Positions 1-64,000 of a stretch of 64,000 bases of DNA are shown here, piece after piece. Numbering within the stretch: position 1 is the first letter of the stretch; each line of letters opens with the position of its first letter. Source of the stretch: Mustelus asterias (taxonomy: Eukaryota); the NCBI RefSeq assembly GCF_964213995.1, contig NC_135815.1, positions 33,356,001-33,420,000 of the forward strand, in the 5' to 3' direction. A program made the translations under genes and the position numbers. The notes beneath the pieces were generated by a model, which made no database searches, was not told the origin of the DNA, and saw only the letters and a list, made by a program, of their open reading frames with translations.

Positions 1-21
1 TTTTAAAGGCCGATAGTCTGT

Positions 22-148
22 GGGGCAAATTTTCCCATCCTGCCCGCCATGGGAATCGCAGCAGGTGGTGGACAGACCATGCAAAGGTCCATTGACCACG
101 GGCAAGATTTTTTGTTTTTGGGGCAAGTGCGGCTGGAAAATCCTGCGC
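22..148. mobile_element. Short GC-rich MITE-like element
   Basis: Imperfect terminal inverted repeats (GGGGCAAATTTTCC ... GGAAAATCCTGCGC); same style as elements at 13325, 15934 and 24927. Confidence 0.5.
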
Positions 149-206
149 TGTTGTCGCAAAATTCCAAATTCTCAATTTGATACAAACGTTTTTGTCACTG
201 CTTAAG

Positions 207-358
207 CAAAGATGTGCGGGTTAGGTTGATTGGCCATGCTAAATTGCCACTTAGTGTCGGGAGACTAGCAAGGTAAATACGGGGTAAGGGCTGGGTGGGA
301 TTGTGGTCGGTGCAGACTCGATGGGCCGAATGGCCTCCTGCACTGTACGGATTCTATG
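207..358 (+). mobile_element. HE1-like V-SINE, 5'-truncated, CR1-type tail
   Basis: CAAAGATGTGCGGGTTAGGTTGATTGGCCATGCTAAATT ... GATGGGCCGAATGGCCTCC ... GATTCTATG; matches the 3' half of full copies in this window. Confidence 0.85.
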
Positions 359-1384
359 GATCATCCTTCAGTGCTATTCTTGACGCATTCCAACTTGTCT
401 AAAATAGCACTATGGCTCACCTCTCCGCCTGATGTCTCATTTTGTACCTCTTGTTCCTCCAACACTAGCTTACTGCCACCATCCAGCTCATTTCATGCCC
501 CACTCAAACTCTCTTTTATGATGCATTACACTGGAGTTAACTCTGAAAGCGCATTTCCTTTTTTATCCTTCCCCGTTAGTCTGTTTTTTTTTTAAAAAAA
601 AGTATCGCTTGTCCATGTTTGACAACATGTTGGTTACTTCTGATCTAATGTCTCTTACTTGCTCTCTTGAGACACTTGGGAGTTTTAGTTGTACTAAGAT
701 AACATACAGGTGCATTTATCAAATAAAAATTAACCAACTTTCATTTTCTGCTTTTTTAAAACAATTTTCTTCATTGAACGTGAAACTCAAACTGAGAATG
801 TGTAGGCAGACAACCTAATTTTTTTTGTCCTTTGCAGCCTAATTCATGATCTAAGTGTTCTAAGTTCACCCCATTATCTACCCCACCATCAACCCCCGCG
901 CAGGCTTTCACACTGATGGATGTGAAAAATAAATGCAGCTGTAGCACAGCACAGGAATGCTCAGGTTCAATCATCTTATTTGGCTTGAAGTAAAGGGCAA
1001 GCACTATATTACTGGGGTAACTCGTGGTTAGTATGAAAATAATCAGCGAGGATTTTTAGCTAATTGCTAGCTAAAATGTGCATATCTGTAGTTTATATGG
1101 GCGAGAGGCCTGAATTGTAGTGATGTTGATAATGCAGCAACGTAGTGACACAGATGGTCAAGGCCCAGACAAGTGCGGGTGTCCGTAGATCCATACTTGA
1201 GCAGTATGGCATGGAGGAGAACATAAACCTTAAACATGACCGAGATGGATCGGTTTAACTTTTTGGCACCGCATGTTGTATAGATACTGAAGCTTCAGCA
1301 GCATATTTGCAGGGCTTGTGTATGTTATACATTTCGAATACTGCCCTTAACATCTTTGTCCCAGAATGTTGGCGCTGTAATTAG

Positions 1385-3230
1385 AGGACACCCAGGCATA
1401 GAACAAAGTACAGGGGTGAGGTTAAAAAGGAAATCAGGAAAGTAACACAAGGATATAAAAAATTATTGGTGGTAAAATCAAGGAAAACCCAAAGATGTCT
1501 CATCAGTGCATTAAGAGCAAGAAAGGATGGGGTCTATCAGAGATGTACATGGCAACTTATGTGTTGATGCAGAAGATGTAGGCAATGTTTTCGAGAGCAC
1601 TTTGTCTCTGTCTTCACAAAGGAGACGGGTGATGCAGACATTCTAGTTTAAAAAGTGTGAAATATTAGATACAATAAACATTAGAAGAGAGAGTAAGTAC
1701 TGGAGTGCCTAACATCCTTGATGGTGGATAAATCACTGGGGCAGATGGGTTGTATCCCAGGTTGTTAAAGGAAGCCAGAGAGGAAACAGTTGATGCTCAC
1801 AGGATCTTATTCCGATCTTCATTTGATACAGGTAAGATACCAAAGGACTGAAGGTCTGCGAAACTGGTGTCATTTTAAAAAGGACCAAATAGTTACAGTC
1901 CGGACAGTGTGACTTTGGTGGTGAGCAAATTATAGAATCGATTCTGAGATGGAATAAGCTGTAATTTAGACAAGAATGGATTAATCGGGGATAGTCAATG
2001 ATTTTGTTAGGGGAAGATCGTAATCTTACTAATTTACATTATTTTTTTGAGGAAGTGACCAGAAAGAATTCATGAGGGTAGTGGAGTGGATGTTGCATGG
2101 ATTTCAGTGAGGCATTTTACAAGGACTCGCATGGCAGACTGGTCAGAAAAGTAAGACCCATGGGATGCAGGAGAATTGTGGCAATTTGGATTCAAACTTG
2201 GCTGAGCAACAGTAATGGTTGGTTGTTTTTGCAATTTGAAGGTAGTGTTCTACAGGGCTTGGGGTTGGTCCCTTGCCGTTTGTTGTCTAGATTAATGATT
2301 TAGGCTTAAGTGTGGGAGGCATGATTGGGAAGCTTGTAGAAGACACAAAAAATCAGCCGTGTGGTTAACAGTGAACAGTCAACTCCAGAATGATATCTGG
2401 GATTTGGCTGAGTGGATGGTAAAGTGGAAAATGGAATTCAATCAAGAGGAGTGTGAGATAATGCATTTGGAGAGGGCACACAAAGCGAGGGAATACACAA
2501 AAATAGGAGGATAGTGAGAGGGGGTGTGAGAGATCTTGGCGTGCATATCCACTGGTCTCTGAAGGTGGCAGGACAGGTAGATATTAAAGAAAGCAAATGG
2601 AATGCTTTACTTCACCAGACAAGATATTGAATACAAAAGCAGGGATTATTATGCTGGGACTGTATAAAGTGCTGGTTCGCCCACAACTGTAATTTTGTGT
2701 ACAGTTCTGGTCACCACCTTCCCGGAAGGATGTAATTGTTCTGAAGTGAGTGCAGAGGAGGTTTCCAAGAATGTTGCCACAGCTTGAAAATTCCAGCTAC
2801 GAGACTGGAATTCTTGAATTATTGGATAAGCTGAGATTGCTTTCTTTAGAACAGAGGAGGCTGGGGGTGACTTAATTGAGGTGCAGAAGATTGTTCGGGA
2901 CCAAGATGGATAGGCAGCAAAGACCTGTTACTTCTAGTGGAGAGATCATTTACCAGTGATTGGTAGAACGATTCAATAGGATATGCGCAAAAAGTTCTTC
3001 ACCTTGAGAGTGGTGGGAGTCTGGAATTTGCTGCCAGGTTTGGTCATGGAGGCAGAAGCCCTTACCTCATTTAAAAGGTACCTGGAGCTGCAGCTGAAGT
3101 GCCGTAACCTGCAAGGTTATGGACTTGGTGCTGGAAGGACAGATTAGAATGGGCAGCTCGTTTGTTTTTTTGTGGTTAGTGCCGACATGATGGGCTGGAT
3201 ATCCTCTTTCTGTGCCTTAACTTTTCTGTG
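1385..3230 (+). mobile_element. Decayed CR1-clade LINE, ORF2 RT region and 3' end
   Basis: ORF 2097-2303 DFSEAFYKDSHGRL resembles the CR1 RT motif DFSKAFDKVPHGRL; downstream remnants of LYKALVRPQL, QFWSP and RVVGVWN; many stops and frameshifts. Confidence 0.85.
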
Positions 3231-5144
3231 GGAACCCTGTGGACATCCTGATCTATCGACCTACTTAGGAATTGCCTTGGAAGTTTCAACTTCAGATGGG
3301 CAGTTCCCCTGCTCCCCACGACGATCTGAGAATGTTTCTGACTTTGAGCTCGAGGCATTAACTTTCTTACTTGGGTAGTTAACCAGGAAATGCTAAATTA
3401 AAACAGGGTGCAACGCCTGGTGAAGTTTATAATTGCAATGGCCATCTGATTGTTATTGCCACCGCTTGGAAAATCTGGGCCTCTCTTGCCCTCCTTGCTG
3501 GACCTGCTGCGAATTTCCAACACTTGCATTTTATATTTCAGATTTGTGCAACATTTTGCTTTTGTTTTAATGACTTGTACAGACTCAGTGACTTGTCCTG
3601 TAATTTATGTTCTATTTTCTATATGATATAACCCAACATCTTACTTGCCACTGACAATACTGCAAATAGTTTCAATGTTCTATCCAACAGTATCCGTCAA
3701 TCCCTTTGCTGCACTGTACAAACCATGTTTAGTTAAGTTTGCAGTGTTTATTTTTTGACACTTGTAACTTTGCACTTGTTATTAGGATTAGATATGGTCT
3801 TTCTCAGCTTAACTTTCCTGTTGTTCCAGGCGCCTCTGTACCTAATCAACCTGCTCTTCATTGTTGGTAGTTTCTTGTAACAAGTCATCAAGTTTGGGAA
3901 ATTTTGTTGCAATTGCTACTTGAGTTTGTTGCTGTGGAATATGAACAGCAAATGTCACTACTGATTTTTCAACCACACCCCCCCATTAATTATTTTTTGC
4001 CATTCTAATACAGCTCCATGTCTCACTATCTTCAAAGCAGCCGGTTTAAAGTACAATGATATAATTGCCCACTATGTATTTCTGTCATTTGTGCCAAGTT
4101 CCTGGTACTGGTATCATATCAGAACATCCATAAAGCTTTTGATAAGTAAGCAACATCCATGGGTTTGGCCTTTATCCATAAATTCTGGTAAACCAGTCAA
4201 AAATGATCACACCTGATTGCACTCTGACCTGTAAACTCTCTTTGCCTTCATTGATATCCCCTCCCTCTCTTTCCTCAAATAAAAGCTATACCAAATTTCC
4301 CTGACTTGATGCCCTTTATTCAGGATAGTCTGTTAAAGTTTGAACAATTTGATGAAGTTAATTTCTAGCATATCCCTTTTGTCCTATTTTTAAAGGAGGT
4401 TATGGTCCCTTCTCTGATAGTTCCTTATTGCTACTTAGTATTATCTTTAAAATGTTCTCATTTCACAGAAAATAAACCTTTATTCTTGTGAGTAAATGGG
4501 TCGCTTTTATGAACATTTGACACAAAAAATGTTCAGGATATTCTCTGAAGAATAGCAAGCTTCAAGTCATGGATTCCAACATTGTGCCACCCCCACTTGC
4601 TGTGATCATTTTCCCTCTTCATTTCCCCTCACTGCATCCGTTCTTTCGATCTCATCTTAGCCGTGTTTTCACTATCCCCGCTTATCTTTCTCCCTCTGAC
4701 GCTGAACAATTAGACCTTCAGCTTCATCCCCTTGCAACCCCATTGGTGATCTGCATTTTGTGGTTAGCAGTGAAGCACCAACTCTCATCACAGACCCTTC
4801 TGTGGGTTGGAATGCCCCCTGTTTTATGTCAGTTTGGGAGATCTCTCGGCATCTAGCAATGTGTCATGAAGCAGGATAAATATCTAATCATGTTGAAGTG
4901 TTAAGGAAAGCAAACCAAGAAGTTAAAAGCATGAAATATTTAATTTTGCTTAAAATTTTACAGTGTTAAATAAATGATTGGAGTTCAGATGTCAGTTCAA
5001 ATATCTTTAACTTAAAAATATACATATCTTTATATGGGGAGGGGAAAAAACAGATCAGCGTGCAAGGTTTCATTAAGTGCGATTTTCACCCAAAGTGTAA
5101 CTTGTTTTTTTGCTTGTGCTTTCTCCCTTCAGTTTGTCGCCTAG

Positions 5145-5492
5145 TCATAGAAATCATAGAAACCCGACAGTGCAGAAAGAGGCCATTTGGCCCATCGAGT
5201 CTGCACCGACCACAACCCCACCCAGGCCCTACCCCCATATCCCTACATATTTACCCGCTAATCCTGCTAACCTACGCATCTCAGGGCACTAAGGGGCAAT
5301 TTTAGCATGGCTAATCAACCTAACCCGCACATCTTTGGACTGTGGGAGGAAACCGGAGCACCCGGAGGAAACCCACGCAGACACGAGGAGAATGTGCAAA
5401 CTCCACACAGACAGAGACCTAAGCCGGGAATCGAACCCAGGTCCCTGGAGCTGTGAAGCAGCAGTGCTAACCATTGTGCTACCGTGCCACCC
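5145..5492 (-). mobile_element. HE1-like V-SINE, full length, CR1-type tail
   Basis: Minus strand has a tRNA-derived head (A box ..GCACAATGGTTAG, B box GGTTCGATTCC), the central GGGTTTCCTCCGGGTGCTCCGGTTTCCTCCC domain and a (TTCTATGA)n-type tail. Confidence 0.92.
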
Positions 5493-5507
5493 AAAAAAAA
5501 ACATATA

Positions 5508-6360
5508 TTAGCAGCTACAATGGCACAACAATTTTGAGTCTTATGTTAGAGAGCAAACCTTCCAAAGAGTCATATTGGTCTCAAAACATTACTGTATGTT
5601 TCCGTTAATATATGTAACATCAATATATGTTTAACATTAATATATGTTTCCGTGAAGCCAAAAAAAGTGCAACTTAGTTCCATGGATGCCAAGGGTATTC
5701 TTTATGTTGGAGCCTGGAGCATGTCAGCAGATTGTTTACAATCCTGTCCTGTTATGATGTTTGTGCTTTTAAATTTTGAGTTATTGGAAATCCTGCTATA
5801 TTTCCTGAATTCTTCTCCCCCTTCATTTTCTTCATCTTCCTCTTAACATTATAGAGTCTGAATTTTATTTTTGTTGCTTCTATACCTGTGGTTTGTGATG
5901 AGAAGTTAGACATCAAACCTGAGCCCTTCTTAGTTGATGTCATACTTCTGATTAATTACGAGGAGATTTGCTGTGGCGATTCTGAAGGTATCCAAGCCCA
6001 AACTCCAACCAAAATATCGCAGACATGATTGAATGGAACCCAATAAAACACCCTGTACTAGCGAAAAGTTGTCAAAGCATCAAAATTCCAGTTCTCCTCC
6101 ACAAAGAAATCCCAGCAACCTCATCTCACTCATGTCACATGGGAGGGATTTTTTTCAATTGATATGCGAAGAATGAACTCTATTTCTATTTCATATTTCC
6201 AGCATCTGCAGTATTTTGTTTTTATTTCGATAATAAACAAAAAGCTTAGTTGGCCTGTCAACACCTGTGGAGGGAGTAATGTTTTGAGACTAATATGACT
6301 CTTTGGAAGGTTTGCTCTATAAAATAAGACTCAAAATTGTTGTGCCATTGTAGCTGCTAA
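5508..6360. repeat. 86-bp inverted duplication (arms 5508-5593 and 6275-6360)
   Basis: Manual alignment of arm 1 with the reverse complement of arm 2 gives 83/86 identity. Confidence 0.9.
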
Positions 6361-6365
6361 CCCTT

Positions 6366-7480
6366 TGTGTTAGGGTCAGTAGCATGACAATTGTAATGTG
6401 GCACTCCAGGTGTCATCAGGAACAAAAGCTATTTATTGAGAGAGACAAACTTGGTACAGGCTGTTATGGAGAAGCCTATCCAACTGCTCCAGTCTTCACG
6501 TGCTTACTACATGGCTTCCAGATGTATTCTGCCTGAGATGAGACTCGACCTAATGGGGTGATCACTCACGCTTGGTTCCCATTGGTCCCTCAAGTTCGGT
6601 GACCCTCTTCTGTTGTGCTGTCTTAGAGACAGGCATCACAATCAACATATCCCACCCCCCCCATAACTTTGTTATAGAATCGTCAAAATCGATTTACTCA
6701 AACCCACATGCTAAATGAACAATATATACACAAGTTAGATATTTGGAAATCAATGTAGCAATTATTCAATGATGAGATCTTGAGGCTTGCATTTAACACA
6801 ACACTTCTACTAGTCAGCTTCAACCATGCATAGTTACCAATCTGCTCTTGCATGGGACTTTTCCATACAGGCTTGCTGGTTTCTGACCAAGACTCTGCAC
6901 TGGCCAAGGACTACATACTTTACTCTGCGGACAATGTCACTCTCCAGTCCTCCGTTGACCTTTTTCTCTGTCAAGCACCTTAGTCTACAATGCATGCAGA
7001 TGCCATCATCAAAATACTATAGTCTTGTGTCTTGACAGCTAAATCACAAACTTGGTCATGTTACTTATGATGGAAATGGTCATGGTACCTTATTTCTGAC
7101 ACTTGGGTCATGTAATAAAGTTTCTTCTCTTCCTAGCATTTCAATTCAGCATTGTTGCTTTTCCATAGAGTTTGGCTTATTTGACATCTTCTCCTGCAAG
7201 TGTTGCCCCATCAACATTCTAACCTCAACTTGCAGCCCTTTGAGAAATTTCCAGTCCACTAACGTCTTCCTTCAGCTGAACGCTCTATTGCTGAGCGCAT
7301 CAGAGTTCTTCCTCAAACTACTGCAGATTTCCAGTCAGAATACTTGCTGTCATCAAAGAGAATCACAAGGAATGGGGATTCGTTCAATGCTGCAGTTCCT
7401 CTTTCAGATTTCAGATGTGTGGAGTGATCTCATAAGTTGAGTGACACAGCATTAGACAATTTGTTCTTGTGATTTGGAAG
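6366..7480 (-). mobile_element. Gypsy-like LTR retrotransposon remnant (3' LTR ~6366-6647, PPT ~6651-6662, decayed internal part)
   Basis: On the minus strand a G-rich polypurine tract is followed by TGTTG...AATAAA...AACACA; the internal portion is heavily decayed and its extent uncertain. Confidence 0.5.
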
Positions 7481-8096
7481 TGATGGGAACGTTTTTTAAA
7501 AATACTATTTTTAAAACAGTTAGATTAATTGGAAATTGGACCTAGGAACATCTTGGCCTTTTGTCAACCTGCTCACAACCGGAGCTGGGGGATATCATGA
7601 CTTTGTATTACAGCACGGGGAAAAGATGGAGATTGGGGAGACAAGATTCACAAGATTGCAAGATGTTGCAATATTAAAATAGCTTTCCAGTTGCTATTGT
7701 TGATGTCACCCAAGTGCAACTGTTTACAGCTCAGAATTCATTCTGGTTTTCTTGGGAGGAAAAAGGAACTTGTGGTGATTCAGAAATGGATTGGATTTTT
7801 TTTTGTTTTCTTTTTCTATGCTATCTATGATTAAAGTTCCCTCAAACAGTTGAATTATTTTTCAAACGTAATCCAAGGTTTCAGGAAGAGAATGTAGTGC
7901 AAGGTGAGGATAGGTATGTTGTCATTATTTCTGCCTGTGACAACCAATGCAGCAAACTCAATTGAGTCGGGAGTCGGCAAAAATGCTGCAGCCGATTCTC
8001 GGCTAAAATGCAAAAAGATACATTTTGTTTTCTGGAAGTATTTTATTGTTATCAGCCACTTGACAAGTATACTGTTAATACAGGTGCTACCACCAC

Positions 8097-8131
8097 CTCC
8101 CCCCCGCTCTCCCCCCCCCCCCCCCCCCCCC
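8097..8131. repeat. Poly-C tract
   Basis: Run of ~21 C preceded by shorter C runs and followed by an A run. Confidence 0.9.
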
Positions 8132-8222
8132 AAAAAAAATGGACCAGACTTTTATCATTGCAGAATCACCAAGTTTCTGGTTGCTTGAATTTGCAGAGGA
8201 ATGTGTGCCTTGTGGTAACTTG

Positions 8223-8985
8223 TGTTAAGAACCAGGCCAGAAACCCCCAAGGTCTTTTGTGGAGACAGGGCAAGTTTTACATTTGATTATGGCGTGGGTG
8301 CGCATTAGGTGTTTCACTCCAGTTATGATTTAAGTGACTTACGAGGAAGCTTTTATCAAACAAAGTTTATTGAAGAAGACAGTTAAAATATAACAAAAAT
8401 CATTAGCATAATTTTTGCCAATTACACGATTTAAGTATGACACAGTAAAATCCTTAACAGCTAGTTATCTATGTTCCAAGTCAAACGCCATCCCACACAT
8501 CCTTCTCCAGGCTCAGCACAAAAAGCAAGTTGGCTCACGTGATGCTGGAACTTCAGTTTTTTAACACCTGCTGCGAATTGGTCCTTTGAATGTCGGATCA
8601 ATCCTCCAAGGCTGCTCAGTCTTGCAGCTTCCAAAATGCCTCTGGAGAGAGAAAGAGAGACAGGGAGACACTGTCTTCTTCCACCAGCAACTGAAATAAA
8701 ACTCAAAATTTTGAATGCTCTGTAAAAAAACAAAGAAAAGAAAAATAGTTTTCTCCAGGCATATCACCTGACCTGTCAATCATCCTCAATCAAGCTCCAC
8801 TAAGCAATCCCAAGGCACGCTATAAACCACATGACCATGCATTAGTTCAGCTTAAAATCAGCATGCTGTCCATTATACTGCTTCAGTAACAGTTAGAGGA
8901 CACCGGCTGCAAACACACGGTGCCAACAAATTCCTGCAGGGAAACAAGATTAAAATACATTTCTTAAAGGCACAGTGCTGTCACA
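8223..8985 (-). mobile_element. Solo LTR (763 bp) with 4-bp TSD
   Basis: Termini TG...CA (TGTTAAGA ... GTCACA); CTTG duplicated at 8219-8222 and 8986-8989; minus-strand AATAAA near 8366-8371. Confidence 0.75.
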
Positions 8986-9765
8986 CTTGTCCTGCTTATT
9001 TTTGCTGGCATCTGTGTTGGGGAAAATGCCTTTTCTCCTGCCTCTTGATGACACACCTGAGGCCATGAGCCCACTCTGCCACCTTGTGTGACAAGTCTTA
9101 AACAAAGGATAATTTCCTGTTCAGAAACAATTTTTTCTTTAAGTATTCTTTGTCCATTGAATCTGCTAGGATCAGTATTTTTAAAAGAGGGCATATCCAT
9201 TCCATACTATGCAACTTCTTTTGAGCTGTCTGTCATAACCTTGTGTCTGCAGCAGGTACACAAATTGGTAGTTTTGGTCAGGTTGGTGGGGATTGTAGAG
9301 AAATTCATTTGGTGGTAATTATGCTTTCTTGCCGAGGTTATAATAAATTGATGCAGAGTGGGTAAAGCTTTGATCTACGCTGTGACCAACCTTGGAGACT
9401 AGTTGATGCTGAAATTGACGTGTCCAAAATGGGGGAAGGGGGGGGGTGGTGAGTCTGGAGGTGTTGCACACAATTTCCAAACTAGGGAAGTTTCTAAAGC
9501 ATTGAAGAGTGTTGGTTGAAAAAGTACCTTTTATATTGTGATGCGTATCCATACTTCTATGTTCTTTCACATCATTGGTGCTGCACTGATTGGTTTACCT
9601 AATTTTACCACTCGGATCTCTCTCAAAAAATAAAATTGTAGTAAATGCAACCCACCTTTCTAATTACATTCATATTCCTGGATACTAATCCCTGAAATTT
9701 AACTCGTGTGGTGCTTGCTATAATGACAAATGGAATTTATTCAATGAAGAGCTGAATCATGTTTA

Positions 9766-10079
9766 GGACGGCACGATGGCACAATGGTTAGCACTGCTAC
9801 CTCACAGCGCCAAGGACCCGGGTTCGATTCTCAGCTTGGGTTACTGTCTGTGCGGAGTCTGCACGTTCTCCCCTTTCTGCATGGGTTTCCTCTGGGTGCT
9901 CCGGTTTCCTCCCATGCTCCAAATGCACGGGTTAGGTTAATTGGCCATGCTAAATTGCCTCTTAGTATCAGGTAACACGGTAAATACATGTGGTTAAGGT
10001 GATAGGGCCCGAGTGCAATTCTTGTTGGTGCAGGCTCGATTGGCTGAATGGTCTACTTCTGCACTGTCGGGATTCTATG
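9766..10079 (+). mobile_element. HE1-like V-SINE, full length, CR1-type tail
   Basis: A box TGGCACAATGG, B box GGTTCGATTC, central domain, ends GATTCTATG. Confidence 0.9.
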
Positions 10080-12174
10080 TAATTTATTAAAATCCAATGT
10101 CATATTCTTAGTCTGTGTGCATTGACTTCAGCTGTGTTAATGGATTGTCTGCTGTGCCTCATCTCTGCGCTTTAGTTAGGGAAGAGCAAACCAGTCAGGC
10201 AGGCAATTAAGTATTCCTGCTGAAGTGCGTGCTCTGAATGTTGTTGTTGAGGGTGGGGCAAAGCAAGAGCGGATTGGTTCCATCAGTTGTATCCCTCGAG
10301 TCGGGTTATCTGCCAGACTTCTTCCAGGCCTGGCTGAAGAACAGCAACTTGAATCAAGTTCTGGACAGTGCCGTGTGTCTGCACCTTTGCAGGTATTAAG
10401 TGCTGCAAGGAAGGGTACAGAGAAAATTTGGTGAAAGGAAATTGGCATTTTTCTCCATGCTTAATTTTCATCAAACAAGAAAATGACGGGTTTGGGCTTT
10501 TGAGGAATGCTGCAATCTTCTAGTTAATTTAATTTGCACCTGCCACTACTGGGCCACATGACCTGCTTTTTCGGCGCTCTGATCTGATGCTATTTGTCCA
10601 GCATCCGATCACATCACTTCACTATTCGATAGTGATTTGAAGTGCAGAGACCATTACACAGATACATGTTGACTTGGGGATTTGAACCTTTAATTTTACT
10701 TTCATAATGTAACTTCTGTTCAGTGAATAAATCAAAAGCAAACTGTTATTGACAACATTAATATTTCATTTTCTACAACGCCCAGTCATTAATTGATTTA
10801 ATCATGTACAACATAATCCACCTCTGGTTATGTAACTTGCTGATCAGCAAAAGTAAATGGCAATTCAAATTTTGTGTATTTTGAGAGGAACCACATTTCA
10901 CTATTTAAGACAAGTAATGGTGTGTAAAGATGCCTATTTTACACATTACTGTATTTGTCATTGTATATTTTTTCAACTGAGTAGGATGGAAGCAAATTAG
11001 ACTCGAGTCAAGAGTGGAAATTTTGTGAGTAGCCCATTGTAAGTGCAGTGTAAGAATGAAAATGTAACTTGGTTGTGTTCTGTGGTTATTAGGTTTCCTC
11101 TACACATGTACAGTAACATGAGCCTATTTACTGAAACTGTGGTTGAAACTCTTTTGTACAATGTATAATTTCTTGTAAGTAAGAATCCTACAGTGGTTCA
11201 TTGCCCACAACTGCACTCATTCAAGTCACTGTAAGCTGTAATGATTTTTTTTTTGTGTAAGTAGATTTTTCTAAAAATATCAGAAGCAGGAAATGCAGAA
11301 GGGTATGACGAGTTGTGAGAGTTTGAATTGTTGTAACGTGGCTTCATTCTTACCATCCAGTGCTGTATATGACACTTTCTCATGTCCAGTGTTGCAGATT
11401 TGTGTATCTGTTTGTAATAAACTATACTCCAGATCGTTGGTGATGGGACTTCAGGTGAGGTGTGCGTCAGGACCCCACCCCATGGAAGGCCTTGCGTATG
11501 CACATGCGCAGAAATTGCCCAGAAAGTTTAAACTTCTGAAAGGCTGATTTCATCTGTGAAAGTGTCTTGACACAGCTCAGGATGGAGACTTGGGCCTGGA
11601 TACTAACCCTGGAAAAGTTGCGCACTTGAATACCAAGTTTACCCTCGCGATTAGCCAACATAAGTGAACTGAGCTTCGACCCACCATTAACCACCAGACT
11701 ATTCCACACACCACCCACCCATAATTTCAAAAGGGAGAAAATTCTGTTCCATGTGCAACCGAAAATTAAATTAGTTGTGCATTTTGCCATGTATATTTTA
11801 TGGTGCTGAGTTATTGTGTACTATGAGACCAACAATGTGAAGCACTAATGGTGAATTCACATTCAGGCCATTTTTGTATTGTCTGTTACAGATGTGCAAG
11901 AATGATGCTGAAGGGAAGATCTGAGTGCTGCTGTTCCTGATTTTGTTTTCAACATGCTGCTGGCTTCCTTTGGATACTTTTGGACTTAAATGAGTCCCAG
12001 TTCTGCATTTCACATTCTTGGCAATAGTAAGTGGCAACTCTGCAAAAATTGCCAATAGCACATGCTTGGTGCAAGTGGGTGAATGGGAGGGAGAGGGGGA
12101 GGGGGACAGCTAATGGTGGTGGCGAGTAAGGTCCCTGTCGGCGCTCGTAATTGTGAGGCTCAGGCTAATGATCA

Positions 12175-12460
12175 AATGCCACCATGACAGCCGGTGGAAA
12201 TTCAATTCATAAACAAGTTTGGAATTGGTGAACATGAAACAAAAAACCCATCTGGTTCACTCCTGTGCATTTAGGGAAGAAAGTCCACTATCCTTCTTCG
12301 GTCTGGCCTGCATGTGACACTCTGCACAGCAATTTCTTTGATGCTGAACAGCCCACAGAAAATTGGCCTGGTAAGCCACTCAGCTGAAGGGTACTTGGGA
12401 ATGGTTAACAAATACTGACTTTGCCTAGAATGCCCACTTCCCGGGAAAGATTAAATAAAA
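12175..12460 (+). mobile_element. Deu-domain SINE (SacSINE1-like), decayed
   Basis: AAAAACCCATCTGGTTCACT...TTTAGGGAAG...GTCTGGCCTGCATGTGAC core; homologous to the minus-strand copy at 30070-30375. Confidence 0.6.
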
Positions 12461-12559
12461 AGACAGATGCCCAAGGTAGATCGAGTGCATGCCGAGAGAG
12501 AGGAGGTAGATTCTGTGCTATCCACATTTTAGGCTTGTCTTGCACCAGCTCACTAGCTG

Positions 12560-12800
12560 AGGAATGTCTTTACTCGTAGTGGTGAATCTATGGAATTCAC
12601 TACCACAGCAAGTAGTTGAGGGCAAAACATGTGATTTGAAGAAGAAATTCAAGAGAGCTCTTGGGGCTAAAGGGATCAAGGGAGAGAGGGAAAGGCGGGA
12701 TCAGGATATTGAATTTGACAATCAGCCATGATCAAATTGAATGGCAGAGTAGATTCGAAGGGCTGAATGGCCTTTTCCTGCTTCTATTTTCTGTGTTTCT
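12560..12800 (+). mobile_element. CR1 LINE 3'-end fragment
   Basis: GTGGTGAATCTATGGAATTCACTACCACAG (VVNLWNSLPQ) and 3' UTR GGGCTGAATGGCCT...CTGCTTCTAT. Confidence 0.75.
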
Positions 12801-13324
12801 TAAAATGAATGTAATAACAAAAGCTTGAAGGAAAGCTGCAGGACCAAGCATATGGAGCAGAGGAATGGGACAGATTGGATTGCTTTAGAGAGCTGTGCTG
12901 ACTGGTCTCCCTCTGCCATAATGACTCTAAAAGCAGTAAATGTAATTTTGAATCAGCATACCTTTGTGCAGGATTTTCACTTTGAGACAGGTTTCTAGTT
13001 AATGAAGATACTTGCTGCATTTCCTTTTAAGATTAAGATTAAATGCTGGTCTTGAAATGGTTTCCTATTTGTTTCAAAGACATTCTTGATGGGGAACAGT
13101 AAGATGTTTGTGCACTTGGGACCTTATAAACTTAAGTGTTTCAATGGCATAGAATTATTACCTGGCTTCTAGATAGAGGCCTTTATGCACAGTGAAGTAT
13201 TTACTGTTGTAAAGGTGTGCATGCGACACGTGCACACGCACACATTGTTTTACCATTTTATACTGAAAAGCCTGGATTTAGACTGCTGTATCCAGTTAGT
13301 TTGTAAATCTCTCTACCGAAAGTG

Positions 13325-13447
13325 GGCAGAGATAATGGGCGGGATGCTCCAGCAATGCTCATCCCGTCCCCACTGTCAACAAGAATGGTGAATTTGGCGC
13401 TCAGCCAAAACTCCATTCACCGCAGTGGGACCGGAGAATCCCAGCCA
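13325..13447. mobile_element. MITE-like element
   Basis: GGGCGGGATGCTCC ... GGAGAATCCCAGCC inverted ends; shares TTTGGCGCTCAGCCAAAACTCCATTCAC with the copy at 15934. Confidence 0.6.
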
Positions 13448-15719
13448 CAGACAAGGTCTGGGGTTTCAAGCGAATATTTTTGCCGTTGCTTTTGTCTGTC
13501 TGTAAGCAAGATATCTCGAACTAATGGATGGGTTTCAATGAAACTTGGTACACAGGGTATGGCCTGAAGAAGAACTGATTGCCAAAATAATTAATGATGC
13601 CGATCTGGATCCTGTATTATTTTCAAGGTTCTGATAACATTGGGAAATAGAGCAAATTAACTTTTCTTTTGAAATTTGTGCGTTGTCTCAGCTGCTGTGG
13701 TTGAAGTTATCAGAGTTTTCAGAATAGGTTGTTGGATGTAGATTACAGATGGATGCTCGGAATACAAATATTTATTTTCTCAGTTTTGTTATTACACCTG
13801 ATTAACGAGGCAGAGAAAAGCCTTGAGGAAGAGCTGTGCAATTGTCATGAAGTTGAATGCTGTCTTCACTTGTTCAATTTTGTTTCTTTACTGAATAAGT
13901 CACGTTCACCCGGTATTGCCTTGATTTCAGAATTTTGTGCTCCTATCCACATATGGGATGATGCCGTATACTTGTGAGCAAATGTACATCAGGCAGGAAA
14001 TAGCAAGGCTTTTTTTCTTTGACTTGATGTTCAACGTATTTCAACTTATTTTGCTTCAAAGAGTACAAATATGGTTTAGTACTTGACACATCTGTTGTTT
14101 TGTTGAGCAATTTGTATTGCTCTGTTCCTATGGAAATTTAAGGGACAACTTCTCTGTTTCCAAATTGAAAATTCGTTTGTTTTTAAATATTAAATAGACT
14201 TGGGTGCACTTGGCTGTACTTGCATTTATAAAGGGAAAACTTTGCTGCTGTACAGCTGAAGCAATCCCCAGAATTTTACTTCCAGTTTATCTTGGCTCAG
14301 TAGAAAGACCCTTGCCACTGTAGGGATATCTTGCCTAAATTTACGTTTTTCATTGCTTGTGCTTTCACAATGTCTGTTGGCAAACTCTATCTATAGAGCA
14401 CCTGGCTGCAGCACCAACTCTTATTTCTCTTTTAAGGTCCACATTTCCAGCAAGGATACTGGTGATCATAGAGAGCAGACATGGGAGTTCTAGATGAGCT
14501 TACTTTGGACTCTGCATTCAAAAGCATTGAAGCTCCTTTTTGCCATCGCCCTAAATCAGCTATTCAGCACAGATTGATCAAACCCAAGATGATCCTTTTT
14601 TACAAACCTCGGTTATGCATTGGCTGAACTGGCTGATGAGAGCATGCGCTTGCCTCCATGTACCTTTTTTTTAATGAAAGCACAAATGAAGTTAGGTAAT
14701 GCTCATGTTATATCACTGGATATTGAGCCTATTCTACAGAAATCAATCAGAAAATTTATGTGACCTGAAGTCCATCTAACAATTTGCCCACAGAAAATAG
14801 GTTTAATTAGTTTTGTTAAAATGGTTAATTCATGATCTAATTCTGTCAGATGAATAGTAAATGACATCTGATTTATGTGTGTCTGTTGGATCACAAATTA
14901 TCAGCTTGCTCAAAATGAAACTGTTACTGACTCATTCTGGTCACTAAATTGACGTTGCATGGTTTTATTTTTGACATGGTATTATTCTGAGCACCAAACT
15001 TCCCTTTGTATCGATATTTTGTGTAAAAGTTGACTCGGGTTCTTTTTTTTTCAGCAACCCTTGTGTGTGGAACTCAGTTTTATAGATTGGTTTGGTTGCC
15101 TGGGTTACTATCAAAAGGTGAACAAAAACCCAGTTATATTTTAATTGATCGTAAAATAACCTCTCCATTCAAATGTATTAAGTCACATCCTACATTTTAA
15201 GTTTCATTGACATTTGCAGTTTAAAAATACTGATTTTTCCACCCTCTTCCCATGGCCCCAAGCAAGATTGCCACTTGAATAATGGTGACTCTAAAGAATT
15301 GTCCCAGTCGCATGGCATGTTAGGCATTTTGTTTTAATGTGTTAATTGAATCAAGTGCATGTTGAAGCAAGATTTGGGGCTGTGTAAACACTTGGAAGAA
15401 CGGGTTGCACAGTATGTCATAATATGTTTTGCGATCAGATTTATTGAATGCTGTTAAGGTAGTTGATATTTTTCCAAAATTTAGTTTTGCAAATTCTTTG
15501 CATTCCAATTCAGTTGTTTTCCTTTCACCAATCCCAAAGATGCTGGGGATGGTTGAATCAGGGTCAGCCCTTTAAATGGCTATTCATTATCAATGTACTT
15601 GCAGAATGATTCTTGCTATTAGAGGACATTGCAGCTGAAACTAATTGCATCCGAATCCAAAATCTCAAAAATGCCCACTTTCCGACATGAATCACGAGGC
15701 AGTGTTTGTGGTCAATTAG

Positions 15720-15890
15720 TCATAGAATCCTTACAGTGCAGAAGGAGGTCATTCGGCCCATCGAGTCCACACTGACTACAATCCCACTCTGGCTCTATCC
15801 CCATAACCCTAGGCATTTATTCTAACTAGCCCCCTTGACACTAAGGGTCAATTTAGCATGGCCAATCCACCGAACCCACACATCTTTGGA
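15720..15890 (-). mobile_element. HE1-like V-SINE, 5'-truncated, CR1-type tail
   Basis: Reverse complement of the SINE 3' half, from TCCAAAGATGTG to GATTCTATGA. Confidence 0.85.
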
Positions 15891-15933
15891 CCATGAGGTT
15901 CAGTACCACAGGGGGAGGTGCATTTACACAGTA

Positions 15934-16073
15934 TGGACGGGATTCTCTGCTTTCGATTGGGGCGGGACTCATTGCGAAGGAGAACGTAAAATTTGGCGCT
16001 TCAGCCAAAACTCCATTCACTGTCAGCGACACCAGAAGATCCCAGCCATGAATGAGGACGAAAGATCTCAGCC
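15934..16073. mobile_element. MITE-like element
   Basis: GGACGGGATTCTC ... AAGATCTCAGCC ends; internal similarity to 13325-13447. Confidence 0.6.
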
Positions 16074-16446
16074 ATGGATTCAATTTTAGTCAGTATCAAT
16101 ATTACGTTAATGGGTAGCACTTCTACCTCTGTATTAGATGGTTGTGGGTTCAAGAGACATGAACACATAAGAATGCTGGTATTTGAGTACTATACTGACC
16201 CATCTTCTACATTATCTGGAGGTCAGATATGGACCATGTACATTGAGAAATAACATACAAACCTCCAGATAAAGTGAGGAGCAGAGGGGAGAAGAACCCA
16301 ATATAACCCTCATCCTGATGGCTACCTTTGGCTTGTGGCTCTATCAAGCTGTGTGTTGTCCCTCAGTACGTTAACACCCAAGTGTCACTACATGCTAAAG
16401 TTGTGAAGGATGAGTCTCACCACGTAGCCATGGAATGTTCCAAGCA

Positions 16447-16570
16447 AAAGGCATAATACTGGCAGATGCTGGAATCTGAAACAAAAAGAGAAAATTCTGG
16501 AAAATCTCAGCAGGTCTGACAGCATCTGTGGAGAGAGAACGGAACCAATGTTTCGATTCTGGATGACCCG
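16447..16570 (-). mobile_element. Penelope-like terminal repeat fragment
   Basis: Reverse complement of the unit at 33529-33636 (CAGATGCTG...GACCTGCTGAGATTTTCCAG), including the 3' half of the hammerhead motif. Confidence 0.7.
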
Positions 16571-17414
16571 CGACCTCATGGAAAGGTTTAAGCACCTTTA
16601 AACGGTACAAAACTGTTTCCCATTTCCTTCTGGAATGCACCCTTGTAAAGGTCTGGAGAGAGAGAGATAGTAATTATTGTCGAGTTTCATCCTGAGCAGC
16701 TCCGTGACACAGCACTGTGCTCTGTGGGCTGTTCCCTGAGACAACCAGCAACTGCAGTTGGAGCACCATCAGCTTGGTGAAAGATACTCTTTGGTCTACC
16801 CAAAACTTTCATGTCTTGCACTTGTCCTTTGCAGACTGGCACATTTCAAGGTCCAGAATTACGTATTGAGGAACGGAGACTAAATCTTGCAGCAGCTGAC
16901 GCAAAGGCGCAACAGGAAAAGATCATATGTGCTTTTCAGCCATATCACAGGGCTAGAAACAGAGGCAAACCCCTCGAGCTACATGCTTGACAAGGAAATA
17001 TACATTGTGGATATCAAGACTATTGAAATTGTGACAAGACAGCTCAGAATGGAACATGCTGTGGAGAGAAAATTTGATTTTGATTGCACTTCATGTAATT
17101 TTCAAGTTGAAATGTTTTGTCCTGAGGCTGTATGCCTGACAAGGAAGGTATAATCATATATCAAGAGTATTACAATCATGTTGAGGCACCTAAGAATGGA
17201 AATGTGGTATGGAGATGAGTTAAATTTTATTGCATTGTCTGTAATTTTCAAGTCCGTGTTGTGTCATGCACTTTTACAAATCTTATGAATGAAGTATATT
17301 TTTGGACCAAACAAAAAGTGCAGTATTGAGGCAGCGCTACAGAATTGGTGCTGTCTTCTGGATGGAACGTCAAACTGAAGTCCTGTCTGTCCTCCGTGGA
17401 TGCAAGGCATTTCC

Positions 17415-17508
17415 GTGGAGGGGCCTGGGTGTGATGCTCTCTGAGGGAGTTGGCACAGACTTGATGGGCCGGATGCCGCCTTTCTGCACTGCAGGGATTC
17501 TATGGTTC
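17415..17508 (+). mobile_element. SINE/CR1 tail fragment
   Basis: GATGGGCCGGATG...CTGCACTGCAGGGATTCTATGG. Confidence 0.7.
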
Positions 17509-17557
17509 AATTGTCCATTGCTTCTTACGTAATCGTGGTTGACTAGCAGTCCAATCT

Positions 17558-17851
17558 GGTGGCACGGTGCCACAGTGGTTCGCACTGCTGCCTCACAGCG
17601 CCAGGGACCCAGGTTCAATTCCCGGCTTGGGTGACTGTATGGAATTTGCACATTCTTCCCGTGTCTGCGTGGGTTTCCTCCGGGTAATCCCACACCCCAA
17701 AAGACATGCTAGTTAGGTACATTGGCCATGCTAAATTCTCCCTCAGTGAATCCAAACAGGTGCTGGAGTGTGGCAACTAGGGGATTTTCACAGTAACTTC
17801 ATTGCAGTGTTGATGTAAGCCTACTTGTGACTAACAAATAAACTTTAACTT
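17558..17851 (+). mobile_element. V-SINE with alternative tail (type B)
   Basis: Same head and central domain as the HE1-like copies, but tail ...CTAGGGGATTTTCACAGTAACTTCATTGCAGTG...GTAAGCCTACTTGTGAC...AATAAAC. Confidence 0.85.
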
Positions 17852-18422
17852 TTCTTCACACCAAGCTCCAGGAAGAATTTTGACCAAGAAACAGAAGTAA
17901 CAAGAAGACCTAAAGAGAAGGAAAAGTTTTATTTTAAAACTTTTCATTTAAAATAATTGGACCATGTTAACTACTGCATGCTTGCATTCGGATTATATAT
18001 ATTAACTGCAATTGGAATCTACCAACATGAGATTGTAGGACAACATGGTAATATGAGCGTGAAATTTCTTTTTTATGCATCATCTGCAGTTCAGAATTTT
18101 CAAGTGGAACTCTCCAGTAAGGGGAGCTGTAAAATTTCTAATATTTTTTTCTAGCATAACGGTTGATAGATTTACCATCAGCAATGAATTACTATTTACA
18201 GGTAATCGAGTTTGTGTCCAAATGTATTCTGACCCCTGTGCTATAGCGTCTTTCAAATAACATGCCCAAAGTGGCTATTCTTGCGCGTGTGGACATTGAG
18301 TATTTGGAATTTGCCAATCGTTGTGGCCCAGTGTGATTCCTTGTTGGTCTTATAACGTTAACAGTGCTCAGTCAGAGGTAGGGCACTGCCACCTTTTTGC
18401 CCTGCTGCCTTGGCTTCTCCAG

Positions 18423-18485
18423 TCCACGGATGCTGAAGCCAGTTGCAGCAGCTTACATATTGCTCTAGATGAGGTCACAAAAATG
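18423..18485 (+). other. Candidate non-coding 5' UTR exon of TRERF1 (63 nt)
   Basis: Polypyrimidine tract plus CAG acceptor (..GCCTTGGCTTCTCCAG) and consensus donor ATG|GTGAGT in apparently non-repetitive DNA. Confidence 0.4.
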
Positions 18486-21400
18486 GTGAGTAGTTTTTAA
18501 GTCTTGCAGTTGATAAAAAACTTACTGCGCCATAAGGTTTATATAGCTTCAGCCAGCAATAAGTGAGTGGGATTATGATGCACTAAGTGGCTGTTAACTT
18601 GCCTTCTCAAAACTTGTGCAACAACAGAGCAGACTGCAAAGTGAACTTACACCTAAAGTGATTTCACTTTTTTTTAAAAAAGTACTTAATTGGCTGTGAA
18701 TCACTTTGAAAAATCTTGAGCGAATGAAAGATGGTATATTAATGCAAGTTATTTCCATTCACAATGTTCTCATCACATTCTCTTTTCTTTCTACAATGCC
18801 AACATGTATTCGTAGAATGGCTTGTGGGGGTCCCAAGGCCCTTCACAGAAGTACTGACACCGAGTCACACAAGGTATGAGGGAAGATGACCTAAAGTTAG
18901 ATCAAAGAAATGGGTTGGAGAACATTTTAAAGGACCTGAGAGAAGGGCGAGATATTAGGAGGGAGTTCTCGAACTTGGGGGCCGAGGCAACTGATGACAT
19001 TGATGGAACTGGTGGAAGAGCATTGAAAATTGGGGGGAGGGGGACTGCAAGAAGCCAGCTTTTACACTCATTTTACTGAGTGGCCAGTTTTCTTTTTAAC
19101 CCCCTTTTCCCCTGTGGTCAGAATTCAGTGCCACTTGCTGTCCAGGTTCAGTGAGATAGAACAGCCGCTAACTCAAGTTACTGTATAATGTTCGCAACTT
19201 GCTGGATTGCACTGAATCATTTTACTGTCTTCAGAAGAGGAAAGGTAAGGGAAAAAAATGGAATTATGTGGAGAATAATTGCACCCTATCAAAAGAGAAT
19301 GGAAATGGAATGGACTACATTTTACAGTCGTGAAAGAGATACTTCGATGAGGATATATTGATTTAGAAATGTGTGATATTTCTGTGTCTCCCTGGCTAGA
19401 CTGACATGCATGGAAATAATTCTCATGTTGGCCTTTTGCTGCCTTTACTGGACTCACTGAAGTCAGGAGATCTGATTTGAACTGGACTGGCACAGCTTTT
19501 TATCATCAATACAAGGCAATGGTTAAACGTCTTCCACCTTTTAGGTTTGGTGTTAAGTCTGGCCCAGACTGATGGAATGAAAGTAGTTTATGTTTGTTGG
19601 TAGTAATGGGGCGTTGCGAAATGAGTTTGAAGGGTCTCAAAACAACTCCCTCTTGAGCATAAAACCACAATGCAAAACTGATGCAATTTTCTGCTAAATT
19701 GGCAAATGTGCTCAAAGGGCTGCTTTTCAACTATTGCCTGTGACAAAACATGCCACCCTCCATTGACTGTGTACAGAAATGTCTTCTAACCTTCTCCTTC
19801 ATCTTTCTGTGACTATGTTGAGTTGATAACTCGGCTGAACCCAGCCAGAGGAGTTTCTTTTGCTGTTGAGTTTACCAAAACCCTACTGAGGTTTTTTTTG
19901 GCTCGGGGTTTAAATCCAATTGTTTTCATGTTGTGCGTTCTGTATCCTTTCCCTGAGTGAAGACATTACTGAATTCCAAACTATGTTGTTGCAACAGTAG
20001 TATTATTTCACTGAAGTGTTCCTTGTAAATATTCAAGGCTGCATGATCCACTTGAAAACTAAAATGAGATTCTTTTGGGTGAAGAAAAGATTAATTAATT
20101 TATTTGCATAGAATGCCAGCTTGCTTTGATTGTTCACACATCTGTCTCAGCTATAAGGTTGCAGGTTCAAGCCCCACTCCAGGACCTAGGAAAAAATTTC
20201 TTTGCTAGCACTGAAGAAATAATGCTTTGTTTTCTTAGCATTTATACAGCCTTTCATACATCTGAACGGCAATACCAGTTTCACATGCTGGATGCAATTT
20301 TAAAAGTGCCTGACAATGTATTGCAATTTGACCTTTTTTAAATCGGATAGATGATGGAGAGGTGTAAAATGCAATTTTATATATTGATGAACTTTGGTGG
20401 CACAACTTCTACTTTTGTCGCTTCCAGGTCATTTATCCACAGAGGTAGATTCTGTTGTACTGGCTTTCTTTTCCATAGAATGTGAAGCCTTGCGACTTAT
20501 TTCTGAGGCTTAATTAGTTTCGCACATTCTAAAGTCAAATCGTGCAGACTTAGTCACATTGAATTTATGTTAAATTAGCCAGTGGTTGTGCTATCTTATA
20601 GACCTGTTCACAGATATCCCAGTGAGGTGTTCATAAGAGACAGCGACAATACTGAAAAAAGGATGCAAGGCGACAGCAAAGCTTCATGCTGCCCTGTACA
20701 TTGAACCAAGCGTATATTTTATGAGACAAAACACAATACTATGCATGCTGGGAATCTTAAATTAGAAACAGAAAATGCTGGAAATACCCAGCGGGTCTTT
20801 GTGTTATGAGGTTAGGCTGTGCGCCCAACAAATGATGTACCACCATAAATTTTGGTTTGAATATTATTGTAGGGATTGTGCTGGTATTCAGTTCAGAGAT
20901 TCGATGAAGAACACAACTGAGTAATTGTTCATCATGATCCACAGAAATGGTTGAAACACACAACAGAGCTATCAGTGCTTTAAAATAGGCCGAGTCCCAT
21001 TGGTTTTAGTCACAAGAAAAATAAACTTGACAGTTTCTGAATCGTGATGAACCTGCTGTGCGCTTTTTGGATTTTCTGTTGTGACTAAAACTTTCGCCAT
21101 TTAAAATGATGGAACATTACAGCACAGAAACAGGCCATTTGGCTCATCTGGTTTGCAGCAGTTACAGCTTTTCTGTTTGTCTCGCCAGGTTAGGCGAACT
21201 GCTAGATTAAAAAGAACAACAGGGAAATGAACAATTTCATAGTTGATACCGGGAATTGGATGATCCAGGGGAACTAGGGGAAAGTGATTTTATTTTTAAA
21301 GCTAAGTTGCCTAAGGAGGCTGATTTAAGTGTTTTGGGTTTGTAATACCATTAATAAGGTGTCTATTTGCAGCCATCGACTTGAATGATCTAATGGAGTG

Positions 21401-21508
21401 GGGTGACAAAGACCAAGGAGAATTCATTTGTCTTGCATCCACTGAAGGTTGCTGTGAAAGTGATTTTAGATTTGAGATTCATCCTCAATTACTATTATTT
21501 TTCTGTAG

Positions 21509-21583
21509 CATCAGTGAGTTTTTCTTTGTTCTCCGAGTGCACAGCCTTCAGAACCAAACCCATCAGACTCCGACTACTGTCGA
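21509..21583 (+). other. Candidate non-coding 5' UTR exon of TRERF1 (75 nt)
   Basis: Acceptor TATTTTTCTGTAG and donor CGA|GTGAGT. Confidence 0.3.
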
Positions 21584-21949
21584 GTGAGTAGCAAAATTCT
21601 ATACTTTTACAATATTGATGCACAAAGCGGGTGCTGACTGACTAGAACAACAACATAACTGAAGTGTCCCAAGGCACTTCACACATTTTAAAATGAGGAG
21701 GAGGTGGGATTGAAGCATGAAAAGGGTATGTGGATGGGAAGTGATACAAAGGATGCGATCAGAGATATGGTGGGGCTGGCAAGAACCATTGAAATGACAA
21801 ATCCAGGAGAACCTGGTGCGAGTACTTGTGTCCACTTCCCAGATGCACAAAAACTGTCCCTAATTTAGTGGGAGCACGGGACGAGCCCACGGCAGAATGT
21901 CAGTTTAGCTCATCAATGAGCCACTTAAAGCCAGTTGCTGAAAAGAAAG

Positions 21950-22600
21950 ATAGGTTGCCAAAGCTTTATGTCTTGCAGTTATGAAGCCAAATGAAAGAAT
22001 GCCAAATGTCAAACAATCACAACAATTTATACAATTTGACTATGACTGAAGAGTTGTTCAGGAAAAAGCTATGGGAAACTATCGGCTCCACTGGCTTCTG
22101 GATAGTTCAAAAAAGGGCAAAAATCTTTTACATATTCCTTTTGCTTACAGAGAAGGGTCCCTGCATACGAGTGTGTGTCACTTCCAGCAAACACAAATGA
22201 TACAAGCAAAACTGATCCTAAATTGCTTATTATTGTAGCTGTTGGTGCACTCAGGATTGTTGAGCAAGTGTTGCCCAATTGAAGAATCCCACCTATTTTG
22301 GGTTTTGCAAGCAAAGCTGGTTGTATATTGTCTGCATTGCCTATTATGAACAGCTGTGTATATATACCCCAATGATTGGCTGATCGAATCAAACCAGAAC
22401 TTCCTCCAACTATTAATACTAGGCTTGTATCTTTCTCCATAGCAACATCAATTCAAGTTGATTTTCCAGCCAGTCAATACTCATTTTATCTTGTGGTATA
22501 CATGAGTGTGCTCATTTGAATTTTGGCATTCTTGCATTTGTCCTGATGAGTGCAAGGTGAAAAGCTTTGTCAACGTCTCTCTTTTTGAGGAATATTAAAG
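21950..22600 (-). mobile_element. Penelope-like retroelement remnant with inverted terminal repeat copies
   Basis: Minus-strand peptide SSIGQHLLNNPECTNSYNNKQFRI..., followed after frameshifts by LCKQKEYV, resembles the C-terminal GIY-YIG region of vertebrate PLEs; ~21950-22010 (-) and ~22520-22585 (+) are homologous inverted copies. Confidence 0.7.
22538..22573 (+). ncRNA. Minimal type I hammerhead ribozyme motif (PLE-associated)
   Basis: TTGTC-CTGATGA-GTGCAAGGT-GAAA-AGCT-TT-GTCAA: intact CUGAUGA and GAAA boxes, palindromic loop III, stem I 4/5 pairs. Confidence 0.6.
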
Positions 22601-24926
22601 CCAACTATCCCTGAGCCCACAGGATTTAACGTTGGCTCAGGGTTTAATGCGTCTCACACGCATCCTGAAAGTCACCCAACAAACCTTGTCAGGTTTTCCA
22701 GCTGCCTACCATGGAGATCCCTCGTTGACAGGCACTCGGTGTTCAATAATGGCATTGGGAAGTGGAGTAGAAAGAGAGGCCCCCCCCCCCCGGAAGTTAT
22801 TCCCCACTGATGCTTACAAAACCGTCATTCCGCTTGAAGCCAAACCTCTGTGTAACCAGATCCAGTGATGGTTGCTGGTGTAGGCCTCCAGACAGTACCA
22901 GTACCAGCCACTTTTTGCGGTGGCATTGCCAGCGTGGAGATCTGACAGTCTTTGATTAGCTGGCTGCTCTCCGGGGTCGGCTTTTTGAACCTTAACTGGA
23001 CCCTTGATCACGTGGAAGGCCCATTGCTGACCAGGTTATGCCTGACTGCACTGAAATTGCATTGAGCCCTCTGGGGAAAAGTGACATGGTGTTCTCACCA
23101 GTTCTCTGTAGTATTGATCAATCACCCTTGTGGATGAATATTGCACATTACTACCAGTTCTGGTTTTTTTTTCAACAAGGCAGTAGGTTCTATGATCACA
23201 GTTTCAGAACATAAATCTCCGAGCATTGCGCTGGATTTGATTAAAACAAACCCACAGCTTTGGTATTTATTGCTTCCTGCCATGAAAATTAAATTTGAAA
23301 ACAGGACAAAATTCATAATTTTCCCTTTTGAGGAATCATTTCATTTCTTTAGGAGTTGTCACAATTGACGTGCGATGCTGTCTTTTCTGAAATATGCTTG
23401 TGCACTATTGGTTCAAAATACTTCATCCTGTGAATGTCTCTGAAAATCTACTAAGTTTACAACAATTTGTGTTTGAACTGGAGAATCCAGGTTCCTTGAA
23501 CTTGTGTTATGACTAAATGATTGCTGTGCCCATTGGATGGAAAGTTGTAGGTGAGTCGACTTCCATTGTCCTGAAAAGCCATGATGTAATTTTGCAATTA
23601 GTGGCCTGAGGTTGTGGCTTCTGCCCCCTTGAGGGTGGATGTCCCATCTCCAACTCTCCAGTTCCAACAGTGCCACAGTTAGTGGTGGCCATTGCTGGAA
23701 CTGCACTCAGTCCCTGAACAGGAGTGTTGCAGTAGGCCAGAGTTCAAACTAAGCGGAGCAGCCTCAATGAGGCCAGTGCTGCAGGCCCAAGGGGAGGTGG
23801 TCAATGGTTGAAGCCCTTCCATGGGCACAGGGTGCTTGAACTGAAGGGGCTATCTCCCATATGTCTCCTGCCAGGATTTATCTGGCAGGCTGGAAAACCC
23901 CAGTGGCAGTGGGAGGAAAACTTTAATTGATCAGTTAAGAGCTGCAATTGACCACTTTGGGCTCCTCCCTGCAACAAGTCCAGAATTGCTGTGGAGAAAA
24001 TGCAAGGTAAATTTATGTAAGTATTGTCAGGAATCAAGGATTTGAGTTGCCAGGAAAGGCTATGTAACTGGGCCTGCATCAGGGATTTGGTAGAGGTGTT
24101 AAAAGGACCCAAGGAATAGACATGATCAAGATAATTTATTTCCACTGACAAGTGAGAACTAAAGGTGTTGATTTAAGATAAATATACTTATGGGAGATTA
24201 CAAGTAACTTGTCCATAGTTATTGGTATATAGAATACTTCGCTACATTTGAGGATTGTCATTGATTACAGTATTCAATGACTGTGAGGGTGAGGTTTTAG
24301 ATATTCAAAAAGATACGATAAGGTGATGTAGAAAAAAACACAAGTCAGTTACGTTGACTTATCCATCTATCCATGTTTATACCTGTCCATCACAATATGA
24401 TATGCTTGTAGATGTAAATGTGTTCAACCCCATCAGCTCAGGACAGGTTTTGCTGCAGTATTAAATTAAATCTTTGTTCTTACTCATACTCTTAGCTGAA
24501 CGGTATTATGAATGCGAGAAAAATATTTACTTTTGCTATCAGTTCTGCTAGATTCTGATCCTAAACTCCAGTTTTTTTTTGGCTTCACAGTGCCAGCCTG
24601 ATTCTCTTCCCTTCTGACTGTGTCAGAGACGTTTCCTGTATTATATATAGCTTGGCAGACTCATTCCAAACACTGACAGTTGCAGTGTTGTAGACATTCT
24701 GGGTTGCTGCCACTGGCCCAAGCATCTCCTTTCTTGCATTTATCCAACTGTTTATCTTAATTTGCATTTCCTGTCTCTATCACAGTTCATGCAGCCACTA
24801 ACCACTTGCATTTTAGCCTGATTATTTCTCCCTCGCACCCAAATATCAAGTGAGTCACGCCAACCGATGTGTTCTGTTCGAAAGCAATTTAACTGTGATG
24901 GAGCCATGCAGCACGTTTGAGTTAGT

Positions 24927-25126
24927 GGCCAGAGTTTTCCATTCGTTCCCACCGGTGGGATCTTCCGGTCCCGTTGATGGCGAAACCCTGCCTCTGGCTT
25001 CCTGGTGGCAGGGGGTGCATACGATAGGAAATCCCGTTGACAGCAGTGGGATCAGAAGATCCAACCAATGGAGGGCCGTTGCTGCGAAACATGCGTTGGG
25101 GGAGGGGGTGAGCGAGGAAATAGCCC
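24927..25126. mobile_element. MITE-like element
   Basis: GGCCAGAGTTTTCC ... GGAAATAGCCC ends with an internal inverted pair GGATCTTCCGGTCCC / GGGATCAGAAGATCC. Confidence 0.55.
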
Positions 25127-25518
25127 ACCCCACGTCTAAGATTATTATCCCTAGCCTGCAATACCCAAGTACTTTTGTGCCACCAAGTCGAGGTTGCTTA
25201 ATCTCACTCCCTTACCATGCCCAAACAGCATTTGTATTGTTACAATTACCTCCCCCTTCCAATCACACCATTTAAATTGTCCTGGGTACTGTACTATTAC
25301 TGATCAATTTTATTACAAACTAAATTGTATGCTGAAATAACCAAGAGCTCAGAAAGCAAATAACTGCAACAGCCAAGCAGATTCAGATAAAGTACAATCC
25401 CCAAATTCAATACAAAAAGGCACAGTCTTGAAAGAAAAGAAGCCAGCAAGAACTAAAATATTCTTAAATATATTATTGCAGTGCTCCCTTCCACTCTTAA
25501 ATGGATATACGTTGACCA

Positions 25519-25642
25519 GAACCATAAGAAATAGGAGCAGAATTAGGCCACTCGGCCCATCGAGTCTGCTCTGCCATTCAATCGTGACTGATTTTTTTTC
25601 TCATCCCCATTCTCCTGCCTTTTCCCCATAATCCCTGATCCG
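25519..25642 (-). mobile_element. CR1 LINE 3' tail fragment
   Basis: CCATAAGAAATAGGAGCAGAATTAGGCCACTCGGCCC is the reverse complement of a CR1 3' UTR end. Confidence 0.7.
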
Positions 25643-26979
25643 CTACATGTCCTCCTACTCCTTCCTTAATAATGTCCCTTTGATGAAGTGGTCGAGTGTA
25701 TTGTAGCCAAAAATTAGTGGGAAACAATTTGTGAAGCAGACACAAAAGATCTTGCAAAGGGATATAGATAGGTTAAGTGAGTGGGTAAAAATATGGCAGA
25801 GTATGATGAAGGAAAATGACAGATATTAGCTAATTGGCCGAGAGTTTTCTGTTTTCTAGTTTTTTTGAATCGGGTTGTTCAGTCTACTGGGAGGTTCTTT
25901 TTTTGTGTGATATCGCATGCTCTCATCCAACTTGCCATGAACTGAGAGGTTCACCAGAATGAATAAATGTATAATAACCTCAACTGTGCATCTGGTATTA
26001 AAACAGAAAATTTGGAAGTAGCAGGTCAAGCTGAGTCTGTGGGAGGGAAAAAAAATCAAGAGTCTGATTTGTTATCACACCAGCCTCTGTATAGAATTAG
26101 TTTTTGGTGTATGTGAAGGAAAGGTGTTTTTTACAAAATGAAGCCAATTATAAGAAACAAATAGAACAGAGCACCTTATTGATGTTGCCGTGAGAGCTTT
26201 GTGACCTTGGCAACCATATTAATTTGAGAAGAAAGACATTTACTTATTGCTGAATGCTTCTGACCTTCAACCTAAAGTTTATGAATGCTTTCCAATCTGC
26301 AGCATTTCTTCATCAAATAATAAAATTCCAAATTAAGTACAGCAGCGTTTACTTAATAATGTGTCCTTGGCCTTAAAAGGGCACAGCTCCACCTTCAGAA
26401 AACAATAAATTGTGCATTACAAAGTCTAGTATTCAACCTAGCATATCATCTGATGTACCATGTGCAATGTTTTCGTAGAGTCATTAAGTAAGACAGCATA
26501 GACAGAGAGCATTCAGCCCATCAAATGTTGCCAAGGGTAGTTCAGTTAGTCCTATTCCCCTTCTCTTTCTCCTGTATCTTAGTTTTTCTCCTTCCAGTAC
26601 TTATCCAATCCTCTCTTGAAAGCAACTATGAGTCTTTATCCACCACCCATTCAGGCAGTGCATTCAAAATCCTAGCTATTTGGTTACGTAAGAGGGTATT
26701 TCCTCATGTCGCTCATAGCTTTTATGAAACCTACTGAATATTGATCTTGGGCTTGAAATTTGCAGGTAATGGTAACTGTCCTGCATGATCTAAACCTGGA
26801 TTTTCCATTTTTATTCAGTTGCACAAAAGGAGAAAGGAAAGCCATGTTTGTTTTAAAATTGCACTAAGTTCTTCACTAAGGAAGATGGAAATGCAGCAGT
26901 AGACAGCAGTAGTGAAATTGGATAGTGTACAAGTGCATAAAAAGGATGTACTTCCGAAGAGAAAAGATTCAATTTCATA

Positions 26980-27110
26980 GGCTTTGACAAAGGGTCATCT
27001 GGACTCGAAATGTCAGCTGTTTTCTCTCCTTGCAGATGCTGCCTGATCTCCTGATATTTTCAACATTTAAAAAAATTTTTCATTTCCAGCATTTGCAATT
27101 TTTTGCTTTA
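26980..27110 (+). mobile_element. Penelope-like terminal repeat with hammerhead-like motif (26980-27018)
   Basis: GGCT-TTGACAA-A-GGGTC-ATCTG-GACTC-GAAA-TG-TC-AGCT followed by the CAGATGCTG...TTTCCAGCAT body shared with 33529-33636. Confidence 0.7.
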
Positions 27111-30069
27111 TTTGAAATATGATTGCTAGACCAATTTATATTTCAAACACTTGGTTCAGAAACGTCAAGACTGAAGGATCGCGTACCCTTTTCTTACACT
27201 TATTTTATCTTCAGTACTGCAGTTAGCAGCTGGACAATCATTTTGAAGGCTTTAATTAGCTAGCCCCTCAGACACCTAAACTGAAGCAAGTCACAAAACT
27301 TGTCCTCATAATTTAACTCTTCAAGCCACAGTGTCATTGAGGTGAAGCTGTGCTATACTCCTTCCAAAGCCAATATCACTTCAGCCAACATACCAGACCT
27401 GAACCTATTGCCTTAATTGGAATATGGTAATGGAACCATACAACAATGTGTTACTTCCTCTCCTTGCTGTTCCAGTTCCCTTGAAATAAAGACCAGTTTC
27501 TGTTGGTGATAGGTGCACAACGTCATTTACATTTTCTGCTTCCCTGCAGATTATAGATTTTCGGCATTAGAATAAATATTCTGGATTATCCTATTCAGAA
27601 CCCCTCTTATCCCCACATTGAAAGCCATCTGCCATGGATTTTCATCCCCTTAGTCTATGTTGTTTAGTTTTCACTTCAATCACCACAACTTGCTGACTTT
27701 CCTGCACCTCATTTGTAAAATTGAATACGTAACACACTCGTACACAAACCTTGGGTGAATAAATCGTGCATGTATATAAATGTGTGTGTGTGTGTACAGT
27801 CTCTGGGAGGTGGTACTTGCCACAGCAGCATCAGGGAACCGCCCCTGTATCTTTACACTATTAGCACCCCCAAGCAATTATCAACACAGATTAGATTACC
27901 AAAGTCATCTCCAATTTCATCTATTTTAATTTTTGATATTTTCCTGATGGTATAGTATCAAAGACCTTAACATCCACAGACACTCCCCTATCTTCTATGC
28001 CAAAGAAAGTCAACTAGATCAAATAGTTAGAAGTTATCTGACCTGCACAAATCTGTGTTTCTTCTTGCCCTGCCTCCAATGACCGATAGATTCCTGTAAC
28101 ACCCTCAAATTGATAAACTGACAGGTTTGGAGTTGCTTGTTTTTTTTTTCTCTCTGTCCTTCTCTTAAGTAATAGACCTTGTCTTTGCTGTTGCTCTCAC
28201 TACATGTGGCATTGCTGATATCAAATTTTGTCATGAAAACATTTACAGGGCAGTCGGGAAAGAGCAGGAGAGTGGGATTAATTGGATAGTTCTGCCAAAG
28301 AGAGATACAGCCACAACTGATTAAGTAGCTTCCTTCTGCATGTATAATTCTATGATTCTATGTCACAACCTGTTAATGCAGCAGTTCAATGGACCAAAGG
28401 CCTGACGCACTTAAATATTTGGAGCAGATAATTCCATTTAAAAGTTAAAAATACTTGCGTTCACCAGTTTTCCTCCATTGTAGGAGTTGCTGAACAAATA
28501 TGCAGCTTGTGTTTACGTGTCTGCCCTAATCATGCCCAGCTAAGAGACTTCAGCATCCATGCGGCTTTCCGTGTGGTCACTGAGGAAATTGGCTGGCATG
28601 GTACGATTAGTTTTAATGCCCACAAAACAAATGAAGCCATGTTTCAGCATTGTAAATGAGAACACATATTTATTGCTTTGTTCAATGGGACCAAATGGAG
28701 TGAAAATTGAAGATTTCATGGTGCATTGAGAAGAATGCTAAGTTCTCAATCAGAAAATGACAGTACATCCTGAGTTGTTCACTGGGTCTCCCTTCACTCT
28801 CATTTAAGGAAAGTGGAAAGATATATAGCTGCTGTTCTCTGACAACACGATGGCACACTCTTCACATGACAGGAAATGGAATAGACTGCTTACCGTTTAC
28901 CAGCACTTTGAGTGGAAGTGGTTTGTGTATCTGAAAGCGTTACATTGGGTTAGTCGAGTATGTATGCAGAAATATTTTTCAAACGTAGTTGGTGGAAGAA
29001 GCCCTTGAAGAAGTTATGCAATGTTAACAGGCATTTAATGGTTTGAAAAAGTTGACAGCTCTCATATTGCAGTTTTGGTTAAATGATGCAGCAGAGCAAA
29101 GAGCTGCTGCGTATTTCATTTTCGTTAACTCCACTAGAAAACACATGGATCTGTTTTAAAAAAAGCTATGACTGATAATGACTACTAACATGCAAGGCAA
29201 GGTAGATGTCTGTATTTTTGGATATCCAGTTTGTGGTAACGAAACATGATTGTTCACTTGCTGTCTGTTTCACTGTATAATCAGCATGGAGTGTAACAAA
29301 TGGTTGCAGTGTTTTGTGAACAAAAGGTTGAAGTGTGGTTTTGATGATTGTTATGCAGGCTGATGTCAGATGAGTGATACTTTACTAAAATGCTGTGAAA
29401 ACTGAAAGCACATTTAAGTTATACGCTCACATAACTTAAAGGAAGCTGTTGCAATATAAAACTTGGCAACAGTTTCCTCTTTTCAGTGGGATAAAGGTCA
29501 AATGGGGAAATTAGCATAAAATGATGGATTGTCACGGAAGGCTTGTCCAATGCATCTGCAATCCTCATTATCCTTTTAATTATGGGAAAATTTAGCCTTG
29601 AATTGAAACTTCTTTCAACTTGTGCATGAAGGTTTCATAATCAATTATAAGAGAATCCTTCCCTATGTTGTAGAAAGCTACTACAAGTTGCATTTTAATA
29701 ATGATAAGTTGAAGAGGCGAGTCATTGTTTGTCCTTGCCACAGGAATGTTGCTGAAGAACCTTCAACATGGGGAAAACTTTGATTCAATTTTTTTTTAAA
29801 AGGAAGGCACTGCCATTGCCAAAGATGCATATATTGTCTATTCCCATGTTGCTCTGAGAAGGTGGAAGTGGGCCTTTCTTCGCTGCAATCTTTGCTTCCA
29901 CTATTCTCTCGTGCTTATGTAGCTCCAGGTACTCGTGACAATGTCCAAGTTTGGAATGCGACAAGTTTTGAATATACTCGTAGATATTTCCAAAATAATT
30001 TTTCCATTAATTCCTGAGACCTGTTGCCGTTGTTGGCAAGGAAATAATTTAGTTTCTACCTGTCTCAAT

Positions 30070-30375
30070 TTTTTTCATTCGTGGGATGAGGGCATCGCTG
30101 GCTGGGCACTGAGGGCATTTAAAAGTCAACCACATTGCTCTGGATCTGGAGTCACATGTAGGCCAGACCAGGTGAAGATGACAGATATCCTTCCCTAAAG
30201 GACATTAGTGAACCAGATGAGTTTTTACAACAACCGGCAATAGTTTCATGGTCATCATTAGACTCTTAATTCCAGATTTTTATTGAACTCAAATTTCACC
30301 ATCTGCCGTGGTGGGATTCGAATCCAGGTCCCCAGATCTTACCCTGGGTCTCTGGATTGCTTGGCCACTGCCTCC
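30070..30375 (-). mobile_element. Deu-domain SINE (SacSINE1-like)
   Basis: Minus strand has a B-box-like GGATTCGAATCCC, the core CATCTGGTTCACTAATGTCCTTTAGGGAAGG...CTGGTCTGGCCTACATGTGACTCCAG and an A-rich tail. Confidence 0.7.
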
Positions 30376-30879
30376 CCTTGCCTGAGGTGATCATATAGTT
30401 CATTTGAGCTACAGTCCTTTTCAACTGCAATTCCCATGTTCGTAGATGCCAGTCATCACAGTCCTGTTGGGTATTGCCCCTTCTTGTTAAGTCCTCCTTA
30501 ACCCTGTCTTGCAGCTTCTTCCCATTGCCATCCTTTTCTCTGTTTTGTTTTGGCCCATTGTTGCTTTTGCTAATTCTTCACTAGTTCTGATCTGGGGCAT
30601 CAGTAGTTTAACATTATCTTCACCACGTACACTAACTGTTATTTAGTCAAGAGCCACCAGCAACTTTTTCCTGTTGCCTCACAACACTCAATGGGAAAAC
30701 TTGTACTGGGCATTCTTTTTGGAAGAAGCATTTAACTGTAACTTTTGTGTTCATTTATGTGGCTCAAGTGAAATATTTGCTCAGTTAATCTCTTAAGTGC
30801 CATGGGGTAACTTGAATGAATGACCTACTCCTGTTTCTGAAGTTTTAAATGATTTTATTTAATTGTGGAGTTGAGGCCG

Positions 30880-31200
30880 AGTTGTGTTGAGTTCCTTCAG
30901 CAACACCTTCCAAACCTGTGACCTGTACCACAAGAAGGACAAAGGCAGCAGATGCATGGGAACACCGCTGCTTGCAAGTTCCCCATCAAGCCACACCATC
31001 CTGACTTGGAACAATATCGCCATTCCTTCACTGTCACTGGGTGAAAATCCTGAAACTCCCCTCCAGACAGCATTGAGTGCCTGCACCACATGCACTGCAG
31101 CAAGGCAGCTCATCATCACCTTCTCGAGGGAAATTACAGATGGCTAATAAATGCTGACCTAGCCAGCGGCGTCCACGTCCTGTGAAAGAATAAAAAGAAA
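30880..31200 (+). mobile_element. CR1/L2-group LINE 3' end
   Basis: Ends ...CACCTTCTC...AATAAATGCTG...GCCAGCG...GAATAAAAA, a tail similar to that of the Deu-SINE copies. Confidence 0.6.
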
Positions 31201-33528
31201 GAGGGCCTACAGACTGGAGATTGAAGAGGCACATACAGCATAAATTAAGGTGGAATCTTGAGAGTTCATGAAATCACACAGCAAAGAACGGGGCATTCAG
31301 CCCACCTGTGTCAACTCTTTAAAAAGAGCCATCCAGTTAGATCCACTCGCATGCTGTTTCCCAACATTCCTTCAAAGCTTTCCTTTTCAATTATGCATCC
31401 AATTTCCTTCCCAAAGTTATTATTTAATCTGCTTCCACCAGCTTAAAGGCAGTGCATTCTCGATCATGTGTACACTTGCTGTGCACAAAAGAAAATTCTC
31501 ATCTGTGCTTTTTACATGAAATTAGTTTAAATAAATCTAAACATTTCTGGAAAATGAGCAGCAACTGTGAACGAAGGTCATTATTTTTGGCATTTGGGTA
31601 CCTGCCCCCTATGTTAGAAGGGGGGTCTGCATTATACCCAAAAAGCAAAATATGTTGCAAAATGGTTCAGGTAGAGTCAGTTTACCAAGACGTTCAAATG
31701 CTTACCTTAAATGGGCTTGCAAATTCTGGATTAATGTTTTATAACAGTTATTTACCCCTTTTGCATTGTCATGGGAACCAGTTGTCACTAAGCAACAACC
31801 TTCAGTCAAGAGAGAGGCGGTCTTGGATGATTACTGAGAGCCATAGTGCTCCATGACCAGCTGATGGCAAGTGTGTACTAGGGCAAGCTGCTTCTGGAAC
31901 ATTTCATTGATTTAACCTTTAACCCTGTAGTTTGGAGACCAGCAGTCTACAGCGTCTTCTTGCAAGCTAGCTTTCATAGAAATGAATTTTTTTTCAATAT
32001 TGAAATTACTCTGTCAGTCACAGCAACTGACTTGCACGAAAAAAAAATTCACCCATGCACAGATGAACAAGGTGTACAGAAGCAGAACCTGTGATGATCG
32101 CAAGAATCGTATGGCCTCTGGAAATCTTATAGGTAAATTTTGAGCAAAATAAATAAATAATGTTGAATCACCATTTTAATTGAGGCTTATTGAATCATGA
32201 GTGGGATGGGGCAAGAGGAAGAGAGGATATGTTGATGACTAGTTTTTTTACTTGTGAAGGAACAGTACAGTGGATTGATGCACTTATTGCAATATTATCA
32301 GTTAAACTAGAACTCCATTATAATTCAATCCATATTTTGTGACGAGGATATTTCTGTGCATTATATAATTGTATATATCCTCTATATGTATATTATATTG
32401 AGGGTAGAGCAACACAGTAAGGTCGGGGATAAAGGTGAAGTATTTTGGATGTCGTCAGAGCATGTCTTGTGTGATGCAATGTTGTGGGGTTTCGTGTCCA
32501 TTTCATGGCCAAATATGTAGCGTTTTTGTTAGGATCTGATGGGGATGTTCTAGCTCGTGTATAGTTGTGAGTGTCTTTTGATGAGGATTGAAGTTCTGGC
32601 TAGCCTAACCTAATGCCAGACAGCACAGCCCCAATGATGGAATTGCTTAATAGCCAATGAAACTGTTGTGAAGTTATTGTTGTAAAGTAGGAACATTTGA
32701 CAGCATGCTTGCTAATATAGTTGGCATAAGGCAGTATGGAAATGGGGAAAAAATAGAGGAAATAAACATTGAGGCATACAAATGATTGTGCAATGACGGG
32801 GACAAATACTATAAATCCACAGTGGCAGATGACAAAAATCATGTTTTTATTGTTTAAATAACTAGGTAGCTATGGTGAGGGAAGAAAGTTATTTCTATCT
32901 GGAGAAAGAATTTTTATAAATAGTAGATGGAATTACAAACATATGTATTTTTCATTATCTGCGATGTAGATTTATTCAAGTGATACATTGCTTCATTAAA
33001 TTTGCAGTATTAAGGTGAAATTGTTCTTCAAATGGGAACAGGGAATCACTAGAAATGATGCAGAATGTCTGAGAAAAGCCCTCCACAGAATTTACCCAAT
33101 GTACAGAATTTGTGTGTTTTTGATTGGTCTGCAATGACAGATTTGGTTGACGTTAAGTCAAATAATGGGAGTGAAGGATGATCCCGATGGAGAATTTTAG
33201 TTTTAAAATAGGAAATGGAGCGTGGCCATAAATGAAAACTTTTCGGACTGGAGAGGGGATCTGAGTGGTGTTCCCCATGAATATGTTTGAAAATCCTGCT
33301 ATTTTATGTTACACGAACAGATGCTTTCTGAAGATAGTACTTCTGCATTGAAACTCAATGTGTTCCCCTGGCGTTCATTTTAAAATTATGGGAATTAAGA
33401 AAAGTTTCATTTTCTCTGCAATTCTGGATTGCAATCATTGAAACAAAATATTGATGACTATTCTGATGTGGAATGTTGAAGGGTAAAATGTACTCAAATG
33501 AGGCAAGATAGAATGTGGATTTTAACTG

Positions 33529-33636
33529 GATAAAAGCTTTGACAAAGGGGCATCTGGACTCGAAACGTCAGCTCTTTTTCCTCTCCTTACAGATGCTGCC
33601 CGACCTGCTGAGATTTTCCAGCATTTTCTCTTTTGG
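33529..33636 (+). mobile_element. 108-bp Penelope-like unit with hammerhead-like motif and 15-bp TSD
   Basis: TGTGGATTTTAACTG is duplicated exactly at 33514-33528 and 33637-33651; motif AGCT-TTGACAA-A-GGGGC-ATCTG-GACTC-GAAA-CG-TC-AGCT at 33535-33573. Confidence 0.8.
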
Positions 33637-33999
33637 TGTGGATTTTAACTGTTTTCTGTGTAGTGATAACAGACTTCCCCATATCATGAAGTTGATTTGG
33701 ACACTTTCCCATAGAGAACTGATAGGAATCGAGAGACATTTTTTAGTAGAAACGTAGCCTACACCCAGGCTCCTTATGTCGCGGAGTGATCTGAGCCCAA
33801 GAAACCAAAGAAGATGGGGAAGGAAATGCTTCCCCTATCCTCTTCTGACCAGCCACAGTTACAAAAACTCAAAAAATATTGCAAATCTTTCTTAAAAATT
33901 TTGTTGGGGGCTGGGAACCAGGGCATTCCATTAGATGCAAGGTGCACAAAAGATTCTGAGAAATAACACTCTGGGTGGGGTCACACTAAGGGCGAGTGC

Positions 34000-34167
34000 A
34001 ATAAAGTCAAAATTAGATTTGCAGTGCATGTATGTTAGCAAGGAAAGTATGGTAAATATGTTGGTGAGCTGCAGTTGTAAGTAACCACATGGAAGTGTAT
34101 GACTTTGTGACGGTAACAGAGGCCTGGCTCAAAAAAGGATTGAACTAACTATTCCTGGATACAAAGC
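34000..34167 (+). mobile_element. Old CR1 ORF2 endonuclease N-terminal remnant
   Basis: Decayed CMYV..., YDFVTVTEAWL and IPGY motifs typical of the CR1 AP-endonuclease start. Confidence 0.55.
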
Positions 34168-35205
34168 CATAGAGGTTTACAGCATGGATACCGGCACTTC
34201 ATCCCAACTTGTCCATGCTGCCCAATTTTTAACCACTAAACTAGTCCCAATTGCCCACATTTGGTCCATATCGGTCAGTACCCATCTTACCATGTAACTG
34301 TCTAAATGCTTTTTAAAAGACAAAACTGTACCCTTCTCTACTACTGCTTTTGGCAGCTCGTTCCAGACACTCACCACCCTCAGTGAAAATATTGCCCATC
34401 TGGACCCTTTTGTATCTCTCCCCTCTCACCTTAAACCTGTGCCTTCTAGTCTTAGGCTCCCTTACCTTTGGGAAAAGATGTTGACCTTATCTATGCCCCT
34501 CATTGTTTTATAAACATCTATAAGGTCACCCCTAAGCCTCCTGCGCTCCAGGAAAAAAAGTCCCACTCTATCTAGCCTGTCCTTATAATTCACACCATCA
34601 AGTCCCGGTAGCATCCTAGTAAATCTTTTCTGCACTCTTTCTAGTTTAATAATATCCTTTCTATAATAGGGTGACCAGAATTGCGCACAGTATTCCAAGT
34701 GTGGCCTTACCAATGTCTTGTACAACTTCAACAAGACGTCCCAACTCCTATATTCAATGTTCTGACCAATGAAACCAAGCATGCCGAATGCCTTCACCAC
34801 CCTGTCCACCTGTGACTCCAGTTTCAAGGAGCTATGAACCTGCACTGCTAGATCTCTTTGTTCTATAACTCTCCCCACCGCCCTACTATTAATTGAGTAG
34901 GTCCTGCCCTGATTCGATCTACCGAAATGCATCACCTCATATTTATCGAAATTAAACTCCATTTGCCATTCATAGGTCCACTGGCCAATTGATCAAGATC
35001 CCGTTGCAATCCTAGATAGCCTTCTTCATTGTCCACAATGCCACCAATCTTGGTTTCATCTGCAAACTTACTAACCATACCTCCTAAATTCTCATCTAAA
35101 TCATGGATATAAATGACAAATAGCAGTGGACCCAGCACTGATCCCTGAGGCATGTCACAGGTCTCCAGTTTGAAAAACAACCCTTTACAACCATCCTCTG
35201 TCTTT
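34168..35205 (-). mobile_element. Younger CR1 LINE, 5'-truncated
   Basis: ORFs 34932-35180 (PQGSVLGPLLF, FADETK) and 34462-34962 (LYKTLVRPHLEYC, RRLRGDLI), then 3' UTR. Confidence 0.92.
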
Positions 35206-35214
35206 TCTTGTCAA

Positions 35215-35889
35215 AAGGATGAGGAGCAGCTATAGTGAAAATACCTAATTGCTGGAGGGCTAATTTTGGTGGGGTCAGAACGGATTTGTCAGAGGTGAAT
35301 TGGAATCGGATTGGCAGGCAAAACCGAAATGGAACAATGAGCTGTCTTTAACCGAATCACCTTCTATTGACAGTCGAGATATATCCCCACAAGGGGAGAA
35401 GGAAGAGATAGTCGGCAGAAGCAAAACAAATTTCCAATCGTGAAAACCAGGCTGAAAATGAAAGAAAGAAGAGCAGCAAAGAGAAAGTACAAGAAGAAAC
35501 TGGCAGCCAATGTAAAAGGCAACCCAAAGGTCCACTATAGTCATGTAACTAATAAAAGGGTAGTAGGAAGGTGGGGCCAATTGGGGATCTACACATGAAG
35601 GTGGAGGATATGGCTGTGGGAATAACTGAATACTTGTCATCTTTTTCCTTGAAGATAAATACAACCAAAGTCATTTTGAAGAGGAGGTTGGACGGGCTGA
35701 GTATTGATACAAAGGAGATGCAAGGAGGCTGGCTGTATTTAAATTGATAAGTTACCAAGACCAGCTGAAATGTTTTTGAGAATGGTGAGAGCAGTAAGGG
35801 TGGAAATTGCTGAGTCACTGGCCATAATCTTTCAACCCTCCTTAGATATGGGAATGGAACCAGAGGACCGGAGAATTGCAAAGGTTATA
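35215..35889 (+). mobile_element. Old CR1 ORF2 fragments
   Basis: Decayed LNEYFSSVF-like and GMEPEDRRIAKV motifs; the sequence resumes after the insertion at 36396 (PLFK). Confidence 0.6.
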
Positions 35890-36395
35890 GAAACATAGAA
35901 AACTACAGCACAAAACAGGCCCTTCGGCCCCACAAGTTGTGCCGAACATATCCCTACCTTTTAGGCCTACCTATAACCCTCCATCCTATTAAGTCCCATG
36001 TACTCATCCAGGAGTCTCTTAAAAGACCCTATTGAGTTTGCCTCCACCACCACTGACAGCAGCCTATTCCACTCACCCACCACCCTCTGTGTGAAAAACT
36101 TCCCCCTAACATTTCCCCTGTACATGCACCCCAGCACCTTAAACCTGTGTCCTCTCGTAGCAGCAATTTCCACCCTGGGAAAAAGCCTCTGAGAGTCCAC
36201 CCGATCTATGCCTCTCAACATCTTATATACCTCCTATTAGGTCTCCTCTCATCCTATGCCTCTCCAAGGAGAAAAGACCGAGCTCCCTCAGCCTGTCCTC
36301 ATAAGGCATGCCACTCAATCCAGGCAACATCCTTGTAAATCGCCTCTGCACCCTTTCAATCTTTTCCCCATCCTTCCTGTAATGAGGCGACCAGA
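35890..36395 (-). mobile_element. Younger CR1 3' end nested in older CR1
   Basis: ORF 35967-36221 (RGHRFK, FFTQRVVGEWN) with (CTATGTTT)n tail; ATA on both sides. Confidence 0.88.
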
Positions 36396-36589
36396 ATACC
36401 CTTGTTCAAAGAAGTGTGACTTGGCAAGAACCCCCCTTGTGGCACCACCCTGTCCACCTGTGACTCCACTTTCAAGGAGCTATGAATCTGCACTGCTAGA
36501 TCTCTTTGTTCTATAACTCCCCCCAACGCCCTACCATTAATTGAGTAGGTCCTGCCCCGATTCGATCTACCGAAATAAGGGGGGAGAAG

Positions 36590-37890
36590 AAAGGGTAGAG
36601 AGCAGTAGTGATAGGGGATTCTCTTGTAAGGGAACAGGAGGCTACAGATGTGTCACTGGGGTGTGGTATGTCCCGGGTTAAGGATATCACTTTGAGGCTG
36701 CAGGACATTCTGAAGGAGGAGGATAAACAGCCGGAGTTTGTGGTCCATGTTGGTACCAATGACTTGGGTAAAAACAGGGATGAGGTCCTGAAAACACAGT
36801 ATGGGGAACTAAGAAATAAGTGAATAAGTAGGGCCTCAAAGGTAGTAATCTCAGGATTACGCCCAGTGTCATGTGGTAGCGAGACAGGAGTGCAAGAACA
36901 CGCGAGATGAATGCGTGGCTGGAGAGATGATATAGGAGAGAGGGATTTAAATTCCTGAGGCATTGGGACCGATTCTGGGGGAGATGGGACCTGTACAAGC
37001 TGGATGGGTTGCAACCCAGCGGGGCATACTCTCGTTGTGTGGGGGTAGGTTTAAACTAGAATGGCAGGGGGAATGGAGGCCTCGAGGGAAACAGCAATAG
37101 AAATGAAAGATAGGAAAGGGTGGCCTAGTGGCACAGTGGTTAGCACTGCTGCCTCACAGCGCCAGGGATCCGAGTTCAATTCTTGCCTCGGGTCACTGTC
37201 TCTCTGTTTCTGCGTGGGATTCCTCCGGGTGCTCCGGTTTCCTCCCACATTCCAAAGATGTGCAGGTTAGGTTGATTGGCCATGCTAAATTGACCCTAGT
37301 GTCAGGAGTTCGCAGGGTAAATATGTGGGGTTATGGGAATAGGACCTGGGTGGGATTGTGGTCGGTGGCAGATTCGATGGGCCAAATGGCTTCCTTCTGC
37401 ACTGCAGAGATTCTATGGAAAACTAGAAAGACAGAGAAACAAGGGATGGTAGCAAATAGGACCATAATACAGATCTGTATAAATGTTAAAAAGACAGATC
37501 TAAAGATACTTTATCCGAATGCACAAAACATTTGCAATAAGGTAGATGCATTAACAGCACAAGTCATTGTAAATGAATATATGATATGATGGTGATTATG
37601 GAGACATGGCTGTAGGGTGACCCAGGCTGAGAACTAAATATTCAATATTTAGGAAGGAAAATAACAGGTGGGTAGTGTTATTAATAAATAATGAAATCAG
37701 AGCAACAGTGAAAGGATATTGGCTCAGAACGTCCAGATACAGAATCAGTCTGGGTGGAACCAAGAAATAACAAGGGGTCGAAAACATCATTGGGAGTTGT
37801 CTACAAGCCTCCAAGCGGTGGTGGTAAGGTGGAGGATGGCATTAAACAGGAAATTAGAGATGCATGTAATAAGGGTGCTATAGTAATCAT
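36590..37890 (+). mobile_element. CR1 ORF1 esterase (SGNH/GDSL-like) remnant and start of ORF2
   Basis: VIGDS and VVHVGTND motifs (ORF 36608-36823), YKLDGL; then LKILYPNAQNICNK and METW (endonuclease start). Interrupted by a SINE. Confidence 0.8.
37118..37417 (+). mobile_element. HE1-like V-SINE, full length, inserted in CR1
   Basis: A box TGGCACAGTGG, central domain, GATTCTATG end. Confidence 0.9.
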
Positions 37891-40120
37891 TGAACCATAG
37901 AAAAGCTGCAGCGTACAAGGAGGCCATTCAGCCCATCTTGTTTATGCCAGCTCATCATCTTGCCCATAGCCCTGTAACTTACAGCACCGAAGGTGCAGAT
38001 CCAGGTGTTTAGGGTCTCTGCCTCCACCAGCAACTCGGGCAATGAATTCCAGACGCTCACTACCCTCTGCAAAAAAAAAAGACCTTCCTCATATCCCCTC
38101 CACACCTTCTGCCACTTATCCTGGGTTTAGAATTCTCCAACAAGGGAAACAATTTTATCTTGTACACTCTATCTCTTCCCCCTCATTATTTTGTCCATCT
38201 CGATAAAGTCACCCCTCAGCCTTCTTTATTCCAAGGAAAATAATCCCACCCTATCCAATATCTCCCCATAGCTACACTTGTCGAGCTCTGGGCACATTCT
38301 TGTAAACCTCCTCTGCATTGTCTCTCCAGAAAAGTTACGTCCTTCCTGTTATGTGGTGACCAGAACTGCACACACTAATCCAATTGTGGCCTCAGTGCTT
38401 TATACAATTCTAATCTTTTTTCCTCGTTTTTATATTCTTTACTTCTGCCAATGAAGGAGAGTGTTCCATATGCCTTCTTGACAACCTTGTCTACTTGAAC
38501 TGCTGCCTTTTGGGACCTGTGCACTTGTATGCCAAGAGCTTTCACTTCATCTATCCCTCTTAATATATTCCCATTTATTGTGTTTTCCCTATAACTGTTT
38601 GACCTCCATAAATGCATGAACTCTGTGGTAAAACTCTTCTCTGTGTTAAAATCCATCTGCCTCTTTATGCCCACTCCACCAACCCATCTATATTGTTTTG
38701 GAGATTATAGCTATCCTCCACATTACCATTACTTGGCCAACCTTTGTGTTGTCTGCAAATTTCCCAATCGTGTCCCCTGCATTCACGTTGAAATTGTTAA
38801 TATATAGCACAAACAATAAGGGTCCCAACACCAAGCCCTGTGGAACACCATTTGAAACGAGTATCCATTCGCAATGACATCCATCGACCATTACCCTTTG
38901 TTTCCTGTTACTTAGCCAACTTTTGATCCAGTTTGCCACATTACCCTGTATCCCATGGGCTTTTATTTTTTTGACCAGTCTGCCATGTGGGACCTTGACA
39001 AACACTTAGCTCTAATCCATGTATACAATACATTCATCAACCCTCCTTATCACTTCCTCAAAGAATTCAATCAAATTCGTGAGACAAAATCTTCCTTTCA
39101 CAAATCCATGCTGACCATTCCCTGATTAGTCTGTGCCTTTCTATGTTAGTCCTATCACTCAAGATTGATTCTACTAATTTGCCCATCACCGATGTAAGAC
39201 TGACAGACCTATAATTGTTCGGCATTTCCTGTGATTCCTTTTTAAACAATGGAATTATGTTTGCATTTCTCCAGTCCTCCGGTACCTCTGCTGTGTTCAG
39301 TGAGGATTGGAAAATCACCTGTTATCTCTTCCCTGACCACCTTCAGGAGCCTCGGAAACCATCCATCTGGCAATGGTGGCGTATCAACTTCCAAGGATTC
39401 CAATCCTTCACATACTGTCTTTTTGATTCTCCTCTCCAATATCTCAGTGTTCCTGCTGACTTCTATATCTGCATCATTCTATTCCTTTGTAAACAGAGAC
39501 AAATTATTCATTTATTCATTATTCACAGCACCTACATGCAAATTTCCCTTCACCTCTGATAGGTCCCACTTTTTCATTAACAAATATATGACCATTAATA
39601 TATTGGTAAACATCTTTGGCTTTTCTTGAACTTTAATTGCTAATCTTTTTTCATGCCCTCTTTGTCCTCATTCCCTTTTTTACTTGGTCCTTGCACTTGC
39701 TATATTCACCTAGGCTAGCTGCAGTGCTTTGTTCTTTGCGCCTTTCATGCACTTTCTTTTTCTGTTCGATTTTCACCACCTATTCCTTTAGATAACCGGG
39801 GATCTAGATTTGGCAGTACGACTCTTAATTTTGGAGGGGACGTGTCCACTTTGCACGTGTAGGATCTCGCTTTTTCGTGACTCCCACTGGTCTTCCACTG
39901 ATTTATCGTCTAGCAGTGCTGTGCAATCCACCTCAGCCAGCCAAGCCCTTTCTCATTCCTGCAAAATGTGCCTTCCCCGAGTTCAAAACTTTTACTCCCG
40001 TGTTGTCTCTGTCCTTTCCCATGCATTGTGATTACTATCCCTGATATGGTTGCCCACTGTCACTTCACCCACTTGCCCTTTTTCATTCCCCAAGACTAGG
40101 TTGAGAATTACATACCCTCT
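37891..40120 (-). mobile_element. CR1 LINE ORF2, ~2.2 kb, frameshifted
   Basis: ORF pieces VPEDWRNANIIPLFKK, KVPHGRL, GVPQGLVLGPLLF, FADNTK, LYKALRPQL, QRVVSVWNSLP. Confidence 0.9.
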
Positions 40121-40169
40121 CGTTTGTCGCTAATTGGTTGAAAAACAATTGCTGTTCTCACTGCATGAA

Positions 40170-41660
40170 TTTTCTCAGTTTAGTGAAAAGGAGGAATTGA
40201 AGGAAATTAGTATTCATAAAATAATAGTGTTGGATAAATTGATTGAACTGAAAGCTGACAAATCCCTGATCATCTACACCCCAGGACACTGAAGAGGTGG
40301 CCATGGAAATAGTGGACACAGTGGTTGTAATCATTCCAACTTGGGTAGATTCTAGGAGAGTCCCAGCATATGGGAGGGTGGCATGTAACACCACTATTTA
40401 CAAAAGGAGGGTAGGAGGAAACAGGGACTTATAAACCAGTTAACCTAACATCAGTAGCAGGCGTCTGTTAGAAATGATGTGATAACAGGGCATTTAGAAA
40501 ATATCATCTGGAATAGACCAAGTCACGATGGATTTATGAAAGGGAAATCATGTTTGACAAACCCTACTGGAGATTTTTTGAGAACATATATGAGGGAGAA
40601 CCAGTGATGTGATGTATTTGGATTTTCAGAAAGCTTTAGTCCCACACAAGAGATTAGTGTGCAAAATTCAGCGAATGGGATTGCGGATAAACATTGGCAT
40701 GGATTGAGAATTGGTTACCAGACAGGAAACAAAGTAGGAATAAATGGGTCTTTTTGAAGTGGAAGGTGGTGATTAGTGGTGTATCACAGGGATCAGTGCT
40801 TGGGGCCCATTCACAATATATATCAATGATTTGGATGAGGGAATTAATTGTAATATTTTCAAATTCATCGGTGACACAAAAGTAAGTGGAATTGAATATG
40901 AAGAGGAAGTAAAGAGGCTTCAAGATGATTTATCTAAGTCGAGTGAGTGGGCAAATTCATGGCGGATGCAATATAATGTGGATAGAATCATAGAGGTTTA
41001 CAACATGGAAACAGGCCCTTTGGCCCAACTTGTCCATGCCGCCCTTTTTTTTTTAAACCCCTAAGCGAATCCCAATTGCCTGCATTTGGCCCATATCCCT
41101 CCATACCCATCTTACCCATGTAACTGTCTAAATGCTTTTTAAATGACAAAATTGTAACCGCCTTTACTGCCACCTCTGGCAGCTTGTTCCAGACACTCAC
41201 CACCCTCTGTGTGAAAGAATTGTCCCTCTGGACCCTTCTGTGTATCTCTCCTCTCACCTTAAACCTATGCCCTCTAGTTTTAGACTCCCCTACCTTTGGG
41301 AAAAGATATTGACTATCTACCTTGTCTATGCCTCTCATTATTTTATAGACCTCGAGAAGGTCACCCTTCAGCCTCCTATGCTCCAGAGAAAGAAATCCCA
41401 GTTTATCCAGCCTCTCCTTATAACTCAATCCATTAAGTCCCGGTAGCATCCTTGTAAATCTTTTCTGACTCTTTCTAGTTTAATAATATCCTTTCTATAA
41501 TAGGGTGACCAGAACTGTACACAGTATTACCAATATCTTGTATAACTTCAACAAAACATCCCAACTCCTGTATTCAATGTTGTACACAATAAGTGTGAAG
41601 TTATGCACTTTGGTAGGAAAAATAGAATGGCAGTGCATTATTTTAATGATGGTAGATTGG
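40170..41660 (+). mobile_element. Older CR1 RT region, interrupted at 40985-41588
   Basis: GFMKGKSCLTN, SGVSQGSVLG, FIGDTK; ...AATGTGGATA|AGTGTGAAGTTATGCAC rejoins across the insert. Confidence 0.8.
40985..41588 (-). mobile_element. Younger CR1 3' end nested in older CR1
   Basis: ORF 40988-41449 (LSYKERL, RRLKGDL, RGHRFKV, TQRVVSVWN); closely similar to 34168-34760. Confidence 0.9.
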
Positions 41661-41774
41661 CAACTGTAGCAAGTGGCTGTTGTTCCACCTGGAGGAAGTT
41701 TTACAGTGGTGTTCCCCATACCTGCTGCTAGACCGCACCGTTTTTCTTGGTGATGTTGTCTTGGGTGCCTGGGC

Positions 41775-42140
41775 ACAATTTCAAAATTTGCAAATGATGC
41801 AAAACTTGGAAGTCAAGTGTTCAACTTCAGATGGACATGAGGTAAATTAAACTTAATGCAGAGAAATATGAAATGGGACAGTCCTTTTGGTAGGAAGAAT
41901 GATGACAGGCAAGGGTGCAATTTTGGAAGAGGATGGTAGAGACATGGGGTATAAGTGCACATAATTGTTCAAGGTGACAGGGAAGATCAGGCATACAAAG
42001 GTGTATGGGATTCTAGGCTTTATTTAACAAGGCATAGAGTCTAAAGGCAAGGAAGTTATGATGAATCTTTATTAAACACCACCTTGATCTCAATTGTGTC
42101 CAATTCTGGGCACTGCACTTGAGGAAGGATGTGGAGGAGG
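41775..42140 (+). mobile_element. Decayed CR1 RT fragment
   Basis: TISKFANDAKLG and CVQFWALHLRKDV remnants. Confidence 0.6.
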
Positions 42141-42763
42141 AAGTTTGCTGAGATGGAAATTGGCTGGAAACTGAATTTGGGGTGAGATATGATGTTGAGG
42201 TTCTAAAGATTCTTTCAGCATGATCTAGTGACAGAAGAAACAGATGTATATTTATGTAGTACTCTAAATCTGAAATAATGAATCAAAGTAATGCTGTAGA
42301 AACAAAATCTCCACCACTTCTATCGAAATTTATTCACTGCAGGTGGAGTAGATTCTTCAGTATGTAAAATAATTAATCTTGGACAGCTCTACTTAAACTA
42401 TGTCAAGCTGAGCAAAAATGTTTGTGTAATTTATTAGACATCCTTGCAGTCACATTGAAATATATCTCCTCATTCAGTTATTTGAGCCTCACAATAGACC
42501 ATAGGAAAGTAATGGCTGGGTTTCCAACCTTGGCAACTGAGTGGTTAGTTAAATGGGCTGCCAAGTCATACTGCCTCATTTCTCTTGCTTTGATGGATCG
42601 TTGATGAGTTTTGCTGTCAATCAAGATGGATGGGCTTGTGCTGCACTTGTTGAATTTGAAGGTGGTAGTGTGAATATTGCATTACACAAGTTTAGAAATG
42701 AAGAAATACACAATGATACATTAGATGTAGCTCATATCACACATAATTTCATGTTCAACTAAT

Positions 42764-43028
42764 GGGCGGCATGATGGTTAGCGCTGCTGCCTCAGCGCCA
42801 GGGACCCGGGTTCGATTCCCGGCTTGGGTCACTGTCTTTGTGGAGTTTGCACATTCTCCGTGTCTGCGTGGGTTTCCTCCGGGTGCTCCAGTTTCCTTCC
42901 ACAGTCTGAAAGACGTGTTGGTTAGGTGCATTGACCCGAACAGGCGCCAGAATGTGGCGACTCAGGGAATTGGACAGTAACTTCATTGCAGTGTTAATGT
43001 AAGCCTTGTGATTAATAAATCAACTTTT
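42764..43028 (+). mobile_element. V-SINE type B tail, internally deleted
   Basis: B box GGTTCGATTCC, central domain, tail CAGTAACTTCATTGCAGTGTTAATGTAAGCC...AATAAA. Confidence 0.85.
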
Positions 43029-44336
43029 AAACCTCTTATTCATTTTAGAAACTTGCTGAGTGGTTTTTGATGTCCATTGTTTTTGGAGCAAGTTGTTGTT
43101 ATAAGCCCTTCAGCAACCAAGCCTGAAATTTCCAAAACACATTTCATGTGACGACCCTCGAACGAAAGGCTATGTTGACACAGTAATTGACAATATTGTG
43201 AATCATTGGCCCAAATTTTCTGTGGACGTTAATCTAATGATGGGCATTTGCTGTTTGACCAGGCCTTACACATTTGAGTGTATAATATTTGCAAGTTGCT
43301 GATAAGATTGCAGTGAGGGAAATGGAGAACCGTGACCTAAATGAGCAAGACAAGGAACTATTGTGTAATTCCTTTACCAATGAGATTGAAGGATTGTGCA
43401 AATAAAAGCACAAATATTGAGGGGGAAACGTACATTTGTGTGGTGAACTCAATGCCGAGTTGGAAGCAGAAAGAGGAATAGAGTGAAAAAAAGATTGGAT
43501 TAAAGGAGAATAACAAGTGATAGAAAGTAAAAGAAAAATATTCAAAAGCTTTAAAATCGTCACAAATTTAAAATCTCAAAGAATGAGCCTTAGCTTGTAA
43601 TTGCTAATTGTCAGTGCCAGAGAGGTTGTTTTGGAGTAATCGATGCTTGCCATGATGTTAAAGGTGAATTGAGTGTGAAAGGAGCAAGATTTAGCTTCCC
43701 ATCATTAATTTAAGTAGATTGTGCTTGAAAATACAAACTATCTACTGGGGAGAAATTAAGTTGGTCACCTTCACTGATCCAAAGAGCATGTATTGTGATA
43801 ATTGAGTAATTGCATTCTCCAAGTTTTGGCTATTTTAATTTGGTAATTGAGTTCTTTTCAGCTCCATTCAGTGGAATTTTAACCACAGAAAAGAGTTATG
43901 TACCTACATTTACATAGAGTGGAAAAAGTGAATAACAGATGCATTTCAGGGGTAGTTAGGTAAGTACATGAGAGGAAAATGAATAGAAGGTTATGTTGAT
44001 AGGGTTAGATGAAGCAGAGTGAGAGAAGGCTTATGTGAAGCATATCTACTGGCATACACTAGTTGGATGAGATGACCTGTTTCTGTGCTGTAATCCTTTG
44101 CATTCTTATCTACCATGTAAATACAGCAACGCATGCTGTTCAGTACATTTTGAATGATGAGTTAGACAATGGGGTGCCATTTTTTTCAAACGAATGACGA
44201 GTGGCATGTCTCTGCCGCAGTAACTATGCAGCTGCCTTTGCCCGAAGTGCTTGTGGCATTGACACGCACAAAAGCCATGAGCCTCACCATTACTTTAACA
44301 ACACATTATGGCCCCATTTATAATTTCTAGTTTGAT

Positions 44337-44440
44337 TCTGGTCCTGACCAAGTGTCACTGACTTGAAGCATCAACCCTGTTTCTCTCTCCTCAGATTCTG
44401 CCAAACCTGCTGAACATTTCCAACATTTTCTCTTTTCGTT
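44337..44440 (+). mobile_element. Decayed Penelope-like terminal repeat
   Basis: Degenerate hammerhead boxes (CTGACCA ... GAAG) followed by CAGATTCTGCCAAACCTGCTGAACATTTCC. Confidence 0.55.
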
Positions 44441-47400
44441 ATACATGTACAGCATTCAGAGCACTCCCATTCTGCATTGTTAGCAATCCTCGATCTGGCA
44501 GTTGAGGCACTCCATTCGGTTTTAATGAACTGGGTTGGAGTGTATGAAAACCTAGTAGTGTTCCAGGTTATGATTGCCATCCAGTAATTGCTGTTGAAAT
44601 TGGGCATGTGTTTGGACAATGTGGATACCTTTTTTTGCCCATGGATGTTCAAGGAGCACTTCAGGGAACTTTTGTTATCTTGTTTTGTTTTTGAGCCAGC
44701 AAAAAAAAGTTACTTCCTATACAGGCAGCCAAAAGAGAAGTGGAGTCCATCTGTTGGATAGTTTGATAAAATCTTGTGCTAAATATAAGTTTGTATTCTG
44801 ACAAACTTATAGCAAAAATGTCTCCTCCCTTCACTTTGTTCCTGTAGAAACAGGCAACAATAAAGTGAATTTGTTCTATGCCCACATCTTTAGCAATGAG
44901 TAGCTTACTGACTTTTTAAAATAAAACTATTGAAAGTTGATTACCACAATTCCGTAGGTTTGAAAATAAACAAAAAGACTTGTTTTAACTATTGTACTTC
45001 CTACTATTGTATATGTAAAGTCCACTTAAATTTGCACAAAACCTTTGCTACATGGATGTCAGGGGGAAGAAGGACTTGCATTTATAATAGTGTTCTTCAC
45101 CACCATTGGATTTCTCAAAAGTTATTGACAGCCACATGACCAATGAAAGTCTCCCCAGTGCAATTGTAATGGCTAACAGGCCAAAGGGCATCCAGTTGTT
45201 CCAAGAGTATAGGCATAATCAGTATACCAGATCTCGCACAGTAGGAGTCCGTTAGATAAGGTTGAACTTATCCTGGATGCATTTGAGCCTCCTCTAACCT
45301 CTCTGGGATTAAGATGTCAAGTAGCTGGGGTGGCATCTTGATCTGTGAAGTTGCACCTTAGCTGGAACGCTGGATCAAGGAGAGGCAAGTCACACAGACG
45401 CAGCTTGAGGGCTTAACAGTGTCAATTGAGAGCTCTACTCTTGTTGCCCATGACTCTTTTTAATCTGTTGGATCTATCAGTTCTTGGTGGGGGGCGGGGG
45501 AAGGAGGATTGAATAATGAAGCCTGCGCTCAGTGATGCGAGCTTGATGGCAGTGATCCAATTGAAGAGGAGAGGATGGCCCCGGCGCTGCCAGCACAGCT
45601 TCAAGAGGTGGCCTGGCCTGAGATCCGTTATCCAGGGGATAAGCAGTAAGACTTGGGAGACGAGAATGTCAAGCCCAGCCTAGGGAGGTGACTTGCACGA
45701 CCAAGGGTCTACCAAAGATGGTGATTCTATCTGGAGGTGAGCAAGAGATAATGCCCTGCACATCCATGCTTGTCAAAAGATGTGGTGGCTCATTTCTGCC
45801 GCGTTTTGTAATACCACATGGATTGGGAGGACAACTTCTCCCAGCTGGTCTTGGGAAATTGCAGTCTTTCACATCATTGATTTTTCTGTCCAAAATAGTA
45901 AGTCAATAAACTTTTGACAATTTTTGCAACTTCTTAGATAAAAGTTTATTAAGGACATGTGATTCAGATTGTAAGAAATGAGCCTTTTTGTGTTCTTAGC
46001 CTGTGTCTGGTACACTGAGAAGCAAATAAGCTGGAACACCTAGCTATTCTAGAAGAGTTCCTGCATGCATTATTAAATTGATGTGAAAGGAAGATAGATA
46101 ATTTAAATTAATCAAAACTGTGTTTAGAGAGACTTGTATTTTTAAAGTGCTTTTCACAATGCCTGAACTTCTCAAAGTTCCTTACAGCCAATGAATGTAC
46201 AGTGTTCTGATATTTAATAATTAGGTACTTAAAATAACAAGTCCCTTTGCCAGTTTGGTGCCCTTTCTCCTCTCCTTATGATGATGACTCCTTAATTATC
46301 TTTGTCAATACAGCGTATGAGGATATTTAAGTTTCAGTTCCCCATCTGTCTATGCAAATTGTACAGTCGATGGATCAGCTGGAGTTAAGAGATGCCACCT
46401 TTGTTTAAAAAACTCAAAGCTAATCCCACTGACCCTGATCATGATTTGTAGTCCTTCCTCGACCTTGCCTTAAATGATCTCTTGACTCTTCCCCCAAAGC
46501 TGCAGTTCCCTTTGCCTCAATCACGATCAGTGGCAAAGCACTGCATATCCTGCAACAAATGGGTTTCTTTGAACGTCACGACTTTGTATACGTATACCCA
46601 CAATAAATTCCAGACTATGTTCCTTCGCAAAAAAGTGAGCAATCTGGGTGGATTATCCGACAAGAGGATTCGAGCCAATGCTACGCAAGGAATCAAGAGT
46701 ATTTGCACACAGTTCCATATTGCAAAACAGACACTTGCACCCTGACTGAGCAACTGTGCTTAGTCACAGCATAGCAGCCTGTTTTGGAATGTCACAGACA
46801 GGGAATCCATGTGGCATCAAGACTTTTACTGTGAGCACATGTTGAATGCTGATCGGAAGCTGAAGCTGTCAATAGGCAGTCCTAACTCGAGCAGGTCCAT
46901 GGACTCCATCCACCATGTGCACTGACAGATGGGAAATTCTAAGTGAAGCATTTGTACTGCTGCACTGATCAGAACCACAGGATGTTGTATCCTAAATAAT
47001 ATACCAAACAATGGGTTCTGTGGGACTGCAGTCATTGCATTGGCACATACAACGCACTTGGATATGTAAGTGCAGACTGAGTTGTGACACACTATTGTAC
47101 AGTAGTTTAACTGATCCCTTGCTTTGGGATAATTGTAATTTAAAAGGTCTATTATACTGGTGCATACAGTACGCTCGGATATGAAAGTGTAGGCTGAGCT
47201 AAATCATTCTGGTGTACAGTAGTTTAACTGGCTCCTCACTGGGGTAATTTGAGAGGTCTATTATGCTGTCATCTATGTGACAACATAATATTGCTTACAT
47301 TAGTGACAGTGATATTTTTAATGTAAGACAATCCCATTCTGAGATTTTGTGATTAAGATGCGAGTCATAGAGTTGTTCACTTGAAATTTCCATTATATGA

Positions 47401-47620
47401 TTCATTTGGTTGACTCTTGGACGGATGGCTTGCCACTTTGGGTCCTCGGCTTTATAAAGGGCTACGAGAAAGCCTTTTTCAAATTGTAATTTTGCTGCCC
47501 AACACCACCTTTTGTCTTTGGAAAAAAATTTGAAAGCCTGTTATCGTCAGAAACCAGAGACTCTGACTGGGTTCTGATCTGATCTGTCCTGTTATCCTCT
47601 GGTGACTCCTTTAAGTCACA

Positions 47621-47923
47621 GGTGACAGGGTGGTACAGTGGTTAGCACTGCTGCCTCACAGATCCAGGGACTTGAGTTCGATTCCTGGCTTGGGTGACTG
47701 TCTGTGTGGAGTCTGCACGTTCTCCCTGTGTCTGTGTGGGTATCCTCCAGGTGCTCTGGTTTCCTCCCACAGTCTGAAAGATGTGCTGGTTAGGCGCATA
47801 GGCCATGCTAAATTCTCCCTCTGTGTACCCGAACAGGCGCCGGAGTATGGCAACGAGGGGATTTTCACAGTTATTTCAGTACAGTACTGTTAAAGTAAGC
47901 CTACTTGTGACACTAATAAATAA
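47621..47923 (+). mobile_element. V-SINE type B tail, full length
   Basis: Head with GAGTTCGATTCC, central domain, tail ...GTAAGCCTACTTGTGACACTAATAAA. Confidence 0.88.
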
Positions 47924-47988
47924 CGCTTAAGTGGCCATTCCACGTGCATTAGATTAGACTGTAAACATGGACAGAACAATTGCTGGAG

Positions 47989-48639
47989 ATCATCGAATCA
48001 TAGAATCCCTACAGTGCAGAAAAAGCTATTCGTCCCATCGAGCCTGCACCGACGACAATCCCACCGAGGCCCGTAACCCCACATATTTATTCTGCTAATA
48101 CACTTGAGGGCAATTTAGCATGGCCAATCCACCTAATCTGCACATCTTCGACTGTGGGAGGAAATCGGAGCACCCGGAGGAAACCCACGTAGTCAGGGGG
48201 AGAACATGGAAACTCCACACAGACAGTTACCCAAGGCTGGAATTGAACCTGGGTCCCTGGCGCTGCGAGGCAGCTGTGCTAACCTGGGGCGGCACGCCGG
48301 TAGCACAGTGGTTAGCACTGCTGCTTCACAGCTCCAGAGACCTGGGTTCGAATCCCGGCCCAGCTCACTGTCTGTGTGGAGTTTGCGCATTCTCTGTGTC
48401 TGCGTGGGTTTCCTCTGCGTGCTCCGGTTTCCTCCCCAAATCCAAAGATGTGCGGGCTAGGTTGATTGGCTATTCTAAATTTCCCCTTAGTGTCCTGGGA
48501 TGCATAGGTTCGAGGGACTAGTGGGTAAATATGTACGGATATGGGGGTAGGGCCTGGGTGGGATTGTGGTTGGTGCAGACTCAATGGGCCGAATGGCCTC
48601 TTTCTGCGCTGTAGGATTCTATGTGCCACCATGCTGCCC
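47989..48639 (-). mobile_element. HE1-like V-SINE interrupted by another SINE
   Basis: Tail-to-head sequence 47989-48284; the remaining head (TGTGCCACCATGCTGCCC) resumes at ~48622-48639. Confidence 0.88.
48287..48623 (+). mobile_element. HE1-like V-SINE, full length, nested
   Basis: GGGCGGCACG...GGTTCGAATCC...GGATTCTATG inside the minus-strand copy. Confidence 0.9.
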
Positions 48640-49044
48640 AAGGCAAGCTTAGTCATGTGTACTTCCTAGCAATGGCCATTTGATAGTGATCATGTTAAAT
48701 GATTTGCCTCCCAGCCTCCAACTTGCATTGCCCAGGGATGATCAGGCCTATTGCACACTCTGTACTCCCCTGGCCGACATCAACTTGCTGATCAAACTGG
48801 GAACCGTCCTGACTTCCATGGCTTTGTTACACGCGTGACATCGCATTTACCTACCAAGCTGTCAAAAACTTTTCGAGCAAAATCAGCACGTTAATTTAAT
48901 TAAGTAATTAAGTAATCCCCCCTCCTACAGTTATGGATGTTGCAAATGCAGTATTTATTGCTGAATTTTGCTCAAAGGATCAGAATTTATTGAATGAACA
49001 ATTCAAGTAGCAGAACTAATGCTTTACAGGACAACAGAATGAAT

Positions 49045-49275
49045 GGTTCAATTCCTGGCTTGGGTGACTGTCTGTGTGGAGTCTGCACGTTCTCCCCATG
49101 TCTGCGTGAGTTTCCTCCGGGTGCTCTGGTTTCCCCTCGCAGTCCAAAAGACATGCACTGGCCATGCTAAATTCTCTCTCTCCACCCGAACAGACGCCAG
49201 AGTGTGGCGGCTAGGGGATTTTCACAGTAACTTCATTGCAGTGTTAATGTAAGCCCACTTGTGACAATAATAAAT
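49045..49275 (+). mobile_element. V-SINE type B tail, 5'-truncated
   Basis: Starts at the B box GGTTCAATTCC; type B tail present. Confidence 0.85.
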
Positions 49276-49969
49276 TAAAATTAAATAGTTTGGAAAATAA
49301 ATTCTCATCTTGTGCATTTCTGTTCATTGTAAAGTTAGTTATTAGGTTTGTTATTACGAAAAGCTCAGAAGTAGAGAGACTCCTGGGTTTATGCATTAAG
49401 AACAAAACTGACTTTATTAAGTTATTAGTTGAGATTTGACAATTACTTGCACTTCAAGTCACCGTGTGAATCATTTCTATTCATAAAAGGTAATAACTAC
49501 TTCTGAATGAAAGCTATGATCTGATGGTCAAACCACATACGATGTGTTTGGTAGGGTATTCACAGTTTCATGAGTAGGCAAACCACATATTGGGATTCAG
49601 CAGGATGTAGATAAATTTGAGTAGGTGGATGAGGTTAAAAACGACAAGAAACTGGGTGGTGATGGTTTGCCATTATAGGTTGCAAGTCAAAATTAGTTGA
49701 GATTTATTAATATATTTCTTCGTCTGCAAACCACTTGCGAGAAGTTGTAGGACAAATGTTTCTGTTAACACTGTAGGGTCTGACTCTTTCACCTTCAGTT
49801 GTTTGGGCTTCTGAGGAGTTCTCTTGGGTATATTGGTCTATATTATTAATACAGAAGGGCTATGAATGAATACTCAATCAGAGGCAACACAAAACGAAAA
49901 CAGAAAATATACCTTACTCCATGAACAAGGAACACTAAATTTGATTTTCAAACGAGTGAACCTAGCTGT

Positions 49970-50690
49970 GTTACAGAAGCAGACCATTCGGCCCATTGTG
50001 TCTGTGTCAATTCTTTGAAAGAGCTATCCAATTTGTCCCACTCACCTGTTCTTTCCCAATAATGCCTGGAAGATTTTCTTTTCATGTATATATTTCCATG
50101 TAATAATTGGTATTTAATCTATTTGCATCACTTTCTTTGGTAATTCTCTTCACAATCATCATCATTTACTGTATGAAAAAAAGCTTGTTGTCACCCTCTC
50201 TACTTTTGCCAATTATCTTCAATCTGTGTCCCCTGTTGCTGGAAGACAATATCTCACTTAGTCTATCAAAACCCCCTCATAATATCCAAAATTTATTTAT
50301 TTTCTTCTTAACCTCTCTGCTCTGAGGAGAACAATCCCAACTCCTCCTGTTTTCTCCAAAATCTGAAGTCTCTCAACCTTTGGAATGTTACTCTTCATCC
50401 TCTCCAACGCCTTGTCATCCTTCCTGAAGGGTGATGTCCAGGGCTGGGCTCAATATTCTAGTTGAGACTTAACAGGTAATTTGTAAGGGTTTAGTAACTC
50501 TTTTGCTCTTCTCTGCCTCTGTTTATGAAAGCAAGAATCCAATATAGTTTCACAGCTGTACCAACTTGCCAGTCATCAGTGTTAACCTACTCCAGATGTC
50601 TGTTTCTGCATCCTTTTTACTATTATAGCACTTAATTTATATTGACATTGGTCATTCTTCCACCATAAATGCATCATTTAATACATTTGT
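49970..50690 (-). mobile_element. Decayed CR1 3' region
   Basis: Reverse complement of the CR1 tail (GACCATTCGGCCCAT) and decayed RT C-terminal sequence. Confidence 0.6.
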
Positions 50691-50954
50691 CAGACATAGT
50701 GTGTGAAATTCGTCATCCCAGAAATTGAGTATCTGTTCTGGGAAAAGAGGCAGAAACTTGCTTGGGAATAGGTGATAGAACTTTAATTGGATACCTTAGG
50801 GTTAGAACCACAGATCAATCCGGGAGGAAATGCCAATAGCATAAAATTGTTTAGTCTTCTGGGATACTTTCAAAATATATTTTAATAAATTCTGACCATC
50901 CCTCTTTTTCACTCTTGTCATTGCACTCTTGAATGTTATCACTGTTATGTACAA

Positions 50955-51145
50955 GACCGCAAGAAACTACAAAGGGTTGTGAACATAGCCCAGTCCATCA
51001 CGCCAACCAACCTCCCATCCAGTTACTCCGTCTGCACTTCCTGCTGCCTTGGAAAAGCAGCCAGCACAATAGAGGATCCCACGCAATCTGAAATCACGCA
51101 CCAAACGACTCAAGAACAGCTTCATCCCTGCCGCCATAAGACTAT
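50955..51145 (+). mobile_element. Rex1/Babar-like LINE ORF C-terminal fragment
   Basis: Translates as DRKKLQRVVNIAQSITPTNLPS...CLGKAAS and RTKRLKNSFIPAAIR. Confidence 0.7.
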
Positions 51146-51234
51146 ATATTAAGCTGAAATAAAACAGAAAATGCTGGAAAATCTCAGCAGATCTGAGTTT
51201 GTATTGAGGGGGTTCCAATGGATTGAAAAACATC

Positions 51235-52270
51235 TAGAAAAAACTTATTTTGCCTAATATGTTTGTTGTTTATGGGGTCTCAGCGGAAATTGTGTCTAAA
51301 ACGGATCTTAATTTCGTTCAGAAAAATTTGTAAAATTGATGAGAGTAAACGGTGAACACAGTCTTACACCCTGATTCAAATGGAGCAGCAAGGTGCACAT
51401 AACCAATATTGAAACATGCACTTGTTGAGAAAATGCTGGACTAAAAAAATGGACTTGTCATCAGTTGCCATGGATCTCAAACTGGGAATTTATTTTGTTT
51501 ATTGTAACATACTTCGCACTGCAACTGGCAGAACACCAGCTGAATTGTTCCTTAGAAGACAGTCTAGAACAAGGTTGTCATTGTTGAAGCCACATTTAGC
51601 ACAGCCAGTAGAAGAGAAACAAGACAGAAAGAGAGTCTTGATAGAGGTAGAGTATGAGAAAGAAGTCTGAAGTTGAACCAGAAGGTTAAGGTGAAAGATC
51701 ATCATCATAAGTGGTTGAAATGGCCAACAGTGAGAGTCATGAAAAATGTGGTCCTCCCACATATTTGCTCAAGATGTTCAGTAGTGTATGTATAGATCCT
51801 GTTTTGCCGTCAGAGGTTAAGGAAGAAGGAGGATGTTGGGAAGAATCTCAAACTAGTCTGAAAAATTGGATAGTTGGGAACTCTAACACACGTTGTGCCT
51901 GATTTGAGTCAGACTGACATGTCTGATTTAAGTGGAAATTTCAGATCAATGTCAAAATCCCTCTTTGTTGGGGAAATCCTCTACTCAGGCTCTGGTCCTC
52001 ATGGCCAAAGACCTTCCCCAAGTTCTGAGAGTTTGGGTCAAGAAATGAAGTACCTTCTCAGTAATAGGAAATGAGTGGTTAGTTTTGATTTGTAAATAAA
52101 TGGGGAAAAAATGTATTTTAGTTGTTTGAATTTTGGACTTTGCACAAGTTTTTCATTAAGGGTGGAGGAGTGTAATAACACCCTCTTGTGGCTATTTGTG
52201 TATACAAACAAACCAGAATAGACCAGTTTAGCTGCGTATGTGAACTCCCATGTGTGTTCTCCAGCGTTTT
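51235..52270 (+). mobile_element. Gypsy retrotransposon remnant (integrase, PPT, start of 3' LTR)
   Basis: YGVSAEIVS, YTPDSNGAA-like and TGRTPAELFLRRQSRTRLSLLKP integrase motifs; purine tract AAGGGTGGAGGAG (52158-52170) then TGTAATA. Confidence 0.75.
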
Positions 52271-53013
52271 TGCTCTGCAAAAATAATCTCAGATCCATAC
52301 CCAGAACGCAAATGTGTCTCTTCTCGTTGCAGATGTGAATTGACCAGTATGTTTCATGCATTTTCTGTATCTGCATCCCCCTGGATGCTGTTACAATAAG
52401 GGAATGTTGTCGGAGTAATTGAGAAGGAAACTAAATTAGGAGCAAACCCATTGAAATAGTGTTCTTGTCTTGATAAGTTAACGTAAAGGCATAGATTCTG
52501 TGACAAAGCTATGGTGCTCACCACTGACTTCAATGAAAATTGTCCACAAAGCTCTAGTGATCTCTGGGGCATCAATGTCTGCTGTCGCAATGTCCATTTG
52601 AATCTTGCACAAAGTTCAGAAGATCTTGAGACATTTGGCAACAGTTATATCATCAAGTTGACAGTGACATTGAACTATTCTCTCCAATAGATCTCCAGTG
52701 TCGTTGGAAATCAGTTCAATGGAAAGAGGCATAAAGGTGGGGGGAATTGAGTTGGAAATTCTCAAAGGAAGTGAGCATTGAAAGCAGGGCTGGGAACAAC
52801 AAGACAATGGAGTGATAGTGGAAGAGTTTTTACAAGTGGGATTTGTAATCTTTTTAAAAAAAAGACACAACAAAATACATTGAACTGAGTGGTCAATCAA
52901 AACATGATGGGGTGTTCAGAGATAGGGGCAGGTATTCTCAAAATTAAAGTATGGCACAATGGTATGGAATAAGGTTCTTGCAGCGTACGTGCTTTGGACC
53001 TACTCTGGTTTGA

Positions 53014-53173
53014 CCAAAGATGTGCGGTTTAGGTGGATTGGCCATGCTAAATTGCCCCTTAGCGTCAGGGGGACTAGATAGGGTAAATGCATGGGGTTAT
53101 GGGGATAGGGTGGGATTGTGGTCAGTGCAGATTCGATGGGCCAAATGGCCTCTTCCTGCACTGTAGGATTCTA
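53014..53173 (+). mobile_element. HE1-like V-SINE, 5'-truncated, CR1-type tail
   Basis: CCAAAGATGTGCGG ... GGATTCTAT. Confidence 0.85.
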
Positions 53174-53219
53174 TTTTTTTTTAAATGACCTGATTAGGCT
53201 TCTTCGATTTTTGGTCTAA

Positions 53220-53900
53220 CAAAAACAACTTGTATTTATATTAAGTCTTGAACAGAATAAAATGCCTGCGTGGTTGCAGGAACATTTTGGTGTAAAATAT
53301 GGGGCATCAAGATGTGGGAGACGATGTTGGGGCAAGAGGGTAATTTTGGTCAATTTTAATTTTCTTGCAGAATGAGGGAGAGGTGGGAAGGTTTAGGGAG
53401 ACGATTCCAGAGCTTGGAACCTAGGCAACTGAAGGTCAGTTACCTCAGGAACCGCATATGCCCCCCTTTCTTACAAGACCATCCAACAAGCTTCTGCTTT
53501 TCCTAAACCATACACCACACCCTGCCATTCGACTGTTAATAACCATTCATAACCAACCAACCACCCTACAATTCCAGTTAATTGCTTTTTCCTCCCTGTT
53601 ACAGGCCACAAGGCCAAAATTAGAGGAGCACCAACACCTTGGAAGATTGTGGGCTGGAGGAGATTTCGGAGATGGGGAAGCCATGGAGGGATTTGAAAAC
53701 AAGACAGAGAATTGTAAAATTGAGGTGTTGCTTAACCGAGAATCATTGAACGTCACTGAGCACAGGGATTATATGTGAACGGGACTTGGCCCGAGTTAAG
53801 ACATGTACAGCAGAGTTATAGATGATCTCAAATTTGCAGATGGGAGGCCATCCAAGAGTCTATTGGAAGAGTCAATCTCGTGTTGACAAAGACCGTTATG
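53220..53900 (-). mobile_element. L2-like LINE 3' remnant interrupted by a ~165-bp insert
   Basis: AACAACTTGTATTTATAT tail; GGTTTAGGGAG..ATTCCAGAGCTT..CCTAGGCAACTGAAGG and GAGGGATTTGAAAACAAG segments typical of the L2 3' region. Confidence 0.55.
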
Positions 53901-54914
53901 GACTGAAATTGGAACTCTGGCCTGGTTACAGCTCATGTTTAAATCGATCAGTTGTGACTTCCTGAAAGTCAGTATGATGAAAATAAAGTGATGATTGTCT
54001 CGGGTGTAATGTTTAATTGCCAGCTAAGGGAGCTGACTTTTGATAACGAAGTGCAATACTGACATCTATTGATAGAAGGCCATTTATAGTGTAACGAGCA
54101 AATGTGGATGCAGTCTTTGGAAATATTCTGCCTCGGATTTTTAACATGTTAATATAAAATTGTTACTCAAACAATTGTCACAGTGTAGGTAATGTATGCA
54201 TTACCTAACTATACACAGGGCCACAAGCAAAAAAGGTTGATATGGATTTTGTAAGTTCTGTACAGAACCAATATTTTTATTCATAGAATCGTAGAATCCT
54301 ATAGTGCAGAAGGAGGCCATTTGGCCCATCGAGTCTGCACCAACCACTATCCCACCAAGGCCCTTTCCCATAGCCCCATGTATTTACTCTAGCTAGTGCC
54401 CCTGACACTAAGGGGCAATTTATCATGGCCAATCCACCTAACCTGCACATCTTTGGACTGTGGGAAGAAACCGGAGCACCCGGAGGAAACCCACGCAGAC
54501 ACGGGGAGAACATGCAGACTCCACACAGACAGTGACCCAAGCCGGGAATCGAACCCGGGTCTCTGGCGCTGAGAGGCAGCAGTGCTAGCCACTGTGTTGC
54601 CCCACTGTGCCGCTTTATTGTGTGAAGTATTTTGTATGTGGACAGATACATGTCTCTTTTGCTTTCTGCTGGTTGGAATGCAAGTGTGAAGTTCAATATA
54701 CTATATGTGGGCAGGAGAACACCAGGGAATTTGGGTTTTGTGATGTTGGGACATGTAACAGGGAGGAAAAAGCACATAACTGGAATTGTGGGGTGGTTGC
54801 TTACGAGTGGTTAGTAAAAGGCGAATGACAGGGAGTGGTATGTGGTTTAGGAAAAGCAGGAGCTTATTGGATGGTCTCCAAAGAAAGGGGAACATATGCA
54901 GCTCCTGTGGTAGC
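53439..54914. repeat. ~160-bp inverted duplication (arms 53439-53603 and 54754-54914)
   Basis: Arms align as reverse complements (shared CTGCTTTTCCTAAACCA, CAATTCCAGTTA, GCTTTTTCCTCCCTGTTACA), roughly 80% identical by eye. Confidence 0.85.
54281..54613 (-). mobile_element. HE1-like V-SINE, full length, CR1-type tail
   Basis: Complete head, central domain and (ATTCTATG)n-type tail on the minus strand. Confidence 0.92.
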
Positions 54915-55203
54915 AGTGATTTAAAAATAAAGTGTTAAATTAAGTTTTTAAAATGTAGGGTTATGCACTGGGAGGCGTTTCTTGGGGTTTGGGATTATTG
55001 AGGTTTTGGAATGCGTGAACCTAATAACACCAGTAAGTGAGACGATGAAGAACAAAGTTAGGAAGCAGAACTTTTTTTAAAAATCACCAACTTAAAAATA
55101 GAAAATCAGAAACGCAGTATGAGAATAATGAAGATAAGAGTCAGCCACTAGAGTCTTTAGAAATCCTAATAGGAACTACAATTTAAATTGAATATTGTGG
55201 TCA

Positions 55204-55625
55204 TTTTTTTTCCCAAAATATTTTATTCACAAATCTTTTAAAGGTGCAGTACTTGGTTCAGATTTGATACAATATAAAGTGCAATGTAGTTGAATTTTTC
55301 AGGATAGTATCTCTCACTCTGAGTTGCGTCATTACACTAACAATTGTCGGTTGTATTTATACATTGACATTTCATGTCAAACGTTCTCTGGTGCATAGAA
55401 TGAGTTCCAGCACCTTTGATGTACAATGGCTGGCGGGCCTTGGACATTGGCCTTTCCACATTGAGTCTTTGCAACTCCTGCCCCAAGCCTCAGTGCAGCA
55501 CTCAGAACTTAGTCACGGGCCTTCGAGTGTACCAGTCCACAGCAGTTGGTCATGGGCACTGTAAAACCAACAAGTTTTGGGCAGACCACGAAGTGTCTTT
55601 CACCAACTTGGTGATCCTCCAGCAA
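55204..55625 (-). mobile_element. Tx1/L1-clade LINE 3' end
   Basis: Minus strand CWRITKLVKDTSWSAQNLLV...LVHSKARD*VLSAALRLGAG resembles the Tx1 ORF2 C-terminus; ends with AATAAA and an A run. Confidence 0.65.
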
Positions 55626-55685
55626 GAATGTCAGTACGTGCAACTGGCCCATAGCTCAAGAAGATTTTGCCTAATTCTCCTCATT

Positions 55686-56900
55686 AGAACTAGGAGCAGG
55701 GGTAGACAATTTAGCCCTTCCAGCCCATATCCTGATCATTTAATATAATCATGGCTGGTCTCATCTTGGTCTCAGCATCACTTACCTGCTCGTTCACCAA
55801 GCTCTTAAAAATTAAAAATTCTTCCATCTCTTCCTTAAATTTATTCGAAGTCCCTGCATCCACCGCACTCTGGGGAAGTGAATTCCACAGACTCGCAATC
55901 ATTTGGGAGAAGTAATTTCTCCTCTTCTGTTTTAAATCTGCCATCTCTTATCCTAAAACTCTGATCTCTTTTTCTAGATTTCTGTACAAGAGGAAACATC
56001 CTCTCCACGTCTACTGTCCATCACCCACACCTCAATTCGATCTCCCTTCATTCTTCTAAACACCAGTGAGAATAGGCCTAAACAGCCCAATCTCTCTCCG
56101 TAAGACAAACCCGTCATCTCTGGAATCAATCCAATGAACCTCCTTTGAACTGCCTGCAATGCAGCTGCATCCCTCCATAAATAAGGGGACCAAAACTGTG
56201 CACTATATTCTAAGTGTGGTCTGACTAATGCTTCATACAGTAGCAGCATCACTTCACTACCTTTATATTCTCTTCCTTTAGCAATAAATGCCAAAATTCA
56301 GTTTGCTGCATTTACTTAACCTATCCAAATCTATATCCATTTGTAAATTTCTTATTTCATTATCACAACTTAGTATTCCACCTGTTTTCATGTCATATGC
56401 AAATTTGGCTATGGTACCTACTATCCTTTCATTCAAGACATTTATATAGATTATAAACTCTTGGGGCCGGAGGACCGAACGCTGTGGCTCCCATTGGTTA
56501 GATTATGCCAACCCGAGAGAGACCAATGATCCCGACTCTGCTTTCTGTTGATGAGCCAATCCTCTATCGAAGCTAATAAATTACCTCTAATCCCATGTGA
56601 ACTAACCTTGTGTGTGAGCCTTGTGTGTGAGCCTTGTGTGTGAGCCTTGTGTGTGAGCCTTGTGTGTGAGCCTTGTGTGTGACACATTATCAAATGCCTT
56701 CTGGCCGCCCAGATATGCTACATTTACAAGATCGACAATGTCCACCTTGCTTGTTACATCTTCGAAGAACTCAAGCAAATTTGTCGAACATGGTTTACCC
56801 TTCATAAAACCACACCGACTCTGATGGATTGCATTTTGACTTCCTAAATGGCCTGTTATTACTTCCTTTATCATGCATTTTAACAATTTCCCAACAAATG
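55686..56900 (-). mobile_element. CR1 LINE RT region and 3' end
   Basis: GFMKGKPCSTNLLEFFE, QKAFD, LYEALVRPHLEYSAQFWSP, WNSLPQ. Confidence 0.9.
56606..56682. repeat. 13-bp tandem repeat (CCTTGTGTGTGAG) x~6
   Basis: Five perfect units plus 12/13 of a sixth. Confidence 0.95.
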
Positions 56901-57740
56901 TCATCGTCCTCCTCTCCACCCCACCACCCCCCTCAGATCACTTCACAATCACTCTATCTTCCCTTTTTTCCTTCCCAATCCTCTGACGCTGAATTTTCTG
57001 ATCCCTCGTCTGTCACCTCTTCATTCTTCCTGAACTTGACTACGTTTGTGATGTTGGATGGGGACAGCTCGAGGGCTGGAATGTCAAGCAAGGTGGAGGG
57101 TAGGGAAACAGAAAACTTTTTGGAGGAGCAAACCAGGTCAGCTCTGAAAAAATAACCAAGAGTATGTGTAGTTGCTTGCAAATTTGAGATTCCAGATCAG
57201 TAATTGAATTTCTTCCTCCCTGGTAATCGTTTTGGGTATGTACATAATGAAGTATAATGCCTGGAACCTGTCGATAGAGTTCAGCTGTTGTTGAAGGCCA
57301 GAGTTTGAAGGTGAATCTTCTGTTTTGGAGCCTCACACACTGACTGCTATTAGGATTCAAGATTTGTGGGAGTGCACCGTATTCAAATCATAGAACTAAT
57401 TACGTGTAATTAACAATGCCATTACTCAACATTAGGGACACTTATAATTTGTGGAGTTTTACAGCATTTCATATCAGTAGATGATCATTTTAAAAACTAC
57501 AACACAAGATATAACAGCAGTCAGTACTTTTTAAATTGGATAACTGTGACTTGAGGGCTTTTAATCAGGGGTGCAGTGATTGAAAGAATATTATGCTATA
57601 ATTTATACGGACAGTGAACAAATATTCTTAGTGGAGCCGTCACGCTGATAAGTAACTTTTCTCTTCACATTCTGAAACCTTATGACAACATGAAGAAGCA
57701 ATGGTGTGTTGACTTAAATTTTCTTCAAATTAGTTTGCAG

Positions 57741-57853
57741 ATATTTAGCCGTTAGTGTGAAACTGCTGCAAAGCTATTTATGAAGAATGTATGTGAATGT
57801 GGGAATGAAACAGAAGACGGATAAAGAAATTTCCAAACAGTGAAGGCACCCAG
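57741..57853 (+). other. Candidate non-coding 5' UTR exon of TRERF1 (113 nt)
   Basis: Acceptor TTTTCTTCAAATTAGTTTGCAG, donor CAG|GTGAGA, apparently unique DNA 3 kb upstream of the first coding exon. Confidence 0.5.
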
Positions 57854-59911
57854 GTGAGAGACCAGTGCTTGTGCAAATCACCATTTCTCTCTCCAGCACC
57901 CTGACAGGAGAGCTGTCTGTACATTATACTGTGTTCATATGAACATTCAGATTAATTTGACCAGTGACATGGATTTATTTCTGTTTTTTTATTAGTAGTT
58001 CTGAACGCAAAGAGTTCATAAGATTGACAAACCCTATCCTATTTTTATTTTCAGTTTGTCTTTTTAAGTTCACCAGTTTATCAACAATCTTCCTGTGACT
58101 GAGCAAGTTTGTTTTGTGATTGCTGTAATATTGTGTATATGTGGGGGGAGAAAAAACTTGTTCAGTGCTTGTTTCTTTCAAGATAAAACTGTAATGGTAA
58201 TTTAAATGATTGTTGGAAAGGAGTTCTCCTTGGTTGGTACGTGTGTGGGTACACTTGTGTGCAGGCGCTCACTAAATGTGAGTTCATAGAGTCACGCCAA
58301 ATGATGGGCATAAACTGAAGTTCATTGTGATTTAGATGAACTGAACAACTAAAGTACAAATCTGTGGATAAAATGCTGTTAAATATTACTGATGGAATTT
58401 ATGCTGAAGGAAATGGGGAAGTTTGTGATTTTTTTCTTAGAGGTGGCATTATTATCCATTTAATGTTTTTTTTCTGGGCGCATTATCCACATATGGATGG
58501 AAATGAGTTGTACAGAAAAAAAATCTGTTCAAAGGAGACACTCTAGTATGGTGTAAAGCTAAACTTAATGCATATTTTTGCTTCCTGCTATTTTTAAAAT
58601 TTTAACTACTGTACATATTCTAAAATGCTGCAATTGATAATTTAAATGATTTGCATATTTATTGTCTGCGCACCTTCGCTTGCAACTGAGATGACACTTG
58701 TTCGTTTTGTGGAGCTGGAATGTGTGTGACTTAATGGCAGACGAGGAAAGTAAATGTTCTCTTTGAATTATATTGCAGGCAATGATAGCCAGCAGCGGCC
58801 TCACAGTGTTAAAGGACACCCATCTTGTTTTCATCTTCCTTGCCAGCAGAGTGGGGCATGCAGGGCACTCCAGTTATAGTAAGTAATTTGCATGGTAACA
58901 TTGAATGATGCATTTTATAAGATTTCTTTGTACTCGTGAGAATGATGCACTCTCTAATGCTTGGCGGAAAACCTGAGTAAGAAGGAAAGCATTGTATTTT
59001 ACATAATTTTTCTTCCCTTCCTGCTGCACTGTTTTCATTTGAACAAACACGATGTTTATTAGTTTTTAGTTATACAAATGTATTTTTTGTATCTTTAAAT
59101 ATATTGAGGAAATTGAAATGTAACCATGTGATTCACCATTTAAATTTCATTAAAACAAGGAAACAAGCAAGTTGAGTTTGCTATTAATATATTTTGTTGT
59201 GGGAATGCTGCACAATGATCAATTTTTTCAGAGGCGTATGGCTAATGGAACTCTCCATAGCAGGCAATACTAGCAAACACTGAGGAAGGAAATGTTTCAA
59301 CTATGCCAGCACAATAGATTGTAGAGATATTCTGATGTTCTTAATGGGCTGTTTCTCATTGTTAGATGTGTGGCTTATGTAAATCAACCTAGATAAGGGA
59401 AATATCTAGCAGTTGTTTGTACCCCCAGGATGTACAATATCAGTGAGATTACTTTTTATAAATTCAACTTTTGGCTCTTTTTTTGAACGATAAACCTGTA
59501 ATAAGGTTTTACTTAACGGTTATAAAAAAAAAGAAGGTAACTGGCCCAAAACCTTGGTCTGTATTTCAGTGGTGTCACAACCCTGCTTCTTGACTCTGCC
59601 TTTCAGTTACAATATTGTAGTTCAGCAATAGGGAGCCAAAATCGGTGACCTTTGCCCAGATTTCATGGCCCAACGGCAAATGCAAGGTGCTAGCTGTTTG
59701 TACACTTGGTCACAGACTTTCTATGGGCTTTTGCACCGTAAGTTACAGTTAACCAAAAGTAGAAAGAATATGGCGTCCTCCATGAGGGGTCCTGGGACCT
59801 GTGCTAAAAGGTAACTTCTCAATCAGTCAGATTGAACTGTTCTTTCTGTCCGAACCAGGAACTAGAAATTGGAGTAGGTGTTTCAATGTCAAATTACAGA
59901 AAGCAAGTGAA

Positions 59912-60074
59912 AGTAAAGTTTATTTATTAGTCACAGGTAGGCTTACATTCACACTGTAATGCAGTTACTGTGAAAATCTCCTAGTCGCCACACTCCAGTG
60001 CCTATTCGGGTACACTAACGGAGAATTTAGCGTGGCCAATTCACCTAACCTGCACATCTTTGGACTGTGGGAAG
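59912..60074 (-). mobile_element. V-SINE type B tail, 5'-truncated
   Basis: Reverse complement of CCCACAGTCCAAAGATGTG ... GTAAGCCTACCTGTGACTAATAAATAAAC. Confidence 0.85.
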
Positions 60075-60866
60075 AGAACCAAAGAGGGATGGGATTAAAA
60101 GAGAGTGATTGGAGACTGAAAGACAAAACTACACTTCTTAAATCCCCAACAATAATGTAACATTGGAGTAGAGATTCCACACCAGTAAGATTTAATATTT
60201 GGTTAAGGGAGGTTTTTCAGCAGATGAATGGGCAAACCTTAACGTTTTCTGCCTTTTTAGTGGGTACCTTATCATGTTTGTACTTCAAGTGTTCATTTAT
60301 TTGAATATCTAGTTGCTTGGTGAGGGATCAATGCAGTGCAGTGTTTGGGGGAGCAAGGGCACTCCAATCGTAACTTTCTAATTTCCGAGCTTAACTGCGC
60401 ATCAAGTCGAATTTACACCACAATCGTGGAGTGTTGATAGCCTGATCATTGTATCTACTCCAAACCCAGTCCATTGTTTCTGCTGGTAATAGCGAAAATG
60501 ATTTTAAATGTGTGATTATTAAAAAACTAATGAGATGTACACTGGGAGTCTACGATGGTCTCAACAACACCCAATTTTCAAAGTTTTGCCTGGCTTAAGC
60601 TGCAATGACGCCATCAGATTGGACATAGATTCTCTACTTCATTATAAAAAAAACCCTTCAAGTATACTATAAACCATTCAGTTGGTGAGGCACTGGTCTT
60701 ACACCTCTTGGACATGGGTTCAAATTTGTCAGAGTTGTGGTCTTGGTATCTGAAATATCTTAAGTTCCACTCCCCAGTGCTAACGGTCCTAACATTAATG
60801 AACAGAAAAATATTGCAACGTAAGCTCCCTGTCACTTACTGACTCTTTGTCTCATTTTCATCACAG

Positions 60867-61147
60867 GTGTATTGATGTTTTACTTCCCATGGACTGCTTA
60901 GAGACGTGCCATAAATGTTTTAATCAAGATGTGATGCAACAATCTAGATTCAATTTGACTTGAGGACAAGATCCAGAATGGTCAACTTGAAATAAAAGAA
61001 AAATTGTATTGAATCCAGTGTGGCTTAAAGAAAAATTTTCTCAGGGAACTTGAGCACTCCAAACTTATTTTTGTTATCTTTTATGCCTTGTTAGAGGCTT
61101 GGCAATCGCATTGTGGTTGAAACATTGAATTGCCTTAAGAACAAAGG
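60867..61147 (+). other. TRERF1: 5' UTR portion of the first coding exon of TRERF1
   Basis: Strong acceptor (CTGAC branch-like motif, TCTTTGTCTCATTTTCATCACAG) 281 nt upstream of the ATG. Confidence 0.65.
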
Positions 61148-62533
61148 ATGGGAGACCAACAGCTGTACAAGTCAAACCATGCTGTGAACAACACAGAAAA
61201 CCTGTACTATCCACAACAACCGCAATCCAGCCCCCTGACCAACATGAGTGGAAATATGAACCATAGCTATGGATCCACAGGCATGGACACATCTCAAACT
61301 TCTCCACCTTCCCCTCATTTTCCTCCGCATTCAAGGGAAGCTGCAGTAGCAGGAACTATGCCAATTGTTACCAAAAGCCTTATGATAGAGCCATCTAGGC
61401 CAAACAATTGGCCTCATTCCAATGCTGGCAATCATGTCCAAATGCAGAATGACCTTAGCAATCCCTCTATGATGTGGACCTCCACTGCTCAGACTGATGC
61501 TCCAGATGGGTATTCTTATGTATATTCTTCAGCAAATGACAAATTGACTAGTGATGTCTTGCACAAGTTGGACTCATTCACGCAGGTTTTTGCAAATCAG
61601 AACCTCCGAATTCAACAGGCGAACAATGTAGCATCGAGCCAGCTAAACCAGGCTGCCATGGTTGAGAATGTGCGTGACAGCACGCTCCGGCAACTCTTGT
61701 CCCAAAAACCTCCAGCTGACCAACAACAAGCTGCTGCACAGCCAGTGCCGAGATTCCAACATTCCTTAACACAGCAAATGCATTGTGCGTTCCCGCTTGC
61801 ACAATCGAAGCAACAGTTACAAGCCATCCAGCAGCAGCAACAACAGCAACAGATGTATTTTGAGTACCAACAGTTGGCCCAGCTGCCGCAGCAGCAGTCA
61901 GTGTTGCAGCACCCGCAGTCGCATGTTCAGCAGCTGCAGGCTCAACAGGTGCTGTCTCAGCAGATTCAGCAACTGCCGCAGCAACAATACTTTGTACGTC
62001 AGCAGCATCAGCCGCAACAACACACGTCAGTGCAGCAGCAATGCCCCATGCATTCAGTCCAGTTCTACCAGCCGCAGCAGATATTGTGCCAGTTGCAGCA
62101 ACCTATGCAGCAGCAGATGCAGCCGCCGCCGCCACCTTATCACCGAGACCAAAACCACAAGACCATGCAGCAGCCACACCAGTACTCCCAAGAACAATCC
62201 CGCCCTTCTCAGCACACTCAGATGGCTGCACCGTCTCAGTATTTCTACCAAGAGCCGCCGCACTATCGGCATTTGTACCAGCAAAGTCAATTGCATCAGC
62301 AGCAAGAAGAAACTATGCAACAGAAACAATTTAATGCGGAAAGCAGGATTCAGGCTTCTCTTGCCCATCATACAAGCACCCCTGCTTCAGAGGTTATGGA
62401 AGAAGTAACGAGGAAGGAACTGAGTAATATGGGTCATCCTGGGGGACTTATGGTCCCCCAAAGACATCTTATAGCGCCATCTAATATTCCTCATGCACCT
62501 GCCAAGGTATCTCAACAGCAATCTCTGTCTCAG
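61148..62533 (+). CDS. TRERF1: Transcriptional-regulating factor 1, first coding exon (462 codons, Q/P-rich N-terminus; gene continues beyond the window)
   Basis: Start MGDQQLYK.NH, motifs SPHFP, KLTS.VLHKLDSFTQVFANQNLRIQ, DS.LRQLLSQKP, YHRD and QY.YQEP match vertebrate TRERF1 as I recall it; Kozak AGGATGG; phase-0 donor CAG|GTAAAA after 62533. Confidence 0.93.
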
Positions 62534-63409
62534 GTAAAATTCCCAGCTGGGTTTGAATTACAATTTTGCGCTGGAAGGTTTGCAAATTTATTTTCATTAA
62601 CCCTCAGTTGCTCATTTATTCTACAGGTGCGTTAGGGAGTTGTGTTCTAGTAGTGTGAAACTATCTGCCCATTACAAGGATAATTACAGTAATTATATGT
62701 TGCATATGCATTTAGCCAAAAATGAATGTGATTGCGTTCAGTAACTTGGACCTTTCAGTCAACATTGCAAACTATGTACATATAACAGGGACAAGAAGTT
62801 TCCACCATTTGATAGAATTCTAAATTTCAGATTGTGGAATGCAGCCCTTTTTAATCAACTTCTGCATGGTCCGGTGGGGAGACATTGCTCAAGTTCCTGC
62901 CTAACCTCCCGCCCCTCCTGTGCTGGCTTGAGTTGTTTTCTGTGATTGGGTGATGTAGTGGGCCTTCTCCCCAGTGGCTGCTGCTCCTATGTGAAGCCTG
63001 TAGATGACTTTGCTCAATCCGAGGCCTTGTTACTGATGGACCGTCTCAGCTCCAGTGACAGCCTGCCACTCAGCTTCAGTCTCTGACCCCGAGAGGGAAG
63101 GAGCAAGATTCCAGATGGCCGAGGCTCAGCCACAAACTGCCCTCGACAGCAATGGTCGCTTTGTGCTGCCTTTGGCTTGGCCTGCTCTGGACCCTGATGT
63201 TCCCCAAGCACCCAGTGTTGGAAGAGGCAGCACTGACCCGCTGGGTTTTCGTCCCCGGACCCTGGGCTCCTGTCACCCAGGAAGGTGGCTCACGCTTTGC
63301 TGGTAATGAGATCTAAGTGTCACTGGCCAAGGGGGAGTTGCAGGTACTCACTGATAGGAGCAGATGCAACAACAGGGTGCTGAGTCTGAGTACGGTCGAG
63401 AAATCTATG

Positions 63410-63590
63410 TGGGGGCGGGTAGAGAAGTGGATGAGCTGAGTAGGGAGGATCGGGCATGTCGGGGGCTGAGTGGTGAGGGGAAGGCATTTCGGGGGCTGAG
63501 TGGGGAGGGGGGTGTATTGGGGGCGAAGTGAGGAAGAGGGGGCATGTCGGGGGTTGAGTGGTTGGCTGAATGGGGAAGGAGGGTATGACG
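63410..63590. repeat. G-rich low-complexity tandem repeat
   Basis: Three imperfect copies of GGCATGTCGGGGGCTGAGTGG plus G runs. Confidence 0.7.
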
Positions 63591-64000
63591 GGAACCTGAT
63601 AATTTGTGGATAGGGAGAGAAGGGCTTAACTGAATATTCTGTTGCCATGGAATATGGAGAGCTTGACTAAAAGTTACATGGGCACATAAAATTTTTACGA
63701 GTAGTTTAAAACACAGATTTTCATAATTATTTGATCTATGTTGATTTATCATACACAGTAATTGGTTAGTGTGTGTTACAATGCTGTGCTACTGCTGTTG
63801 TGTTTTTGCTGGCCTCTGGGATCAGTTTTTATACATTTGTTCATGAGATGTCGGTGTCAGTGGCAAGGCCAGCCCTGTTGTCCTTCTCTGATCGTGTTTG
63901 AGAAGGTGGTGGTGAGTTAAAATGGGGTCAATTTGGAAAATAGTTGGAAAGCACTGCCTTAGCCTATGCTTCACAGGTATGTCATCCAGCAAGGTCATGT

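What the first reader, a model, noticed from the sequence alone, without database searches (positions are those of the whole stretch)
33514..33651. 108-bp TSD-bounded mobile unit carrying a compensated (U3:A8) hammerhead motif
Seen: a perfect 15-bp direct repeat brackets 108 bp that open with AGCT-TTGACAA-A-GGGGC-ATCTG-GACTC-GAAA-CG-TC-AGCT. This maps onto a type I hammerhead: stem I AGCT/AGCT, stem II (one mismatch in this copy), GAAA box, palindromic ACGT stem-loop III and a GUC cleavage triplet. The usual CUGANGA reads UUGACAA, so C3 and G8 have changed together. Established: 3:8 is a Watson-Crick pair in the active fold, U3:A8 variants and an extra base after A9 are tolerated, and PLEs carry minimal hammerheads. 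Inference: a shark Penelope-derived, retrozyme-like short family with a non-canonical core that CUGANGA pattern searches would miss, inserted recently in sense orientation. This is the best candidate for something undescribed here, though I cannot check the literature.
Basis: partly seen in the sequence, partly recalled or inferred. Interest (0 to 1): 0.7.

Follow-up and report, generated by a model that had tools for sequence, protein, structure and literature searches.

The report
Penelope retroelement stub with hammerhead variant
This 108-base insert is a short, promoter-less stub of a very abundant Penelope-like jumping gene, likely left by two copying starts at one cut site; the unusual core of its self-cutting-RNA (hammerhead) motif is real but already published for such elements, so it is mostly ordinary.

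Summary
In detail: a perfect 15-bp target-site duplication flanks 108 bp with a minimal type I hammerhead. U3:A8 is the state of this whole family, and a sister family has C3:G8. The unit is not its own retrozyme family. It is the hammerhead end of a ~3.2-kb Penelope-like element with RT and GIY-YIG domains (over 10,000 copies). It consists of 9 nt of inverted tail joined at AGC to a copy running from helix I to the short 3' end. Two other AGC joins are as common (31 and 25 exact copies against 31). U3:A8 in Penelope hammerheads was published in 2014 (PMC4209133). About half of the copies begin at helix I, 30 bp after a TATA box; under 1% begin at the predicted cut site. Two-armed inserts nearly always pair one long end with one short end (47 of 49). 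I infer run-off copies of uncut RNA made by twin priming. The scan has noted twin priming on other shark DNA before; I found the TATA/run-off link neither in my searches nor in the scan's notes. Cleavage is untested. Low interest.

The parts
33514..33528 (+). Left copy of the 15-bp target-site duplication. Its last 4 bases are complementary to the element's sequence just past the long 3' end (likely primer microhomology).
   Evidence: native continuation past the tail
33529..33537 (-). 9-nt inverted piece: the reverse complement of the element's tail end (long start site, about +131 with U3 = 0). Its last 3 bases (AGC) are shared with helix I.
33535..33573 (+). Minimal type I hammerhead motif: helix I 33535-38/33570-73, U3:A8 core 33539-45, extra A 33546, helix II 33547-51/33557-61 (G33550 mismatch), GAAA, palindromic ACGT, predicted cut after 33569
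   Evidence: sequence; families; PMC4209133 descriptor; cleavage untested
33535..33636 (+). Sense arm: the element's repeat from position -4 (first base of helix I, inferred RNA 5' end) to about +95 (short 3' end, no tail). It lacks the upstream TATA box and the ORF.
33637..33651 (+). Right copy of the target-site duplication
26981..27068 (+). Second, more decayed copy of the same family in the window (U3:A8 core, intact helix II, remnant of the tail behind it)

Best explanation
The 108 bp are a stub of the hammerhead-bearing end of an abundant endonuclease-positive Penelope-like element (likely Neptune type), likely written in one insertion by two reverse-transcription starts on uncut element RNA. 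Shown: the parent is about 3.2 kb with RT, a CX4CXXC linker and GIY-YIG, and carries this repeat at both ends. Copies end at about +95 or about +131. About half begin at -4, the first base of helix I, which lies 30 bp after a TATA box. Inferred: the TATA box in the upstream repeat starts transcription at helix I. The enzyme nicks both target strands 15 bp apart. One nick primes at +95 and runs off the RNA 5' end after about 100 nt. The other nick primes at about +132, helped by a 4-base match between target and RNA, and gets only 9 nt. The two cDNA ends anneal at AGC and repair gives duplication, inverted 9-mer, sense arm, duplication. The hammerhead is inherited from the parent. U3:A8 likely arose once, by CpG decay at C7-G8 followed by a compensating C3U. 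It would need a dimer or protein help to cut. This copy, with no promoter and a helix II mismatch, is likely dead.
For: Parent: the EN C-terminus lies upstream of the repeat in most of 30 loci picked by the EN sequence. The repeat recurs 3,165 bp apart around RT and EN in L334 and also flanks them in L333 and L335. Pfam gives weak hits below the curated cut-offs: GIY-YIG E 2.5e-4 and 6.8e-4, RVT_1 E 2.3e-4. 5' ends: in 100 distinct copies picked by a 28-mer downstream of the ribozyme, 32 break at -4, 50 at -4 to -1 and 1 at +31. Genome-wide, 2,010 exact hits have foreign bases before the first AGCT against 2,170 native; before the second AGCT (cut site) it is 84 against 11,469. L323 and L324 start at -4 and run on into the ORF region. 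TATAAA sits at -30 in 61 of 92 family A copies with native upstream sequence (28 have none, 3 are shifted) and at the same place in family B despite a diverged spacer. Paired ends: of 58 two-armed inserts, 47 are long/short, 2 short/short, 0 long/long and 9 have an atypical end (binomial p 4e-12 on 49). All 30 examined loci of the window's join class lack the tail on the sense arm, and 24 of 30 have an adjacent exact duplication of 8-16 bp. Predicted sister joins at two other AGC sites number 31 and 25, and 31 of their 32 classifiable inserts are long/short. The short class shares the family's segregating variants (A13G in 7 of 30 against 7 of 77; T14C in 3 of 30 against 9 of 77). Literature: two internal RT starts define the tail, both strands are cut and extended, and uncut RNA is the main substrate (PMC11167929).
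Against: No RNA data show the start at -4, since only contigs were available. No extra G from a cap appears at the joins (G ends 6 of 28 linkers). D. virilis Penelope uses an internal, TATA-less promoter (PMC2377424), although a TATA box was proposed in a rotifer pLTR (PMC3846280). Arkhipova et al. explain the palindromic joins by self-priming on antisense RNA, which was not excluded here. Some two-armed stubs were re-copied with their join, so not every short insert is made anew. The 3:8 covariation is one event between two families, not many, so the Fisher p overstates it. Family sizes come from exact patterns and samples from the start of contig C1.
Confidence: 0.8

Rival explanations
1. 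The 108-bp unit is a non-autonomous, retrozyme-like mini-family that copies itself from a master.
For: The class is uniform: 31 exact junction hits, inserts of 102-115 bp in the 24 of 30 loci with a clear duplication. Re-copying of other short two-armed stubs is seen (L175, L177, L293; L198, L235).
Against: Other AGC joins are as frequent (31 and 25). There are no private shared variants. The inverted piece varies in how far it reaches into the native sequence. No tandem arrays were found. The unit has no promoter, and its ends are not the ribozyme cut site.
Confidence: 0.07
2. Same parent, but the -4 hot spot and the inverted piece come from fold-back or self-priming at the AGCT palindrome, possibly on antisense RNA, not from run-off at a transcription start.
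For: Many joins are perfect palindromes centred on AGCT. Self-priming is proposed in PMC3846280. There is no cap signature.
Against: The identical AGCT at +31 is used about 65-fold less. Some -4 copies abut their target duplication with no inverted arm (L161, L234, L275). The conserved TATA at -30 and the strict long/short pairing are not explained.
Confidence: 0.12
3. The motif is a decayed hammerhead that no longer cuts, and U3:A8 is two neutral changes in the master.
For: Folding is no better than shuffles. Under 1% of copies start at the cut site. Published minimal hammerheads cut weakly (PMC4209133).
Against: The other core bases and helix II are kept between families A and B while the upstream spacer diverges. 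The two changes restore a known pair that is active in vitro (PMC3088659). A third family keeps the fold with different helix II and III sequences.
Confidence: 0.2

Closest known systems
Minimal type I hammerheads in pLTRs of metazoan Penelope-like elements, including the U3-A8 variant of S. mansoni Cercyon elements (PMC4209133; text parts 1-2 of 4 and supplement passages seen)
   Same: Short helix I, extra base after A9, G10.1-C11.1 pair, palindromic helix III without a loop, U3-A8 core, location in the terminal repeat, mostly single truncated copies.
   Different: This is a vertebrate family with over 10,000 copies and a C3:G8 sister family. No shark term occurred in the supplement file that could be searched (file 1 was not searched).
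EN+ PLE insertions with inverted pLTR, one-sided 30-40 bp tail and TSD (PMC3846280, PMC8557442; passages seen)
   Same: Inverted 5' piece, tail on one end only, target-site duplication, palindromic joins.
   Different: The inverted arm here is only 9 nt. The 5' ends pile up 30 bp after a TATA box, which the passages read do not state.
PAc (Poseidon, Anolis) internal reverse-transcription start (PMC11167929; parts 1-2 of 4 seen)
   Same: Two internal start sites about 35 nt apart, both strands used, uncut RNA as template.
   Different: The parent has a Neptune-type Zn-finger linker. The ORF appears to start after the tail rather than inside the hammerhead. This copy shows a 4-base target-RNA match at the long start, whereas PAc starts are reported as non-homologous.
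Non-LTR (animal) retrozymes (bioRxiv 10.64898/2026.07.22.740005, parts 1-3 of 5 seen; PMC7229834, search listing only)
   Same: Type I hammerhead, pLTR-derived, non-coding.
   Different: Retrozymes are tandem repeats with a hammerhead in each unit. None was found for this unit, and the unit has an inverted piece.

Membership tests
Minimal type I hammerhead (PLE type) | Core boxes with a Watson-Crick 3:8 pair, GAAA and NUH triplet | tested here: met
   U3:A8 in 60 of 68 family A copies, C3:G8 in 22 of 30 family B copies
Minimal type I hammerhead (PLE type) | Helices I and II, extra base after position 9, palindromic helix III | tested here: met
   The family has a 4-bp helix I and a 5-bp helix II. 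This copy has one helix II mismatch, and its fold is weaker (-5.7 against -10.9 kcal/mol).
Minimal type I hammerhead (PLE type) | Self-cleavage (dimer or protein-assisted) | not testable with these tools
   needs an in vitro assay
EN+ Penelope-like element | Single ORF with RT and C-terminal GIY-YIG in the parent | tested here: met
   Pfam hits are weak and below the curated cut-offs; all 7 long copies examined are broken
EN+ Penelope-like element | pLTR-ORF-pLTR partial tandem, inverted pLTR, optional tail, TSD | tested here: met
Neptune clade | CX2-5CxxC linker between RT and EN (PMC8557442) | tested here: met
   CX4CXXC is read in the translations; Nematis shares this feature
Neptune clade | RT phylogeny with reference elements | not tested
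   no reference sequences were fetched
Non-LTR retrozyme | Tandem repeats with a hammerhead in each unit | tested here: not met
   10 same-strand pairs within 1.5 kb among 403 cores in 428 loci, none an array of this unit; the loci are a sample, not the genome
Non-LTR retrozyme | Distinct self-propagating family (own variants, own ends) | tested here: not met
Non-LTR retrozyme | Circular RNA accumulation | not testable with these tools
   only contigs were offered

The most novel reading that the evidence does not exclude
In these shark Penelope-like elements the hammerhead begins at the first transcribed base, set by an upstream TATA box, so about half of all genomic copies are 100-135-nt run-off ('strong-stop') cDNAs of uncut RNA. 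Every two-armed insertion comes from one RNA primed at two fixed sites by the two nicked strands. The ribozyme, kept alive through a U3:A8 rescue of a CpG hit, then does not make the insertion template but decaps or circularises the RNA as a brake or switch. Some palindromic stubs are re-copied locally as true non-autonomous units.
Probability: 0.45. Interest if true: 0.45.

Novelty: new member of a known kind. Interest (0 to 1): 0.22.

Why it matters
As a ribozyme variant it matters little, because U3:A8 is in print for Penelope hammerheads. Its use is as a test set. Thousands of copies record where reverse transcription starts and stops. Two sister families give a natural C3:G8 versus U3:A8 pair for a clean cleavage test. 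If the TATA/run-off reading holds, it explains why Penelope elements litter genomes with solo hammerhead stubs. It would also show that the cut RNA is rarely the template, which bears on the open question of what these ribozymes are for.

Tried and rejected
Rfam scan of the window: no hammerhead hit. Folding z-scores were uninformative. PDB sequence search with the parent protein: 0 hits. Sequencing runs: no RNA holder listed; contigs of four other coded organisms hold the family but cannot show starts or cuts. Cap-derived G at -4 joins: not seen. A splice-acceptor reading of the -4 start (the native upstream ends in TTTTAG) was rejected: copies keep the AG and share no upstream exon (2 recurring 12-mers among 65 joins). 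Family B TATA counts were dropped because the loose pattern also caught family A; one search replaced them. Family B copy L098 was left out of the sample, and one of 101 rows is a duplicate. The -150 breakpoints are artefacts of the reference copy and mean 'extends further upstream'. In one search one short/short case (L235) has a damaged tail on inspection and L261/L263 may be one duplicated region; L363/L364 are duplicates and L343 has a shifted tail. Literature searches found no paper on shark Penelope hammerheads and none stating the TATA/run-off link, but the library lacks most subscription papers. Lunse et al. 2017 on dimeric PLE hammerheads is not held (recalled only), and Repbase and Dfam could not be checked.

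Full report
Observation. The sequence is as described. A perfect 15-bp repeat (33514-28, 33637-51) encloses 108 bp. From 33535 these read as a minimal type I hammerhead: 4-bp helix I, U3-U4-G5-A6-C7-A8-A9, one extra A, 5-bp helix II (G33550 mismatched in this copy), GAAA, palindromic ACGT, GUC. Rfam finds nothing and the fold is no better than shuffles. That is expected for minimal hammerheads, which lack a stable helix III (PMC4209133). Positions below count from U3 = 0.

The family. A core 28-mer has 4,716 exact hits and a downstream 28-mer 10,640. The best copies extend on both sides of the 108 bp. Upstream they run through a pyrimidine-rich 3' UTR into an ORF end, which translates to RT motifs, a CX4CXXC linker and a GIY-YIG nuclease (weak Pfam hits). 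Downstream they run through a 35-nt tail and on into the ORF region. In L334 the repeat recurs 3,165 bp apart around RT and EN. The parent is therefore an endonuclease-positive Penelope-like element, Neptune-type by its linker (PMC8557442). All 7 long copies examined are broken. Contigs of four other coded organisms hold the family.

The 3:8 pair. With the same helix II, the genome has 70 C3:G8, 123 C3:A8 and 66 U3:G8 hits among 4,716. Of 30 C3:G8 loci, 29 belong to a sister family B, which has 2,083 exact hits. In samples not picked on these bases, family A is U3:A8 in 60 of 68 and family B is C3:G8 in 22 of 30. All 6 C3:A8 copies of family B follow C7, the mark of CpG decay. A third family, placed behind its own GIY-YIG ORF in L336, is C3:G8 with different helix II and III sequences. 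So the compensation is real but is one event on the branch to family A, probably a CpG hit at G8 rescued by C3U (inference). It is not new. Cervera and De la Pena report U3-A8 in S. mansoni Penelope hammerheads, with about 1,300 hits from a dedicated descriptor. Perreault et al. report natural U3/A8 covariation, already shown active in vitro (PMC3088659).

What the 108 bp are. Bases 33529-37 are the reverse complement of the tail end, and their last three (AGC) are also the start of helix I. The last four bases of the left duplication match the native sequence just past the tail. The rest is -4 to +95. The junction has 31 exact copies. All 30 examined end without the tail, and 24 have an adjacent exact duplication of 8-16 bp. 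If such units arise each time by microhomology, the other AGC sites in the inverted strand should give similar classes. They do: 31 and 25 copies. The class shares the family's segregating variants, and no array of the unit occurs among 403 cores in 428 loci. It is a recurrent insertion product, not a retrozyme family.

Ends of the family. In 100 copies picked downstream of the ribozyme, 3' ends cluster near +95 and +131; 5' ends are at -4 in 32, at -4 to -1 in 50 and at the cut site (+31) in 1. Genome-wide the break rate is 2,010 against 2,170 native at the first AGCT and 84 against 11,469 at the identical second AGCT. TATAAA lies exactly 30 bp before -4 in 61 of 92 family A copies with native upstream sequence, and at the same spot in family B. 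Two copies start at -4 and run into the ORF region. Of 58 two-armed inserts, 47 pair a long with a short end, 2 are short/short, none is long/long and 9 have an atypical end; 31 of 32 classifiable inserts do the same in the two sister join classes.

Mechanism. The ends and counts above are shown; the steps are inferred. Transcription starts at helix I from the upstream repeat's TATA box. The enzyme nicks both strands and, as shown for PAc, starts reverse transcription at two internal sites about 35 nt apart on uncut RNA (PMC11167929). When it uses the sites near the RNA's 5' end, the cDNA runs off after 100-135 nt. The two cDNAs join by short homology. Here one ran +95 to -4 and the other stopped after 9 nt. 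Inverted pLTRs, the one-sided tail and palindromic joins are known (PMC3846280, PMC8557442), where self-priming on antisense RNA is offered instead. D. virilis Penelope has a TATA-less internal promoter (PMC2377424). No RNA data test the start site, and no cap signature was found.

Earlier scan notes. I looked them up after reaching this reading. The twin-priming idea appears in notes on other shark DNA; these are not independent support. A look-up for the TATA/run-off wording returned nothing, and the sequence look-up returned nothing.

Verdict. This is a real hammerhead motif of a known variant in a likely dead stub of a common Penelope-like family: a new member of a known kind, interest 0.22. 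The part worth following is the placing of the ribozyme at the inferred transcription start and the rarity of copies made from cut RNA. Closed bioRxiv supplements, one unsearchable supplement of PMC4209133 and Repbase/Dfam may already list this family.

Noticed in passing
L175, L177, L293 (G000:C1 7.68, 7.84 and 10.99 Mb); L198, L235 (C1 12.19 and 1.17 Mb): Palindromic stubs share the same non-templated linker at their centre but have different target duplications and swapped long/short arms. The exact linker of the first group occurs only twice genome-wide, both on C1. This suggests local re-copying of two-armed stubs.
   Followed up: partly
L336 (family C hammerhead behind a GIY-YIG ORF) and many other loci: A third Penelope family with a C3:G8 hammerhead also has a TATA-like run about 30 bp upstream of helix I, and by eye many of its copies begin 4-9 nt before the core. 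The TATA-hammerhead layout may be general in this genome.
   Followed up: partly
window 16481-16569 (-), 44345-44439 (+), 51161-51193 (-), 20766-20797 (-), 3501-3525 (+): Older, more decayed ends of related Penelope families.
   Followed up: no
window 61139-62635 (+): Gln-rich 498-aa open frame whose start resembles the first coding exon of TRERF1 (name recalled, not tested). If so, the insert lies upstream or in a 5' intron, in the gene's sense direction.
   Followed up: no
window 47999-48623: Two copies of an abundant ~330-bp short repeat lie head to head, forming a long inverted repeat that gives a spurious mir-607 Rfam hit.
   Followed up: no
L304, L310, L316, L322: Rearranged 5' ends of full-length elements in which the tail and the start of the ORF region are joined to inverted or repeated hammerhead ends.
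   Followed up: no
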